A stretch of DNA of 64,000 nt, taken from NCBI GenBank assembly GCA_964270895.1, contig OZ185435.1, one strand, 5' to 3'. Of the stretch, positions 1-64,000 are shown piece after piece. A program made the translations under genes and the position numbers. The DNA comes from Podarcis filfolensis (taxonomy: Eukaryota). The notes under the pieces were generated by a model. That model made no database searches. It saw nothing but the letters and a program-made list of their open reading frames with translations, and was not told the origin of the DNA. The number at the start of each line of letters is the position of its first letter. Position 1 is the stretch's first letter.

Positions 1-300
1 GAAGGTCGGCGGTTCGAATCCCCGCAACGGGGTGAGCTCCAGTTGCTCGGTCCCTGCTCCTGCCAACCTAGCAGTTCTAAAGCACATCAAAGTGCAAGTA
101 GATAAATAGGTACCGCTCCGGCGGGAAGGTAAACGGCATTTCCGTGCCATGCTCTGGTCCGCCAGAAGTGGCTTAGTCATGCTGGCCACATGACCCGGAA
201 GCTGTACGCCGGCTCCCTCGGCCAATAAAGCGAGATGAGCGCCGCAACCCCAGAGTCGGTCATGACTGGACCTAATGGTCAGGGGTCCCTTTAGCTTTAC
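1..300 (+). mobile_element. Sauria SINE (5' end outside the window)
   Basis: B-box ggttcgaatc, diagnostic ctgccaacctagcagtt...gtgcaagtagataaataggtaccgc, and tail ctttagctttac. Confidence 0.9.
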
Positions 301-2439
301 TATTCTAGAATACAACTTTTAATGCAGCAGCAGGGAATCTCTGGCCCTACAAATGTTGTTGGACTCCCAATTCCCATTCCCTTTAGTCACATCGTCAAAG
401 GCCAAGGATGATGGGATTTGGACTCCAGCACCATAAAGGAGGACTACAGATTCCTCACTTCTGGTTTAGCAAGCCTGTGTCCACAAAGTAAAATGCAATC
501 ACACACACATCCCTTCATCCAGACAAGCAACAGACATTATCTCAGTTCAAGCACTAGAGGTGGGTGAAGATGTGGCCTGAGGAGGGTCCCAAGGGTTGTA
601 AAGAGTAGCCTGGCTGCATTCTTCTGCTGGCCCTGAGGTTCTCCACTCCTACTCTATGGGATCCTTGGAAGAAAAGGGGACTGCTAATGTGCTCTTCTGG
701 AAAGCAAGTTAAAATCATGCAAGTAAAGTAAACCACCTTGAGCACAAATGTATCTGTGGGAAAAGCATACATACATTCATAAACTGATTATGACCATGCC
801 TTCTATCATTCATACGTATAGTACATTTTTATGTATATTAAAAGAGCCTAGCAACTCAGGTGTGTTCAGATTAGCTAACAAGGATGAGGACACTTGCCAG
901 CCTCAAATGCTCTTCCTTATTGCCTTAGGGTTATTAAAATTGAGTAAAATAAATTGAAGGGGATATTTCCATGGTCTTTGATTTTTCAGTCATAAGTAAA
1001 GTATAGGCAATTAATTCTATAGAATAGTGATAAAATATATAGTGTAATTAAAAAATACCATCATTTGTTATGCACATTAATCAGGTGACATTTGGGCTAG
1101 AAAAACTCTGAAGGCTAGATTTTATGTATAGGGTATAAAATGCCTTTCTTCAGAGGCTGCTTTGATATTTAAGCCCTATTTGTACATTTTAATACACTTT
1201 GGCTTTGGGACACAGATTCACTCTTTTAATTAAACAGACTACTATAATTCCTATGGAAATTAGCCTTTTAAAAATAATTCAGCCACCAAAGCATTACTCT
1301 CAGACTTTCTGGATACAAAGTACACTATTTGGATTTTATATCTGCCTGAGATGTAATTAAAAACTCATTTGATTACTATATATTTTGGCTCTCTTTTACT
1401 TATTAAATCCTTGTAATCAATTTTCTTTTATGAAGCTTCTGGGAAATTATCTCAAAAGCAACACATTTCTCTTCCCTCCCTACAGATTCCTTGAACATTT
1501 ACTAAATAACTTTCTTAGCACCTGTCCGTATCTGAATCAATCCGCCAATTTATTCCTGAGCTGCTCAGATCTTTTGGCTTCAGTACAACTGAGACTCTGT
1601 ACCTTCAGCTCTTTGTTCTATGTATCGTGTGCCATTTTGTTGAATGCCAGTTGCTTAGTGCTGGCTTTGTGCAGACTGTTTCTCTCTTAATTCATTCCCT
1701 TAAGGATTCTGATAGTTCAAAGTTGTTACCCAACTCCTACTCTAACAAAAATGTGACAAGTTTGAGTTTGGCTTGGTCTCCAAAATCTAACCGTTGCTGG
1801 ATGATACTGGAGAAGTAAAGTCATACTGAGGATCTTTTACGCAGACAGTGAACAACTACCATTGGAAAATAAATATTTTTCCTGACTGCAGCCGGTAATC
1901 AACACATGTAAATATCAGGGCAAGTCATTACAGGTAATGCAGTTTTTGTACAAAAGGGTGTATGGAAGAGAAAACTGGGGAATTTCATTGTAATATTCAT
2001 ACTTTATATTTGGTTGGTAGTTCATTAAAAAAATTCACAGGTGAAACTTCCTTTGATATTATGAATGGTTATAGCTCTTCAATAAAATGGAACCATTGTG
2101 GGCTGAATGCATTTAAAAGCCGTCTGGATGTCTATTGGGTATGGACTCGTGGACAAATGTGAAGCATGAACTGGGGACATGATACAGTCATGCAGTCTTT
2201 AGGGTCGTGAATCAGAAACGTATTTGGGAAGCTACTTTTGGAAGGAGGATCCTGAGGAAGCTAATACAGCCCAAGGTTCATGAGAACCTCATTCCTGGGC
2301 CATCTCAGGAAGCATAAGGCGACAAAAATGGTATGGTGAATCAGGCCAAAGCTGCACCTGGTCCACCATTCTGATCCTAAGGTATATGCTTCTGGAGAGC
2401 CCACAAGCAGGGCAAGGAGTCAACAGTGCTCCCAGGAAC

Positions 2440-2605
2440 CTGTGTCAGCTCACAGGTTCATCTAGCTTAGTACTGTCTTCATACAGTGACAGGGAGTGGC
2501 TTACCAGAGTTTCAGACAGCAGCTTTCCCAGCCCTACCTGTAGAATCCGGGGATTTAAATGGGAACCTTTTACATACAAATCATGTGCTCTACCACTGAG
2601 CTATT
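2440..2605 (-). mobile_element. Old tRNA-derived SINE
   Basis: Minus strand atagctcagtggtagagcacatg...aaaggttccc...gggctgggaaag...ctgtctgaaactctgg. Confidence 0.7.
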
Positions 2606-2654
2606 AAGTACTTCCTCATTGTTGTTCCCTGGCAACAGGGATTCAGAAGCAGAA

Positions 2655-2735
2655 CTATCTTGGCTGCTGATAGACATATCCTTCATGCATTTGTCTAATT
2701 CCCTTTTAATGCCATCCCATTGGTGGCCATTACTA
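2655..2735 (-). mobile_element. CR1 extreme 3' fragment
   Basis: Minus translation NGHQWDGIKRELDKCMKDMSI resembles the CR1 terminus DGFKRGLDKFMEDRSI. Confidence 0.55.
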
Positions 2736-2940
2736 CACATTGTCAAGCCAATTCCACAAATCAGGCGCATAAAGTAGTACTTTATTTTGATTGGAGCCTA
2801 CTGCCAGTCAATTTCTGCCTTATGTATAAATTAATACCTCTGGTTCTCAAAACCATACACGTTCTTATATTTGCAGTGTTCATTTCCAAAGTATTTTACA
2901 AAGCCCCGTGCTTGCCCTTGCAATTCTGTGAAGTGGGTCA

Positions 2941-3013
2941 CAATAAAATAAAATAATAAAATAATAAAATAATATAAAATATAAAATATAAAATATAAAA
3001 TATAAAATATATT
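2941..3013. repeat. AT-rich simple repeat grading AATAA > AATAATAA > AATATAA
   Basis: Direct reading. Confidence 0.9.
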
Positions 3014-3399
3014 CCAGGGCAGTATTACTTTTAATACGCAGATGGGGGCTGTGACTGAGAGACAGTGATTTTCTCTAGGTTGTCATCCCTGACAAAGATG
3101 GGACTTGAACATAATTCTCGTGGGTCCAAGCTGTTAACTTGGTCAGGGAATTATTTGGGCTTTCACATTTCTCCTTCCCTGAGGGGAGGCAGTGGCCACT
3201 GGGAGATCTGTCATTTGTATCAAAAGCAACATTTAGAATCATAGGTCAAATACACACCATGGATGGAATTCAGCATTGCGCTAGTACGAACATTGTGTCT
3301 GTGTAAGCATTGCAGCTTGCCAGATAGAACAATTCCCCTTTCCTCTCTCACCCGTGTGCTGTTCTGGGGGGTTCTTCTTTAAAGCCATTTACTTGCACT

Positions 3400-3640
3400 C
3401 CTGCCAACCTAGCAGTTCGAAAGCACTTCAAAGTGCAAGTAGATAAATAGGTATCGCTCCGGCGGGAAGGTAAACGGCGTTTCCGTGCGCTGCTCTGGTT
3501 TGCCAGAAGCGGCTTAGTCATGCTGGCCACAGGACCCGGAAGCTGTATGCCGGCTCCCTCGGCCAATAAAGCGAGATGAGCGCTGCAACCCCAGAGTCGG
3601 TCACGACTGGACCTAATGGTTAGGGGTCCCTTTACCTTTA
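3400..3640 (+). mobile_element. Sauria SINE, 5'-truncated
   Basis: Same body as 1-300. Tail tttacctttt. Probable TSD tttacttg(c/t)actcc on both sides. Confidence 0.9.
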
Positions 3641-3679
3641 CTTGTACTCCCTGCCCACTTCAGAAAACTCAGAGCTAGA

Positions 3680-4300
3680 GCATCCCTAATAGATGTCTGA
3701 CCAGCCTCTGCTTGAAAATGTCCAATGAGAGACAGGCCAATACCACCTAAACAACTGGTTCCATTTCTGAACTGCTCTTACTGTGAAACAGTTTTTCCTG
3801 GTGCTCAACCAAAATATTCCCTCCTGCAACTTAAGCCCATCTAGTCCTACCTTCTTCTGAGGCAGCAGAGGGGAAATCTGTGTGCATTGTACTTTTAAAG
3901 CACAGCACATGACTCCCCCTCAAATAATCCTGGGAATTGTAGCTTACACCTCACAAGAGTTCCTATTCCCAACATCTTTTAACAAAATAGAACCCTTAAG
4001 ATTCTTTGAGGGGAAATCATATGCTGTAAATGAGCTTGTTTCCCCCCGTTCTAAGTAGCAAGCCCTTCGGATATTTGAATGTTATCACGTTCCTTCTCAG
4101 TCTTCTCTAGGATAAGTACACCCTTCAATCTGTCATCATAGAACTTGTTTACAAAACTTCTGACCATCTTCATTGGCCTCCTCTAGATCCCATTCCAATT
4201 TGTCTGTATAAATGTATAGCACTCAGAACTGGACACAGTATTCCAGATGAGATCTTACTAATGCAGAATGAAGTATTACACCCTGCAATTTAAGAGCTAT
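3680..4300 (-). mobile_element. Old CR1 3' fragment interrupted by a small MITE
   Basis: Minus translation GLKLQEGIFWLSTRKNCFTVRAVQKWNQL. Decayed EYCVQF-type sequence at about 4200-4260. Confidence 0.75.
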
Positions 4301-4454
4301 TTTACCCAACAATGTTAGACACCTGTAACTTAAGAGCTTTATAAATCAAGCATCTCTCCTTGCCCCCTAAAACCAGTTCCAAACTGGTTCAGAGAACAGT
4401 GTGTCACCCAGTGAATTACAAGCAGAACTTTCTGCTGTAATGTAGATTTTTCTT

Positions 4455-4520
4455 CAGGGCTCCCATCCAAATATTGACCAGTTCTGACTCGCCTGTTTAA
4501 TTCATGAGCTTTGACAAGAT
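4455..4520 (-). mobile_element. 5S rRNA-derived SINE relic
   Basis: Minus strand aaacaggcgagtcagaactggtcaatatttggatgggagccc aligns by eye to 5S aagcagggtcgggcctggttagtacttggatgggagacc. Confidence 0.4.
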
Positions 4521-4914
4521 AACAGCACACAGTCGTCTTTCTGCAGATCTAACACTTGTAAAGTGTGTATGTGCAATAAGAACATATAAATTCACTTTTA
4601 TTACTGAGCAGAATATCAGAAAGCTACAAGCCACCACAGTCACACTGCTCAGTAACCCACTGGGTTCTAATTAATCATTTTTACTGAGGCAATTGAAAGA
4701 GATCCTGGTGACTAGAGGAACTCGAAGGGGACAAAAGGTGTGAGCATGTGAAACTCCTGCAGAGGTTAATAGAGTCAAAACTGGACTGCAGCATGTGTTT
4801 TGCTGACTAGGTTATTCTACAGAATATATGGGGAATCATTTCACCTCCTAAGGACCCTGGAACTTTCTCAGTTCAGATAAATTATGATCTTTTTTTAAGG
4901 GCCACTATAAGGAT

Positions 4915-5265
4915 GGATGCGGGTGGCGCTGTGGGTAAAACCTCAGGACTTGCCGATCGCATGGTCAGTGGTTCGAATCCCCGTGGCGGGGTGCGCTCCC
5001 GTCGTTCGGTCCCAGCGCCTGCCAACCTAGCAGTTCGAAAGCACCCCCAGGTGCAAGTAGATAAATAGGGACCGCTTACCAGCGGGAAGGTAAACGGCGT
5101 TTCCGTGTGCTGCGCTGGCTCACCAGATGCAGCTTGTCACGCTGGCCACGTGACCCGGAAGTGTCTTCGGACGGCGCCGGCTCCCGGCCTCTAGAGTGAG
5201 ATGAGCGCACAACCCTAGAGTCTGTCAAGACTGGCCCGTACGGGCAGGAGTACCTTTACCTTTAC
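4915..5265 (+). mobile_element. Full-length Sauria SINE of a divergent subfamily
   Basis: tRNA-like head ggatgcgggtggcgctgtgg...ggttcgaatc, (ACCTTT)n tail, TSD TAAGGAT at 4908-4914 and 5266-5272. Confidence 0.9.
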
Positions 5266-5344
5266 TAAGGATGGAAGTAAGTTACAAGAAACCTGGGGCT
5301 GCCACCCAAAAACGTAAGTTCTGTGTCCCCTCTTGCTCTGTAGC

Positions 5345-5381
<37 letters not shown>

Positions 5382-5583
5382 GTATGTATGTATGTAGTAC
5401 AAAAGAAGGTTGGAGACTCCTCAAAACCAAAAATGAGCAAGTGCTCCTCTATCACTATGAAAAAGAGAAAAAAGCAACCTGGTTACCTATAATGGTTATG
5501 GGAATGAGATCCAAAAATGTGCCAGAATTAAAGCAAGCAAATTTCCTCTTGCTAAAAGTTAAATCACTGAGGAGCACAGAGAT

Positions 5584-5834
5584 GGGAGCCAGCGTGGTGT
5601 AGTGGTTAAGAGCGGTAGTCTCGTAATCTGGGGAACCGGGTTCGCGTCTCCGCTCCTCCACATGCAGCTGCTGGGTGACCTTGGGCCAGTCACACTTCTT
5701 TGAAGTCTCTCAGCCCCACTCACCCCACAGAGTGTTTGTTGTGGGGGAGGAAGGGAAAGGAGATTGTTAGCCGCTTTGGGACTCCTGAAGGGGAGTGAAA
5801 GGCGGGATATCAAATCCAAACTCCTCTTCTTCTT
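5584..5834 (+). mobile_element. tRNA-head squamate SINE (Squam-type) with (CTT)n tail
   Basis: A-box tggtgtagtgg, B-box-like gggttcgcgtc, CORE-like gctgggtgaccttgggccagtcac, tail ctcttcttctt. Confidence 0.8.
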
Positions 5835-5859
5835 GTACTGAAATATGTACCCAGGTCAT

Positions 5860-6600
5860 GAGGTGCCATGTTTGTGAGTCAAATATTTTGTTGCTCCATA
5901 ATAACTTCACTAAAATTGAGAACCTGGTCTATAATCTCTTCTGCAAAGAGTGGCTGCTTCAGATTAATGAATAGGCAGCAATCCTTAAGCCATTCTTACG
6001 GAAGTAGCCCTAGCAAAGATAGCCTGAGAATTGTAACCATAGGCTTCCGTTTGCTCCGGCAATTTGCCATATCCAAAGAGAGTTGGGCAAAACACGAGAT
6101 GACTAACCATTTACTTTTGGCATTTCTTCCACACAGCAATCAATACTTGCTGCCTTGCTGTTAAACAGATTTTGAAAATCTCTTCAGTCCCTATCAGTCT
6201 CTTTTCCTTAGTTAGTTCTTTAGATTTACCCTCAGCTGGGAATTTGCCAGCCAGATGTAAGCTGTGATTCCGGTTTGTTCAACACTTACTGCAAGCATTC
6301 AATCCATCATCATTTCTAGCCCTTTTCTGAGGCAATAGAGTTTGCTCTTTGTCTTTCTTGAAAACTGAGTAGCTGTTAAATTATCCATTAATCTTCTTTC
6401 AGATTTGCTGCAAGTTTTGTTTTGTTTTAAAATGGAGGGTTTACTTCATTGGCCATCTTTTCAAACACATTTTCCAGCTGCTCAGTCTGCCTCCTCAGGT
6501 TCTAAATAGGCACCTTTCCCTCTCAGTTCATTTCTACATATCGCTCAGCTAATTGTCACCTCTTACTCCCCTTTTCACTAAATGAAAACATCCAAATTGC
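5860..6600 (-). mobile_element. Possible highly decayed L1 ORF1 remnant
   Basis: Broken minus frames give NLRRQTEQLENVFEK (coiled-coil-like), RLMDNL..RK..LRKGLE and LSLDMANCRSKRKPMVTILR, loosely like L1 ORF1 motifs. Many stops and frameshifts. Confidence 0.3.
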
Positions 6601-6635
6601 TACACCCTTTTGTCAACTTATTATTCCAACCTGTA

Positions 6636-6886
6636 CAGTCGTACCTTGGATCTCAAACGCCTTGGCTCCCGAACAAATCGGCTCCTGAACCATCAAAACC
6701 CGGACGTGAGTGTTCCAGTTTGCGAACGTTCTTTGGAACCCGAACGTCCAACATGGGCTTCTGCGGCTTCCAATTGGCTGCAGGAGCTTCCTGCAGCCAA
6801 TCAGAAGCCACGCTTTGGTTTCCAAACGTTTTGGAAGTTGAACGGACTTCTGGAACGGATTCTGTTCGACTTCCAAGGTACGACTG
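6636..6886. mobile_element. Tc1/mariner (Tigger/pogo-like) MITE
   Basis: TA|CAGTCGTACCTTGGA ... TCCAAGGTACGACTG|TA. Confidence 0.9.
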
Positions 6887-9174
6887 TATTATGCTTCGGA
6901 GCTGAAGTCATTATCCAGCAGTTCCGTCCTGTGCCCCATGCACAATCCATGCAACAATTCCACTCTGCTGAAACAGAAAAGAACATCGACCTTAACGTAA
7001 CAAAACAAATCCATCATGGGGGTCGGGTGGGGTGGGAAACTTTCAAATCCACTGTTCAATTACATACGTCACTGGCAACAAGAGAAACATAACAAACTTT
7101 CTCTTATAACCCTGTTACCCTCTCGGGACATATATGAGGTAGTTCAAACTGTTTGCTTCGATTGGTATTAAAGAAATCTCGAAGTAATCAAGGTTGCCCC
7201 AGATCTGGTCAGGCATGGTTGCCTCTTTTTGGAGCTCCAACCCCTATCTTGGTTGGCGTCACTTCCAGGAGATAGAGAAATATTGACGCCACTGTTCACA
7301 CGTAGTTCCTGGAGATGCATGCATTTTCCAGGCCAGTGGGAACTGCTTATGAAGGTATGTGAAAAGTGGATTATCAAGAGTTCCATTTGTAGTGCTTAAG
7401 CTTTGTATCTTACGACACAGGCATCTTTCACATCCTGTTTGCTAAGGAATGCTGCTCCTCCAGCTTCTTCAGATACTGAACAACTGGCACAAGTGATTGT
7501 GGAGGGCACAGAAGTGCAATCAGCATCCAAAGCAAAATGCATTTGCTGCACTATGTTGCCTACTGCCCGTTTGGTTCACAGCAGTACATTTACCACCCCA
7601 AGCATTTTGCTTTTCATTGAGCATATTGTGAATAAATTAAAGGACTTGTTACAACTGCAGCGTTTCGTTGGCATCACCCAACAGAGTCGTTTAATTACAG
7701 GGTCACACATAATCTATTGCTTAATGATGACAAGCTAGAGAGGACATCAAAACGGTTTTGCTAGCAGCTGAGGCCATTATGCATGCCCTTTTGTTTGTGT
7801 TCCAAGTGTATCGTATTTGATAAAGAATGTTTCCGAGGACTTTCATTTTCCTTCTGTGTTATGATGTACGAAGCACTGAGAAGACATATAGTGACAAATG
7901 CAACCTGACCCTGGAGGGTTGAGATGAAGCAATGTCAATTCCTTTACCCTTTGTACTGCATTCACAGGGATTTAAGAAGGCTCTTTCAAATCCTTGAAAG
8001 GAGCATCCCATCTGGAATTCCAAAAAGAGAACAGAGCACTTACAGAAGCAAAGATGCTCTAGATGTCTCCCACAAAAACACATCCTGCTCGCATTCTTAC
8101 TCAGACAGGGGCAGAGTGCTTGGCCTCTGACCTCTGTATCCTTCCATCTCATGGGGTTGCCGTCTCTGCTTAACAACGCAGAATGGTAATAGGTTGGGAT
8201 TCTTTTTGGCCTCTTTTGTTATCTTCTATTTCTAATAAGAAGACTCCTGTCCCTTGTGTGTGAAGCACTTCGTTATAACTGAATTTTAGAGAAAATCAAA
8301 ACAGCTATAAAGATGCCCCTTTGACTATGTGCAAACAAACAGACTGCTTTGATTTGTGTCGTTTTGGGCCAAACAGGTGCAGTGATGGGGCGACACACTT
8401 GATTTGCTGCAGAGAAGCAGTGGGTTTGGACAAGATGCTTAAATCCTCCTCTTTCTGCTTGCTCCTTTCCCCCTGCAAACCTACCACCACCACTGCAATT
8501 CTTGCCACATTTTGGGTTCAATGTAAGCTTACCTCATCACAGGGACAACTGACTGGGCACAAAGTTGTAGAGGAAAGAAACAGAGAGGAAGGAAGGTTAA
8601 GCTAAGCACCTCTTCCACCCACTTGGCCTCTGCATGCTGTGGCCTTCCCTGTCGCTTTGCAGCTGTTTGGCAATAACCCAGGTTCTTAGACTTGGATTGA
8701 GTGACTGATTTGGCTCTTTCCTTACTGCACTGATCTGGCATCGTCTACCTTCTATCTAGCCAACTTTATGTTCAAGGCAGATCATAAAGACACACAAATA
8801 TCCACATTTTAGACACTCATCGCTTTAAGCATAAAAACAATGCACACATTTCCTCCAAAGTCTTACAAAGCAGGAGCTGATCCTATACAACAGAAAAAAG
8901 CAAAGATTTTTTAGCAAATGAAGGTAACGGCAAGAAAAAACAAGCTGAGAATAAACTAGTTAAGTATAGGGACTATAGTTCCCACATATATTCCATCTGT
9001 GACATTTTGAACTGTAACATAGTGGAGCACATTGAAATTAATGCTTCTCTTCCAGTTGCATGCATTTTCCAGTTCTGTAAGAAAATCCTTGTTACCAAAT
9101 GATAAATTTGAAACCATATTTGTTTGGTAAGTGACGTGCACAAATAGAAGGACTGCTAACTGATGTTATTTCAC

Positions 9175-9420
9175 AAACTGCGAAGAGTTTTGTGGTACCT
9201 TAAAGACTTAACACATTTATTATGGCATAACATTTTATGGACTTGAGTTCAATTCATCAGATGCATGTAGATGGCAGGTATATATCTACATAGGCAGAGG
9301 GGAAAAATGAAAGCAGTGCAAAGGGAAAATAAAATGCAAAAAACCCGAGTGACAACATATGTAAAATAATTACTGCAACAAACTAGCATAGCTAACCCTT
9401 CAAGAAATTATTTCAGTTTT
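9175..9420 (-). mobile_element. Penelope-like element 3' end with decayed hammerhead
   Basis: Plus strand gtggtaccttaaagacttaacacatttattatggcataacattttatggacttgagttcaattcatcagatgc resembles the recalled reptile Penelope terminus. The minus strand has GCAU-CUGAUGA...AAAA...UUAUGC, with GAAA mutated to AAAA. Confidence 0.6.
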
Positions 9421-9453
9421 AGCAGTCTTTGTTTTGTGTAACACAATCTTAAG

Positions 9454-9918
9454 CAGGGGTCAGCAGCCTTTTTTTGGAGGGGGCTGGTTCACACCCCCCC
9501 CAGACCTAGTGGAGGGCCAGACTGCGCACGCGGCAGAGGGGGATTCTCTCTTTCCCCCAGCCCCTCCCCTCCCCCTGCTTACCTCCCTCCACCGCTCTGC
9601 CTGTGGTGGTACCTCTCCTTTTTGGGACAGCTTTCCCGGGTGGGAGGCGCACGGCCAGCAGCTGTGCCAAGCTCCAGCCCACAGCGCGGCCATGAGAAGA
9701 GGCCGGTGAGGACTCCTATCAAAGCCCAATCCCCTTCCTCCGCAGGGCAGGGAGAAGCCAGGAAGAGGGAGGGAGGAGGAAAAAATCGCAAAAAAATGGC
9801 ACCCGAAAAGAAATTGGAAAAAAATGGTGATCGCACCGATTGCAGAACCGTTTGCGGGCCGGATCCAGAGGGCAATTGGGCCTGATCCGGCCTGCAGGCC
9901 TTAGTTTGCCGACCCCTG
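9454..9918. mobile_element. hAT-type MITE
   Basis: TIRs CAGGGGTCAGC / GCCGACCCCTG. Perfect 8-bp TSD ATCTTAAG (9446-9453, 9919-9926). Confidence 0.9.
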
Positions 9919-10909
9919 ATCTTAAGCATAGTTACTAGTCAGAAGTAAGTTCAACTTAATTCAATGGATTTGTTTCCGAGCAAGTGTGCCTAAATCTACT
10001 GCTTTGTCCTAGTCATTTGTTTTTAAAGGACAACACATTCTGAAAGCAGTATGTAGCAGAAATATACCCCAGATTTGTATTTCCGCAAGAAAAAGGGTAC
10101 GAGAAAAGAGAGGCTGGCCATGAACAATGCAGGATTAGGAACAACAACTAATCAAGTAATGTATAAAATAATAAAGTAATGTGTGTAGGTGATCAACTAC
10201 TTTTTAAAAAGAACCATACATCCCTATACCATTGTGCTACTTTACAACACGTAGCTGGAATCATCACATTGTGCATCATCAGTCAAGCAAAATATGCAGG
10301 GATGACATCAGGATTTGAGGTAAGTTTTACAACGGATTACAGAGAGGGAGAACACAACATACAGCTGTTCTCTTAATGGGATGTGCAGACAAACAGACTG
10401 GGATGATTTTGGGGGAGTACAGTGGGGGAAGCCCTGTTCTACTAGCAGCAGCCTTCGCACTGGCTCCCACTTGTGGAACTCCTTAGTTGTATGTGGCTCA
10501 TTGTACTTTGAATGCATGTTTGCTTGTTTTTAATAGTGACTGTGAGCAAGCTTGAGCAGCACCGGGACTGCAGGGGGGGCATGGTTTAACCTGGCCTTCC
10601 CCTATCTTGGGTCCCCATATGTTGTTGAACTACAACTCCCATCATCCCTGCCCATGCATGAGCAGGAATGATGGGAGCTGTAGTCCAACCCCAACCCTTC
10701 CCTTGCTATGGTCCTGATGTAAATCTCCCCTCAAGCTGCTACTTTGAACTAATGGCAGCACCAATGGGAGCTTCCTTTCTGATGCAAATAGAAGCTAGAG
10801 AAGTTGTTCACCAGGACCATGGCAGCAGGAAAATAATTAAACTCTCCCGGTCTACCTTCTGTAGTCCCTATGGTGCTCAGGTTTCCCCACAGCTGCTAGT
10901 AACATTTTT

Positions 10910-10911
<2 letters not shown>

Positions 10912-10950
<39 letters not shown>
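10912..10950. repeat. (AC)n microsatellite
   Basis: Direct reading. Confidence 0.95.
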
Positions 10951-10954
<4 letters not shown>

Positions 10955-11530
10955 CTATCATAATATTTTGTGTGTGGCCTTACTACATTTGTTGTAATAT
11001 GTGGTGTCACTAATATGTCAAAGATGAGGCATAATAGATAATAAGCACTCTAGAAAATGAGGAAGGAATGGCGCCAGAAAACAGAACAGCAGAGAAAGCT
11101 GTTCTCTGACAGTAAATGCCTTTATACTGTCAGCAGGCACGTACGTATCCAAGCATTTAGCTGCAAATGGCAGAGAGGGAGGAAAAGAAAGAAGGAGCCC
11201 AGATTTTGCACAAGCACAACATGCTATGCTACTGTATCTATTACATTCTGTGTTTAGACAAGTTATTGCCATTAAAAGAAGGATTTGTGTGGAGGAGGGA
11301 AGAATCCCAGAACTGGAGATGTCTAGATCATGATGTCCTAACTTAGGCTTCTTAACCATGCATAAATGGGATTTACAGTGCCTCTATGCATCATTGATGC
11401 AATGGCTGCCCTGGAAATTAAGACTCAGCTTTATATTCCAGGGAGCATCTCACTCAGTGTGAGACTGTGACATCTAGTTCTCTGTTTACCCCTAAGGCTG
11501 GTATGGCATTAACTTCAAGTTCTGACAATG

Positions 11531-11614
11531 GAAAGAAAGAAAGGGGGGGGAGAGAGAGAGAGAGAGAGAAGGAAGAGAGAAGAGGAGAGAGAGAAGGCAG
11601 GAAGGAAAGAAGGA

Positions 11615-11666
<52 letters not shown>

Positions 11667-11669
11667 AAA
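11531..11669. repeat. Polypurine tract (GA)n/(GAAA)n
   Basis: Direct reading. Confidence 0.95.
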
Positions 11670-12177
11670 GCTGAGCAACAGCTTAATAGTTGTGCAGCAT
11701 TAATCAAAGGCCATGGGGGAAGAGAGTTAGGAATTCAGTTGTGCCTCTGTTGCCCAGATAACTCCTGCAAGTTTGGAGCTAAGTGATGCTCTTAGTGTTC
11801 CTATTCAGCCCTCTCACACAACCCTCCTGAGATGCTTTTCTTGCCGTCCTGCTTACAAATTCTGGCTCTTCAGTTCTTCTGGTTTAATAGACAATGGTTT
11901 TCTTAAATGACCAGTTCCTAAATTCCCCCCCTCCTAACTTCTTCCTGAATTTATCTAAAATGTGACATCCATTTTAAACAATATGTTTATTACAACTTCA
12001 TTCAGTGCCTAATTGTATTTTGATCTGAAGCTACCAATTATAACTGTATTAAACTTATAAGGACGAGCCATACGTTATAAAGCCAAGTCAGCTGAACATC
12101 AAGTCAACAGGGTGCAGTGAGGGTCTGCATGGGGAACGTCTCAATAGTGAAGGAATTCCATAGGAACCACTGAAAAA

Positions 12178-12180
<3 letters not shown>

Positions 12181-12251
<71 letters not shown>

Positions 12252-12252
12252 T
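12181..12252. repeat. Compound (CT)n(GT)n microsatellite
   Basis: Direct reading. Confidence 0.95.
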
Positions 12253-12369
12253 CTGCCATCCACACCAAACATGTCCGAGAGTCACATTATGCATATAAAT
12301 GGGTGCCTGCAGTGGGGGCTTTGTGTTTCCTGCTTTAAACAGCAGCTCTTCTGTGATGCATTTGAGAAC

Positions 12370-12744
12370 CAGGGCCTTCTTAAGCATATCCGGCACCATG
12401 GTGCAAAGCTCCCTCCGGCACCCCCCCCTCCGGTTTCCCAGAGTTTTTTTAGGGAGTACGGCGCTGCCGGCGGGTCTGGAGGAAGCAGACAGCAGCTGGA
12501 GGACAGCTCCTCCGGTGGGGAAGAGGCGGAGGCTGGATGTGGCGCCTCCCGGCTCAGCTGGCCACTTCGTGCCGCGGTGGCCACGGCAGACGGAGGCTCC
12601 GGGTGCGGTGCTGCTTCGGTGCGGCATGGCAGCAAGCTGATGCCAGGAGGCGCCGCGTCCAGCCTCCGCCTCTTCTCTGGCGCCCTCCAGAACTTGGCGC
12701 CCTGGTGCCTTGTGCCACTAGCCTCTATGGATAAGACGCCCCTG
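12370..12744. mobile_element. hAT-type MITE (GC-rich)
   Basis: Ends CAGGGCCTTCTTA / TAAGACGCCCCTG. Perfect 8-bp TSD TTGAGAAC (12362-12369, 12745-12752). Confidence 0.88.
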
Positions 12745-13338
12745 TTGAGAACTGTCTGAGATAGTCACCAAGTTTCAGCAGCAACTCTCTAATTCTGAAC
12801 AAACGAAGTACCCAAACCCTGAAACCTTTGGACTAGAGCTAAAACAAAAGGTCTTTAAAGCATTGAATGTGCAGACGAGGGAGACTGGGGTGGGTGGGTG
12901 GGTTACTTGGCGTGAGCGTAGCCGGGGTGTGTGCAGGTGAGGGCAGCTGCCTCCCCTAAATCAAGTAAATAAATAAAAATACTTAACTAATTGACCAATT
13001 GCCTCACAGATAACTTAGTTCTGCCCCACCCAACATAATGCTGCCCCCCCCACCAATAAATCCTGGCTACACCCATGTTACTTGGCTATTTTATTTCTCT
13101 TCCTTATTGACAGAGGATAGAGATTTGGGCCTCATAGGCACACATTTATTTTACTACATTAGAAATGCTCCGGCTTCTTTTCCTGCCCTGTGGAATGAGC
13201 GAGCCCAGGACAGACCTCATGAAGATCGAAAGATTGACACCTCCTGCAAAGCTGTTACATAACATCTCCCTTCTCCCTTCTGCAGAGAGGCAGGGCCAGC
13301 CAGCCTCCCACCTCTGCAGCAGCGGTATGTAAAATTAC

Positions 13339-13422
13339 CTGATAGAGAGGCGTGCAGATGCTATCAATCCACTCCAGCTGCAATCGAGGCAGTTCATCTT
13401 TCCTGTTCCGATCAAAAATAGC
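13339..13422 (-). CDS. PDE11A: PDE11A coding exon (about exon 19), AIFDRNRKDELPRLQLEWIDSICTPLYQ
   Basis: 84 nt, phase 0/0. Acceptor attcag|GCT, donor CAG|gtaatt. The invariant Gln is followed by Trp (QLEW); PDE5 has QVGF here, so this supports PDE11. Confidence 0.97.
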
Positions 13423-13884
13423 CTGAATTGAAAGAGCGGGAGGGAATGAGACGTTGAAAGTGGAGGGATATGTCATGCTTTATTACTCTGCAGTATTTTA
13501 CAGATGTTGCTTCATATCCCAACGCTTTGGATCCAGGATCAAATTGGTACAAACTGAATGCTTTTGAAAACCATAATCAATCTTTATGCACACTTTCCTA
13601 TCTTTTGTCTACGATGGAAAGCAAACCATTTATTCTCTGGCCCTGTTTACAGCATATGTAAGTTTAATTTATTTGACTGTTATACCATGTAATTCCTTAA
13701 CATCAAACAAATCTACCGTATTGTTGGCAGCATTCATGTTGCAGGTGGAAGAGAGGAGGAGGAGGAGGGCAATGATAAAGACACCAACTGCCCCTGACTT
13801 CTCTTCATTCTCTTGGGAGGAAGATGTGCCGTGCAAGTCTATACATGTCACTGAATTCAAGGGGCCTTGCTTCCAGTTAGAGAC

Positions 13885-14233
13885 GGGGGAGAAATTCTGT
13901 TTGGTTTCACTACCTAATTCACACTTTCTGGAATACTACACAGTTATCCTTTGCAATTCACACTCCTCCAAATTTTGCAGTGCACTTTTCCAGGCAAAAA
14001 GAGCATTTATTATGGCAAATGGTGCGTTAAAATGCACGTAAATAGCGAAAAGAACATGAAAATATCCATTTTATTATGGGAAATGGCATGCAAAAATCTG
14101 TATATTAGGAAAAAATGCTGATGAATTTTCATTAGGACTTAAAAAAAAAAGGCAAAGGAGATCTAAACTTGAAGATTGGAAAAATGAGAAACCGAGAGAA
14201 ACTGAAATTGAGAGAGAGGTCCATCAATACTCC
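13885..14233 (+). repeat. Unclassified 350-420 bp AT-rich dispersed repeat (copy 1 of 3; others about 23100-23425 minus and 35786-36205 plus)
   Basis: Shared segments such as aattcacacttt(c)ctg, tgtatattaggaaaaa/tgtgtttattaggagaaa and ttcattaggact across the three loci. Confidence 0.5.
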
Positions 14234-16033
14234 CAGGTAAGTGAGTTTAGGACGGAAGCTTCAGTGAATGATCAGCATGGGCTGAAATTCTTGGAAAATG
14301 TGTTGTTATGGAACAGAGAATCTATTTAGAAAACAAACTATTTCCTCTTTCTTTGTTTTGTTCATTGGGAATGTTTCTTCTGGGCCCAGGCCTTCTGGGT
14401 GAATGTAGAAAAATCAGCAGCAAAGGCCAAATTGGAAATAAAGAGCAGGAGGGCTATAGCTTATTTAGTGTTCTTTGTTTGTTTTTCATTCCTAATAATG
14501 TAGTTTTATATGTAATTTGTCCTGCACTTAGCCACAACTGAGAGATGCATCATACTTACAAATGTTCTCTTCCTGTCATTGTTACCACTATCAGTAATAT
14601 TCATTATTTATGAACTGCTTCAAAGTTTTAGGCACTATAAAAAAACAACAACTAAGACATGTCCTGTTTGCAGGCTTATAGACTAATGAGAAAAACACCC
14701 AGTCAACCCCTGGAAAAAAATAACTTGAAATGGGCTGATAATTTTTTGTAAGGGACCCCATTTATTATGCAGCTCAACTCGGCTTTATCTCAAGACCCAA
14801 GCAAATTATTAATTAATCAATGACTCAAATTATAATATCCCCTAGGAGCCCAGGGTGGGCAAAACAAAGCAAAGGGCTCCCTGTCCTGTGAGGATAGCAA
14901 CTGACTCCTCCCCCTAGTGTGCACATCAACTCTTCAGTTCCATTTGCTTTTGTCTTGATTTGCACATGGGAATCACCAGTTCAGGTGCAGTACAGAAGAC
15001 CTTGGATGTGGCTTCTGTTACCGTTCATCCTACTGGAAGAGACACTGCCTTATGTCTTGGCACCAGTGTAAACAATCTACAGAACTCAGTGGCAGAACAC
15101 ATTCTGGCGGGGGGGGGCACATCCTGTCTTGCCACTTGAGGCAAAACAGGAAGTGCTGCCTGGCCCTTCAGCTTGCCTGCATTGCCCAGCCTCTTGCCTC
15201 CGCTGCCCATTTCAGGAGAGATTTCGGATGAGATCTTGGCCAAAATTGCCAAGATCTCAGTTGAAATTGGCACCAATGCTGGCAGGGCACCACAGGGTGA
15301 CATCTCAGGGGTTTCTGCTGCCTGAGGCAGTTGCCTCACCCTGTCTAATAGCTGTGCCGGCCCTGCTTCCTGGACTGGACCTACTCCAGATGGCAAGTGG
15401 GGCTGCATCTGTCAATGTTTTTTCACTGGAAACTCCTCCCTGTTATAGTATATGTCAAAGAGAAGAGTGAATCAGGTGTGAATCAGTGGGCTAATAATGT
15501 TGGTCATTTTAGTCAATGATCAGTTCAAAATAGGCTACTTGTGGGGAAAACAAGAGTTGCTGGCCAACACTCTATTATCATACCTTTGCATGCTCAAGAA
15601 GTGTTCATTTCAGGAAAGATGCACCACATAAAAACGGACAGAAAAAACATCGAGCCAACCTTGAAATTGTGCTTGCTCATAGAAATATCTCTGGTTATTT
15701 CTGGTTCAACTTCTGTGCCTTAGGAAGTTGGACTCATTGATGTCAAATGAATTCACAAGATAAAACTGAGGACTAAATAAATTTATATTGTCCTGGAAAC
15801 ATAGTCTAATCTGTTCTTATCTTTTTCAGTTATCCATTTGTATTTTTCTGGAAACCAGGTAGGTACTACTTGACAAAATAACTATTTTCTTTCTTCTTTT
15901 TAAAAACAACTAGTGTTTTGTTATTCAGGAATACAGTAAGCACAATCAGGGTCCCTATTTTTGTTTTTCTTTTAAAGAGTTTAGTTCCTTTTTGGATTTT
16001 TTTTTTACACTTTGTGGTTTTAATTGTTATATA

Positions 16034-16508
16034 CTGTATATACTCGAGTATAAGCTGACTTTTTCAGCACATTTTTATGATGAAAAAGCCCCCCATAGCT
16101 TATACCCAAGTGAGGCGGGTGGCGGCAGGACGAGCGGCCCAAAAGGAGCCCTTTCTCGCCACTGGTCCCGCCGCTGCCCGCCTGGGCAGGCACAGGAGTC
16201 GCAGTTGGGAGAGGAGCTGCACTATGCTGTGCCTCTCCCAATTGCTGCTCCTATGCCTGCTCTTGCGAGCTGCAGAGGCGGCGGCGGAGAGACAAGCAGC
16301 TCCTTCCTCCACCACCACCTTTGCCGCTGGTGGCAGTGGCGGCGGAGGAACGAGCAGCCCGAAAGCAGCCCTTTTGGGCTGCCTGTTCTTCCTCTGCCGC
16401 CACCACCAGGTTTGTGATGTGGTGAACGGGCTTATATTTGAGTCAACAAGTTTTCCTAGTTTTTTGTGCTAAAATTAGGTGCCTCGGCTTATACTCAAGT
16501 ATACATGG
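16034..16508. mobile_element. Tigger-like MITE with GC-rich core
   Basis: ta|ctgtatatactcgagtataagctga ... tcggcttatactcaagtatatacatgg|ta (imperfect TIRs). Confidence 0.8.
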
Positions 16509-16644
16509 TACTTGTGTGTCTTTTCACATTTGTATTTTAACATCTACATTTTTTAAAAAACAACGGCAACACAGCAACAAAAACAAATTTCTTACAGTAT
16601 GTTCTCATTTTTACAATGAACTCTAAAATGAGTGGTGAACTTAC

Positions 16645-16719
16645 AGAAGGAGTGAGTTTGAGCTCAGATCTCTCTCTGTCTCCTTGTTCAAAGAACTCGC
16701 TTGTTACCAGTTCGGCAAC
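16645..16719 (-). CDS. PDE11A: PDE11A coding exon (about exon 18), VAELVTSEFFEQGDRERSELKLTPS
   Basis: 75 nt, phase 0/0. Acceptor ttttag|GTT, donor TCT|gtaagt. Contains the EFFxQGDxE motif. Confidence 0.97.
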
Positions 16720-16872
16720 CTAAAACAAATAGCAAATAATCAGTTAGGATTCATATTATTTGTTAACAAATTTCCTGACTGGAACCCTGATTAACGAGCA
16801 GAAGAACACGCCCAATTTTAAATATATGGTCGCCTGCAGTCTTTGCTGACTCAGAGCTGAAGTATTTGAATA

Positions 16873-17083
16873 CAGTGCTACTTTGGTTGACGAACAAATT
16901 GGCTCCCAGATGCAACTGTTTCGGTTTGCGAACATTTTTTGGAAGCCGAACATCCGACACGGCTTCCGCTTGAGTGCAGGAAGCTCCTGCAGCCAATTAG
17001 AAGCTGTGCCTTGCTTTTCGAATGGTTTCAGGCATCGAATGGACTTCCAAAACAGATTAAGTTTGAGAATCAAGGTACCGCTG
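16873..17083. mobile_element. Tigger-like MITE (related to 6636-6886)
   Basis: ta|cagtgctactttgg ... caaggtaccgctg|ta. Shared internal ggaagctcctgcagccaat. Confidence 0.8.
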
Positions 17084-17949
17084 TAGTCTAAAAGCTACTC
17101 ATCACTAACCAGTAAGTACCAACAGAATAGGCACCTAAATAAGTTTAAGGTTGTTGGGATTATATACAAGGTACAGAAGTTTTGGTTGGAACTGGCATAC
17201 CCATGTAATAGGGAAATCTGGCTGTTAACTCTGGCTTCTCTGCTTGTTGCTTCAACAACCTTTCTGATCCATTTAACTTCTGAAATACAGGTGTCACTTC
17301 TGTCTTCTGCTCTGAACCACTTAACACTACAATTTGCATGGACTTAATGGATTGGAGCTAGTCTTCTTTAACTTCATTTGGAGAATGAGAATTTAAATGG
17401 GAATGCAAAAGTTGGCACTACTTACAGGTGCCACACAATACCTGTTCTGCATTTGTAAGAACCTGACTGTGTGGCAGCACCTGAACCTGCCCATTGAGAT
17501 CAAGCAGGCCCTTTCACTGAACTCTTTTTGCTGCCTGCTAAAAACGTTACGACAAACCTACCCAGGTGCTTAGAAAGTTGAGGCAATTTCAATCTGTTTT
17601 AGTATTTGAACTTTTGTAGGTTTTAAAGAATGGTTATGGATTTCTTGATTTTATTTTATCATTTTGTAAACCGCTTTGAGGTTTGTTTGTCTGTTTGTTT
17701 ACAATCAAGCCGTGTATAAATTTTATGGAATAAAATAAATAAATGGCACCAAGCTCAAACTGGACAAATAAATGTCGTTTTGAAAACATGTGTTGATAAC
17801 CTGGCAGCGGCGGAATATAAGCTTAGCCACTGAACTCAAAACTAAGTGTTTCCTTTTTATACCACTGCCATGTGATGTGTGAATGGAGTCACTTCAAAGA
17901 TAAGCCCCTCGTGAAACTTTTTTTTCCGGGGTGTGTGTGTGTGTGTTTT

Positions 17950-18455
17950 GGGGGAATCATAGCTCAGGGGGAAAGCATGTTCTTTCCATGCAAAAGTTCC
18001 CAGATTCAACCCCCAGCATCTTCAGGCAGAACTAGTTAAAACTGCTCTCTGAAATCCCGGAAAGCTGTTGCCAGTCAGAGCAGGCAATACTGAAGGTTGG
18101 TCTAGAGCAGGGGTGTCAAACTCAAATTCATCGGGGGCCGCATCAGCAGTTTGGTCACCCTCATGCGCTCAATATAAAAACAAGTGGAGGTTTCCTGAAT
18201 GCGTGTAAAGTTTCCTGTGTAGAACGGCCGGTGCCGCTAGAGGGCAGACGTTCTCTGGCTTGTAGGCTGCCGTGCATGCGCTGAAGGGGCGGCTTTCTTG
18301 TGTCAAAAAAAAAAAAAAAAGCGAGAATAAAAGGTGAAGGCTGGTGGCTGCCAGCAGCTACACGGGCCACATGACGAGGTCTGGAGGGCCGGATTCGGCC
18401 TGCGGACCTTGTGTTTGACACCCGTGGTCTAGAGGTATAAGGCAGCTTCCAACAT
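17950..18455 (+). mobile_element. Old tRNA-derived SINE split by the hAT MITE at 18108-18426
   Basis: Head catagctcaggggg...cccagattcaacccccagcatc. The 3' end gtataaggcagcttcc resumes after the MITE. Confidence 0.65.
18108..18426. mobile_element. hAT (Charlie/Buster-like) MITE
   Basis: TIRs CAGGGGTGTCAAAC / GTTTGACACCCGTG. Perfect 8-bp TSD GTCTAGAG (18100-18107, 18427-18434). Confidence 0.9.
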
Positions 18456-18494
18456 TTCCATGCTACCGCCAGACAGCTGCTTTGGAATGATACT

Positions 18495-18960
18495 GAGACA
18501 AACCATAACACCGGTCTTGAAAGACCTACATTGGCTCCCAGTACGTTTCCGAGCACAATTCAAAGTGTTGGTGTTGACCTTTAAAGCCCTAAACGGCCTC
18601 AGCCCAGTATATCTGAAGGAGCGTCTCCACCCCCATCATTCTACCCGGACGCTGAGGTCCAGCACCGAGGGCCTTCTGGCGGTTCCCTCATTGCGAGAAG
18701 CAAAGCTACAGGGAACCAGGCAGAGGGCCTTCTCGGGAGTGGCGCCTGCCCTGTGGAACGCCCTCCCATCAGATGTCAAAGAGATAAGATGTCTTCTGAA
18801 TGTCAGATAATTGTTTAAGGCAGCCCTGTCCAGGGAAGTTTTTAATGTGTGACATCTTAGTGTATTTTTGGTCTTTGTGGAAGCTGACCAGAATGGCTGG
18901 GGAAACCCAGCCAGATGGGCAAGGTACAAATAATAAATTATTATTATTTTTATTATTATT
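18495..18960 (+). mobile_element. L2 LINE 3' fragment with (TTA)n tail
   Basis: ITPVLKDLHWLPVRFRAQFKVLVLTFKALNGL...RAFSGVAPALWNALP is a typical L2 ORF2 C-terminus. Ends in taataaattattattatt. Confidence 0.9.
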
Positions 18961-19809
18961 AGTGGAAGGTCTGGCTCACATGGAGACCTCGTGGCCCACA
19001 ACAAGGTGTCATTGTTCAAGGGAAACACCATGCAGTGGTACTTGTAGATTTAAGCTCCTTTTGCATGGCAGCCACATTGTGAGAAGTAACCTGTAAAACA
19101 GCTTCGTTTAAATAAAATATATGTAGCCAGTATTTATTTATATATATATATCCTACTTCAGAGTTAGCTACATATATCTTGGTTGTACATGAACATCTAA
19201 TTATAAGAAGAGATTAAGAATGTTTCGACACTTTTGTAATGTTTTATCTACTTCATTGATTTAATTTGCCTTCAGAAAGGGTTAGGTTATAAATCTAATT
19301 GAAATAAAGCTAAGGATACATATGAGTAACTTCTGGAAATACGCAGTGTTCTTCTGCAAAGTTAATCCTAATTGGATTTTCAGGTTGTGTTTCTACAACA
19401 ATATGCTTTTAAAGAAACAAAAAACAAAACCCGAATGTAGTATCATTTTACAAAAAAATAATAATGTAGGGATGCAGACAGCAAGGGACGCTGGTATAAA
19501 CAGGCCCCTTGGCTATTGATGTTCTCTCTGTTGCTAATGTGTGACTACACAATTGCACACTATGTGTTGAAAATCGTATTGGAGATCATATACTATCTGA
19601 AATGACAAGTAGCATAATTTAATGGTTTTCTAGCTTATACGATCAGTACTATCCGAAGCCATCATCCTAGGGAGAACACATTGCCTAATGGTCAGCATTC
19701 AGGTTCTTCCCCCTTGCCAGGTGTCCCCCCCCCCTTTTTCCAACATGTGGGCTGAGTACATACACCATACATTTAAATCACATTTCTGGAAACTGTAGTT
19801 TATCCCTTA

Positions 19810-20166
19810 GGTAAAAGTAAAGGGACCCCTGATCGTTAGAGTCCAGTTGCGAACGACTCTGGGGTTGCGGTGCTCATCGCGCTTTATTGGCCGAGGGAGC
19901 CAGCGTACAGCTTCCAGGTCATGTGGCCAGCATGACTAAGCCGCTTATGGCGAACCAGAGCAGTGCACGGAAACGCCGTTTACCTTCCTGCCAGAGAGGT
20001 ACCTATTTATCTACTTGCACTTTGACGTGCTTTTGAACTGCTAGGTGGGCAGAAGCAGGGACCGAGCAACGGGAGCTCACCCTGTTGCAGGGATTCAAAC
20101 CGCCGACCTTCTGATCGGCAAGCCCTAGGCTCTGTGGTTTACACCACAGCGCCACCCGCATCCCTC
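19810..20166 (-). mobile_element. Full-length Sauria SINE
   Basis: Reverse complement of the family body. 14-bp TSD TAGTTTATCCCTTA at 19796-19809 and 20167-20180. Confidence 0.92.
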
Positions 20167-21210
20167 TAGTTTATCCCTTACAGAGCTACAATTCCCAGCA
20201 CAAACTGAGAGTTCTCAGGACTCTCAGGGTGCTTTGAATGTATAACATGTATGGAGATAAATCTGTTTATAAGAATGCCAACGTTAATGAAAAAGGAAAT
20301 ACAGTAAATACAATCCTGGAAAATGGGTATTTAAAAATGGGTTCTTTTTCAAAGACATTGGGTATTATTCAAAAAAGTTTTACTAATAATCAACGCACTG
20401 AAATTAATGCACATGACTACAGTATGTTAGGTCAATTAATTGCAATGGGTGTACTCTGAGTTTAAATGTCACTCAGTGCTATATTCTGGAGAGAGAGAAC
20501 ACGACACTCCTGGGCAGGCAGTAGGTATTTCTCCTCTGTGATATCAACCATTTGACATTATTATCAATTAGCTATATATCAATGAGGATTTTAGATGGCA
20601 TGGATTAAATTACAAGTCTCTTTTAGAGTTGGAAGCTAATCAAATTATAAAGAGGAGTGAAGGGATGCCCTGCAAATGAATACATGGAACCTTTTACAAA
20701 CGTTTGCTCAGGCCCAAATGTTCTTTTTAAATCTATTTTTGTATTTAAAAATATAAAACATATTGCCAACTGTGTGTAAAGCTTTCTAGGTATCTATTCC
20801 CCTAAACAGTCCACACTTTTGAAGCTCTCCTCCAATGATCCATACTTAGCATTTGCCTTCAACATTTTGTGGTAAGAAGGTGGTTCAGGATCTGTTGAAC
20901 AAAATAGGAAGACGCTCCGTCTTACATTCCTGTGATTTTATATGCAGTGGAAGAGTTAATCTTGTGGCTCTGATGATGGAATTGGAGGTGTTCTTCAGAC
21001 ACCTTAGAAAGACTTAGTGCTATCAAATAAACATGAACAACGAAAGCATTGGGCAACAGAACCATGCCCAGCAGAAAATCTGTGTTATTTTAAAACACAG
21101 CAACACTGCTGCAAATTGATTGCATATTTGGCCCCTTCTATGTCAGGTTCCTGGGAAAACAGTTGCATCAGTACCTCCTCTTCCTTGCCCTGCTATTAAT
21201 CATGACTTGC

Positions 21211-21274
21211 CTGTCTTGAAATCTCCCACGGTTTGGTCGCAGCTCCAAGGTCACAGGCTGTCATTAGCATTGAT
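21211..21274 (-). CDS. PDE11A: PDE11A coding exon (about exon 17), (R)SMLMTACDLGAATKPWEISRQ, with GC donor
   Basis: 64 nt, phase 2/0. Acceptor tttcag|A, donor CAG|gcaagt (non-canonical GC). Contains the MTACDL metal-ligand Asp motif. Confidence 0.95.
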
Positions 21275-22314
21275 CTGAAAAACAGAAATGAACAATACAA
21301 GCTGAACAAACCTTTTGTTGCTTTCCTAAACAAATGCGCCTCAGCTACATAACTTGTTTTAAACAGTCAGAATTAGCAACTTCTTCCCTTAGAGAAGGGA
21401 CGGCACAGCTCTGAATCTCAACAGTCAGCGCCATTTTTAATGCCATTAGATATAGCAGAGCTAATGCATTATAGATCATCAGATAATGAATTTTCAATGC
21501 TATCCATTGAGTGCTACAAAAGAAACATGTATCACCACGGACTAACTACTAATTTTGCTGCACTTTGACTAATAAAGTAATATTTATAATATACAGGGCA
21601 GCTGGGGTTCTGCCATGATGTAAGAAAAGGAGTTATTACACAATAAATACAGATTGGGCTAATCTATTTGCCTACTTATAAGTGACTACTGTGGTAAGAG
21701 AAAAGCTATAACCATGAGAGGCATTCCAGACATTGTTTAAGCAGTTTCTACGGTTCATCTGCAATAAAACCCCCAAGATTTACAGTAAGGACTACACTGT
21801 TTCACTGTAGTTTAATACCTGGCTACAATTATGTTTTATAAGTGTTGGGAGAAAGAAACTATTCAGCTGGAGAAAGCATTTATGTACAGTACATGATGCA
21901 GATAAAACTATGAGGAAGCTCAGATGAAGAACAAGGACAGTGGAAATAAAAGAAGTGGCATATATACTGCCCCGGCTCTAAAATTGGGAATGAGTGAAAT
22001 GATATGGAAAAACAGGAAATGACCCATGCCTCCGCTAAAACACAAGGATCATTCCCATCACATGAATAGCTCCATTCATAAACGGCATGTGTGCATACAG
22101 GAGAAAGCTCACGGGATGTTTCTTTGCTCTTTCACAAAAGTTTCTTGGTGGATGTAGAGGATGCCCTTGGGAGTGGTGGGTCTGATGGGGCGGATGTAGG
22201 GAGGAGAGTTGTGTGCATGTGTGTGCAACAGGCATTGTGGGTGGCACAAGACCTGCCTGACACAACAGCTACATAACACCACTGGAGAACATCAGGGCTG
22301 TCCTTTCAGCGATA

Positions 22315-22522
22315 CAGTGGTACTTCTGGTTGCGGACGGGATCCGTTCCAGAGCTAGGGTAGGATCCCGAGGTTTCCACAACTGGAAGGACCGCTTCTGC
22401 ACATGCGCACGTGGCGGTGGAGCGCTTCTGCGCATGTGGCAAAACCCAGAAAAATATGTTTGCTGCATACGTATCCTGAAGGATACATAACTGGAGGTAA
22501 ACGTTAAGTTGAGGTACCACTG
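22315..22522. mobile_element. Tigger-like MITE
   Basis: TA|CAGTGGTAC ... GAGGTACCACTG|TA. Confidence 0.85.
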
Positions 22523-22537
22523 TACAAAGGACTTGAG

Positions 22538-22595
<58 letters not shown>
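22538..22595. repeat. Compound (AC)n(AG)n microsatellite
   Basis: Direct reading. Confidence 0.95.
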
Positions 22596-22597
<2 letters not shown>

Positions 22598-24501
22598 GGA
22601 TGAAAGAGAAAATGGGTGGCCCACTCGCTGATGCCCCTGGCAGTGCTCATTTCTGGCTTCATCCCTTCCCAGTACCCCGGAGCGAATGGAATCCTCTCCT
22701 AAAAAAACCCAGGTTGCCCACCTGCAGCTTAGCTAAATGTTAATTGCTAATACCTGTAACAAAAGAGCTGCTTTGAATGGCAGCAATTTTGGGCAACAAC
22801 TAGATGGGCAAGGAAGGAATGCTTAACTCATCTGCCTCCCACCCCCTTTTTACTGTAGCTCCCCACCTATGCCACTGACCCCCCCCATGCAGTGCAGCTT
22901 TGTGAAGGTAAAGAATGTGTCTAGAATGCTATGGGGGTGGAATGAGAGGGAACCGCAGCAGAAAAACAAGGGGTGGGAAAAGATTAAAGTGCCCACTCTA
23001 CTCTGCTGCTGGAAAGGGGCAAATTGGCAGATCCTGGTTTCTCTCAGTTTCTCATTTTTCCAATCTTCATTTTAACACCATTTTGACTTATTTTTTTTAG
23101 GCTTCATGACTTTACCAGCATTTTAGTGAGAATTTATCTTAATATAACGTTTTAATGTAACTTTTCCTAATATAATGCAGTTTTGCAATGCCATTTCCCC
23201 TAACACAACACATTTTAATGTATTATTTTCACCAATATATGCATTTATGGACACTTTACTTAGCATATGAATTTTAGCACACATTACTTGGGCTGCAGAA
23301 CTGTGTTGCAAAATTCACCGAAGTTCGAATTTTCAAGGAGAGCTGTGATTCGGTTTGCATACTGCTTCAAGACGTACACATTTCTGTAAATGTCTCTTTA
23401 AAGGTGAAATGAAATGAATTTCTCCTGCTGCTACTCAACTTAAAAAGCTGTCACCCTGAAGCAGCTTTTCTGCAACAAAAATGGCTATGCAACAACATCT
23501 TGGGCAGACCCTAGTTTGATTTCCAAGAGCTTGTTAATGTTATGCTGCTATATATATGGTATATATATTCATAATGTTCTGGTTGCTCGTCCCAGGGTAA
23601 GTCTGTCGTGTGACATAGTCATTCTATGGGCTGAGGAATGCATTATATTTACCAGGGAGAATCATTCTGCAACAGACAGTAAATAGCTGGTTTTTCCTTG
23701 ACTTTTGAATGGGAGAAACCAAACAGCATGCAAGGTAAGTGGCAGACCTCCCCTGCTCCAGCTAAGGATCTTATAAACGTGAAAGCAGTGTGTGAGATGG
23801 AACAATAGAAGCAGGTTTTGCTACAGTGAGACAGATAAATTGCAGCCTGAGAAAGATGGAGAGTAGGTATGCTTCAAGCTAAAAAGAAGAAGAAACTGTG
23901 GTTGTTGGTTTCCTTACTGGGCATCTGACACAAGGCAGTAGATTTGCTGCTTTTAGGGTTGCTATGCTTTCTGCCACTACCTATATCCGATTTGTATATT
24001 TGTAAATAAACCCAAATATTACAAAAACGTCACAAGCCTGCTGTCATCTATCCTTCCAAAGGAAACCAAAGCTGGGTAGGCACAGTCCCCCGACAATCTA
24101 ATCACTCAGAGGAGGAAAGCATAACAGTACTTGTACAAAAATTGTGTACCACAGTAATCATGGAAATCGTATTAAGAGTCTCCACACTCTTGCCCAGGGC
24201 CGCTAGGGACATCTGGCAGAGGTTAAAGACTCAGTGTGATGACAGCAATCTCCATGGTGATTTAAGCATTACATCCAGGCGAGGGATCGCTAGTCTTGGA
24301 GAGACCCTTTTAGCCAATAGCTGTGCAGAACCCAAGCCAGGAAGCAGTGTTGGTGGCCACTCTAAACAGCGTCGCTGGCTAGCTCTGAACTTCCAGATGC
24401 CTGCAAAGAATATGGTCCTCCGTTGCTGCGGATAGTCTAGTTTCCCACAACAATCTTGATAAACAAATGTGCTGCATACCCAACCCAGAGGCCTCACTTA
24501 C

Positions 24502-24579
24502 CGAAATATCTCCCGCTGGCTCTTAACATTCCAGTTGTAGTCACCTTTGTTGACAAGTTCAAAAAACTCAGTCCTCCTC
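24502..24579 (-). CDS. PDE11A: PDE11A coding exon (about exon 16), (E)RRTEFFELVNKGDYNWNVKSQREIF(R)
   Basis: 78 nt, phase 2/2. Acceptor ttgtag|G, donor CG|gtaagt. Matches recalled human RRTEFFELVSKGEYDWNIKNHRDIFR. Confidence 0.95.
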
Positions 24580-24796
24580 CTACAACAAAATGTATCAGCG
24601 GAAGGAAACAAGAACATTTATAAGACGTTGTTGTAATGCTTGCAATGGAATTTTGTGTGAGAACATTGTGCTTCACGAACCACTAAGGTTCTTCAGAAAC
24701 CACTGAATTGGCCCTCTCCTCTTATTCCCATCAGTGCAGGTAGCAAAAGACCTGGAGAAAAGCTTTCCTCTGCTCCAGCATAGTAAAAAAATTGTA

Positions 24797-25008
24797 CAGT
24801 CATACAGCTTAGTTCTCGAACGTTTTGGCTCCCAAATGCCGTAAACCTGGAAGTGACTGTTCCGGTTTGCGAACTAATTTTGGAAGCTGATTGTCTGATG
24901 GGGCTTCCGATTGGCTGCAGAAGCTTCTTGCAGCAAATCATAAGCCAAACTTTTGGAAGACAAACTGACTTCTGGAACGGATTCCGTTCGACTTCCAACG
25001 TACAACTG
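24797..25008. mobile_element. Tigger-like MITE (related to 6636-6886)
   Basis: ta|cagtcatac ... ttccaacgtacaactg|ta. Shared internal tctggaacggatt..gttcgacttcc. Confidence 0.8.
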
Positions 25009-25744
25009 TAGTTGCAGGATGAGTTCTTACAGCAGTTCATCAATTTCATAGTCTCCTGATTGTACACTAGCAACAAGGATATAATTATGGAACATTATTA
25101 CTCTGAAGAATTAAGTATATTTAATAAATGTTCATGTTTTAGAAATATATGAAGTTGCCCAACTTGCCAAAGTATGTAATCTTCCCTGGCCCTTAGTCAA
25201 GTGCTATACAATCACAGACAATCAGAGCCCTGCCCAGCTATAAATCTCACTGAATGGTGTTGGGCCAGTCATTATCTCTCAACCTAACCTCCCCACAGGG
25301 CTGATGAGGATAAAACAGCATAGCCCTATGTGTCTCTCTCTCGCTGAGCTTCTTGGATAGATGGTGGGATACAAAAGAAATGATAAATAAGTATATAATT
25401 ATGAAAATTCTTGGCATGTGACTTTCTTTTTCACACCAAAGTGTCTTAAAACATTCGGTGGCAGGTTTTGTAACTGTTTTTATAATTTGTGGCTAGGAAA
25501 ACCAATCTCTAATGCAGAGATTTTATATTTCTATGAAGAAACACAAACTTTGAGTGAATATATTTTTTTTATACAAACAATGCCTATAGAAACCAAAATG
25601 CAGGTACTTTCCTATGAAATGAAATGAGAATATCATATTGATGGGGGGAAAGTCAGTTCACAATAGAGCTATATAACCAAAAGCAGCCAAGAGGGTATTA
25701 AAGGTAAATTAAACTTTGGAAGAAGATATGTAGCTTGCAATATA

Positions 25745-26137
25745 CCGTATTTTTCGCCCCATAGGGCGCACCAGCCCATAGGGTGCACCTAGTTTTTTTG
25801 GGGGGGGGGGAAATAAAGAAAAAAAAATTATTTCCCCCCCCCCAGACGTGGGGCTGGGGCAGGGGAAGCCCGAGCTTTCCCCGACCCCAGCCCCCAGAAC
25901 AGGCTGCTATCCGCAAGCTGTGGGAGAGCTGCGCGAAGCTCGAAGCCTGGGGCGTGCTGCGTTCCATGGCTTGCGGATAGCTTCCTAAAGCCTGGAGAGC
26001 GAGAGGGGTCGGTGCGCACCGACCCCTCTCGCTCTCCAGGCTTCAGTGAAAGCCTGCATTCGCCCCATAGGACGCACACACATTTCCCCTTCATTTTTGG
26101 AGGGGGAAAAGTGCGTCCTATAGGGCAAAAAATACGG
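25745..26137. mobile_element. Tigger-like MITE with GC-rich core
   Basis: TA|CCGTATTTTTCGCCCCATAGG ... CCTATAGGGCAAAAAATACGG|TA. Confidence 0.88.
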
Positions 26138-27647
26138 TAAATCCTCTGCATTATTTGATGCGAATTCTGGAGCTTGCATTGAGACTCACCACACAATACA
26201 GAGGATTTGCATGGTAAATATTACATGTTGCAGCCATTACGTGTATTCTTGGAAGACTTGACATTGGGGCAGTATCATATAAACCAGCTCTCAGGCTTCC
26301 TCAGCTAAAGGCAGAGGACCTGAGAAGCACAAGGAAAGTTGGCTTATTTAGTTTCTTGCATTTTTATATCTCACCCTTGTTCCATCATGGAACCCAAAGC
26401 AAACACCCATTCAAGGGTTAATCCAAACCTGCTTAGCTTTGGGGTAGCCTCATGTACTTCCGACCATAAGCTGGGACCAGTTCTATCATAGTGATAGGCA
26501 TCAACGGAATGACTTTGGGACATCACAATGGGTTAAGCCATGTAACTTACTGAAAGACAGTATACTGACAGGATCTGAAATCTTGATATTCCATTAACTG
26601 TGCTTGACATAGGGTCTTTCCACATTTGGAATAGTTTGGCTGCCACTATCCCATGCTGCTCGCAATTACAATTTCTACCCTTAAGTCTATAATGGTGGTT
26701 ATATATATCAAAATGGGGTTGATGCCACCAGTATGGACCATACTGGCAAATGACCTTCTAAGGTCAATCATTAAAAGGAGACAAAAGAACAATCTGTGTT
26801 TTTTTTAAAAAATGATCGAACTTTCTGTTTATTTAATATAGTCTGCTAATGAAGACTGAAGTAATATTTTTTCTCCCTTGCACGTTTTGCTTTGTACATC
26901 CTATCAAAAGTTCATCCTGTTCATTTCTCTCATGCAGATTCATAGCATGATGGTCTAACAGCCCCTCTGGGAATGAGTACTGCAGTGATGACAATTTTAA
27001 CAGCCCAGACTAGCTGGGCACATAGGCTTTAAATCAATCTTATCCGTAGCTGTTCCCATGCAACGCCGCATTGCGTCAGCGCCGCACAAGGTGTTTTTGA
27101 GAGTGGCTCCTTGTTTTATTTAACTAAGAAGAAGGCGGCTGCAACTTAAAACACATTTTTCTCCTTCTTGAGAAAACAAGTAACACATTTGAAAATCCAA
27201 TTTCCCTCATTGTTCAGAATCCCTTGAGCAATGTGTAACAAATTAAAAGAGTAAATAGGATCTTCAGCTGCGATCAAAACATGACCTTCCTGCACCCATC
27301 TTAAACAACTCGTTTTTTAACATCATAAAGGTAAGACAGGTTTCACAAGCATTAGCTTTAGCTAGGAGTGTGGCAGAACACTTGATGCCTTTGTAGCACC
27401 TTTCTTGCGCCCGAATGTCAAAGAAACGAATGAAGAAAACCATCAAAGGGGGATTTTAGTATTGCGGCAGCTGGGCTCCTGAATTAGATGCACCACTCAC
27501 CGCTAGCCACATTCAGATTTATTCATTTCAACCATTTATATACTGCTCGACACCTTAGTCTCCAAGCAGTGCACAGTAAAGTTAAAAAGAAACATTGAAG
27601 ATAAAATCAGTTAAAATGAAACTTACTTTAAAATGCCTGCTGAAATA

Positions 27648-27693
<46 letters not shown>
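27648..27693. repeat. (AAT)n microsatellite
   Basis: Direct reading. Confidence 0.95.
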
Positions 27694-28254
27694 GCTCTTC
27701 ACTAGGTGCCAGAAGTTCAACAGATCATCCTGCTTCCCACAGTGAGTGACCACCAAGCAGATGCCTCTGGAAAGCCCACAAACAGGGTTTGTAGGGAAAT
27801 TACCCTTTGCCACTGTCGGCTCTCTAGGAGCTGAGAATCAGTGCCACGGCATCTCTGAATCAGTGTTAGAAACTCAGATCTATTAAGCTCGGCACCAAAC
27901 GGCTCCTTGAACCAGGGTTACAGTCACCAAAACGGAATGCCTAGCTGCCATTTTTGGGCCAGGTAGCTCAAAAGTCGCATTTTTCAATACCACTTTTTGG
28001 TTCCTGAAATTCATTCCAATTGTGCAGATAAAATATATAACGGATAGAATTCTACAGGATGTGTTGCTGGTGTGTGAAAACAAACAAGATTCAAGGATCC
28101 CCAAGGCACGCACCTCCAGATGGTGGAGAAGTTAGGTGCCATCCTGGCACCTGGGCACCTTCACTTGGTCGCAAGTGGCCAACAGCCAGGTGCAAAATGC
28201 ACCTGGAGAATTTTCGAACGCTGCTCTGAATATGGGGAATTCGTTTAGCTGACG

Positions 28255-28370
28255 TGCCTAATAGCTTACCGATAGACCTGTCCTTGAATTTGTCTAATAC
28301 CCACTTTTTAAAGTCATCTAAACTTGTGGCCATCACTAAGCCTGATTTACACCACATGAACATCACCTTG
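28255..28370 (-). mobile_element. CR1 extreme 3' fragment
   Basis: Minus translation GLVMATSLDDFKKWVLDKFKDRSI. Confidence 0.65.
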
Positions 28371-29778
28371 CAGCCCCCAGCTACAGCTGCTAGTTCTGTT
28401 TCTTTTCCTGTGTCTTTTAACAACATGCACAGCGGGCCGAAGTTCAGCAGCTGAACGTTTTCTCAGCAAGGAGATATTGTACTGGGAAAAGCTTCGCCCA
28501 GGCCCAGTATCAGTATGTAACATCCTTGAACAGCCGCTGGGGCTGTGGTACTCCACTGCTGACATCTGTCCTGCGCCCTCCCTTACATTTTTCTGCTGAC
28601 AGGCAGGTCTGCAATCGGTGCCAGATACCACCATTTGCATTCCCCACAATGCCCCTCATACAGCATGGTGCTGCCTTGAGCTGATTTAGCATCTGCCATT
28701 TTTCCTGCTACCAACGCCCTCAGACCTGAAACTACCAAATATAAATATACAAGAGCACGCCATTTCCCCCCCAAAACAAAAAAAAAAAACCCCAGTCATC
28801 AAGCCTGCTAGAAACTGAATCTGTTAGCATCTGTTGAAAAAGTAGATGTCAGGAGATATGCAAGTTCTGTGGTATTTGATCTGTGGTGGCAGTTTCAACC
28901 ATACATTGCATGAGGGGCATGTAGGTCTTGTCCCCAAAGCAACATTCCTACTAAGGGTACTTTGTTGTCTACCTACAGGAGCCTAAGACTAAATCCATTT
29001 ATTCCAATGAGTTTACTCCAAGTATGACTAATGTTGGGTCTCACTCAATTTTATGTTTGAACAAAATCACATCCAGTGAGACCACACATTCTTCTGATCC
29101 AGGGATGTAACTGTTCAAACACATTGGCCTATATCCAACCTGAGTCACACCTGCAGTGCAACCAAGGAACTTATACCCATTCATTTTAGTGGATCAGCTC
29201 TGCCTATGACTTAGCTGGATATGACCCACTGATGCCAATCTACAAATTCAGATTTAAAAAATCCTGTGGGATTGGTTCCATTCTTAGAGTAGACCCACTG
29301 AAATCAATGGGACTTAAATTGAGTAATGGTTAACTTGGGTCCCATTTATTTCTGTTGTTACACTCTAAACATGTGTTATGGCTTTTATGGAGCTGTGCAA
29401 CTTCATTACAGAGATGGGAAGTTACAAGCTTAGAAGATCCCCAATTAAAAAAGCAAAAAACAAACCCACGTGGAAAAGAGAAAGGAGAAAACCTAGCTCC
29501 CACTAATGCAATTTTTCCATAAACAATGAAGTGGTTTTGTTTTAACTTTATAAATTAAGTATATTGTACATTTAAACAACAGAAAACAGTTGCACATAAC
29601 ATACTGAAAACTTTCAGAAGACAAATGCACAAGCGCTAGAGTAAATACCTCAAATGATAATTAAATAGTAACTGCTGGTAATATGTGCCACATGCCCTCA
29701 CTGGTATTTAAAAGGTCGTTAGGGACTGTAGCTCTTTCGGATTTCCATTTGTCAAATTCAGAAAATGCCAATACCTAC

Positions 29779-29879
29779 TCAAAATAGAGAGTGAGGTCTG
29801 TTGCCAATATTGACTTCTTCAGAAGCTGCATAAGGTCACTGTAATCCTTGGAGGACAAGTTAGCAAAGATGTTGTGACC
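29779..29879 (-). CDS. PDE11A: PDE11A coding exon (about exon 15), GHNIFANLSSKDYSDLMQLLKKSILATDLTLYF(E)
   Basis: 101 nt, phase 0/2. Acceptor ttatag|GGT, donor GA|gtaggt. Contains the ILATDL motif. Not in the supplied ORF track; found by manual reading. Confidence 0.97.
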
Positions 29880-30989
29880 CTATAATGAAAGAGATAGCAA
29901 AGCTAAATAGCTTAGAATCAATAGACTGTTTTTGAAAGGTTTTCCAATAGCTCTGCAATGTGTGTCATTATTACAGCAAATCTCTCTTTTTATTATGCAT
30001 ACTGAAATCATGACAAAAATATTTTCATCGGCCACTTCAATTAAGAGGTTTCCCCAGATTTTTCTGCTATACTGAAATTATGGGCAATTAAAAAAAAGGA
30101 TTATGCACGTAAATGTAATATATGTAACTGATGAATGACATACCTCCTTTCCCCCTTTTTCTTTTTGCAAATGCCTTTGAGACTATACTTTAGAGAGGTC
30201 TACAGGCGACAACAGATTGCTGTTAGGCTGTTGGCCCAATGCTAAAGATGTTACATGGACATAATTTCCAGTGGTTTCAGTGGATTTTAGTTTTCCCTCT
30301 TAAGTATGCTAGGAATTACACTGCACATCTATTTCTAGGTTATTCTTCCCCTTTCTGAGGTATATGCGTGTACTTCTCTTTGCAGGCTTGCAGCTTATGT
30401 GTGAAAAGAACAGCCCAGAAATAAACATCTGGCTGTCTGCCTCAGCTTACCTATAAAAAGAAACTACTTGTGAATAAGAGCCCTAGCTTGCCAATTCAGG
30501 GAACATTGTGGGAAAGTTAGCACTACTTCAATGGGCTACCAAGTATATGGAGAAACCGGGGCTCTCAAAACCAAAGGCAATGTCATCCCCCCCCCCCGAA
30601 AGGTGACACCGAGCACAAGGAAACCTGAAATCAAGGCACACATTGGTTTCCCACCCAGTTCTTTCTGCAAAACAAATGTAAATACACATGGAGAGTATTA
30701 CTGTTTATTTTTAAAAATCTTTTTAGGATGGACCTGCTTGCTACTGCCAGCATGTCCTGTGATTTACCAGTAAACGCAGAATGGTCAAACACTGGCCCAG
30801 TTCGCACATATTTCTAAGTCACAGTTAATGTTAACCATAGCTAGTAAACCACAGTTAATGCTGGCACATATGACAGATGATCACTTAAATATTGGTTCAT
30901 TCCATCCCTCCAATAGAGGAAGCACAACCCAGAAGAACCATTCTCCATTTGTGGATTTTGGGCAATGGTGGTGGCTACTTAACCAATGT

Positions 30990-31480
30990 CAAGGAGGAGA
31001 TCAGGGTTCGGACATGTGCAATCTATTGTGTGGCAACTCAGGACAGGGCCTTCTCTGTGGTGGCATCCCAGTTGTACAATTCCCTTCCTCAGAGGTATAA
31101 CAGGAACTATCGGGTCACATCCACCACACATTTAAAGCATCAAGTTCTGGGAATTGTGGTTTACCCATTACAGAGCTACAATTCTCAGCACACTTAACAA
31201 ACTACAGTTTCCAAGAGTCTTTGGAGGAAACCAACGTGTCTTAAATGTAAGTATGTATGTGAGATTTATTTGCTCTTTGTACTGGTTGAGGGAGGTTGAT
31301 CTGTTAAGGCCAGCTGTAATGGATGGGATGCTTGTTGTCTTTATAATATAGTTTGATTTCAACTTGGTTTTAAATTGTTATATTGCATTTTCTAGCTTTA
31401 ACGTACAGGTGTTTATGTTTGTAAGCCACCCAGGGACAATATTTCATGAACGGTGGTTAAAAAAGAATAAATAAATGTAT
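30990..31480 (+). mobile_element. Older L2 3' fragment interrupted by a small MITE
   Basis: TQDRAFSVVASQLYNSLP, then a tail tgtaagccacccaggg...aataaataaat. Confidence 0.6.
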
Positions 31481-32921
31481 TATTTATGCAAAGTACATTA
31501 AGCACCTGAACAGATCAATCCTGGGCATGTTTACTCAGAATTAGGTCCCACTGTGCTTAATGGAGCTTGATCCAAGGTAAGCATGTATATAGGATTATAG
31601 CCTTAGTAATTGTGAGTTAGAGAAAGACAATATGCTTTTTTAGTTTGCATATGTTTACTATTATCAAGATCAGGTTTTCAACATATTTGGATTTGGCAAG
31701 AAGCAGTGTTAACTGAAGCAAACAGAAAAAGCAAGAGAACGTATGAGCTGGGACCCAGAATAAAATTAAGAATTTGGCACATGTGAAGGCGTTTACAAAC
31801 GTACCATGCTTCTCACCCTCACCAGACTCAACAGGGAGACCTCATACTGTGTCAGAAAATGTTTCTAAGCCCTCAAATCTCAAGAGTGGTTCAGTGGCCA
31901 ATGCAGAAGGGCAGGCTCTCAACAGAAAGAAGGAACTTGGAAGTCCCAATATATTTATAGAACATTTGGGGCATGACTCTTTGGATCAAGACCAAGGGTA
32001 TATAAAGATTGGAACCAGCTCAAAAGTTATGGCCATCATAAACAGCTGCTAAGTGAAAGCATTATTTATTTCACACTTGGGTGTGTGTGTGGGGGGGGGA
32101 AGCTTACGAAGAAAAACCACATCATTACCAACCTTTCTTTATATAAAGCCAATTGATAGTTTAATCTGTAAAACCAACCTGTAAAATGTACATGAGACTG
32201 CATCATCCTTGGTATTTCTTTGTTGGTCTTAGCAGAAAAAACATTCACACAGAATTTTATTTTATTTTTACAGTGTCATCTTTAAAAGCCTGCTTAGTGC
32301 TGATGAAGGAGGATGTTAGAGAGGAAAAACCTATCAATAGTTTACCACACACACACACACACACACACACCAATAGTTTTGTGTTTTCTGACTTGATGGG
32401 CTTATTTACTATGAATACCAAGAAGGCTGTAGAAAGATTGTATCATAGACTTACTGCATTAATCAAGACAGAGGCAATGTTAGTCTATATTCTGGGGGGA
32501 AATGTATTTATGATGCAGAACATTTACTAGACTACTGTGGTTCTGATGGTGTAAACAACAAAAGTCAGAAACTTTTCAATCACATTCCAGGCTGTTTGGA
32601 TTTGTTTAACTTTTTTTGACACAGGGAGCCAATGTTATATATTTAACAGTTTTATAGCCCACTTTTCAAGCAACAAAGCAGCTTACAAACAATGCATAAA
32701 CATAAATACAATATAATTTAAAATTATACATGCCTTTTCACAAAACCCAATGACATATGTATCAAAGGAATCTGGAGTGGAACTCAGGATCCCTTTTCTA
32801 CCAGTTTGCAAAGAAAGGGAAAAGTAATAGATGCATTGAACTGATAAAAGAAAAGCAGGTTTATTTTAGATACTTATATTTACATAAGGAGAAGAGGTTG
32901 GGCATTCTGCTGGCTTTGTAC

Positions 32922-33012
32922 CTCACTCTGAAGAATCATGACAGCGTGGTTAAAATGATGGTGCTCCAGAGTAGCAGAAGTCCCGTAGAGCTGAGCCAAG
33001 GCAGATCCAATC
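32922..33012 (-). CDS. PDE11A: PDE11A coding exon (about exon 14), (K)IGSALAQLYGTSATLEHHHFNHAVMILQSE
   Basis: 91 nt, phase 2/0. Acceptor ccccag|G, donor GAG|gtacaa. Contains the LEHHH motif and is in frame with its neighbours. Confidence 0.97.
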
Positions 33013-36000
33013 CTGGGGGGAAAATGCAACACACACAAAGGAGCCACACTGATTCTTTCCACATATCATCTCGTCCAAACCCTGGCTCAGTGCAGGATCT
33101 GCAACTACAGCATCACTGCTGGCTGATGGTTACTGACCTTCTGCCAAAATACCTCCAGCAAAGGAGAGAAACGCTACTCTGTTTTACCACTCATGAGTTC
33201 CTCTTTCCAAAACCCCCAGCCATGCTACAGCAAACGGTGAGAGAAGAGGGCATCCCGGCTGCGCCATGGTTTAAATTTCCCGCAGCCACACCCCCTACCG
33301 GCGCTGATTGGACAGCAGGGCCACCCCTGGGCGTGCCCCTGGCCAGCGCCAGCAAGAGGGGAGCGTCAATCTCTGCCCCCCGCCGGATCTCCGCAGGGTC
33401 CCCGGATGCCTGGCCGCAACGCCACCCACCAGAAAAGGTGACCAGACTTCAAAACAGGTTGTGTTTTGCTACAGGGGCAGTCAGCTAGACACTATGTCCA
33501 TTTTAAGCCACTGTGCTGATCACCACCATCTTACCCAAAGTTAGCAGACAACAGCAAGGCCTGTTAGCCCAATCTAGGATCATGTACTGAAAATGTTGGA
33601 ATATAGGCTACAATTCTGATCTTTTGGTGAATGTTCCTCAGACCAGTGGTTTTAAGGAGGAGCATATACCCAGAGTCGTACACTCTGAAGGGGTGGAGCA
33701 AAACCTTATAGAAAACCCTGGTTGCCTCCTCTCCTGCAGTCAGCCTGCCTTGTCTTTAACTCAGCAGCATTGCAAGTCCCTCCCTACAAGAAACACAAAC
33801 TTTTCCCCACTTAAGCCAGATCCATCTGTATCAGCAGTACACCAGAACTGCCAAGCCATTTTTATACACTTGGTCAGTTCACTTAGGACATGAGGAGGAG
33901 TCAGCCGCCATTTTGTTTCAGTAAGAGAGGAAAGGAAAAGACCATCACAACTTCACAGGTATTGTCTCACAGTGAAATCTCTGCAAAGTGGAAAAATATT
34001 GTTCTTCAGTCTTTTTTGCTGGCTCTGATGAGAAGATGATGGAGGTGGCACCAGAAAATAACTCGGCTGTTTAACAGAATATCTGCTTAAGACAGGGAAA
34101 AGGTTGAAGCTCTTCCCCCCTGCCTCCTCAAATGCAAACTTCCTTGCCCAAAGAAAACTGCAGGCCGCAATCCTATACACACTTGTCTGAGAATCTTCCT
34201 TCATATAGTAGGACTTTTGAGAAAATATGCATGGGATTACACAATTTCCCCCCTCTCTTCTGATCAGTGGGTTTTATGAAAGAATTTCTCTCCTGTGTTG
34301 GTAACTTACTGTTGTTGCCAGCACAACAGTAAACACAGCAGCAAAAAAAGGATTTGCATCACATAAACACTTCTTTTTTCTTTAGCCAATCAAGATGGCA
34401 CCATATCAATAGCATTCAGGATCAACAAAGAGAAAAGCTAAGGCAGTAAGAGAAGCAGAGACAGGCAAGCAATGAAGGGTTTTAGAGAAATACACTTTTG
34501 TTGCACAAAAGAAATGGGGGGAGGGGGGACCAGTCCCTGATTCACAAGAACAATATGCAGACACTGGGCTGCCTCACACTGTGTCACAAGTGTCACCCCA
34601 GTTTGTGTAGTATTAGCATTATTCTCACTGTACCTGTTGCATCTAGTGATAGGCCATTTTAAAAGTTGAAATTGATTTTTAAAAATACATCTGCGCTCTT
34701 CTGTGTTCCAAAAACATCTAGTAGGGTTAGCTCTGGTTTCAGCTGAACGTAAGATTGGAAAAGACTTGGATTACTATTACAGTGATTTGATTGAGGGCCC
34801 TGCTCCCAGGAAGCCTCAAAAGAGTTCATTTCATTAAAAAGGGTAGTAGACAATTGACTCTTAAATGATTAATCACTATACTCTTTATTTATCAGTGAAC
34901 TGGCTATCACCAATTCACCATATGTGCCTCCTACCATATCATCTTAGAATTTTCTTTTGTGAGACAGGGGGTTGCATTTGTTTACATAAGAGTATCACAT
35001 ATGGAGCTAATGGCTTGTTTCTTTTTTATTTATGATTTATAGTCATGTTCTTACAGTGCTGTGTTGATGTACTGCATGAAGTAATATTCTCCACTCCAGT
35101 TACAATAAAAATTGACCGCAATAAATGCATTATGAGACATTTATCCATACTTTCATTGCAGTTTCTTGTATAGAATTAAGTGACGTGTTATTGTGCCTGA
35201 CTTGCTTACAATCCTTTAAGGGGCCTCAAATGACTCTCTTGCCCACCACCCCCAAAACCCTAGGGTCACCTCGGAATGACTTTCCTAAAGTAGCTCCTGT
35301 TTGATATACAATAGAAATGCTCTCTTGGACCACAGGTGCTTTATATACTCTTATTATAATAAATGAAGTTTTCTACATAAAGGAGAGTTGTATACATGTA
35401 GGGCACATACATTAAAAGATGCACAAAATATACAGTCATAAATCATATATATCCACACACACTTTTAGGGTGGATGCAGCAATTACCTTTGTTATGTGTA
35501 AAGATACTATTAATACTATGTAAGCAAAATTTGCAAAGGGGAGGCGAGACATACAAAAAGTCTAGTGCCAATTACAACTTCATTCTTAATGTAAGCAGCA
35601 GCATATAGTAATAAACATGCTACAGTGAACAAGAAAATAGAATGGCATGAAAATGTAGCACCATCAGCACCATGTGTATCTACTCAAAAGTAACTCACAC
35701 TGAATTCAATGGGGCTTACTCCCTGGTAAGCATGTACAGGACTGCAGCCTAACAGTGCAATCGCACACATGTTTACTTTGAAGTAGAGATGGGGGAATAT
35801 TTGGTTTGTTCGCATTTTAATGCAAACCTATTTAATTCACACTTCCTGAAGCAACGCACTGAAACACAGCTGTCTCTTGAAATTCACATGTCTACAAATT
35901 TTGCAGTGCTGTTCTCCAACCCAGAAATACGGGCAAACGTGTGTAAAATAGGGGACAGTGTGCATAAAAATGCACATTAGTGAAAACATTAAATGAAAGT

Positions 36001-36288
36001 GCATCATATTAAGGAAAATTGCTTGCAAAATGTGTTTATTAGTGAAAATTGTATAGAAATGTGTTTATTAGGAGAAATGGTGACGTATTTTCATTAGGAC
36101 TTTTTAAAAGATTCACAAACGGATGTTAAAATACGTCAAACTGAACCTAACACTGGAAAAAGGAAAAACAGAATAACTGAAATTTGCAGATGCATCCATT
36201 GCTACTTTGACTTAAGCCCAACTATATTCATGGAGCTTACTCCCTAGTAAGCATGTTTAGGATTGCCTTCTAAAGTATGGGTACTGCG

Positions 36289-36293
<5 letters not shown>

Positions 36294-36323
<30 letters not shown>
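36294..36323. repeat. (TG)n microsatellite
   Basis: Direct reading. Confidence 0.95.
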
Positions 36324-36329
<6 letters not shown>

Positions 36330-38222
36330 GTAAGTGTGTGTGTGTTGCACATCATTTAAAATGCTAAGTTCAACCATTAAAGGGAAACTATGAAAAGTAA
36401 TTAAAAAAGTGAGAATTGTTCGAAGGTGAAAAGCAATGGAATTGGTCTGTCACAATAGATTAATGTACGCCAGCATTTCACTTCTGGGATGAAGCCTTAA
36501 GTGAAAAGATGGGGTTTGTCGTGGTAGTGGTGGTTGTTTTTTTGTTAAGAAATGAGAATAACAGATTATGCTAGGAAGGAATGGGGGTGGGTGGGTAAGG
36601 AGTCTCCTAGGAGCTTATACTACAAAGCTGCCCCATACTGATATTTAATCACCATGGGGCAGCTGTATTGGGGTGGGGTAGGATGACTGGGAATCCTAGT
36701 CCCCCAGAGAAAACCATGCTGCGATGTATTAACAGAGCAATTTCGGGGAGCTGTGATGCTGTTTTCAATCACATGCCTCTTGATCTTTCATCACACTCAA
36801 CCCTGGCACTTAAAAATAATGTTAGACTTGATTTTAGGAATGAGCATATGACAATAAATTGTGGAAGTTACAAGTCCTACAGCTGAAGCACTTGACGTGC
36901 TATGTCATGATGTGCCTTTTGTTTAAACTCTGCAGCGATTTCCACAGTATTATAGGAAGACTGTAAGCTCTCTAGACAAGCACAAGGGACAGCAAACAAC
37001 AAACGATAGCCTTTGATTGATGGGTTGGTTTCCTCTTTAAGATACCTTCCTTCTTTTCTTTTGAAAAGGCAAATTGTGCATCATCCCCACAGAAAAAAAC
37101 GGGACAGGCTAAACAGGGTTTTGTTTTGCTTTTTAAAGTCAAGTTGTCTGAGCAATGATTTATTAATCTATAATCGACCAGGGAATCTTGACAATTCAAA
37201 GGCCAGTTCACATGCAACTTTCTCCTTCACGTAGAAACACAAGCATGTACATCTTCACATATTTATTCTAGGCTCCAGCCACTTATGAAAAGGCTCTTAA
37301 GCCTGGCCGTAGGCTTGCCATATTTAGAAGAGCAAAAAAGAGGACACATTTGCCTACTTCTTCTTTTAACTATGGATCACTATCATGACTCTACCCATTA
37401 AAAAAAAGGATGTGTCCTGGAAAAAGAAGACATATGGCAACCCTAACTGGTTGCATTTAAACTAGCATTTTACTGTCGAGTAACAGGACTGGGGCAAGAC
37501 TTTTGCTGCCTGAGAAAGAGAATCAAATGGTGCCTCCCAAATCAATGCACACAGTCCCCAAGGTCATCCCACAAGCACCTCTTCCTCTCCCTGGCAGTAA
37601 AAGCACAATAATAGTATTGTTATAGATTTATAGGTGCTAGAAAGTAATTAAGGTCTGTAGTGTCAAAGCTAATTTCATTGGAGGCAATAGCCAGTGTATT
37701 TAAGAGGCCTGTTTGCTGCTGTTAATCCCCTGGAACTAGCATATGCAAAGGGTTAATTAACTTAGGCAAACTTCCTGACTTGTGTATCAGCCACTACCTT
37801 TAATTCTAGGCCATCAACATGTGTAAAAGCTAATTTCCTTTGGGGTAATGTCCCATTAGCAGGTCAAAATCCAGTCATAGTCGCAAGCACCACAGAAAAT
37901 GAGGAGGAAAAGAAATAAAATACTATTATCTATTTCTGGTTCCTCCTACAGCAACCGTTTGGGTGGAGGGTCATTTTAAAAACGCAGCACCTTTCCGGTT
38001 GCCTTACTATTTCCCATGGTTTAATAGAGCAGAACGTAAGCATGAGTTGGTTTGGCGGATTTACTTAAATTGTATCTCACCTTTCAATCCAGTAGTAACC
38101 TTGGCTTATATAAAATACTGTGTCTAAGGTAGGGTAGGATCAAGCTACAACAACAGGGTAGTGAAAGGGCAGATACTGTATATGCAAGCCCTCGCACTTA
38201 CCCAGGCAATTGATAGGTAATA

Positions 38223-38448
38223 CAGTGGTACCTCAGGTTAAGAACTTAATTCGTTCCGGAGGTCCGTTCTTAACCTGAAACTGTTCTTAACCTGAGGTAG
38301 CACTTTAGCTAATGGGGCCTCCCGCTGCCGCTGTAACACCGTTGCGCAATTTCTGCTCTCATCCTGAAGCAAAGTTCTTAACCTGAGGTATTATTTCTGG
38401 GTTAGCGGAGTCTGTAACCTGAAGCGTCTGTAACCCGAGGTACCACTG
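38223..38448 (+). mobile_element. Tigger-like MITE
   Basis: TA|CAGTGGTACCTC ... GAGGTACCACTG|TA. Confidence 0.9.
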
Positions 38449-38499
38449 TACCAGCCACCCTTTCTCAACATGTTGTGCCCTTTGCATGTTGGCAAACTA

Positions 38500-38731
38500 C
38501 AGTGGTACCCGGGTTACAAACACCTTGGGTTATAAACACTTCGGGTTACAGACTCCGCTAACCTGGAAGCAGTACCTCAGGTTAAGAACTTTACCTCAGG
38601 ATGAGAAAGGAAATCGTGTGGCAGCAGCAGCGGGAGGCCCCATTAGTGAAAGTGCGCCTCAGGTTAAGAACGGTTTCAGGTTAAGAACGGACCTCTGGAA
38701 CAAATTAAGTTTGTAACCAGAGGTACCACTG
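38500..38731 (-). mobile_element. Tigger-like MITE, inverted copy of the 38223 family
   Basis: Same TIRs. Internal sequence is the reverse complement of 38223-38448. Confidence 0.9.
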
Positions 38732-39446
38732 TACAACTTTTGTCTTACTGGAGTTAAGTGCCTGGCCTGCTGTTGAGCTGGGCTGTGGGCAGCTGATTCA
38801 GCTCCAAGCGATCCACTTCTTTTGTGGATTGCCAGCTCACTGTCCTGCAAAATGGACCGTGGAGGACATAGCAAAAAATCTTCTGACCCATAAACTGGAG
38901 TAAGAGCTACAGGGATATTACAAATAAGAGGCATCTCCCCCCCCCCCCCGCGTTTTGTAGTAATATGTTCGTATTAGCCCAGAAGGACCCCGTTTCTGAA
39001 AGCACCTGTTTCTGTTTTGAATGCAATCAGTTATGTTTCTTTTAATATTGCCTGAAAATCTGCATAGCTGCAAAACAGAACCAAGAAAGACAGATGGGGA
39101 ATTTTCTAACGCTCTCCATTTTGGCATACGCAGGTATGTAAATGAATGTGGTATTCCAAGAGTAGAACAACCAGATTCTGTGACATGGTTTTATACAAGG
39201 CAGAAATTTACATGGAGCAAGCCAAATCAACAGCATGATGCCAAAGTGATTTAAAGTTGTTGGGGTTTTTTTGTGTGTGGGGGGGGGGGGAAGGAAGAAT
39301 AGGAAATTATTTGGGTGAATAGTCTCTCTTAAAGGCAAGCATAAAAATACTTTGCTGTGCAAGGCAACTTAAAATCAATGCTTTCTTCTGCATTCTTCTT
39401 CTAATACATGTAAGGAAAACAAAGAATTAAGAAAGAAGTAACATAC

Positions 39447-39556
39447 TTTGCTTGAAAGGCATTGTTTGTTCCTCTGTGGTCAAGGTCATGGCACAAACAT
39501 CCCACAATCAACGCTAAAATTTCAATTTCTGTCAGAATCTCCTGAAATCCTGCTGT
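39447..39556 (-). CDS. PDE11A: PDE11A coding exon (about exon 13), TAGFQEILTEIEILALIVGCLCHDLDHRGTNNAFQA(K)
   Basis: 110 nt, phase 0/2. Acceptor tttcag|ACA, donor AA|gtatgt. Contains the class I PDE signature HDxxHxGxxN. Confidence 0.98.
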
Positions 39557-42338
39557 CTGAAAACAGGGAAAACAAATATTGATGATGTCAGTAACTTCAG
39601 TCACCCATGATGCCACTAAAAATTAAAACTGGTACGTAATAGGAAAACGTACAGAGATTGACTTCTTTATTTCTTAGACTATTTTAGGCCCCCTTTCAGA
39701 GTTAAAACCTTTACAACGTAATTAAAATAAAATACATAAAATATGAAACAATTCATAAAAAATAAAAAGAATAAAACTAAACAAGCATTCAGACAAATAT
39801 TCAAAGTTTGGCCCTCCCACATGGAGCTGATCCTTGGAAGACTCTCAGTGAAAGGATAATTTGATTGAATCTGGGAACAGGCGTAGGAGCAGGGCATAAC
39901 TTCCCCACTTCAAAACTATTTAGCTACCCTTCTTGGCGTATGTAAACAAAACTAGTCAGCTAAAACAACATTCATTTTCCCATTTTAAACTTTGGAGGTG
40001 CTTAATACAGGGCAAGAGCTAAAAGCACTTCTGAACTTTCATTTTAGAAAACAAGCAAGCACGCTGATGAACTTGAATTGCAACAATTTCTTTTTCTTGG
40101 ACAAACAAGTTTGTTTTGATTCATTTATTTGCTTATTTATTTAAATTTTATCCGACGATCACAGGGCCACTCGCAACATAAATATTGTAGTCTATATACT
40201 TTTGTGCAGTTGTTCTGTTCTGGAAAAAGTAATCTAAATGTAAGATTTAACATAATTTCCATAAGAAAAAGAAAGCTAGAATAAGTAGGGTTTTAAAACC
40301 CGTTTTTAAAAAACTGTATCAATATATATATTGATAGACAAAGAGTGCCACAGAAGTGGAACCACCACTGAGAAGGCCCTTTCTCTCTCTCGAATGCTTC
40401 CCTGTTACACCCAATTTACTGTTCTGAGCTTTGGAAGCCATGAATGTGGATTCACAGTGCAAATAAAGCACCAGCCTTGTCTTTGCCAGTAATATACTTG
40501 CTCATACATCACAACATTGCCAAAGTGCAATTTAAACAATTATAAATGCCTCAATTTCATGAGACACTGTGCTTTTCTGATGACATTGTAACCAGGAAGC
40601 CAGTTGGCCAAATTTACCAACTGGTCTCGCATCAGTAACTGGGCCATGGAGCAGGAAGCTTTCCATCTGGTGTGGTCATGTATTACACAGCTATCATGTT
40701 AAGAATGCCATAAGGGAAACAGAAAAGGAAGGGAAGCGGAATCAGCCATCTTCTATGCAGTATTTTGTTACTGCAATCTCCTTGCTGATCCTGTAAAAGT
40801 CTTTTATTTTTATTTTCTCATTTATACCACACCCATCTGGCTGGTTCTCCCCAACCACTCTTGTACGAGGCTTCACTATGCAGAGATAGTTGGGCGTGGA
40901 ATCAAGAAGGAACCTTCTTCACCGGTGCTGATGCAAGCCTCTCCCTCACCCTGGGTCTATGCTTTAAGACTGCAGTTTTTCCTTGCCTTTGGGTACTGGG
41001 AAGGCAGCAATGGTTGGTGCTGTTGTCCTGGAGAACAGCCTCTTGGTGGTGCAGGAAGCAATGGTGTAGAAAGAGGACACCAAGCCCCCAAGAACTTTTC
41101 AAGCTTGCATCCCATCCCAGACGTTTCGTGTCATAATTAAAGAAGGACATTGGCTAAAAGCAGACACAACTCTTAAAGAATAAATTCAGCTGTAGTTGAT
41201 CAAAAAAGAAATCTTGTAATAAAGTAGGTAAAAATTATTACAAAAGCATCGTTTTCAGTGTATGCTGTGGGGGCAGGAAAATTATCTGCTTAGTAAGGCA
41301 CTAGACAAGTGATTATGTTTCCCTTTGCTTTAAAAACTGAAACATGTAAAGGAAAATGCACAGTACAAGATGATAGGAGAGCAAAATTTATTTTCACCAA
41401 AAAATAAATGACCTTAACTCACAAGTGCCAGAGTCTAAAGTGAGTTATGGAGGTCATTTTTTCATGTGAGGAAATTAATCGCATCGTACCTGGTCTGCTT
41501 TTATGTGCTTTGTTGTTAGCACACTGCATTTATGTATAATTATTTGCTATATTTATGAGTTGTGGAAAGAAAAATAAAATGTTGAAGAGTATCTGAAGAA
41601 ATATGACTGTAAAACAAAAACACACACAAAAAATTGGGCTGATCTTGAGGTTGATCCTACAGTCAAAATTCCTTACTCAAACGAGTAGTCTCATTACAAT
41701 CAATGAAAGCAGTCATGGGAGTTAAAATGATGGATGCGTAGGTTGCAGCACCAGGTCTGCAGCTCTCAAAGGCCAAGCCATACAGGGGTAACAGTATAAA
41801 TCACGGAACGTATAAAAGGACTGCAGAGCTGTGAAGTTATTTTAAAACTTTAATGCTGCATTGCATAGCAGGACTCCCTGATGGAATGAAAACACTCACA
41901 GCCATACACAGCTTAGGTTGAAACTGTGTTTTTGAAAACTGTGCGTTCCTCTTCACTCTTTGTAAAAGAATTTAGTGGTTCCCCCACTTTGGGTGCTAGG
42001 AAAGTATGAATAGTTCTGTTGATGCCATGTAACAGACTGGACAAAACAAGTCCATGTGGTAGAAATTGCCACAAATTTAGCTTTAATAGCAGCAAACCAT
42101 TGTGAACATTAAGGGTAACGTGCATGGGGAATTGAACCTCTTTCTCCCAATCAACATGGCTTGGTAATCCAAATCTAGGCAGCCCAGCACCATAAACCTA
42201 AACGAATTGCCAGTGTCTGAAGGAAGCAACCATTCTATGTGGTAGTGGGATCAGAGTCTCACAGCGAGGAGGAAGTTAAGCCAGGGATGAGAAACCTGTA
42301 TCCTTCTAGACGTCCCAACAGCCTCAGACTCCATTTTC

Positions 42339-42607
42339 TGCCAACCTAGCAGTTTGAAAGCACACCAGTGCAAGTAGATAAATAGGTACCACTGCAGCGG
42401 GAAGGTAAACAGCGTTTCCGTATACTCTGGCTTCCGTCATGGTCCTCCATGCACCAATAGCGGTTTAGTCATGCTGGCCACATGACCTGGAAAGCTGTCT
42501 GTGGTTAAACACCGGCCCCCTCGGCCTGAAAAGCGAGATGAGTGCCGCACCCTAGTCACCTTTGACTGGACTTAACCGGATGGAGGTCATTTACCTTCTA
42601 CCTTTAC
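42339..42607 (+). mobile_element. Sauria SINE, 5'-truncated
   Basis: ctgccaacctagcagtttgaaagcac...gtgcaagtagataaataggtacc, tail tttaccttctacctttac. Confidence 0.88.
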
Positions 42608-45177
42608 TTCAAAACACGGACATGCAGAATGCACTAATTAAAATTTTTAAAGCAACAAGAAATTATTAAAACCCTATAGTTTATTTTTGGCTTTGGCCAT
42701 GAGAAATAAGTTCTCATGATGGTACTCTGATTTTCCTTTCTTCAATTTAGTAACCTCCAATATAACCTGGAATTCCAGGTTCAGTGATGTCTCTACAAGC
42801 GTCTTTGGAGTACAAACTTAAGTGATTCCATAGCAGTCCTACCAGAGCAGAAATTTAGTATATACATCATATAGATAAATACAAATTCAGTAGTGATGGC
42901 TTTACATTTATCCCTTGATCACAAGGTCTGCTTATCATTACTTCCATTTAATCTTTGATTTACATACTGAATATATGTTCAGTTTCCAAAAATTGGAAGC
43001 AATATTGGAATCAATTGTAACTTTGCATAGTATTGGGCTATAAAACAGTACAGAGTTAGACTAGATGACCCTCCTGGTCTTTCCAAGCAACATAATCTTT
43101 TATTTCTATAATATATCTTACTGAGATCAGTTTTCTATAAATGCTAAGACTTGGGGGTGCATTCAGACTTGGGGATTTTTTTTGTTAGTTTTCCTGGTTA
43201 TAATGCTAGTGCTTCTGTCCTGGTTTCTAAATGTTCTTTTTATACTGCATTACCTGTTGTGTTACGGAACTGTGGCTTTGAGATCAAAGTATCTCCAAGT
43301 CACACAAAATTTCATTTACACCAGTGGGCATGGTGTGACACAACAGCAGACCTCATTGGACATGGCATCACCTTTTGTGTGTAGGCGTGCTTCTGTTTCC
43401 CCTTGATTCCCCCATGAAACAGCAGAAAAGAGCAGTATGCCAGAATACCACCCCAAATTACATCATGTGAGTGCGGGCGACATGATCCATGAAAACTGTG
43501 GGAAAATTACGCTGCAAAACTCCCACAATTTTCCAGGTTAACAGGGTTGCAAACATTTATTTTCTGGAAGCAATTAACCTGGAAATGAGTGCAAACGTTC
43601 AGTTAGAGTCCACTAGATTTGCAGGAGGGGCATTTATGTTGTGTGAAAGATCACATCAAAAAAACACAAAAATTATCAGGGAAGGAAACTTGTGAGGAAA
43701 CCGAATAAAGTGCTGTCTGAGTGGAGCCTAGGTTAGGTGCCCAGTATCATGTAACGTACTTAGTAGGAAGTAGGAAGAAGTATTAGTAGAAGTATTAGTA
43801 GGAGGAAGTATTAATTCATTAAAAAGAAACACACATGCTTTTCTCCCTTGCTATCTATTATTCATTACCCTTCTGTCTCTCTGAACTTGACCACACTGAC
43901 ATCCCGAACATCATTTTTAAACATGTAAAATCCACGTTTAAAGATATATAAATAAATAAAAACCAAATAACGTGTCAGTGTGTTTACTGTAATAGCCAGT
44001 AATAAAAGTGCTGAACTGCAGCTCTTCAGCATAACCTCATTGACAGTATTACTATAAAATCTAAGATAATAATATACGTGTGTCCCCCACACATTACCAG
44101 TAAGTTGTATAAGATTATTACATTCCATAAGGAGCTGTGTAATGCTTAGGAAGAAAAATGAGCAGAATGGCAAAATATGTGCTTATATTTCAAGGTGTCT
44201 TTACTTAAAGTGTCTATTGTTCTGGAGTTTACTTACATCATTACCACATGTAGGAACAATGCTAATGGAATGGCCATTTATGAGTACAAACTGCAAAGGG
44301 AAAAGTGATTCTTCTAGAAAAACATTACACGATGTGCTTATCAGTCACATATAAATTTATCCTTTGGCCTTTTACGTTTGGTCTTGTACTTTTAAACTCA
44401 ATGGTACTGTCAGAAATCTGATGCATACTCTGTATACTTTATGCGTAATTAAACATTCTGTTCAATTTAGGTTATTTTAACCGCAAACAACCAAAGTGCT
44501 AGTCTTTATTCAGGCTTTCAAAAGATTGATAATAGTTGCATGTAGTGGAATGTGGCAGGATCTGTTCTTCCCCTATGCACATCCATTAGAACATCAATAG
44601 AGGTTCTCCATGTATGGCTGTACATGGGGTGGGCAGGGTTGAAGGGCTTTACAGATATTTCAATAAACATACATAGGTTGGGGGGGGGTGGATCCTTCCA
44701 TTGAATTTTGGTCCCACCAGCAGCTAAGGTCATTATCCCATTCTGAACACTTGAAAAAGCTTAGGTAGCATTAGAATGAATAATTCCGAACCCTTCTGGA
44801 CAACATATTAGTCTCAATTTCACTTTTTAACATATCTTCAACTCTAAATGCTGACTAGCCAGAAGCGCAACTGTGCTAAGTCTGTTGAGAGAAAACATCA
44901 GGCCCATGCAGAGCTTTGTCTGAGGCCCAGGGTGGGAGTCTTTTTAGAATAAAGTTATAAACTAAAAGACAAAAAGAGAAGACGTTGCCAGTCCCTGGTG
45001 GGCCCCCCTGTTTGGCTTAGCCCTCTGAAGCTCTGGGCAAGTGTACCCAGCTTCCCCGTCCCCTCCAGCTGTTGCACGGGCCTGGAAAACACCAGAGAAT
45101 CCTTAAAATCAATACACTTATCATTGTATGAGCATTTTGTAGGCAGAACCTACTTCATCAAATGCATAAATGTGGAC

Positions 45178-45435
45178 TGTTATGTACTGAAGTTCTCACC
45201 CTGGGCCAGCAGGGGGATACTGTAGATAGTTCAGGTCCACATATGCAAATAAGGGGTCAAAAGTGACGTTCAGTGATTGGATAGTTACAGAAAATGGTTA
45301 CTGTTGCGTTCTAGTGGAGCTCTACATAAGCAGGCTGGCTGAACCCTTCAGCTCAGTTCTGTTCTGGCCTGTGAATAAACAAGAGCTGTTTGAAGAATCA
45401 CTGTGCCGTCTGATATGTTCACCCACGTCTTAACA
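45178..45435 (+). mobile_element. Solo LTR (Gypsy/ERV type)
   Basis: Starts TGTTA and ends TAACA (5-bp terminal inverted repeat). AATAAA at 45374. Flanked by TGGAC/CGGAC, a 5-bp TSD with one transition. Confidence 0.75.
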
Positions 45436-46667
45436 CGGACAGTAGAAGAGCTGTGTCAACTATGAGATTAAAAGATAAAAGGAGCAGATCCAGTCACTTG
45501 AAGTGAAAGAATCCCACAGATGTAGAACGGCGCAGGAACGTGCACCCTTGGTGTGCCAGACAGAACTGCACAACGCTGCGCGCCACACAATGCTGTCGCT
45601 GTGACAGGCATAATACTTATGATTGGACTTGTCCGACGTTGTGTCATTGTATTTTAAAAGCAGCCACAAGAGGGCTCCCATTTTGATCAGAGTAGCAACA
45701 CTGGTGGAGAGCCCTTCCCCTGAACAATATTCCCTTTGAAACCCCCCCCCTTCTATTAACCCTGGAAGGTGAAACGCAAGTGCCTATATTGTGTCCATCT
45801 TTCCTCTGAAAGGGAGCTACCAGCAGCCGGGCTGGTGAAGATTCAGAACAGCGAAGCGGCACAGAAGTACCGCTAGTACCACAGCTCCAATCCAATTCCC
45901 ACCGGCAACCTGCTCCTTCTGAGTTAACATTAAAATGGTGGGAGATCTTACCACATCTGTTTGGGACCTTAAACATTTCCAGACTTTGTTGAAACCAAGG
46001 AGAACAGCACCAGTCTGTCAATGAACCTAATTTTCTATTTTCTACTACATTTTTATTTATTTTTTATTGTAATGAGCTTAAGGTCATTACAATATGAATG
46101 TTCAAATGAAATGTTCAACCCTTGGTTTCTTTGTTTGCTGTGCTTAACATTCAAGTAGTGTCAATCCTTCTCTTTTAGACTAGTCAGTCTGTCTTGTGTA
46201 GATCTCTATAATACTTTTTTTGGGCATGTATCATGTTGGCAGATATGGAAGAGAATTGACTCAAAAGAGTATGAGAGTAGATACAGAAGGGAACAGAATT
46301 TGTTCTCTGTTCATGGCGAGTAGCCTGTGATCTGTATACCAATCGAGGCCTTTCCTAAGATTGATTTCAGGGCAAAGGCTTTAACTACGGACTTTATCTG
46401 CTATTGCTGTCCTCTAGTAGGCCTAACACATCACATTATTCGCACTTCAGAAATTATGCAGCTGTGCAAGACCCTGATCTACTAAACTATGGTTTATTAT
46501 ACACATTCCACCAAAACCTGTGGCCAGTGAAGTCAGGATAAAAGTTTAAATAGAAGCAGACTTTCAATTCCATCATGTACATGTTTAATGAGATAAAAGT
46601 GTCACTGTGTTCACTGCAGTTGACTCCCAGGTAAGTGTGCACAAGATTTCAAATGTGCCTAAAACTG

Positions 46668-48642
46668 GGCCACTTCCGGGTTAGCGCAATCGACTATGGC
46701 GGATTCCCTCCGAGCTCCGGAGGGAATCTGCTCAGTAGGGGACTGGTCCTGCCGTGGCGGCGACGCGGGGACCCTCAGAAACCACAGGCGCTGAAGCCTG
46801 TGGACTTGGTGACTCGGCGGGCACCATTTGCGCCCCCCGACCCGCGAAGGAGCCTTTTTAAAGGCTTCGGAACGGGGGACAGGGAGAGGTGCGGTGCTGT
46901 GAGTCGACTGCTTCCCCTACGGAGTGAAGCCGCATGCCATGGTCGGAGAGCGCTGACTTCTTCCTTTGAACATTTGGACTAAAAGTAACAACCCGTGAGT
47001 AATACGGAAATTGGATTTAAAATTTCTTTTTTGGATTTGGCACGAGCGGGGAAGGCGCAAAGAGGAAGTCCGTCTCCCCGTCTTGTAAACATCTTAAAGC
47101 AAGGACTAGATAACTAAGGTTGAGAGAACACCTTCTTCTTGAGAGGATAAAAGCAATTAATTTCACGTTTTGGCAGTATAAGTGACTTTGCTGGAGGATA
47201 AGAGCTAATTTTGAGAGTGGAACTGCCACCCCCCCCCCCAGGACCCGGGAGCGATCCGTGAGAGAGCCTGTTGAAGAGACATAGAAGATTTTGACAGCTG
47301 TCAAACTAGCTGTCAAAGCTGGGGGAAAAAAGAGAACTTTGTTTCTGTTGCCTCGGCTGGTTATATTTGTTACATTCAGGTAATAAATTGTTGAAAATAA
47401 AGAGAAAAGGTTATTTTGACTTTTGGATTGGAACTGGAAGGAATACTAAGTAACCAGAACTCCTCTAGAGGGGGCTCTGGGACATTACAAGAATGGCTGT
47501 AAGTGGAAAAATACTGATTGAACTGGAAAAGACTTTTCTTCTTCTGTGAAATTTCAAGAACAAAGCAATGGGTTGGCTATAAATGTTACAACATTGAATG
47601 AAACAGTAAATAAACTTGCTGAAACTGGAAGGGACTTGACTCAAGTCTTTGTATCAGAACAAAAATATTTTGTATCTGAGCTAAAAATTTTTGCAGCTGA
47701 ACAAGAAAAGAAATCCGAGAAACTTGAGAAAGTGGGGAAAGAGATACATGATAATTTAGAGGGAAAGGAAGGAGGAGCTATAATGTCGCAGATGATTAAG
47801 GAGAGCCAGAGGCCTGCTAAGATGGATATAAAGGAAAAGAAGAATGAGATTATGAAAATCTGGTTTGAATGGAAGAATGAGGAATGGAGAGATCTCCTCA
47901 TGTGGACTTATGGATTAAAAACCTGACTAAAGTGGAAGCTGGAGTTTCTGGGACATTTGGACTTAAAAGAAGTAAGAAACAAGATTTGGACTACAATTTT
48001 AAATATGGAGGTCTGGCTGGAAGAAATATGGACCTTATTGGGACAGAGCTTCTCCGAGATTTGGTGTTTAATATTAACATTCCTTTATATATATATAATA
48101 TATAAACATTAATATAAAGGACTACCAAAAAAACCGGCAGAGAGGAAATGAGAGACTTAAGAGCCTCGGATGTGAGGTCACCAGGCTGACAGCAGATAGA
48201 CTGATGGACATTTGTTGGAGCTTGAAACCGGTAAAGGTGGGGAGTGGGGTTTTGGGTATCCAAAGGCTGTACAATTATAGTTTGTTTTTATATACTTTGT
48301 TTTGTTACTTATATTAAAATGGGGAACTTGTGAAAGGGAATTGGGGTCGATCTTAGAAAAAGATATTAAGAATAAGTACTGATGCATAAAGATTGAGGTT
48401 TATGTTAAAATTGGTTAACCAAAAGGATTTAAATATAATAAGGTAAAATTTGGGGATAAGAACTTGCTGAACAAAAAAAATTGAATTGGAATACAAGAAG
48501 GGGAGGTGTGGGGAAGTCAAGGAAATATGTTATTGAAAGAAAGGAATGTAATTATATGTGTGTTCTTTTATTTTAATTTTTTATTTTTTTGTTTTTTTCT
48601 TTATTTTTTGAAAATTTCAATAAATATCTTTTTTTTAAAAAA
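46668..48642 (+). mobile_element. About 2-kb non-autonomous L1-like retroposon (CpG-rich 5' end, short coiled-coil-like ORF 47546-47926, A-rich tail)
   Basis: Perfect 17-bp TSD AAATGTGCCTAAAACTG at 46651-46667 and 48643-48659. AATAAA followed by a T/A-rich tail. No EN or RT ORF visible. Confidence 0.75.
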
Positions 48643-48811
48643 AAATGTGCCTAAAACTGAACGCTCAGTATTACTGCAGCACTAGGTGTTTCTTTTCCAT
48701 CAAGATGGAGCACTACAAGTCATTCCCGTAACTAAAAGTATCTTAGTTGAATACGTAAATACACACGTATTCTAGAGTTGCTTCTGGAGTCTCACATCTG
48801 ACTAAGAACTA

Positions 48812-49051
48812 CAGTGGGACCTTGGTTTACAAACTTAATCCATTCCGTAAGTCCGTTCTTAAACCAAAACCGTTCTTAAACCGAGGCGCGCTTTCCCTAA
48901 TGAGGCCTCCCGCTGCCGGTGCCCTTCCACCATTCGGCTTCTATTCTTAGACCGAGGTAAAGTTCGCAAACCGGGAAACTACTTCCGGTTTTGCGGAGTC
49001 GTAAACTGAATGGTTTGTACACAGGGCTGTTCTTAAACCGAGGTACCACTG
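48812..49051. mobile_element. Tigger-like MITE
   Basis: ta|cagtgggaccttgg ... cgaggtaccactg|ta. Confidence 0.85.
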
Positions 49052-50720
49052 TAGTGACATTCCAACAAAATCATTTTAAGGCCTAATTCATACAACCACT
49101 TGCAACTGCACAGGGACTTCTAGTGAACTTCAGGCAACCATTTCATGACAGGGATGTGTGCGTAATCCATTTTTATGAATGGGGTCATCATGCAACCTAC
49201 AAAGGTGGGAGAAGGGTTGTTGCATAGCAAGCCATTCACAATGACAGATTCCCCATGACTCTCTGCCAATGGGGGGTAGTGCCTTGTTGTAGAGAAGAAA
49301 AGGTCATGTGAATTTTCTCTAAGAGTTGACACATAAGTAGTGCAGGCTGAGAAGTGGGAAACAGTTGTGTGGGAAATAGCTCGCATTTGGCAGTGTTTTG
49401 AAAATTAGCTGTGCAGATATTCACAGATCCACAGCCAACAGATAGACGTTTTAACCCTATCAAAGCAAAACAACAACAACAACAAAGACCCGACCCTTTC
49501 CAAACAATTGCAATTCCATATGAACCTGCTGTTTGGTAGTTATTCAATCCAGATGAAAAGAAGCTGTTTCATCAAACGATAAAACATGCTGTCATACCTC
49601 ACCAGCTCCAGAAAGAAACCTAAAACAATTCTGGCCTTTGAGCTCCACCTAGCGGAAGCCTTGCATTAAGGTCTGTATTGTTATGAGCAAAAGCGGCAGC
49701 ACAAATGTGAAAGCTTTCATCAGAATAGTTATCAAGCAGGTTTTGATTTTTATGTAGCATTTTAGCAACGAAATATAAAAATGAAAACCTTCAAATAATT
49801 TATCTAGGTTGTCAAACATGATGATGGATCAGCTTAAAGTGCATAGATGAGCAGACTGGGGGCACAATGCCATGATTTAAGTGCAAATGTACATGTGTGT
49901 GTTTTATTAAATGTGGATGTCTAAGGGGAAGTGGGGAATTGACAGCTGGGAAGGCCCATCAACTCCAAACTTATTCAGTGAGTGAGGCCTCATATTGCCA
50001 AGGTGTCCCTGCTGGCAATTTGTCTACATTAAAAAAAAGAAAAAAACTGAAGGTATGTGATCAGCACCTTGCATAAATGTGATGTGGAAGTAATAATTCT
50101 CGGTGTCTTGGTTAAATTTTCTTATGCCTTCCCCAAAGCCAAAGAAAATTGTTCGCCTGTCTTCATGAAGCTGGTTGTAAACACCTGCCACCGCTAACGA
50201 ATTCTGGCAGCCTAGAATAAAATGTTAAAATAGCATACACCCTTGTCCTCCCATTACATCCTTGAACCCCTGAACCTAGCAGCTTTTCTTAACCAGTTCA
50301 ACCCAGGTTTCCCTCCTTCGTCACCTCTTTCCTTCACCTGAAATGTCCAGTTTACCTGTATCCTTTAACTGTTTCCCCACCACCATAATATAAGGCTCCT
50401 GTTGGCAGCTGCAGCTTTACCAGTTAAAGATTCCAGTTTTGGATAAACTGGAATGCTCACTTTACTATTCCCACTGAAGTTTCTTTGCCAGCTGTCTGGT
50501 CCTTCCTTACAATCTCTCACCATGTACTTGATTAGCAGCTCAGTGCTCTTTGGGGGGTTAAAGTGCGCAAATCTTCAGTCCCATTTAAATTCATGCATTT
50601 TAAATTCTATGGTTACATGCCCAAGTCCTACTTTCCTCAATGGGAGCAACACACTGAACTTTCTCTGGATTACAGGCACATTGGCAGAGTGGGGATTTTA
50701 TGAAGCAATGACTTCTAGGG

Positions 50721-50723
<3 letters not shown>

Positions 50724-50773
<50 letters not shown>
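50724..50773. repeat. (AT)n microsatellite
   Basis: Direct reading. Confidence 0.95.
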
Positions 50774-50776
<3 letters not shown>

Positions 50777-51046
50777 CCATTCTTTTAAGATGAGGTTCTA
50801 TAACAATAAGGTCACTATCATACAACTGCCATCTGTGGTTCCATTCTTTCACAGTGCTCAAACCCTGTCAAATGTTGCCAAATAAGCGCTGCCAAATTAG
50901 GTATCAAATTAGGACCCTTTATTCTCTTGGGCGCTTACGTCTCAATATTTTTTTTTTAATGCCGTATTAGCAAGGGGAAGAGGAAACAAATGTTTGGACA
51001 ACATTGTGGATAGTATCATAAGATGCCTGCCACTCAAGATACTCAC

Positions 51047-51154
51047 AGTTAACATGGCAAACATGAGCTGGCACACATTGAAAGCGTGCCTCCAGTTGTG
51101 GTACAGGACCATTCGGTAATTTTTCCTCACCGTCAAAAGCCACCTACACAACGT
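51047..51154 (-). CDS. PDE11A: PDE11A coding exon (about exon 12), [36 protein letters not shown]
   Basis: 108 nt. Acceptor tttcag|ACG, donor ACT|gtgagt. Contains the PDE YHNxxH metal-binding motif. Confidence 0.98.
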
Positions 51155-51264
51155 CTGAAATAGAAAAGTACAAATCGCATCAGGGACACTTAACACGGAC
51201 AAATGGGCACAACCACCGCCAAAACCAAAGCAGCACCGATTATCTTCGCACAACAGATGGTTAC

Positions 51265-51411
51265 CTCATAGTCAATTTTAAATTTCTGCACCATTCCAAG
51301 CTCCATGAACATCCGGAGGGCTGCAGTTATCATGGCGTCCGTGTCGAGGGAGAAGTCGTCAAAATGGATGTTGTCTATGCCAAGCTCTGACACAAGTGGA
51401 ATGTTTGCTGC
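51265..51411 (-). CDS. PDE11A: PDE11A coding exon (about human exon 11), [49 protein letters not shown]
   Basis: 147 nt, phase 0/0. Acceptor ttccag|GCA, donor GAG|gtaacc. Translation closely matches the recalled human PDE11A catalytic-domain start ([23 protein letters not shown]). Confidence 0.97.
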
Positions 51412-51980
51412 CTGGAATTACCCAAAGACAATGAGAAAACTTCTCACGCGCAGCTCAGGCTCTTTCTAGCCGCACTTCCTTAGAACAAATGTTTCCCAAA
51501 TCCATTTAGACAACCTAGAAATGGCAATTGCAAAATGTACGGTGGAAATCTGGGAAGGGAGAGAAAACTACAAACTGGAAGTGCAATCCCACTAGTATCA
51601 AAACTGCAACAAGATCCATTCTGTTAAATCTGGGATGGGAAACCTGTGGTCCTCTAGATGTTGTTGCATTCCGTCTTGCAGCATGGCCAATGCTGAGGGA
51701 TGGCAGGTGTTTTAGTCTAGCAACCCCTGGAGGGCCACAGGTTCTCCATGACTTAAATGGAGACTGCCTAGAAACTTCACTGAAATAGCATTTGGAGAAA
51801 TGGCTGTGTATGTATATGACCTATGTATGCTCAGCAGAATAAATATGTCCTGCTTCACAGGTTATGTTTTATGAATGCTGCTCCACCCCCAACAAAAGGT
51901 ACGTGTAAAGTAGTCCTGAGCTAGCATTTGAAGAGCTGTCAGCTCTACAGCAGCTGCAATGGATTTGCATTACAAGACAA

Positions 51981-52656
51981 ACTTGAAAAAACACGTAAAC
52001 GTAATAGGTTGTATAACAAGAATAGTAAAGTTGACCACCAAGTCTAGTATGTACAAAATGCGATTTCTTTCTAATTTCTTCATCTTCTCTTGTATTTTTC
52101 TATCTGATGTATTCCTTAGAAGAGTACCATGAAACAGTCTTGTAAGTGTCTAATGAAGATGATAAGGTTGGTAGACATAAGAAACTGGCACTGGTAGATG
52201 CTGGCACAGGTAGACAGGACAAGGATTCCTGGATATTCCCCTGTTTCGCCCCAAGGGGCTTCATCAGCTGTGTGTAGTTCGGTACTGTATATAACAGCTA
52301 CATGGATCCTATTTGTGATAGATTCTTAGTCAAATAAGGTCTACCAATCTTATCATCTTCAGTAGACACTTGCAAGACTATTTCATCTTACTCTTCTAAG
52401 GAATACATCAGATAGAAAAATACAAGAGAAAATGAAGAAATTAGAAATTAATGTACTATGGGACTGACAAAAAAGAATCGCATTTTGTAGATACTGGACT
52501 TGGTGGTCAACTGAATCAGCTGCATTTTAATATGTTATGTCACGATGTTGATTTTGACATTATGAGAAGCTGTATCTAATTTTGAGAAGTTGTTTCCAGT
52601 AAATAACTTTACAATTGTTATTATACAGCCTATTATGTTTACGTGTTTTTTCAAGT
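51981..52656 (-). mobile_element. Penelope-like retroelement remnant with inverted arms around a hammerhead
   Basis: Left arm 51981-52176 is the reverse complement of right arm 52339-52656, which has two extra internal segments. The spacer holds the hammerhead. Inverted 5'-truncated segments plus a hammerhead are known Penelope-like element traits. Confidence 0.7.
52214..52271 (-). ncRNA. Type I hammerhead ribozyme motif (Penelope-associated)
   Basis: Minus-strand RNA: ACAG-CUGAUGA-A-GCCCCUUGGGGC-GAAA-CAGGGG(AAUAUCCAGGAA)UCCUUGUC^CUGU. Stem I is ACAG/CUGU, stem II GCCC/GGGC, stem III 7 bp (with two G-U pairs). GUC triplet with predicted cleavage between 52218 and 52217. Confidence 0.8.
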
Positions 52657-53981
52657 GGATTTGCGTAATATAGGCATTCTAGTGGTTTTGATTACGAGAC
52701 AAAGTGGCAATTCTAAACCTTGGGAGTTAAGTGGTGAAGGGGAATTTCAGAGTCTTTAAAATGCTCGTCTTTCCAAAGCTGCATCAAACACACCCTTGGC
52801 AAATCCGCACATGAAGATATTTGGGTATTGCACTGGCATGGGTTGTATGAAACTCCATGTGACTGCAGTGCAGTTTTGAAAGTTACATATCAGGGCTGGC
52901 AACAGATTCAAAAGTTAAAAACCAGCACGTGCCATCGCTTTCACAGCTGGCTGGAAGTGCTTGCTTGTCATATCTGTGAGGGCAACCACCCAGGAAGGTT
53001 GAATAATCTGTAGATGGGAATGTGGTCTGTGCAACTTTCCTGGACAAGTGCTGGCAACTGACTTCCAAGCATACAGGGCAGGTAACTGGCAGTGATTGTT
53101 TGTCCTGTCCAGAGCTACTCTGAGGTAACGAGTGTGGTAAAAAAAAATGGTAATAAAATGATCATATCGGAAGTATGAATTTTCTTGGTGCTGTAGCTTG
53201 AATAAACTATCAGGATTTTTCAGGTGGATAAATAACAATATATAACCATTTGATCATAAACTGATGAACAAAACAAGTAAAAGACTTTTTTTTTAATGAC
53301 AAGCTTTCTATTTATGAGGTTTTACCACCCTATGTTTAAAAAGAAGTACCATAGTCCAAAATAATCACTGAATTAATAGCCAAGAGGTAACATTTGTATA
53401 AAATAACCATTTGCTTTACAGCAGCAGTAAAAGGAATGGCAGAATTATGTACGAAGGTTAGAAAGTAATTTGAATAATGCAGAAAAGGAGAAATATTATA
53501 TGCGTACAACATCTATTGTCATTCTACATTTGAGGTGAAGCACTGCAAGTTTATAAAAAAGAAAATCATAGAAATTACAGCACGTGGGTTGGGGTGGGGA
53601 AAGTAAATTAATATATGTTATTTAAAAATGCATACTTAAAGTCCCAGCTACTCAAAAAGGCTTTTAGCTCTCAGATCTTGCATACTAACAAAACAATTGT
53701 CATTGTGACAGGTAGGAGGGATGGAGAGAGGATCCATATTTTGAAGGACCCCTGGGAAGGGTTGCAATACATCTCTGTGTGCTCTGTGCGCAGACACACA
53801 TTGGACACAATCCAGTAATGGTTAATCACAGTCAAATGCCACAGAAAGCAAAGGAAACAGACTTGGGGCTGAATGAAACATGATGCAGGGGGGCAGATTC
53901 CTGGATTTTATACATATGCATAAATCTTTGTGCGTGTGTGTACGCTGCCTTTTCTTGCAAGAACCTCACCACTTGCTAATA

Positions 53982-54211
53982 CAGTGGTACCTTGGTTTAA
54001 GTACAGCTCAGTTTATGAACAACTTGGATTAAGCCCGGAAGTAGGTGTTTTGGTTTGTGAACTTTGCCTTGGAAGCAGAACATGTTCCACTTCCTGTTGA
54101 GTGTAAATTGAGTCCCCCGCTGCTATGGGAAAGCACGCCTTGGTTTAAGGACACTTTGGTTTAAGAATGGACTTCCGGAACAGATTAAGTTCGTAAACCA
54201 AGGTACCACTG
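53982..54211. mobile_element. Tigger-like MITE
   Basis: TA|CAGTGGTACCTTGG ... CCAAGGTACCACTG|TA. Confidence 0.9.
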
Positions 54212-54694
54212 TATATTATTTGGAAGCCCTCCTCTGGGTGCTCCCTTCATCTGACGTTTGACAGTACTGGAGAAACAGAAGAGAGAAAGCAGAGATGGTA
54301 CCCTATGGTCCTCTAGAGATTGTTGGATTCTGACTTCCCCTTAGCGCCAGCAGCACCACTATGGCTAATAGTCAGGGATGATGCAAATTCTAGTGCAGCA
54401 ACATATGGAGGTCCACAGGCTCCAGCATCCCTGGAATAGAGAGCCCTAACCAGCCCAGTGCTTACTACCCCTCAATACTCCATCTCCCATGTAATGTTGT
54501 GGCCATTTCCCCAGGCAGAGAAAGGGGCAGCAGCTGCTTTTTCTCCACAAAATCAAAACACAGCCTTTTAGGCCTGAAGAAATAAGTAAGATATAAGTTG
54601 CTTTGTAAGTTGCTTTGAGTTGCCTGTGGCAAAAAAGTGGCTAATAAATAATAACAATAACACTCTCTGCTTCAAACTCAGAAGCTGTATTTGA

Positions 54695-54744
54695 GAAGGA
54701 AGGAAGGAAGGAAGGAAGGAAGGAAGGAAGGAAGGAAGGAAGGA
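54695..54744. repeat. (GAAG)n microsatellite
   Basis: Direct reading. Confidence 0.95.
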
Positions 54745-55441
54745 CTAAGTGCAATATCTATGAATGAAGTAAAACTTCATTCTAAGAATGAAGCAAAACT
54801 AAAAATGAATGCAAGCAAGGTGAAAATTACTGGCTTACTAATATGTAAGTGAACAACTTCTCTGATGTTCCTGATATCTTCATCACTATCTTTAAAATGC
54901 CGAAAATGAGTGACTTAAGTTTGCCCAGGAAACCTGTGGCAGAGCTGAAGGCTCAGTCTACATCCAGTGCAAAGCTCACTTAGGAGCCCACTGAAGCAGA
55001 AGCAAGAACACTGCACAGATGCCATTGGTTGAATGCAGTGAAGAAGGCAAGGAAAACTGAGCTGAGAAGGTATGACACAGATCTTTCAACAGCAGATGCC
55101 CCAAGGTACTAACATTCTGAGGGAGAAAAACTTTATCTGCTCCGCACATAATTTTATACACCGGCAGCACAATATCCTTTTCGTAGGGGCGAAACTAGGC
55201 TTTATTTCACCCAGATCAAAGACCCAGTTTGACACCATTCACACGCATTTGTGTACGCACCCATAGGCAAGGAGCCTCAATGGCGTCCCTCTGGAGGTTT
55301 CACCTGGGACAAAAACAACAACCTCGGCTAGCTTCCCCCATAGCTACGACACTGCTTTTTTAGCTGAGGTGACTGGAACTGTACACAGTATTCCAAGTGT
55401 GGTCACACAACAGATTTGTATTTTCAGTCCCTTTCCTCATA

Positions 55442-55682
55442 CAGTCGTACCTTGGAAGTCGAACAGAATCTGTTCCAAAAGTCTGTTCAACTCCCAAAAC
55501 GTTCGGAAACCAAAGTGCGGCTTCTGATTCGGTGCAGGAAGCTCCTGCAGCCAATCAGAAGCCCCGTCAGATGTTTGACTTCCAAAAATAGTTCGCAAAC
55601 TGGAACAGTCACTTCCAGGTTTGTGGCGTTCAGGAGCCAAAATGTCTGAGTACCAAGGCGTTCAGGATCCAAGGTACAACTG
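55442..55682. mobile_element. Tigger-like MITE (reverse orientation of the 6636 family)
   Basis: TA|CAGTCGTACCTTGGA ... TCCAAGGTACAACTG|TA. Confidence 0.9.
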
Positions 55683-56038
55683 TAATCCATAACACAGAAT
55701 TCTCCTTTTTCTAACAACCGCCGCATACTGGGAAGACACACTATGACCCCAAGGTCTTGTTCAGCGCGTCAGTCACCGCTTGTTCACAGCCACACTGTCA
55801 GTCTTGGACATTGCCTAGCTACCACATTGTAGCATCATGATGTAGCATCATGTGAGCTGGGCCTCCGGTGTCCATTGCACTCCACTAATGATGACAGCAT
55901 CGACTTTGTTTACAGAAAACAGGTCCACAAATCTGTAGTGGATCTGTTGGGTAGATAGATCTTGCCCCTGGGTCATCTTCCTACTGAACCCCCCCCCCAA
56001 AAAAACCCACCTTTGATTTGTCCAGCTTTGGTTTTATA

Positions 56039-56278
56039 TAGTCATACCTCGGGCTGAAGTAGCTTCGGGATGAATATTTTTGGGTTGCGCTCTGTGGTGA
56101 CCCGGAAGTAATGAAGCGCGTTACTTCCGGGTTTTGCCACTCGCGCAGATGCTCAAAATGACGTCACGCACATGCACAGAAGTGGCGAAACGCAACCCGC
56201 GCAGACACGTCTTACGTTTACCTCAGGATGCGAACGGGGCTCCGGAACAGATCCTGTTCGTATCCAGAGGTACCACTG
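56039..56278. mobile_element. Tigger-like MITE (reverse orientation of the 22315 family)
   Basis: Imperfect TIRs tagtcatacctcgg / gaggtaccactg. Internal sequence is complementary to 22315-22522. Confidence 0.8.
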
Positions 56279-56544
56279 CATTGGGATAAACAAGGGCATG
56301 AGTGTGTCTGATTGTTTTCCAACAGAAAAATAACACAGGATTCAGCCCACATCCAAGAATGTTGTAGTCGCAATCCAATTCACAGCTGCTTTTAGTAAGA
56401 GGCATGGCTAGTCACAACACACACAATCTAAACACATTATTGTTTTTGCTTGTTTGTTGTGAAATATTGCAATTAGGAGTCAAACGCTTCTTGTTTCCAT
56501 CTCATGCTTGATGTACTAGATTTGATTTAAATGGCACGCATGTT

Positions 56545-56575
<31 letters not shown>

Positions 56576-56989
56576 GAAGGGAATCTGTATCTAATTGTTT
56601 CAGCCAAGGGATACCTTAACACCCAGAGCAAACTTAGTTTTAAAGGCCTCCATCTGTTACTGTGTCCTGCTGACTGATGGCATCTCTCTGCCCTTCACAA
56701 TGCTGAATCAGCAACTCCTCGTGATAGATCTGCCACGGCAGAAGTAGGACGTTAGTCTCTAAAGGAAACTTCCTAAGACAACCTGAAGTAAAATGAGCAA
56801 ATGAGGAACGGAATAAATGGGAGATCATACCTAGCTTCTAATCTGCTTCAGTACAGAACTCGTGTTTGTTTTCTTGTACCTTCTGTAAGCATTTATCTTT
56901 TCATTCATCACAAAGATCAGCACGCTGCTGGTTTTGTCAAATCCAGGTTTCTGAATTTGTGAGCACCTTGTAATACTACTAACTACTAA

Positions 56990-57205
56990 TAATTTATTAT
57001 TTACATGCCGCCCATCTAACTGGGTTGCCCCGGTCATTCTGGGCAGCTTCCAACAAATTAAACACATAAAGCACAGTAAAACATTGAACATTAAAAAAAC
57101 TTCCCACTACAGGGCTGCCTTCAGATGTCTTCCAAAAGTCAAAAAGTTGTTTATTTCCTTGACATCTGATGGGAGGGCGGGTGCTACTACCAAGAAGGCC
57201 CTACA
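56990..57205 (-). mobile_element. L2 3' fragment of the same family as 18495-18960
   Basis: Reverse-complement matches to 18700-18940 (gccgcccatct..gggttgcccc, cagggctgcc, ttgacatctgatgggagggcg). Confidence 0.8.
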
Positions 57206-58054
57206 ATGTAGTCCAATGAATGTAGTCCATTGTGTAAAATAAGAATGCTTTTTTTCAACTGAACATTTATTGCTTTAGATAAATTAAGGGGCAGGAAACA
57301 TATAGTGATTTGGAGTAAAAGGGAATAGAATAAGGCAGGGTTAGGCATATTTTAAGCTTGCAGGATCTGCTTTGGTTTGTTACAAGAATCCCAAAGTCCA
57401 TCAACCAGAACCAGGTTCACACTTACTTATTATTATACTAACATAGTTGCTGGGTTGGGTTGGGGTTTGGGGGGGCATGTTTCCACATGACGTCTTCATT
57501 ATTCAGCTGCTATTCCAGAATAACACTCAAAAACTAGCTTTTTATTTTCCCATAAAAATCCCACCCCCTTTTTTTTTTTTGGAAAAAAAAATCCAGAATG
57601 AATCATCAATATTTTCATTTGTGTGAAATGGTGAGCACCACCTTATTTTCTGTGTAGAGGAAGTGGGAGTTGGTGGGCATAATTTGGGGGAACATCTGTT
57701 TTGCACCACTTTGCTCTGACCTGTGCAAGCTGTCAGTCTGTCTGTCCCAGGTCTAGGCGAAGAGCCTATTCCTCTTCTTCAGTAACATAATGGCTTTCTT
57801 GCTAAGGGTACATGTTCATACCAGCATTCATCTCTGCTTTACTCTTTTTTCTTTTTTGGATTTACTCCTCATTGTCCTCTGCTGTTCCAAACCACTATTC
57901 ACCTATTTCCTTGTCCAAATCTGTATTTCCTTCTCATGCCTATGATTAATATTAAGCAATAACCCTTGAATTTCACTCTCTTCTTCCACGCACCACTGAC
58001 TATGCTAGAATTCAAGCTTGGGCCGTGTTTGTGTTGTTTTCACCATATCATTGC

Positions 58055-58089
<35 letters not shown>

Positions 58090-58673
58090 GTGTGCATTTC
58101 ACAACTCTTTCCCCCCTAGCTGCTCTCATCAGCATGGCTTCATTATTGTCAGATTCATTTCTGTTTGTGTGCTCATGGAGGGGGGGGGGGAGCGTTTATG
58201 CAATGGGAGGGATGTTTTTACCCTATGAAAACGTGTTCTCACCCTGGCTAAAGAAAAAATTAGGAACGGCTTAAGGACTCTAACTGGTTTGAAGCTTCTT
58301 TGAGAAACAACATATCAAACAGTAGTATCTTATAATGAAGTACAGGATAGATATGCATCATGGGAACATGGATTCAAAACCCAGCACTGGAAGGAACACA
58401 GTGAGCGCACCCCAAACAGGAGTGTGAACACAGTTTTGGAGTGAGAGAAGAGAAAAAGCTGCACTTCTATGGGATTTGTATGCAGCCAAAGAAGTGCAAT
58501 ATCTGGTTTTCGGGTGGTGAAAGAGTGTGTGTATTGATACAGCCAGCTGAATAACGAAGTGCAAATTCAGTGCTGTTTTTTTAAAAAAATCTCCAATAGC
58601 ATGGAGGAGAGATATTATGTGAAGTAAGGTACACTATGTAAAGGTTAATACCTATTTAATAAGGTTACTTTCA

Positions 58674-58716
<43 letters not shown>
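58674..58716. repeat. (TTA)n microsatellite
   Basis: Direct reading. Confidence 0.95.
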
Positions 58717-59534
58717 GAATAATGAAGCACAAAGCAAGTTAAAGAGAGGGTTGAGGTATATAGATTGCACAAGCCATGCAAGTACAAATCATTAAGAAGA
58801 AATGTTTCGACTTAAAAGAATTATATTCCATATTGCAGTTTGTGTTTATTATAATGGAGGATTATCTGTTGAGGCCAACAGCATCCATGAAAGAAGGGAA
58901 ATTTGGTACATCCATGTTTTAGATACCACATAAAACTTCAAAGGGAAAGAGAAAATCGTCCTTCAAACAGCCTTTTCCAGAAAGAAGGGAAGACAGGAAT
59001 GTAAACGTCTCCCGACGCCGCACAGGTTCATCACCCATTATTTTCCCCACATTATTTGGAAGCCTGTCTTTATTTGGAAGTGAACAACAAACAGCTTTCT
59101 CAGCTGAACAGTAGTCTTGGTTTCAGCTCTGCTCAACCTGTGCAACAAACGGCTACAGCTCTGGAAACAAAGGAGAGCAGAGAAGCTTCAGAGGCAGTGC
59201 GCTCTCTGCTTGTCCTCTGCAGACAAGAATACTTTTAGTAATGGAACTGTATCTTCTCTACACACACCCCACCCCTGCTCAGCCCTTCCCCTGCTGTGCA
59301 GCTCTGGCTTTAAAAGCCACCTCAGCGTCCAAACAGGCACTATGGTATCAGGAACAACTGAGCCAGAAAAAGCAAATTACATGTATTCAGAGCACATCAA
59401 TTAACATTGCCCTCATGCAGCTTCAAATGTGCCACAAGCACTTACAGCAGGAGGCATTGCCGACCTTGGCTGCTCCTGCAAGTATTTTTTTTTTATTTGC
59501 ATGAATTAAATGTTACAGAGCATCTGAACCAGAA

Positions 59535-59536
<2 letters not shown>

Positions 59537-59614
<78 letters not shown>
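59537..59614. repeat. Compound (TC)n(AC)n microsatellite
   Basis: Direct reading. Confidence 0.95.
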
Positions 59615-59617
<3 letters not shown>

Positions 59618-59732
59618 TCCAAGTTTACCAGACATGCATATAGACCTTTTAATATTTTACCAGCAACATCTGCTGCGATTCAAACAGAAATGTCAGGTTT
59701 TTCTCACTGCGATGTATAAGCAATAGCTTGTA

Positions 59733-59974
59733 CAGTGGTACCTCAGGTTAAGAACTTAATTTGTTCCGGAGGTCCGTTCTTAACCTGAAACTGTTCTTAA
59801 CCTGAGGTAACACTTTAGCTAATGGGGCCTCCTGCTGCCGCTGCGCCGCCGCTGCACGTTTTCTGTTCTCATCCTGAAGCAAAGTTCTTAACCCGAGGTA
59901 ATATTTCTGGGTTAGCGGAGTCTGTAACCTGAAGCGTATGTAACCTGAAGTGTATGTAACCCGAGGTACCACTG
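59733..59974 (+). mobile_element. Tigger-like MITE (38223 family)
   Basis: TA|CAGTGGTACCTC ... GAGGTACCACTG|TA. Internally very similar to 38223-38448. Confidence 0.9.
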
Positions 59975-60248
59975 TATTTGGAAAGATAGGAGGAGAGACA
60001 ATAGGAACAAATACTCGTTGCTTGAAGTAAAAGCCACGTTTGTGCCAGTAACATGGAAGAAAACCAGCACACCCCAGGCCCCATCTACACTACAAATTTA
60101 TACTGGTTAATCCTAGCTTCAGCTACTATTTGTATAGGTTGCAATGTAAAGAGACCCTTTAGGCAAGCCTAACAGCTTATACACCTGCAGCAGTGCTTTT
60201 AAGCTACACCCTAGAAACACCACTAAAATTCAAAAGGTGTGTTTGGAT

Positions 60249-60249
<1 letters not shown>

Positions 60250-60289
<40 letters not shown>
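60250..60289. repeat. (GT)n microsatellite
   Basis: Direct reading. Confidence 0.95.
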
Positions 60290-60291
<2 letters not shown>

Positions 60292-60861
60292 GTTAAAGGA
60301 TCAGTCGTAGAATGCAAGTTATCAAGTTACAATGAAAAGTTTCTTTTGTCCATGCATGCATACAAAGCAGTTCAGCAGATGGGAGTCATATGCAGCTATT
60401 GCTCTGGCAACACCTATTGCCATATGCCTGCCCTTTGCCAGCGTCACACTGCAGTCTGGATCGAATGGGCTCATCTGCGAGGGTGGCAGGTGTGTGGGTG
60501 GTCCTGCTGAATGGGCAGTGGTTTGGACTGGATGACTGTTTCCATCATCCCTTCTCTTTCCCTCATGGTGATGTATTTACCCCCTTGCGTGAAAAGACCA
60601 CCAAGACATATTTTTCAGCATGAGAACTGTTAACATTTTACGCATCCTCTATGGGGCTGGCTGTTTGCTCCTCTGAGCTGAAGGCAACATGCTCTGCAGA
60701 ATGCACTGCATCACAGGATTAGCCGAACAGAATTTGGTTCCAGGAGGAAAATAGGGAAATGGGCTCTTGCTCTAACACACTTGAGATATTATGCATATTT
60801 ACTGGGAAGTAAGTTGCACTGCTTACTTGCTAGGACTGGGTTGTCATCTGTGCTAGGGGAG

Positions 60862-60968
60862 AGCTAGAAGCTCGGTTGGTAGAGCACGAGACTCTTAATT
60901 TCAGGACTGTGGGTTCGAGTCCCATGTTGGGTGAAAGATTCCTGCATTGCAGGGGGTTGAATAGATAA
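60862..60968 (+). mobile_element. tRNA-Lys(CUU)-derived short SINE or pseudogene with CR1-like 3' tail
   Basis: gctcggttggtagagcacgagactCTTaatttcagg...gggttcgagtcccatgttgggtg resembles tRNA-Lys-CTT, with anticodon at 60894-60896 and mismatched stems. It is followed by aaagattcctgcattgcagggggttg. Confidence 0.7.
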
Positions 60969-61558
60969 TATGTTTGGCCTGGCCCAAGATCAGTGAGCTC
61001 TGTGGCTAAATGGAAATCTAGTCAGGTCGCATCCAGTACTCTAACCTAGGAGTGGGGGACTTCTGGCCTGTCGCAGGTCCCAGTTTGGCCCACAAGGCAG
61101 TTTCCCCCAAGCCGCAGCCACTTGCCCCCACACCTCCTTGATCAGCACTATCTGCTAGCCCCACGGTCAGTAGGCAGGTGCTATCTGAATCCAAACCATG
61201 CCAGCAGACGATACTTCAAAAGCGGTTTGCTGTAACCACCAAGGGTCCATTTATAAAAGGCCTCAGTGCAAAAAGATGACAAGTCAAATCAGCAGAATTA
61301 AAACCGGCGATGGAGGGGAAGAGGATAGCTAAGAGCAGCATACAATGCCAAACAACTGCTTGAAATAAAAATGTGATTAAAACCATAGGCAATCCCATGT
61401 ACTTTACTCCACTGTCTGCTCTTTGGAGGAAATAAAGGATGCATATAGGATATACATGGTCACCTGCAGAAGTAGGAATACAGTTAAAACAAAGAACAGT
61501 CAAGAAGAAAAAAAGTGGATTCTAAAACAGTATACCTACTTTTGGGCCATGCTGTGTG

Positions 61559-61563
<5 letters not shown>

Positions 61564-61602
<39 letters not shown>
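61564..61602. repeat. (AC)n microsatellite
   Basis: Direct reading. Confidence 0.95.
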
Positions 61603-61603
<1 letters not shown>

Positions 61604-62779
61604 TTATGAAAAAATATATATCACTGCTGTTTACTGGAGGGTTCTCCCATCCCCCAATAAGAAAATAGGCTTAGGATGTAGAATGGCCAGGTGAAAAGGG
61701 GAAGAGAACTCTGGCACCATTAAATACCTGCAAAAGGGAATGTCATGCTTAAATTTCCTCCTCCTACACGGCTATTAAAGTTGCCAAGGCCCTGCCCTCT
61801 TCTTCACCTGCCTGCCCTAAACTGAATTGCTTGCACACCCCTTTCTGTAGTAACAAGATAATGACTTGGACCGGGGATTTTGCTCCTACAAGAAAACCCA
61901 TGATGAAGTGCAAATTTCCCTTTGCCCGCCCCCTCCCAGCCATCATCAAAAAAGGGGAAAAGGAAATGGACCGTAAAAGACATTACATTTTATCTCTCTG
62001 ATTCTGTATCAACAGCTACAAGGCTCCTTCTAAGTACTGCCTGGAGGCAATGTGCGCTTCAAGCCAGCAAGATAATTGCAAGCGACCCAGGGACCAAGCC
62101 TAGGGAGCAAGAAACGTACACTTTTGGGCATGGGTGGGGTGAGATGAGGGGGTGTTGCTGGCTCAGGCTATAGCCCTATTACAACGAGTGAGAAAATGAA
62201 GCCAAATTTTAGATCAAAGCAAACAAAATAACATTTATTTTACATTCTATTAAGTTCCAAAATATGTGACACAAGTGCCTGAGGAAATGGAAGAGGCTTC
62301 TAAATGGCTGCTTCACACATCCCACAGATATTTGAGATTTTTCCTCCTGAAATGTTGCGTTTGGGGGGGGGGGAACTTTTTGAAAAGAGTATGCTGGAAT
62401 TATTGTTTTGTTTGTCATTATGTATTTTTGTATTTTTATATTGTAAACCACGCTGTGATCCTCTGATGATGCGGCAATACATAAATGTAATAAAACAATA
62501 AAAATGTAATAAAACAATAAAACAAACAAACAAGCAAAATCTCCGTCTAATTCAGTAAGATTTACCAAAGAAACAAAACAAAACCAGAAAAAAACCTACA
62601 CAAATGCGATTTTCATCAAATTTAGCATGACCCTACGCATTTTTTTACAGACCCCAAGGAGTTTCAGGAAGTGTTCAGTTTTGGATCAAGAACTGTTAAC
62701 CCACCTCAGTCAACCACACCCCACTGGAATAAAAGCCAAGCCTCACTCACATGCCCATGTCTTTACAACCTAATGCTTC

Positions 62780-62917
62780 AAACCCTCCAACATTTCTCCG
62801 ATGAAAACAAGGACTTCCTAAGGAAAAGCAGAATATTCTGGGACCAAATCAGAAATCGGGATGGCTTCTGTAAATCCGGGACTGTCCCTGGAAAATAAGG
62901 ACACTTGGAGGGTCTGA
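62780..62917. mobile_element. Small DNA-transposon MITE
   Basis: Ends caaaccctccaa / ttggagggtctg, with atgctt on both flanks. Confidence 0.55.
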
Positions 62918-63421
62918 TGCTTTGAACAGCTGCACCTGAAAGCTATCTCGTTATTTCTGTGGTGTTTAATTGATCTGAATTAAAGGTATTATGATATTTC
63001 CCCCTCCAATGGCAAAGCAACTCTTTGGATAAGACGTAAACAGTCTCTTTCTGTGTCCATGGACACCATCTTCAGAACTGTCATCCCACCTATTGATATA
63101 TTTCTGTTACTAAGATAAAAGTACATGCTGTCCTTTAAGAAGCGTCCCCTGATAATCTGTTCAAATCCTGCTGCTTTTGAAGCTACAGGGGCAAGATAGC
63201 CTTGTTGACAAGCTGGCCTCCCTAACTGCTGTTGAAGACGCAGGAGTAGGCCAAGGTGGTGTTTTTATGGTCTGCTGTCAAAAGAAGAAGGAAGTGTTAC
63301 ATACAGCCACTGCTTACAACAGGCACCACATTTGCAAATGTTAAAAGGGCACTGCTGCTAGCCTTAACTTGTATAAGAAGGTAGGCACGTCAGAAGCGTA
63401 CTTCTCTCTCTTACACCTGTT

Positions 63422-64000
63422 AACAAGATGAATTTTAACAGGGAGAAATGTAAAGTATTGCACTTGGGCAAAAAAAATGAGAGGCACAAATACAAGATGG
63501 GTGACACCTGGCTTGAGAGCAGTACATGTGAAAAGGATCTAGGAGTCTTGGTTGACCACAAACTTGACATGAGCCAACAGTGTGACGCGGCAGCTAAAAA
63601 AGCCAATGCAATTCTGGGCTGCATCAATAGGAGTATAGCATCTAGATCAAGGGAAGTAATAGTGCCACTGTATTCTGCTCTGGTCAGACCTCACCTGGAG
63701 TACTGTGTCCAGTTCTGGGCACCACAGTTCAAGAAGGACACTGACAAACTGGAACGTGTCCAGAGGAGGGCAACCAAAATGGTTAAAGGCCTGGAAACGA
63801 TGCCTTATGAGGAACGGCTAAGGGAGCTGGGCATGTTTAGCCTGGAGAAGAGGAGGTTAAGGGGTGATATGATAGCCATGTTCAAATATATAAAAGGATG
63901 TCACATAGAGGAGGGAGAAAGGTTGTTTTCTGCTGCTCCAGAGAAGCAGACACGGAGCAATGGATCCAAACTACAAGAAAGAAGATTCCACCTAAACATT
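63422..64000 (+). mobile_element. CR1 LINE ORF2 C-terminal fragment, 5'-truncated, open to the window end
   Basis: Uninterrupted frame [16 protein letters not shown]...EKDLGVLVD...[19 protein letters not shown]...[11 protein letters not shown]...RRLRGDMI...[10 protein letters not shown], typical of the CR1 RT C-terminus. Confidence 0.95.

Follow-up and report, generated by a model that had tools for sequence, protein, structure and literature searches.

The question raised by this locus is whether a hammerhead ribozyme lying in an intron of a phosphodiesterase (PDE) gene of Podarcis filfolensis works for its host gene, survives as the relic of a mobile element, or is no ribozyme at all. We analyzed the whole 64,000-nucleotide stretch of contig OZ185435.1 (hereafter the window) and prefer, with a probability of roughly 0.6, the reading that the motif is the type I hammerhead of a Penelope-type retroelement relic that landed in the intron in the sense orientation. 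The motif comprises 58 nt of the minus strand (52271 down to 52214) and has exactly the letters given in the initial annotation; its parts are listed in Table 1. The generic core is complete (C3 U4 G5 A6 N7 G8 A9, G12 A13 A14, A15.1-U16.1, H17), the cleavage triplet is GUC, and three helices of 4, 4 and 7 bp, of which helix I is open, leave this core, with the extra A placed between A9 and G10.1. The earlier description of a complete type I hammerhead, having both core boxes, a GUC triplet, a 4-bp stem I and a 7-bp stem III, proved to be exact on the minus strand, and the cut that it had predicted between 52218 and 52217 agrees with our reading of the motif. Inspection of the sequence shows that tertiary contacts between helices I and II are absent, the 4-bp helix I being open and devoid of a loop 1, and that a longer helix I would require a 6-nt bulge. 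Within the window this motif is the only match to the type I descriptor and also the only unit made of the core, helix II and GAAA. Judged by its letters, the motif is supported as a type I hammerhead, complete in form, that lies in a PDE intron on the sense strand.

Table 1. Coordinates of the hammerhead motif, of the insertion that contains it and of the neighbouring host exon.
Feature	Position in window	Strand	Composition or remark	Basis
Host phosphodiesterase exon	51265..51411	-		acceptor AG 51413-51412, donor GT 51264-51263
Left target-site duplication	51969..51980	.	ATTACAAGACAA; 13 nt with the following A	
Sense copy of repeat family	51981..52338	-	gene's sense orientation	arm alignment, multi-copy depth
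Type I hammerhead motif	52214..52271	-		sequence reading, descriptor search; Rfam scores sub-threshold
Helix I	52271-52268 with 52217-52214	-	4 bp, ACAG / CUGU	sequence reading
Core	52267-52261	-	CUGAUGA	sequence reading
Unpaired extra A after CUGAUGA	52260	-	A	sequence reading
Helix II	52259-52248	-	GCCC-CUUG-GGGC, 4 bp, CUUG loop	sequence reading
GAA	52247-52245	-	GAA	sequence reading
Helix III	52244-52219	-	ACAGGGG / UCCUUGU, 7 bp, two G-U pairs, 12-nt loop	
C17	52218	-	predicted cut 52218/52217	
Inverted copy, 5'-truncated, of the sense copy's 3'-terminal region	52339..52656	+		arm alignment
34-nt terminal extension (tail)	52657..52690	+		paralogue contig ends, target-site duplication boundary
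Right target-site duplication	52691..52702	.	ATTACGAGACAA	

The exons of the host gene were examined one by one. The translation of the exon 51411-51265 resembles the PDE6-type catalytic domains present in the PDB and the exon that follows it matches Pfam PDEase_I; judging from these two exons, the gene is of the PDE5/6/11 type. Since the host exons lie on the minus strand, the motif is on the gene's sense strand, and its distance to the acceptor at 51411 is 806 nt, so that the position proposed originally, in the sense strand of a PDE gene about 800 nt before this acceptor, is retained. Between the hammerhead insertion and the exon, residues 51608-51769 form a repeat of very high copy number (summed contig depth of 1400-13400 in four related species vs. 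15-31 in the flanks), whose contigs show many differing loose ends (51632, 51666, 51709-51714, 51748-51749). Inside it two segments (51635-51663 / 51721-51749) form an imperfect inverted repeat, and the whole resembles a short element of SINE or MITE type. Two other regions, 10621-10695 and 50709-50795, are perfect or near-perfect palindromic hairpins to which several microRNA-precursor models match equally on both strands, with scores far below the Rfam threshold (e.g. mir-5408, 47 bits vs. 90, and mir-1277, 37 bits vs. 81). The second of them is intronic and located just downstream of the PDEase_I exon, and both are probably MITE or simple-repeat hairpins. Finally, a tRNA-like match at 60869-60925 (plus strand; 35.3 bits for a gathering score of 29, model positions 9-63 only) is probably the head of a tRNA-derived SINE and not a tRNA gene.

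The surprise value of the hammerhead motif hinges on the descriptor chosen. When a loose descriptor is used (CUGANGA, 0-1 inserted base, helices of at least 4, 4 and 7 bp, G-U pairs allowed), chance alone should give 5e-4 matches per window, or about 12 in a genome of 1.5 Gb, and the per-window figure, once scaled, corresponds to about a hundred expected matches over 250,000 windows. Such numbers speak for an explanation that we consider unlikely on the whole, namely that the motif is a chance look-alike of a hammerhead within an ordinary non-catalytic repeat (a foldback element, a MITE or another retroelement) and was never a ribozyme. On the other hand, the classical consensus (CUGAUGA, G10.1-C11.1, GAAAC...GUC, helix I of at least 4 bp, helix III of at least 3 to at least 7 bp) is expected by chance only 2e-7 to 8e-6 times per window, and it is the simultaneous presence of U7, G10.1-C11.1, C15.2-G16.2 and GUC that brings the expectation down to 0.004-0.2 per 1.5-Gb genome and argues against coincidence.

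With Infernal, the Rfam models were run at the gathering score, on 700 nt with E<=10, on 86 nt and on the full window. From the window down to the 86-nt stretch, no hammerhead model reached its gathering score over the motif. The best hit, Hammerhead_3, obtained 22.2 bits where 48.5 are needed (E = 3.7 for the whole window); its alignment has the type III topology, with an upstream GUA, a helix I hairpin and C3 deleted. The 86-nt stretch alone gave a truncated Hammerhead_3 of 16.2 bits as the sole clan hit reported. For Hammerhead_1, HH9 and HH10 no overlapping match was reported at the motif, it being understood that clan competition shows the best overlapping hit only and may thereby mask a type I match of lower score. 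The covariance-model search, proposed with the initial annotation as a means of verification, yielded in this way nothing but a sub-threshold Hammerhead_3 alignment of another topology. A type III reading with the GUA at 52301-52299 was also considered, and rejected because it needs either the deletion of C3 or a 1.1-2.1 mismatch. An E-value of 3.7 at a score far under the gathering threshold, together with the silence of the type I models, is what a chance look-alike would give. We retain for that explanation the low probability stated above, rather than none, because no covariance model supports the motif.

A 12-13-bp target-site duplication, ATTAC[A/G]AGACAA(A), whose left and right copies are identical at 11 of 12 positions, directly abuts both ends of an insertion of 710 bp that contains the motif, and for this reason the span of the insertion is set at 51981-52690. 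It is made of two head-to-head copies of one repeat family. The sense copy, which holds the motif, is 5'-truncated at or before 52338 and terminates at its 3' end (51981) without a tail; paralogue contigs cover its residues 52073-52280. Its 3' part, 52176-51981, is one arm of an inverted repeat from which a 92-nt and an approximately 26-nt segment are missing. The other arm, 52339-52656, is the fuller version and ends short of the hammerhead position. The arms are 80-92% alike, and the motif falls within the 162-nt centre that separates them. A 34-nt tail is found at just one of the insertion's ends. Paralogue contigs align up to 52688-52693, whereas the contigs of the single-copy flank start at 52649-52664; because the former stop at 52688-52693, the tail is attributed to the multi-copy family. 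No other copy of the insertion repeat occurs elsewhere in the 64-kb window, and no exact matches were found in metagenome contigs or in viral contigs. A 9-mer, TGGATTTGC, is present twice, at 51960-51968 just outside the left target-site duplication and at 52656-52664 across the junction between arm end and tail; it is followed by ATTAC in the left flank and by the reverse complement GTAAT in the tail. This pair might point to tail-like sequence being a preferred target, a preference reported for the Penelope endonuclease, or to a microhomology used in priming. Its interpretation as an 8-9-nt duplication of the hAT type was rejected, the 12-13-bp repeat that encloses the tail being the better boundary.

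Four related species, whose single-copy flanks are about 2.7-3% diverged, supplied Logan DNA contigs that were aligned on 51500-53100. Over 52040-52690 the summed contig depth is 450-2700 as compared with 15-31 in the flanks, a quantity that is not a copy number and that we read solely as some tens of diverged copies; most of the contigs in this region are less than 95% alike. The depth climbs in the 5' to 3' direction of the repeat unit, from 50-83 at 52310-52363 to 236-451 at 52256-52309, 465-992 over the motif and approximately 1000-2700 at the outer end, and climbs likewise toward 52656, which is the pattern expected of 5'-truncated retroelement copies. In paralogue contigs, the sense copy is joined to inverted ends that are unequal in length (52272 to 52656, 52266 to 52649, 52247 to 52629). 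In these three joints, the point at which the sense copy is 5'-truncated covaries with how long the inverted piece is, with a sum constant within 2 nt (skips of 381, 382 and 383 nt) and filler letters that differ; among 34 joints this could be a coincidence. One paralogue has C3 and the 5' strand of helix I replaced (joint 52266 to 52649, with TTCATTCA in between), and others are deprived of the cleavage-site side of the motif (joints 52100 to 52225 and 52159 to 52242). The best-supported differences listed in the contig alignment include no position of 52214-52271, window-specific ones being listed at 52282, 52431, 52591 and 52597; this absence of high-fraction variants among the listed differences suggests that the motif letters of the window may be those of the family majority.

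Several classes of mobile elements can be compared with this structure. MITEs are characterized by constant terminal inverted repeats and by a short target-site duplication of fixed length; a DNA-transposon MITE was rejected in view of the 12-13-bp duplication, of the one-sided 34-nt tail and of inverted junctions that vary among paralogues. The twin priming of L1-type elements inverts a more 5' segment and not the same 3' terminus, and was rejected as both arms correspond to the same 3'-terminal region. The known hallmarks of insertions by Penelope-like elements (PLEs) comprise an adjacent inverted copy that is 5'-truncated, a tail of 30-40 bp that is often one-sided, and a hammerhead in the pLTR (PMC8557442). 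The present insertion displays the inverted truncated copy, the 34-nt tail on one side, the variable-length target-site duplication, the 5'-truncation and, on the sense strand of its longer copy, the hammerhead motif. That the host repeat bears these hallmarks of precisely the class known for hammerheads weighs against a chance look-alike. We infer a PLE origin for the repeat family and a source element in which the motif would have cut the element transcripts after the GUC. The connection with Penelope-like retroelements drawn in the initial annotation is reinforced by the insertion structure as well as by the short helix I and the unpaired base.

The enzyme of the Anolis Poseidon element (PAc) cleaves and extends both DNA strands, and its reverse transcription begins at two internal sites 30-40 nt apart (PMC11167929). 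Because of this behaviour, the inverted copies and the tail find an explanation: a PLE enzyme would have primed reverse transcription on both cleaved DNA strands, giving two inverted 3'-terminal copies, one of them tailed, and the longer copy would have been inserted in the gene's sense orientation, reaching far enough in the 5' direction to include the hammerhead. The cleanly bounded insertion, with its target-site duplication, its one-sided tail and its inverted 3'-terminal copy, may illustrate the two-strand priming proposed for PLEs. Neither reverse transcriptase nor GIY-YIG coding sequence is present in the 51981-52690 copy. The alignment of the arms reveals that they are full of stop codons, some common to both, and the hypothesis that they encode a PLE N-terminus was rejected on account of these shared stops. 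An ORF of 54 codons (52100-52264, minus strand) starts at the AUG inside CUGAUGA, runs into the arm and ends at a stop codon common to both arms; its product has no Pfam domain and no word-sharing relatives. The ORF of the Anolis Poseidon element likewise starts within the hammerhead, at the beginning of helix II (PMC11167929). The repeat family may be a non-autonomous derivative.

The motif was also examined by folding calculations. The hammerhead fold has a free energy of -11.9 kcal/mol and the minimum free energy (MFE) structure -17.4 kcal/mol, a gap of 5.5 kcal/mol; the competing fold is a CCCUUG/CAGGGG hairpin that disrupts helices II and III. At equilibrium about 2e-4 of the molecules are predicted to adopt the hammerhead fold, and against shuffled sequences the motif has a z-score of -0.23. 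The gap and the z-score are in line with a look-alike that was never catalytic. However, the same calculation places the PAc hammerhead in its own fold 5.8 kcal/mol above its MFE, and we consequently dropped the thermodynamic gap as an argument against activity, since a hammerhead proven to be active has a similar one and the objection does not discriminate. Indeed, the PAc hammerhead is active in vitro; C3G and G8C abolish its cleavage and the double mutant partly restores it (PMC11167929). It consists of a helix I CCU/AGG, a core CUGAGGA followed by a bulged U, a helix II of 6 bp and GAAAC-GUC (PMC11167929). In the metazoan PLE hammerheads in general, helix I spans 4-5 bp and helix II has an unpaired base at its 5' end (PMC4209133). 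The short stem I, the extra A and the missing tertiary contact against which the initial annotation had cautioned are all there; the first two, being common to PLE hammerheads and to the active PAc one, are nevertheless better regarded as family traits than as defects. The occurrence of exactly these traits is a further point against coincidence. Given the open 4-bp helix I, the lack of loop-loop contacts and the stronger competing hairpin, activity is predicted to be weak: the intron copy would be transcribed within the PDE pre-mRNA, where its self-cleavage is predicted to be probably poor or nil, as for a weak or dead transposon ribozyme, and its effect on the PDE transcript would probably be little.

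This bears directly on the proposal that the motif is a domesticated intronic ribozyme, maintained by selection, that cleaves the PDE pre-mRNA co-transcriptionally and tunes splicing or transcript level. Type I intronic hammerheads domesticated in amniotes do exist (PMC6155905), and here the motif is in the sense orientation 806 nt upstream of an acceptor, and is formally intact despite 8-20% divergence of the arms since insertion. Moreover, in each of the four related species single-copy contigs that span the junctions show the orthologous site to carry the insertion. Yet retention between species about 3% apart is expected by descent, and the orthologous contigs cover only residues 52237-52271 of the motif, where the absence of listed differences has no power at 3% divergence. 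As to intactness, a neutral motif of 58 nt has an estimated chance of about 0.2 of escaping a disruptive hit, which is not significant, and therefore intactness is no evidence of selection. Against a host function also stand the membership of the motif in a multi-copy family inserted with a target-site duplication, the absence of HH9 and HH10 matches among the best overlapping clan hits of Infernal, and the lack of those tertiary contacts without which cleavage in vivo is not efficient (PMC4209133). We thus regard domestication as highly improbable, its positive evidence being limited to the sense orientation and to retention between very close species; a self-cleaving RNA that regulates the phosphodiesterase transcript, as envisaged in the initial annotation, is not supported, given the multi-copy repeat, the missing HH9/HH10 match and the competing hairpin.

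Comparison with the known hammerheads allows the motif to be situated among them. It shares with the amniote intronic hammerheads of RECK, CTCL and DTNB (HH9/HH10; PMC6155905) the type I topology and the location on the sense strand of an intron in a protein-coding gene. Whereas those are single-copy, deeply conserved and have kept their tertiary contacts (PMC6155905), the present motif belongs to a copy of a repeat family, matches neither of the two models and is so far recorded only from species that differ by about 3%. A second group consists of the hammerheads of non-LTR retrozymes and of satellite- or SINE-like repeats, which are also of type I, retroelement-borne and equipped with a 4-bp helix II (PMC7229834; bioRxiv 10.64898/2026.07.22.740005). 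Canonical metazoan type I hammerheads occur as dispersed monomers, often intronic, in most of the reptiles sampled (PMC7229834; bioRxiv 10.64898/2026.07.22.740005). Retrozyme hammerheads differ from our motif in a 6-bp helix I, in contacts between loops 1 and 2, in a helix III of 1-2 bp and in their tandem arrangement; the window contains one motif and no direct repeat of the unit, and no type I Rfam hit was reported in it.

The fungal and protist PLE hammerheads resemble the motif in being of type I, with a long helix III and no recognizable tertiary contacts between helices I and II. Large helices III are known among them, and the hammerhead of Serpula lacrymans cleaves as a monomer (PMC4209133). 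The likeness is one of layout. These ribozymes differ in coming from endonuclease-deficient telomeric PLEs of non-animals. By combining PLE-type features with a long helix III, the motif could be a natural relative of the dimer-dependent PLE hammerheads that is competent as a monomer. When helix III of a minimal PLE hammerhead is lengthened artificially, cleavage takes place mainly at non-physiological Mg2+ (PMC4209133). Pushed to its limit, this idea would have a vertebrate Penelope-lineage hammerhead with a full 7-bp helix III that cleaves as a monomer, and a sense copy retained in lacertids that cuts the PDE pre-mRNA about 800 nt before the acceptor and lowers or reshapes its output; we hold this to be very unlikely.

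The metazoan PLE hammerheads have a long helix II (6-8 bp) and a helix III that is absent or reduced to a palindrome of 1-2 bp, and they act as dimers (PMC4209133). The motif departs from them by its helix III of 7 bp with a 12-nt loop, where PAc has ACGU, and by its 4-bp helix II with a CUUG loop. Helix III is hence atypical of animal retroelement hammerheads (PMC4209133), a feature that favours a chance look-alike. With respect to PAc, 22 extra nucleotides are found between GAAAC and GUC, forming the 7-bp helix III, and the distance from the cut site to the 3' end is about 240 nt in the motif copy and about 360 nt in the fuller arm vs. about 90 nt; no sequence similarity of the insertion to PAc was found. 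What the motif has in common with the metazoan PLE group is the type I hammerhead with an open helix I of only 3-5 bp, one nucleotide left unpaired between A9 and helix II, and GAAAC...GUC, carried on the sense strand of a 3'-terminal, pLTR-type repeat next to which stand an inverted, 5'-truncated partner and a tail on one side. Metazoan PLE hammerheads are widespread as single relics, reptiles included (PMC4209133, PMC11167929). If the Penelope-type origin preferred here is true, the motif would be an ordinary case, one more relic among the many hammerheads that retroelements have left in reptile introns, and a caution against taking every intact-looking intronic hammerhead as a regulator of its host gene.
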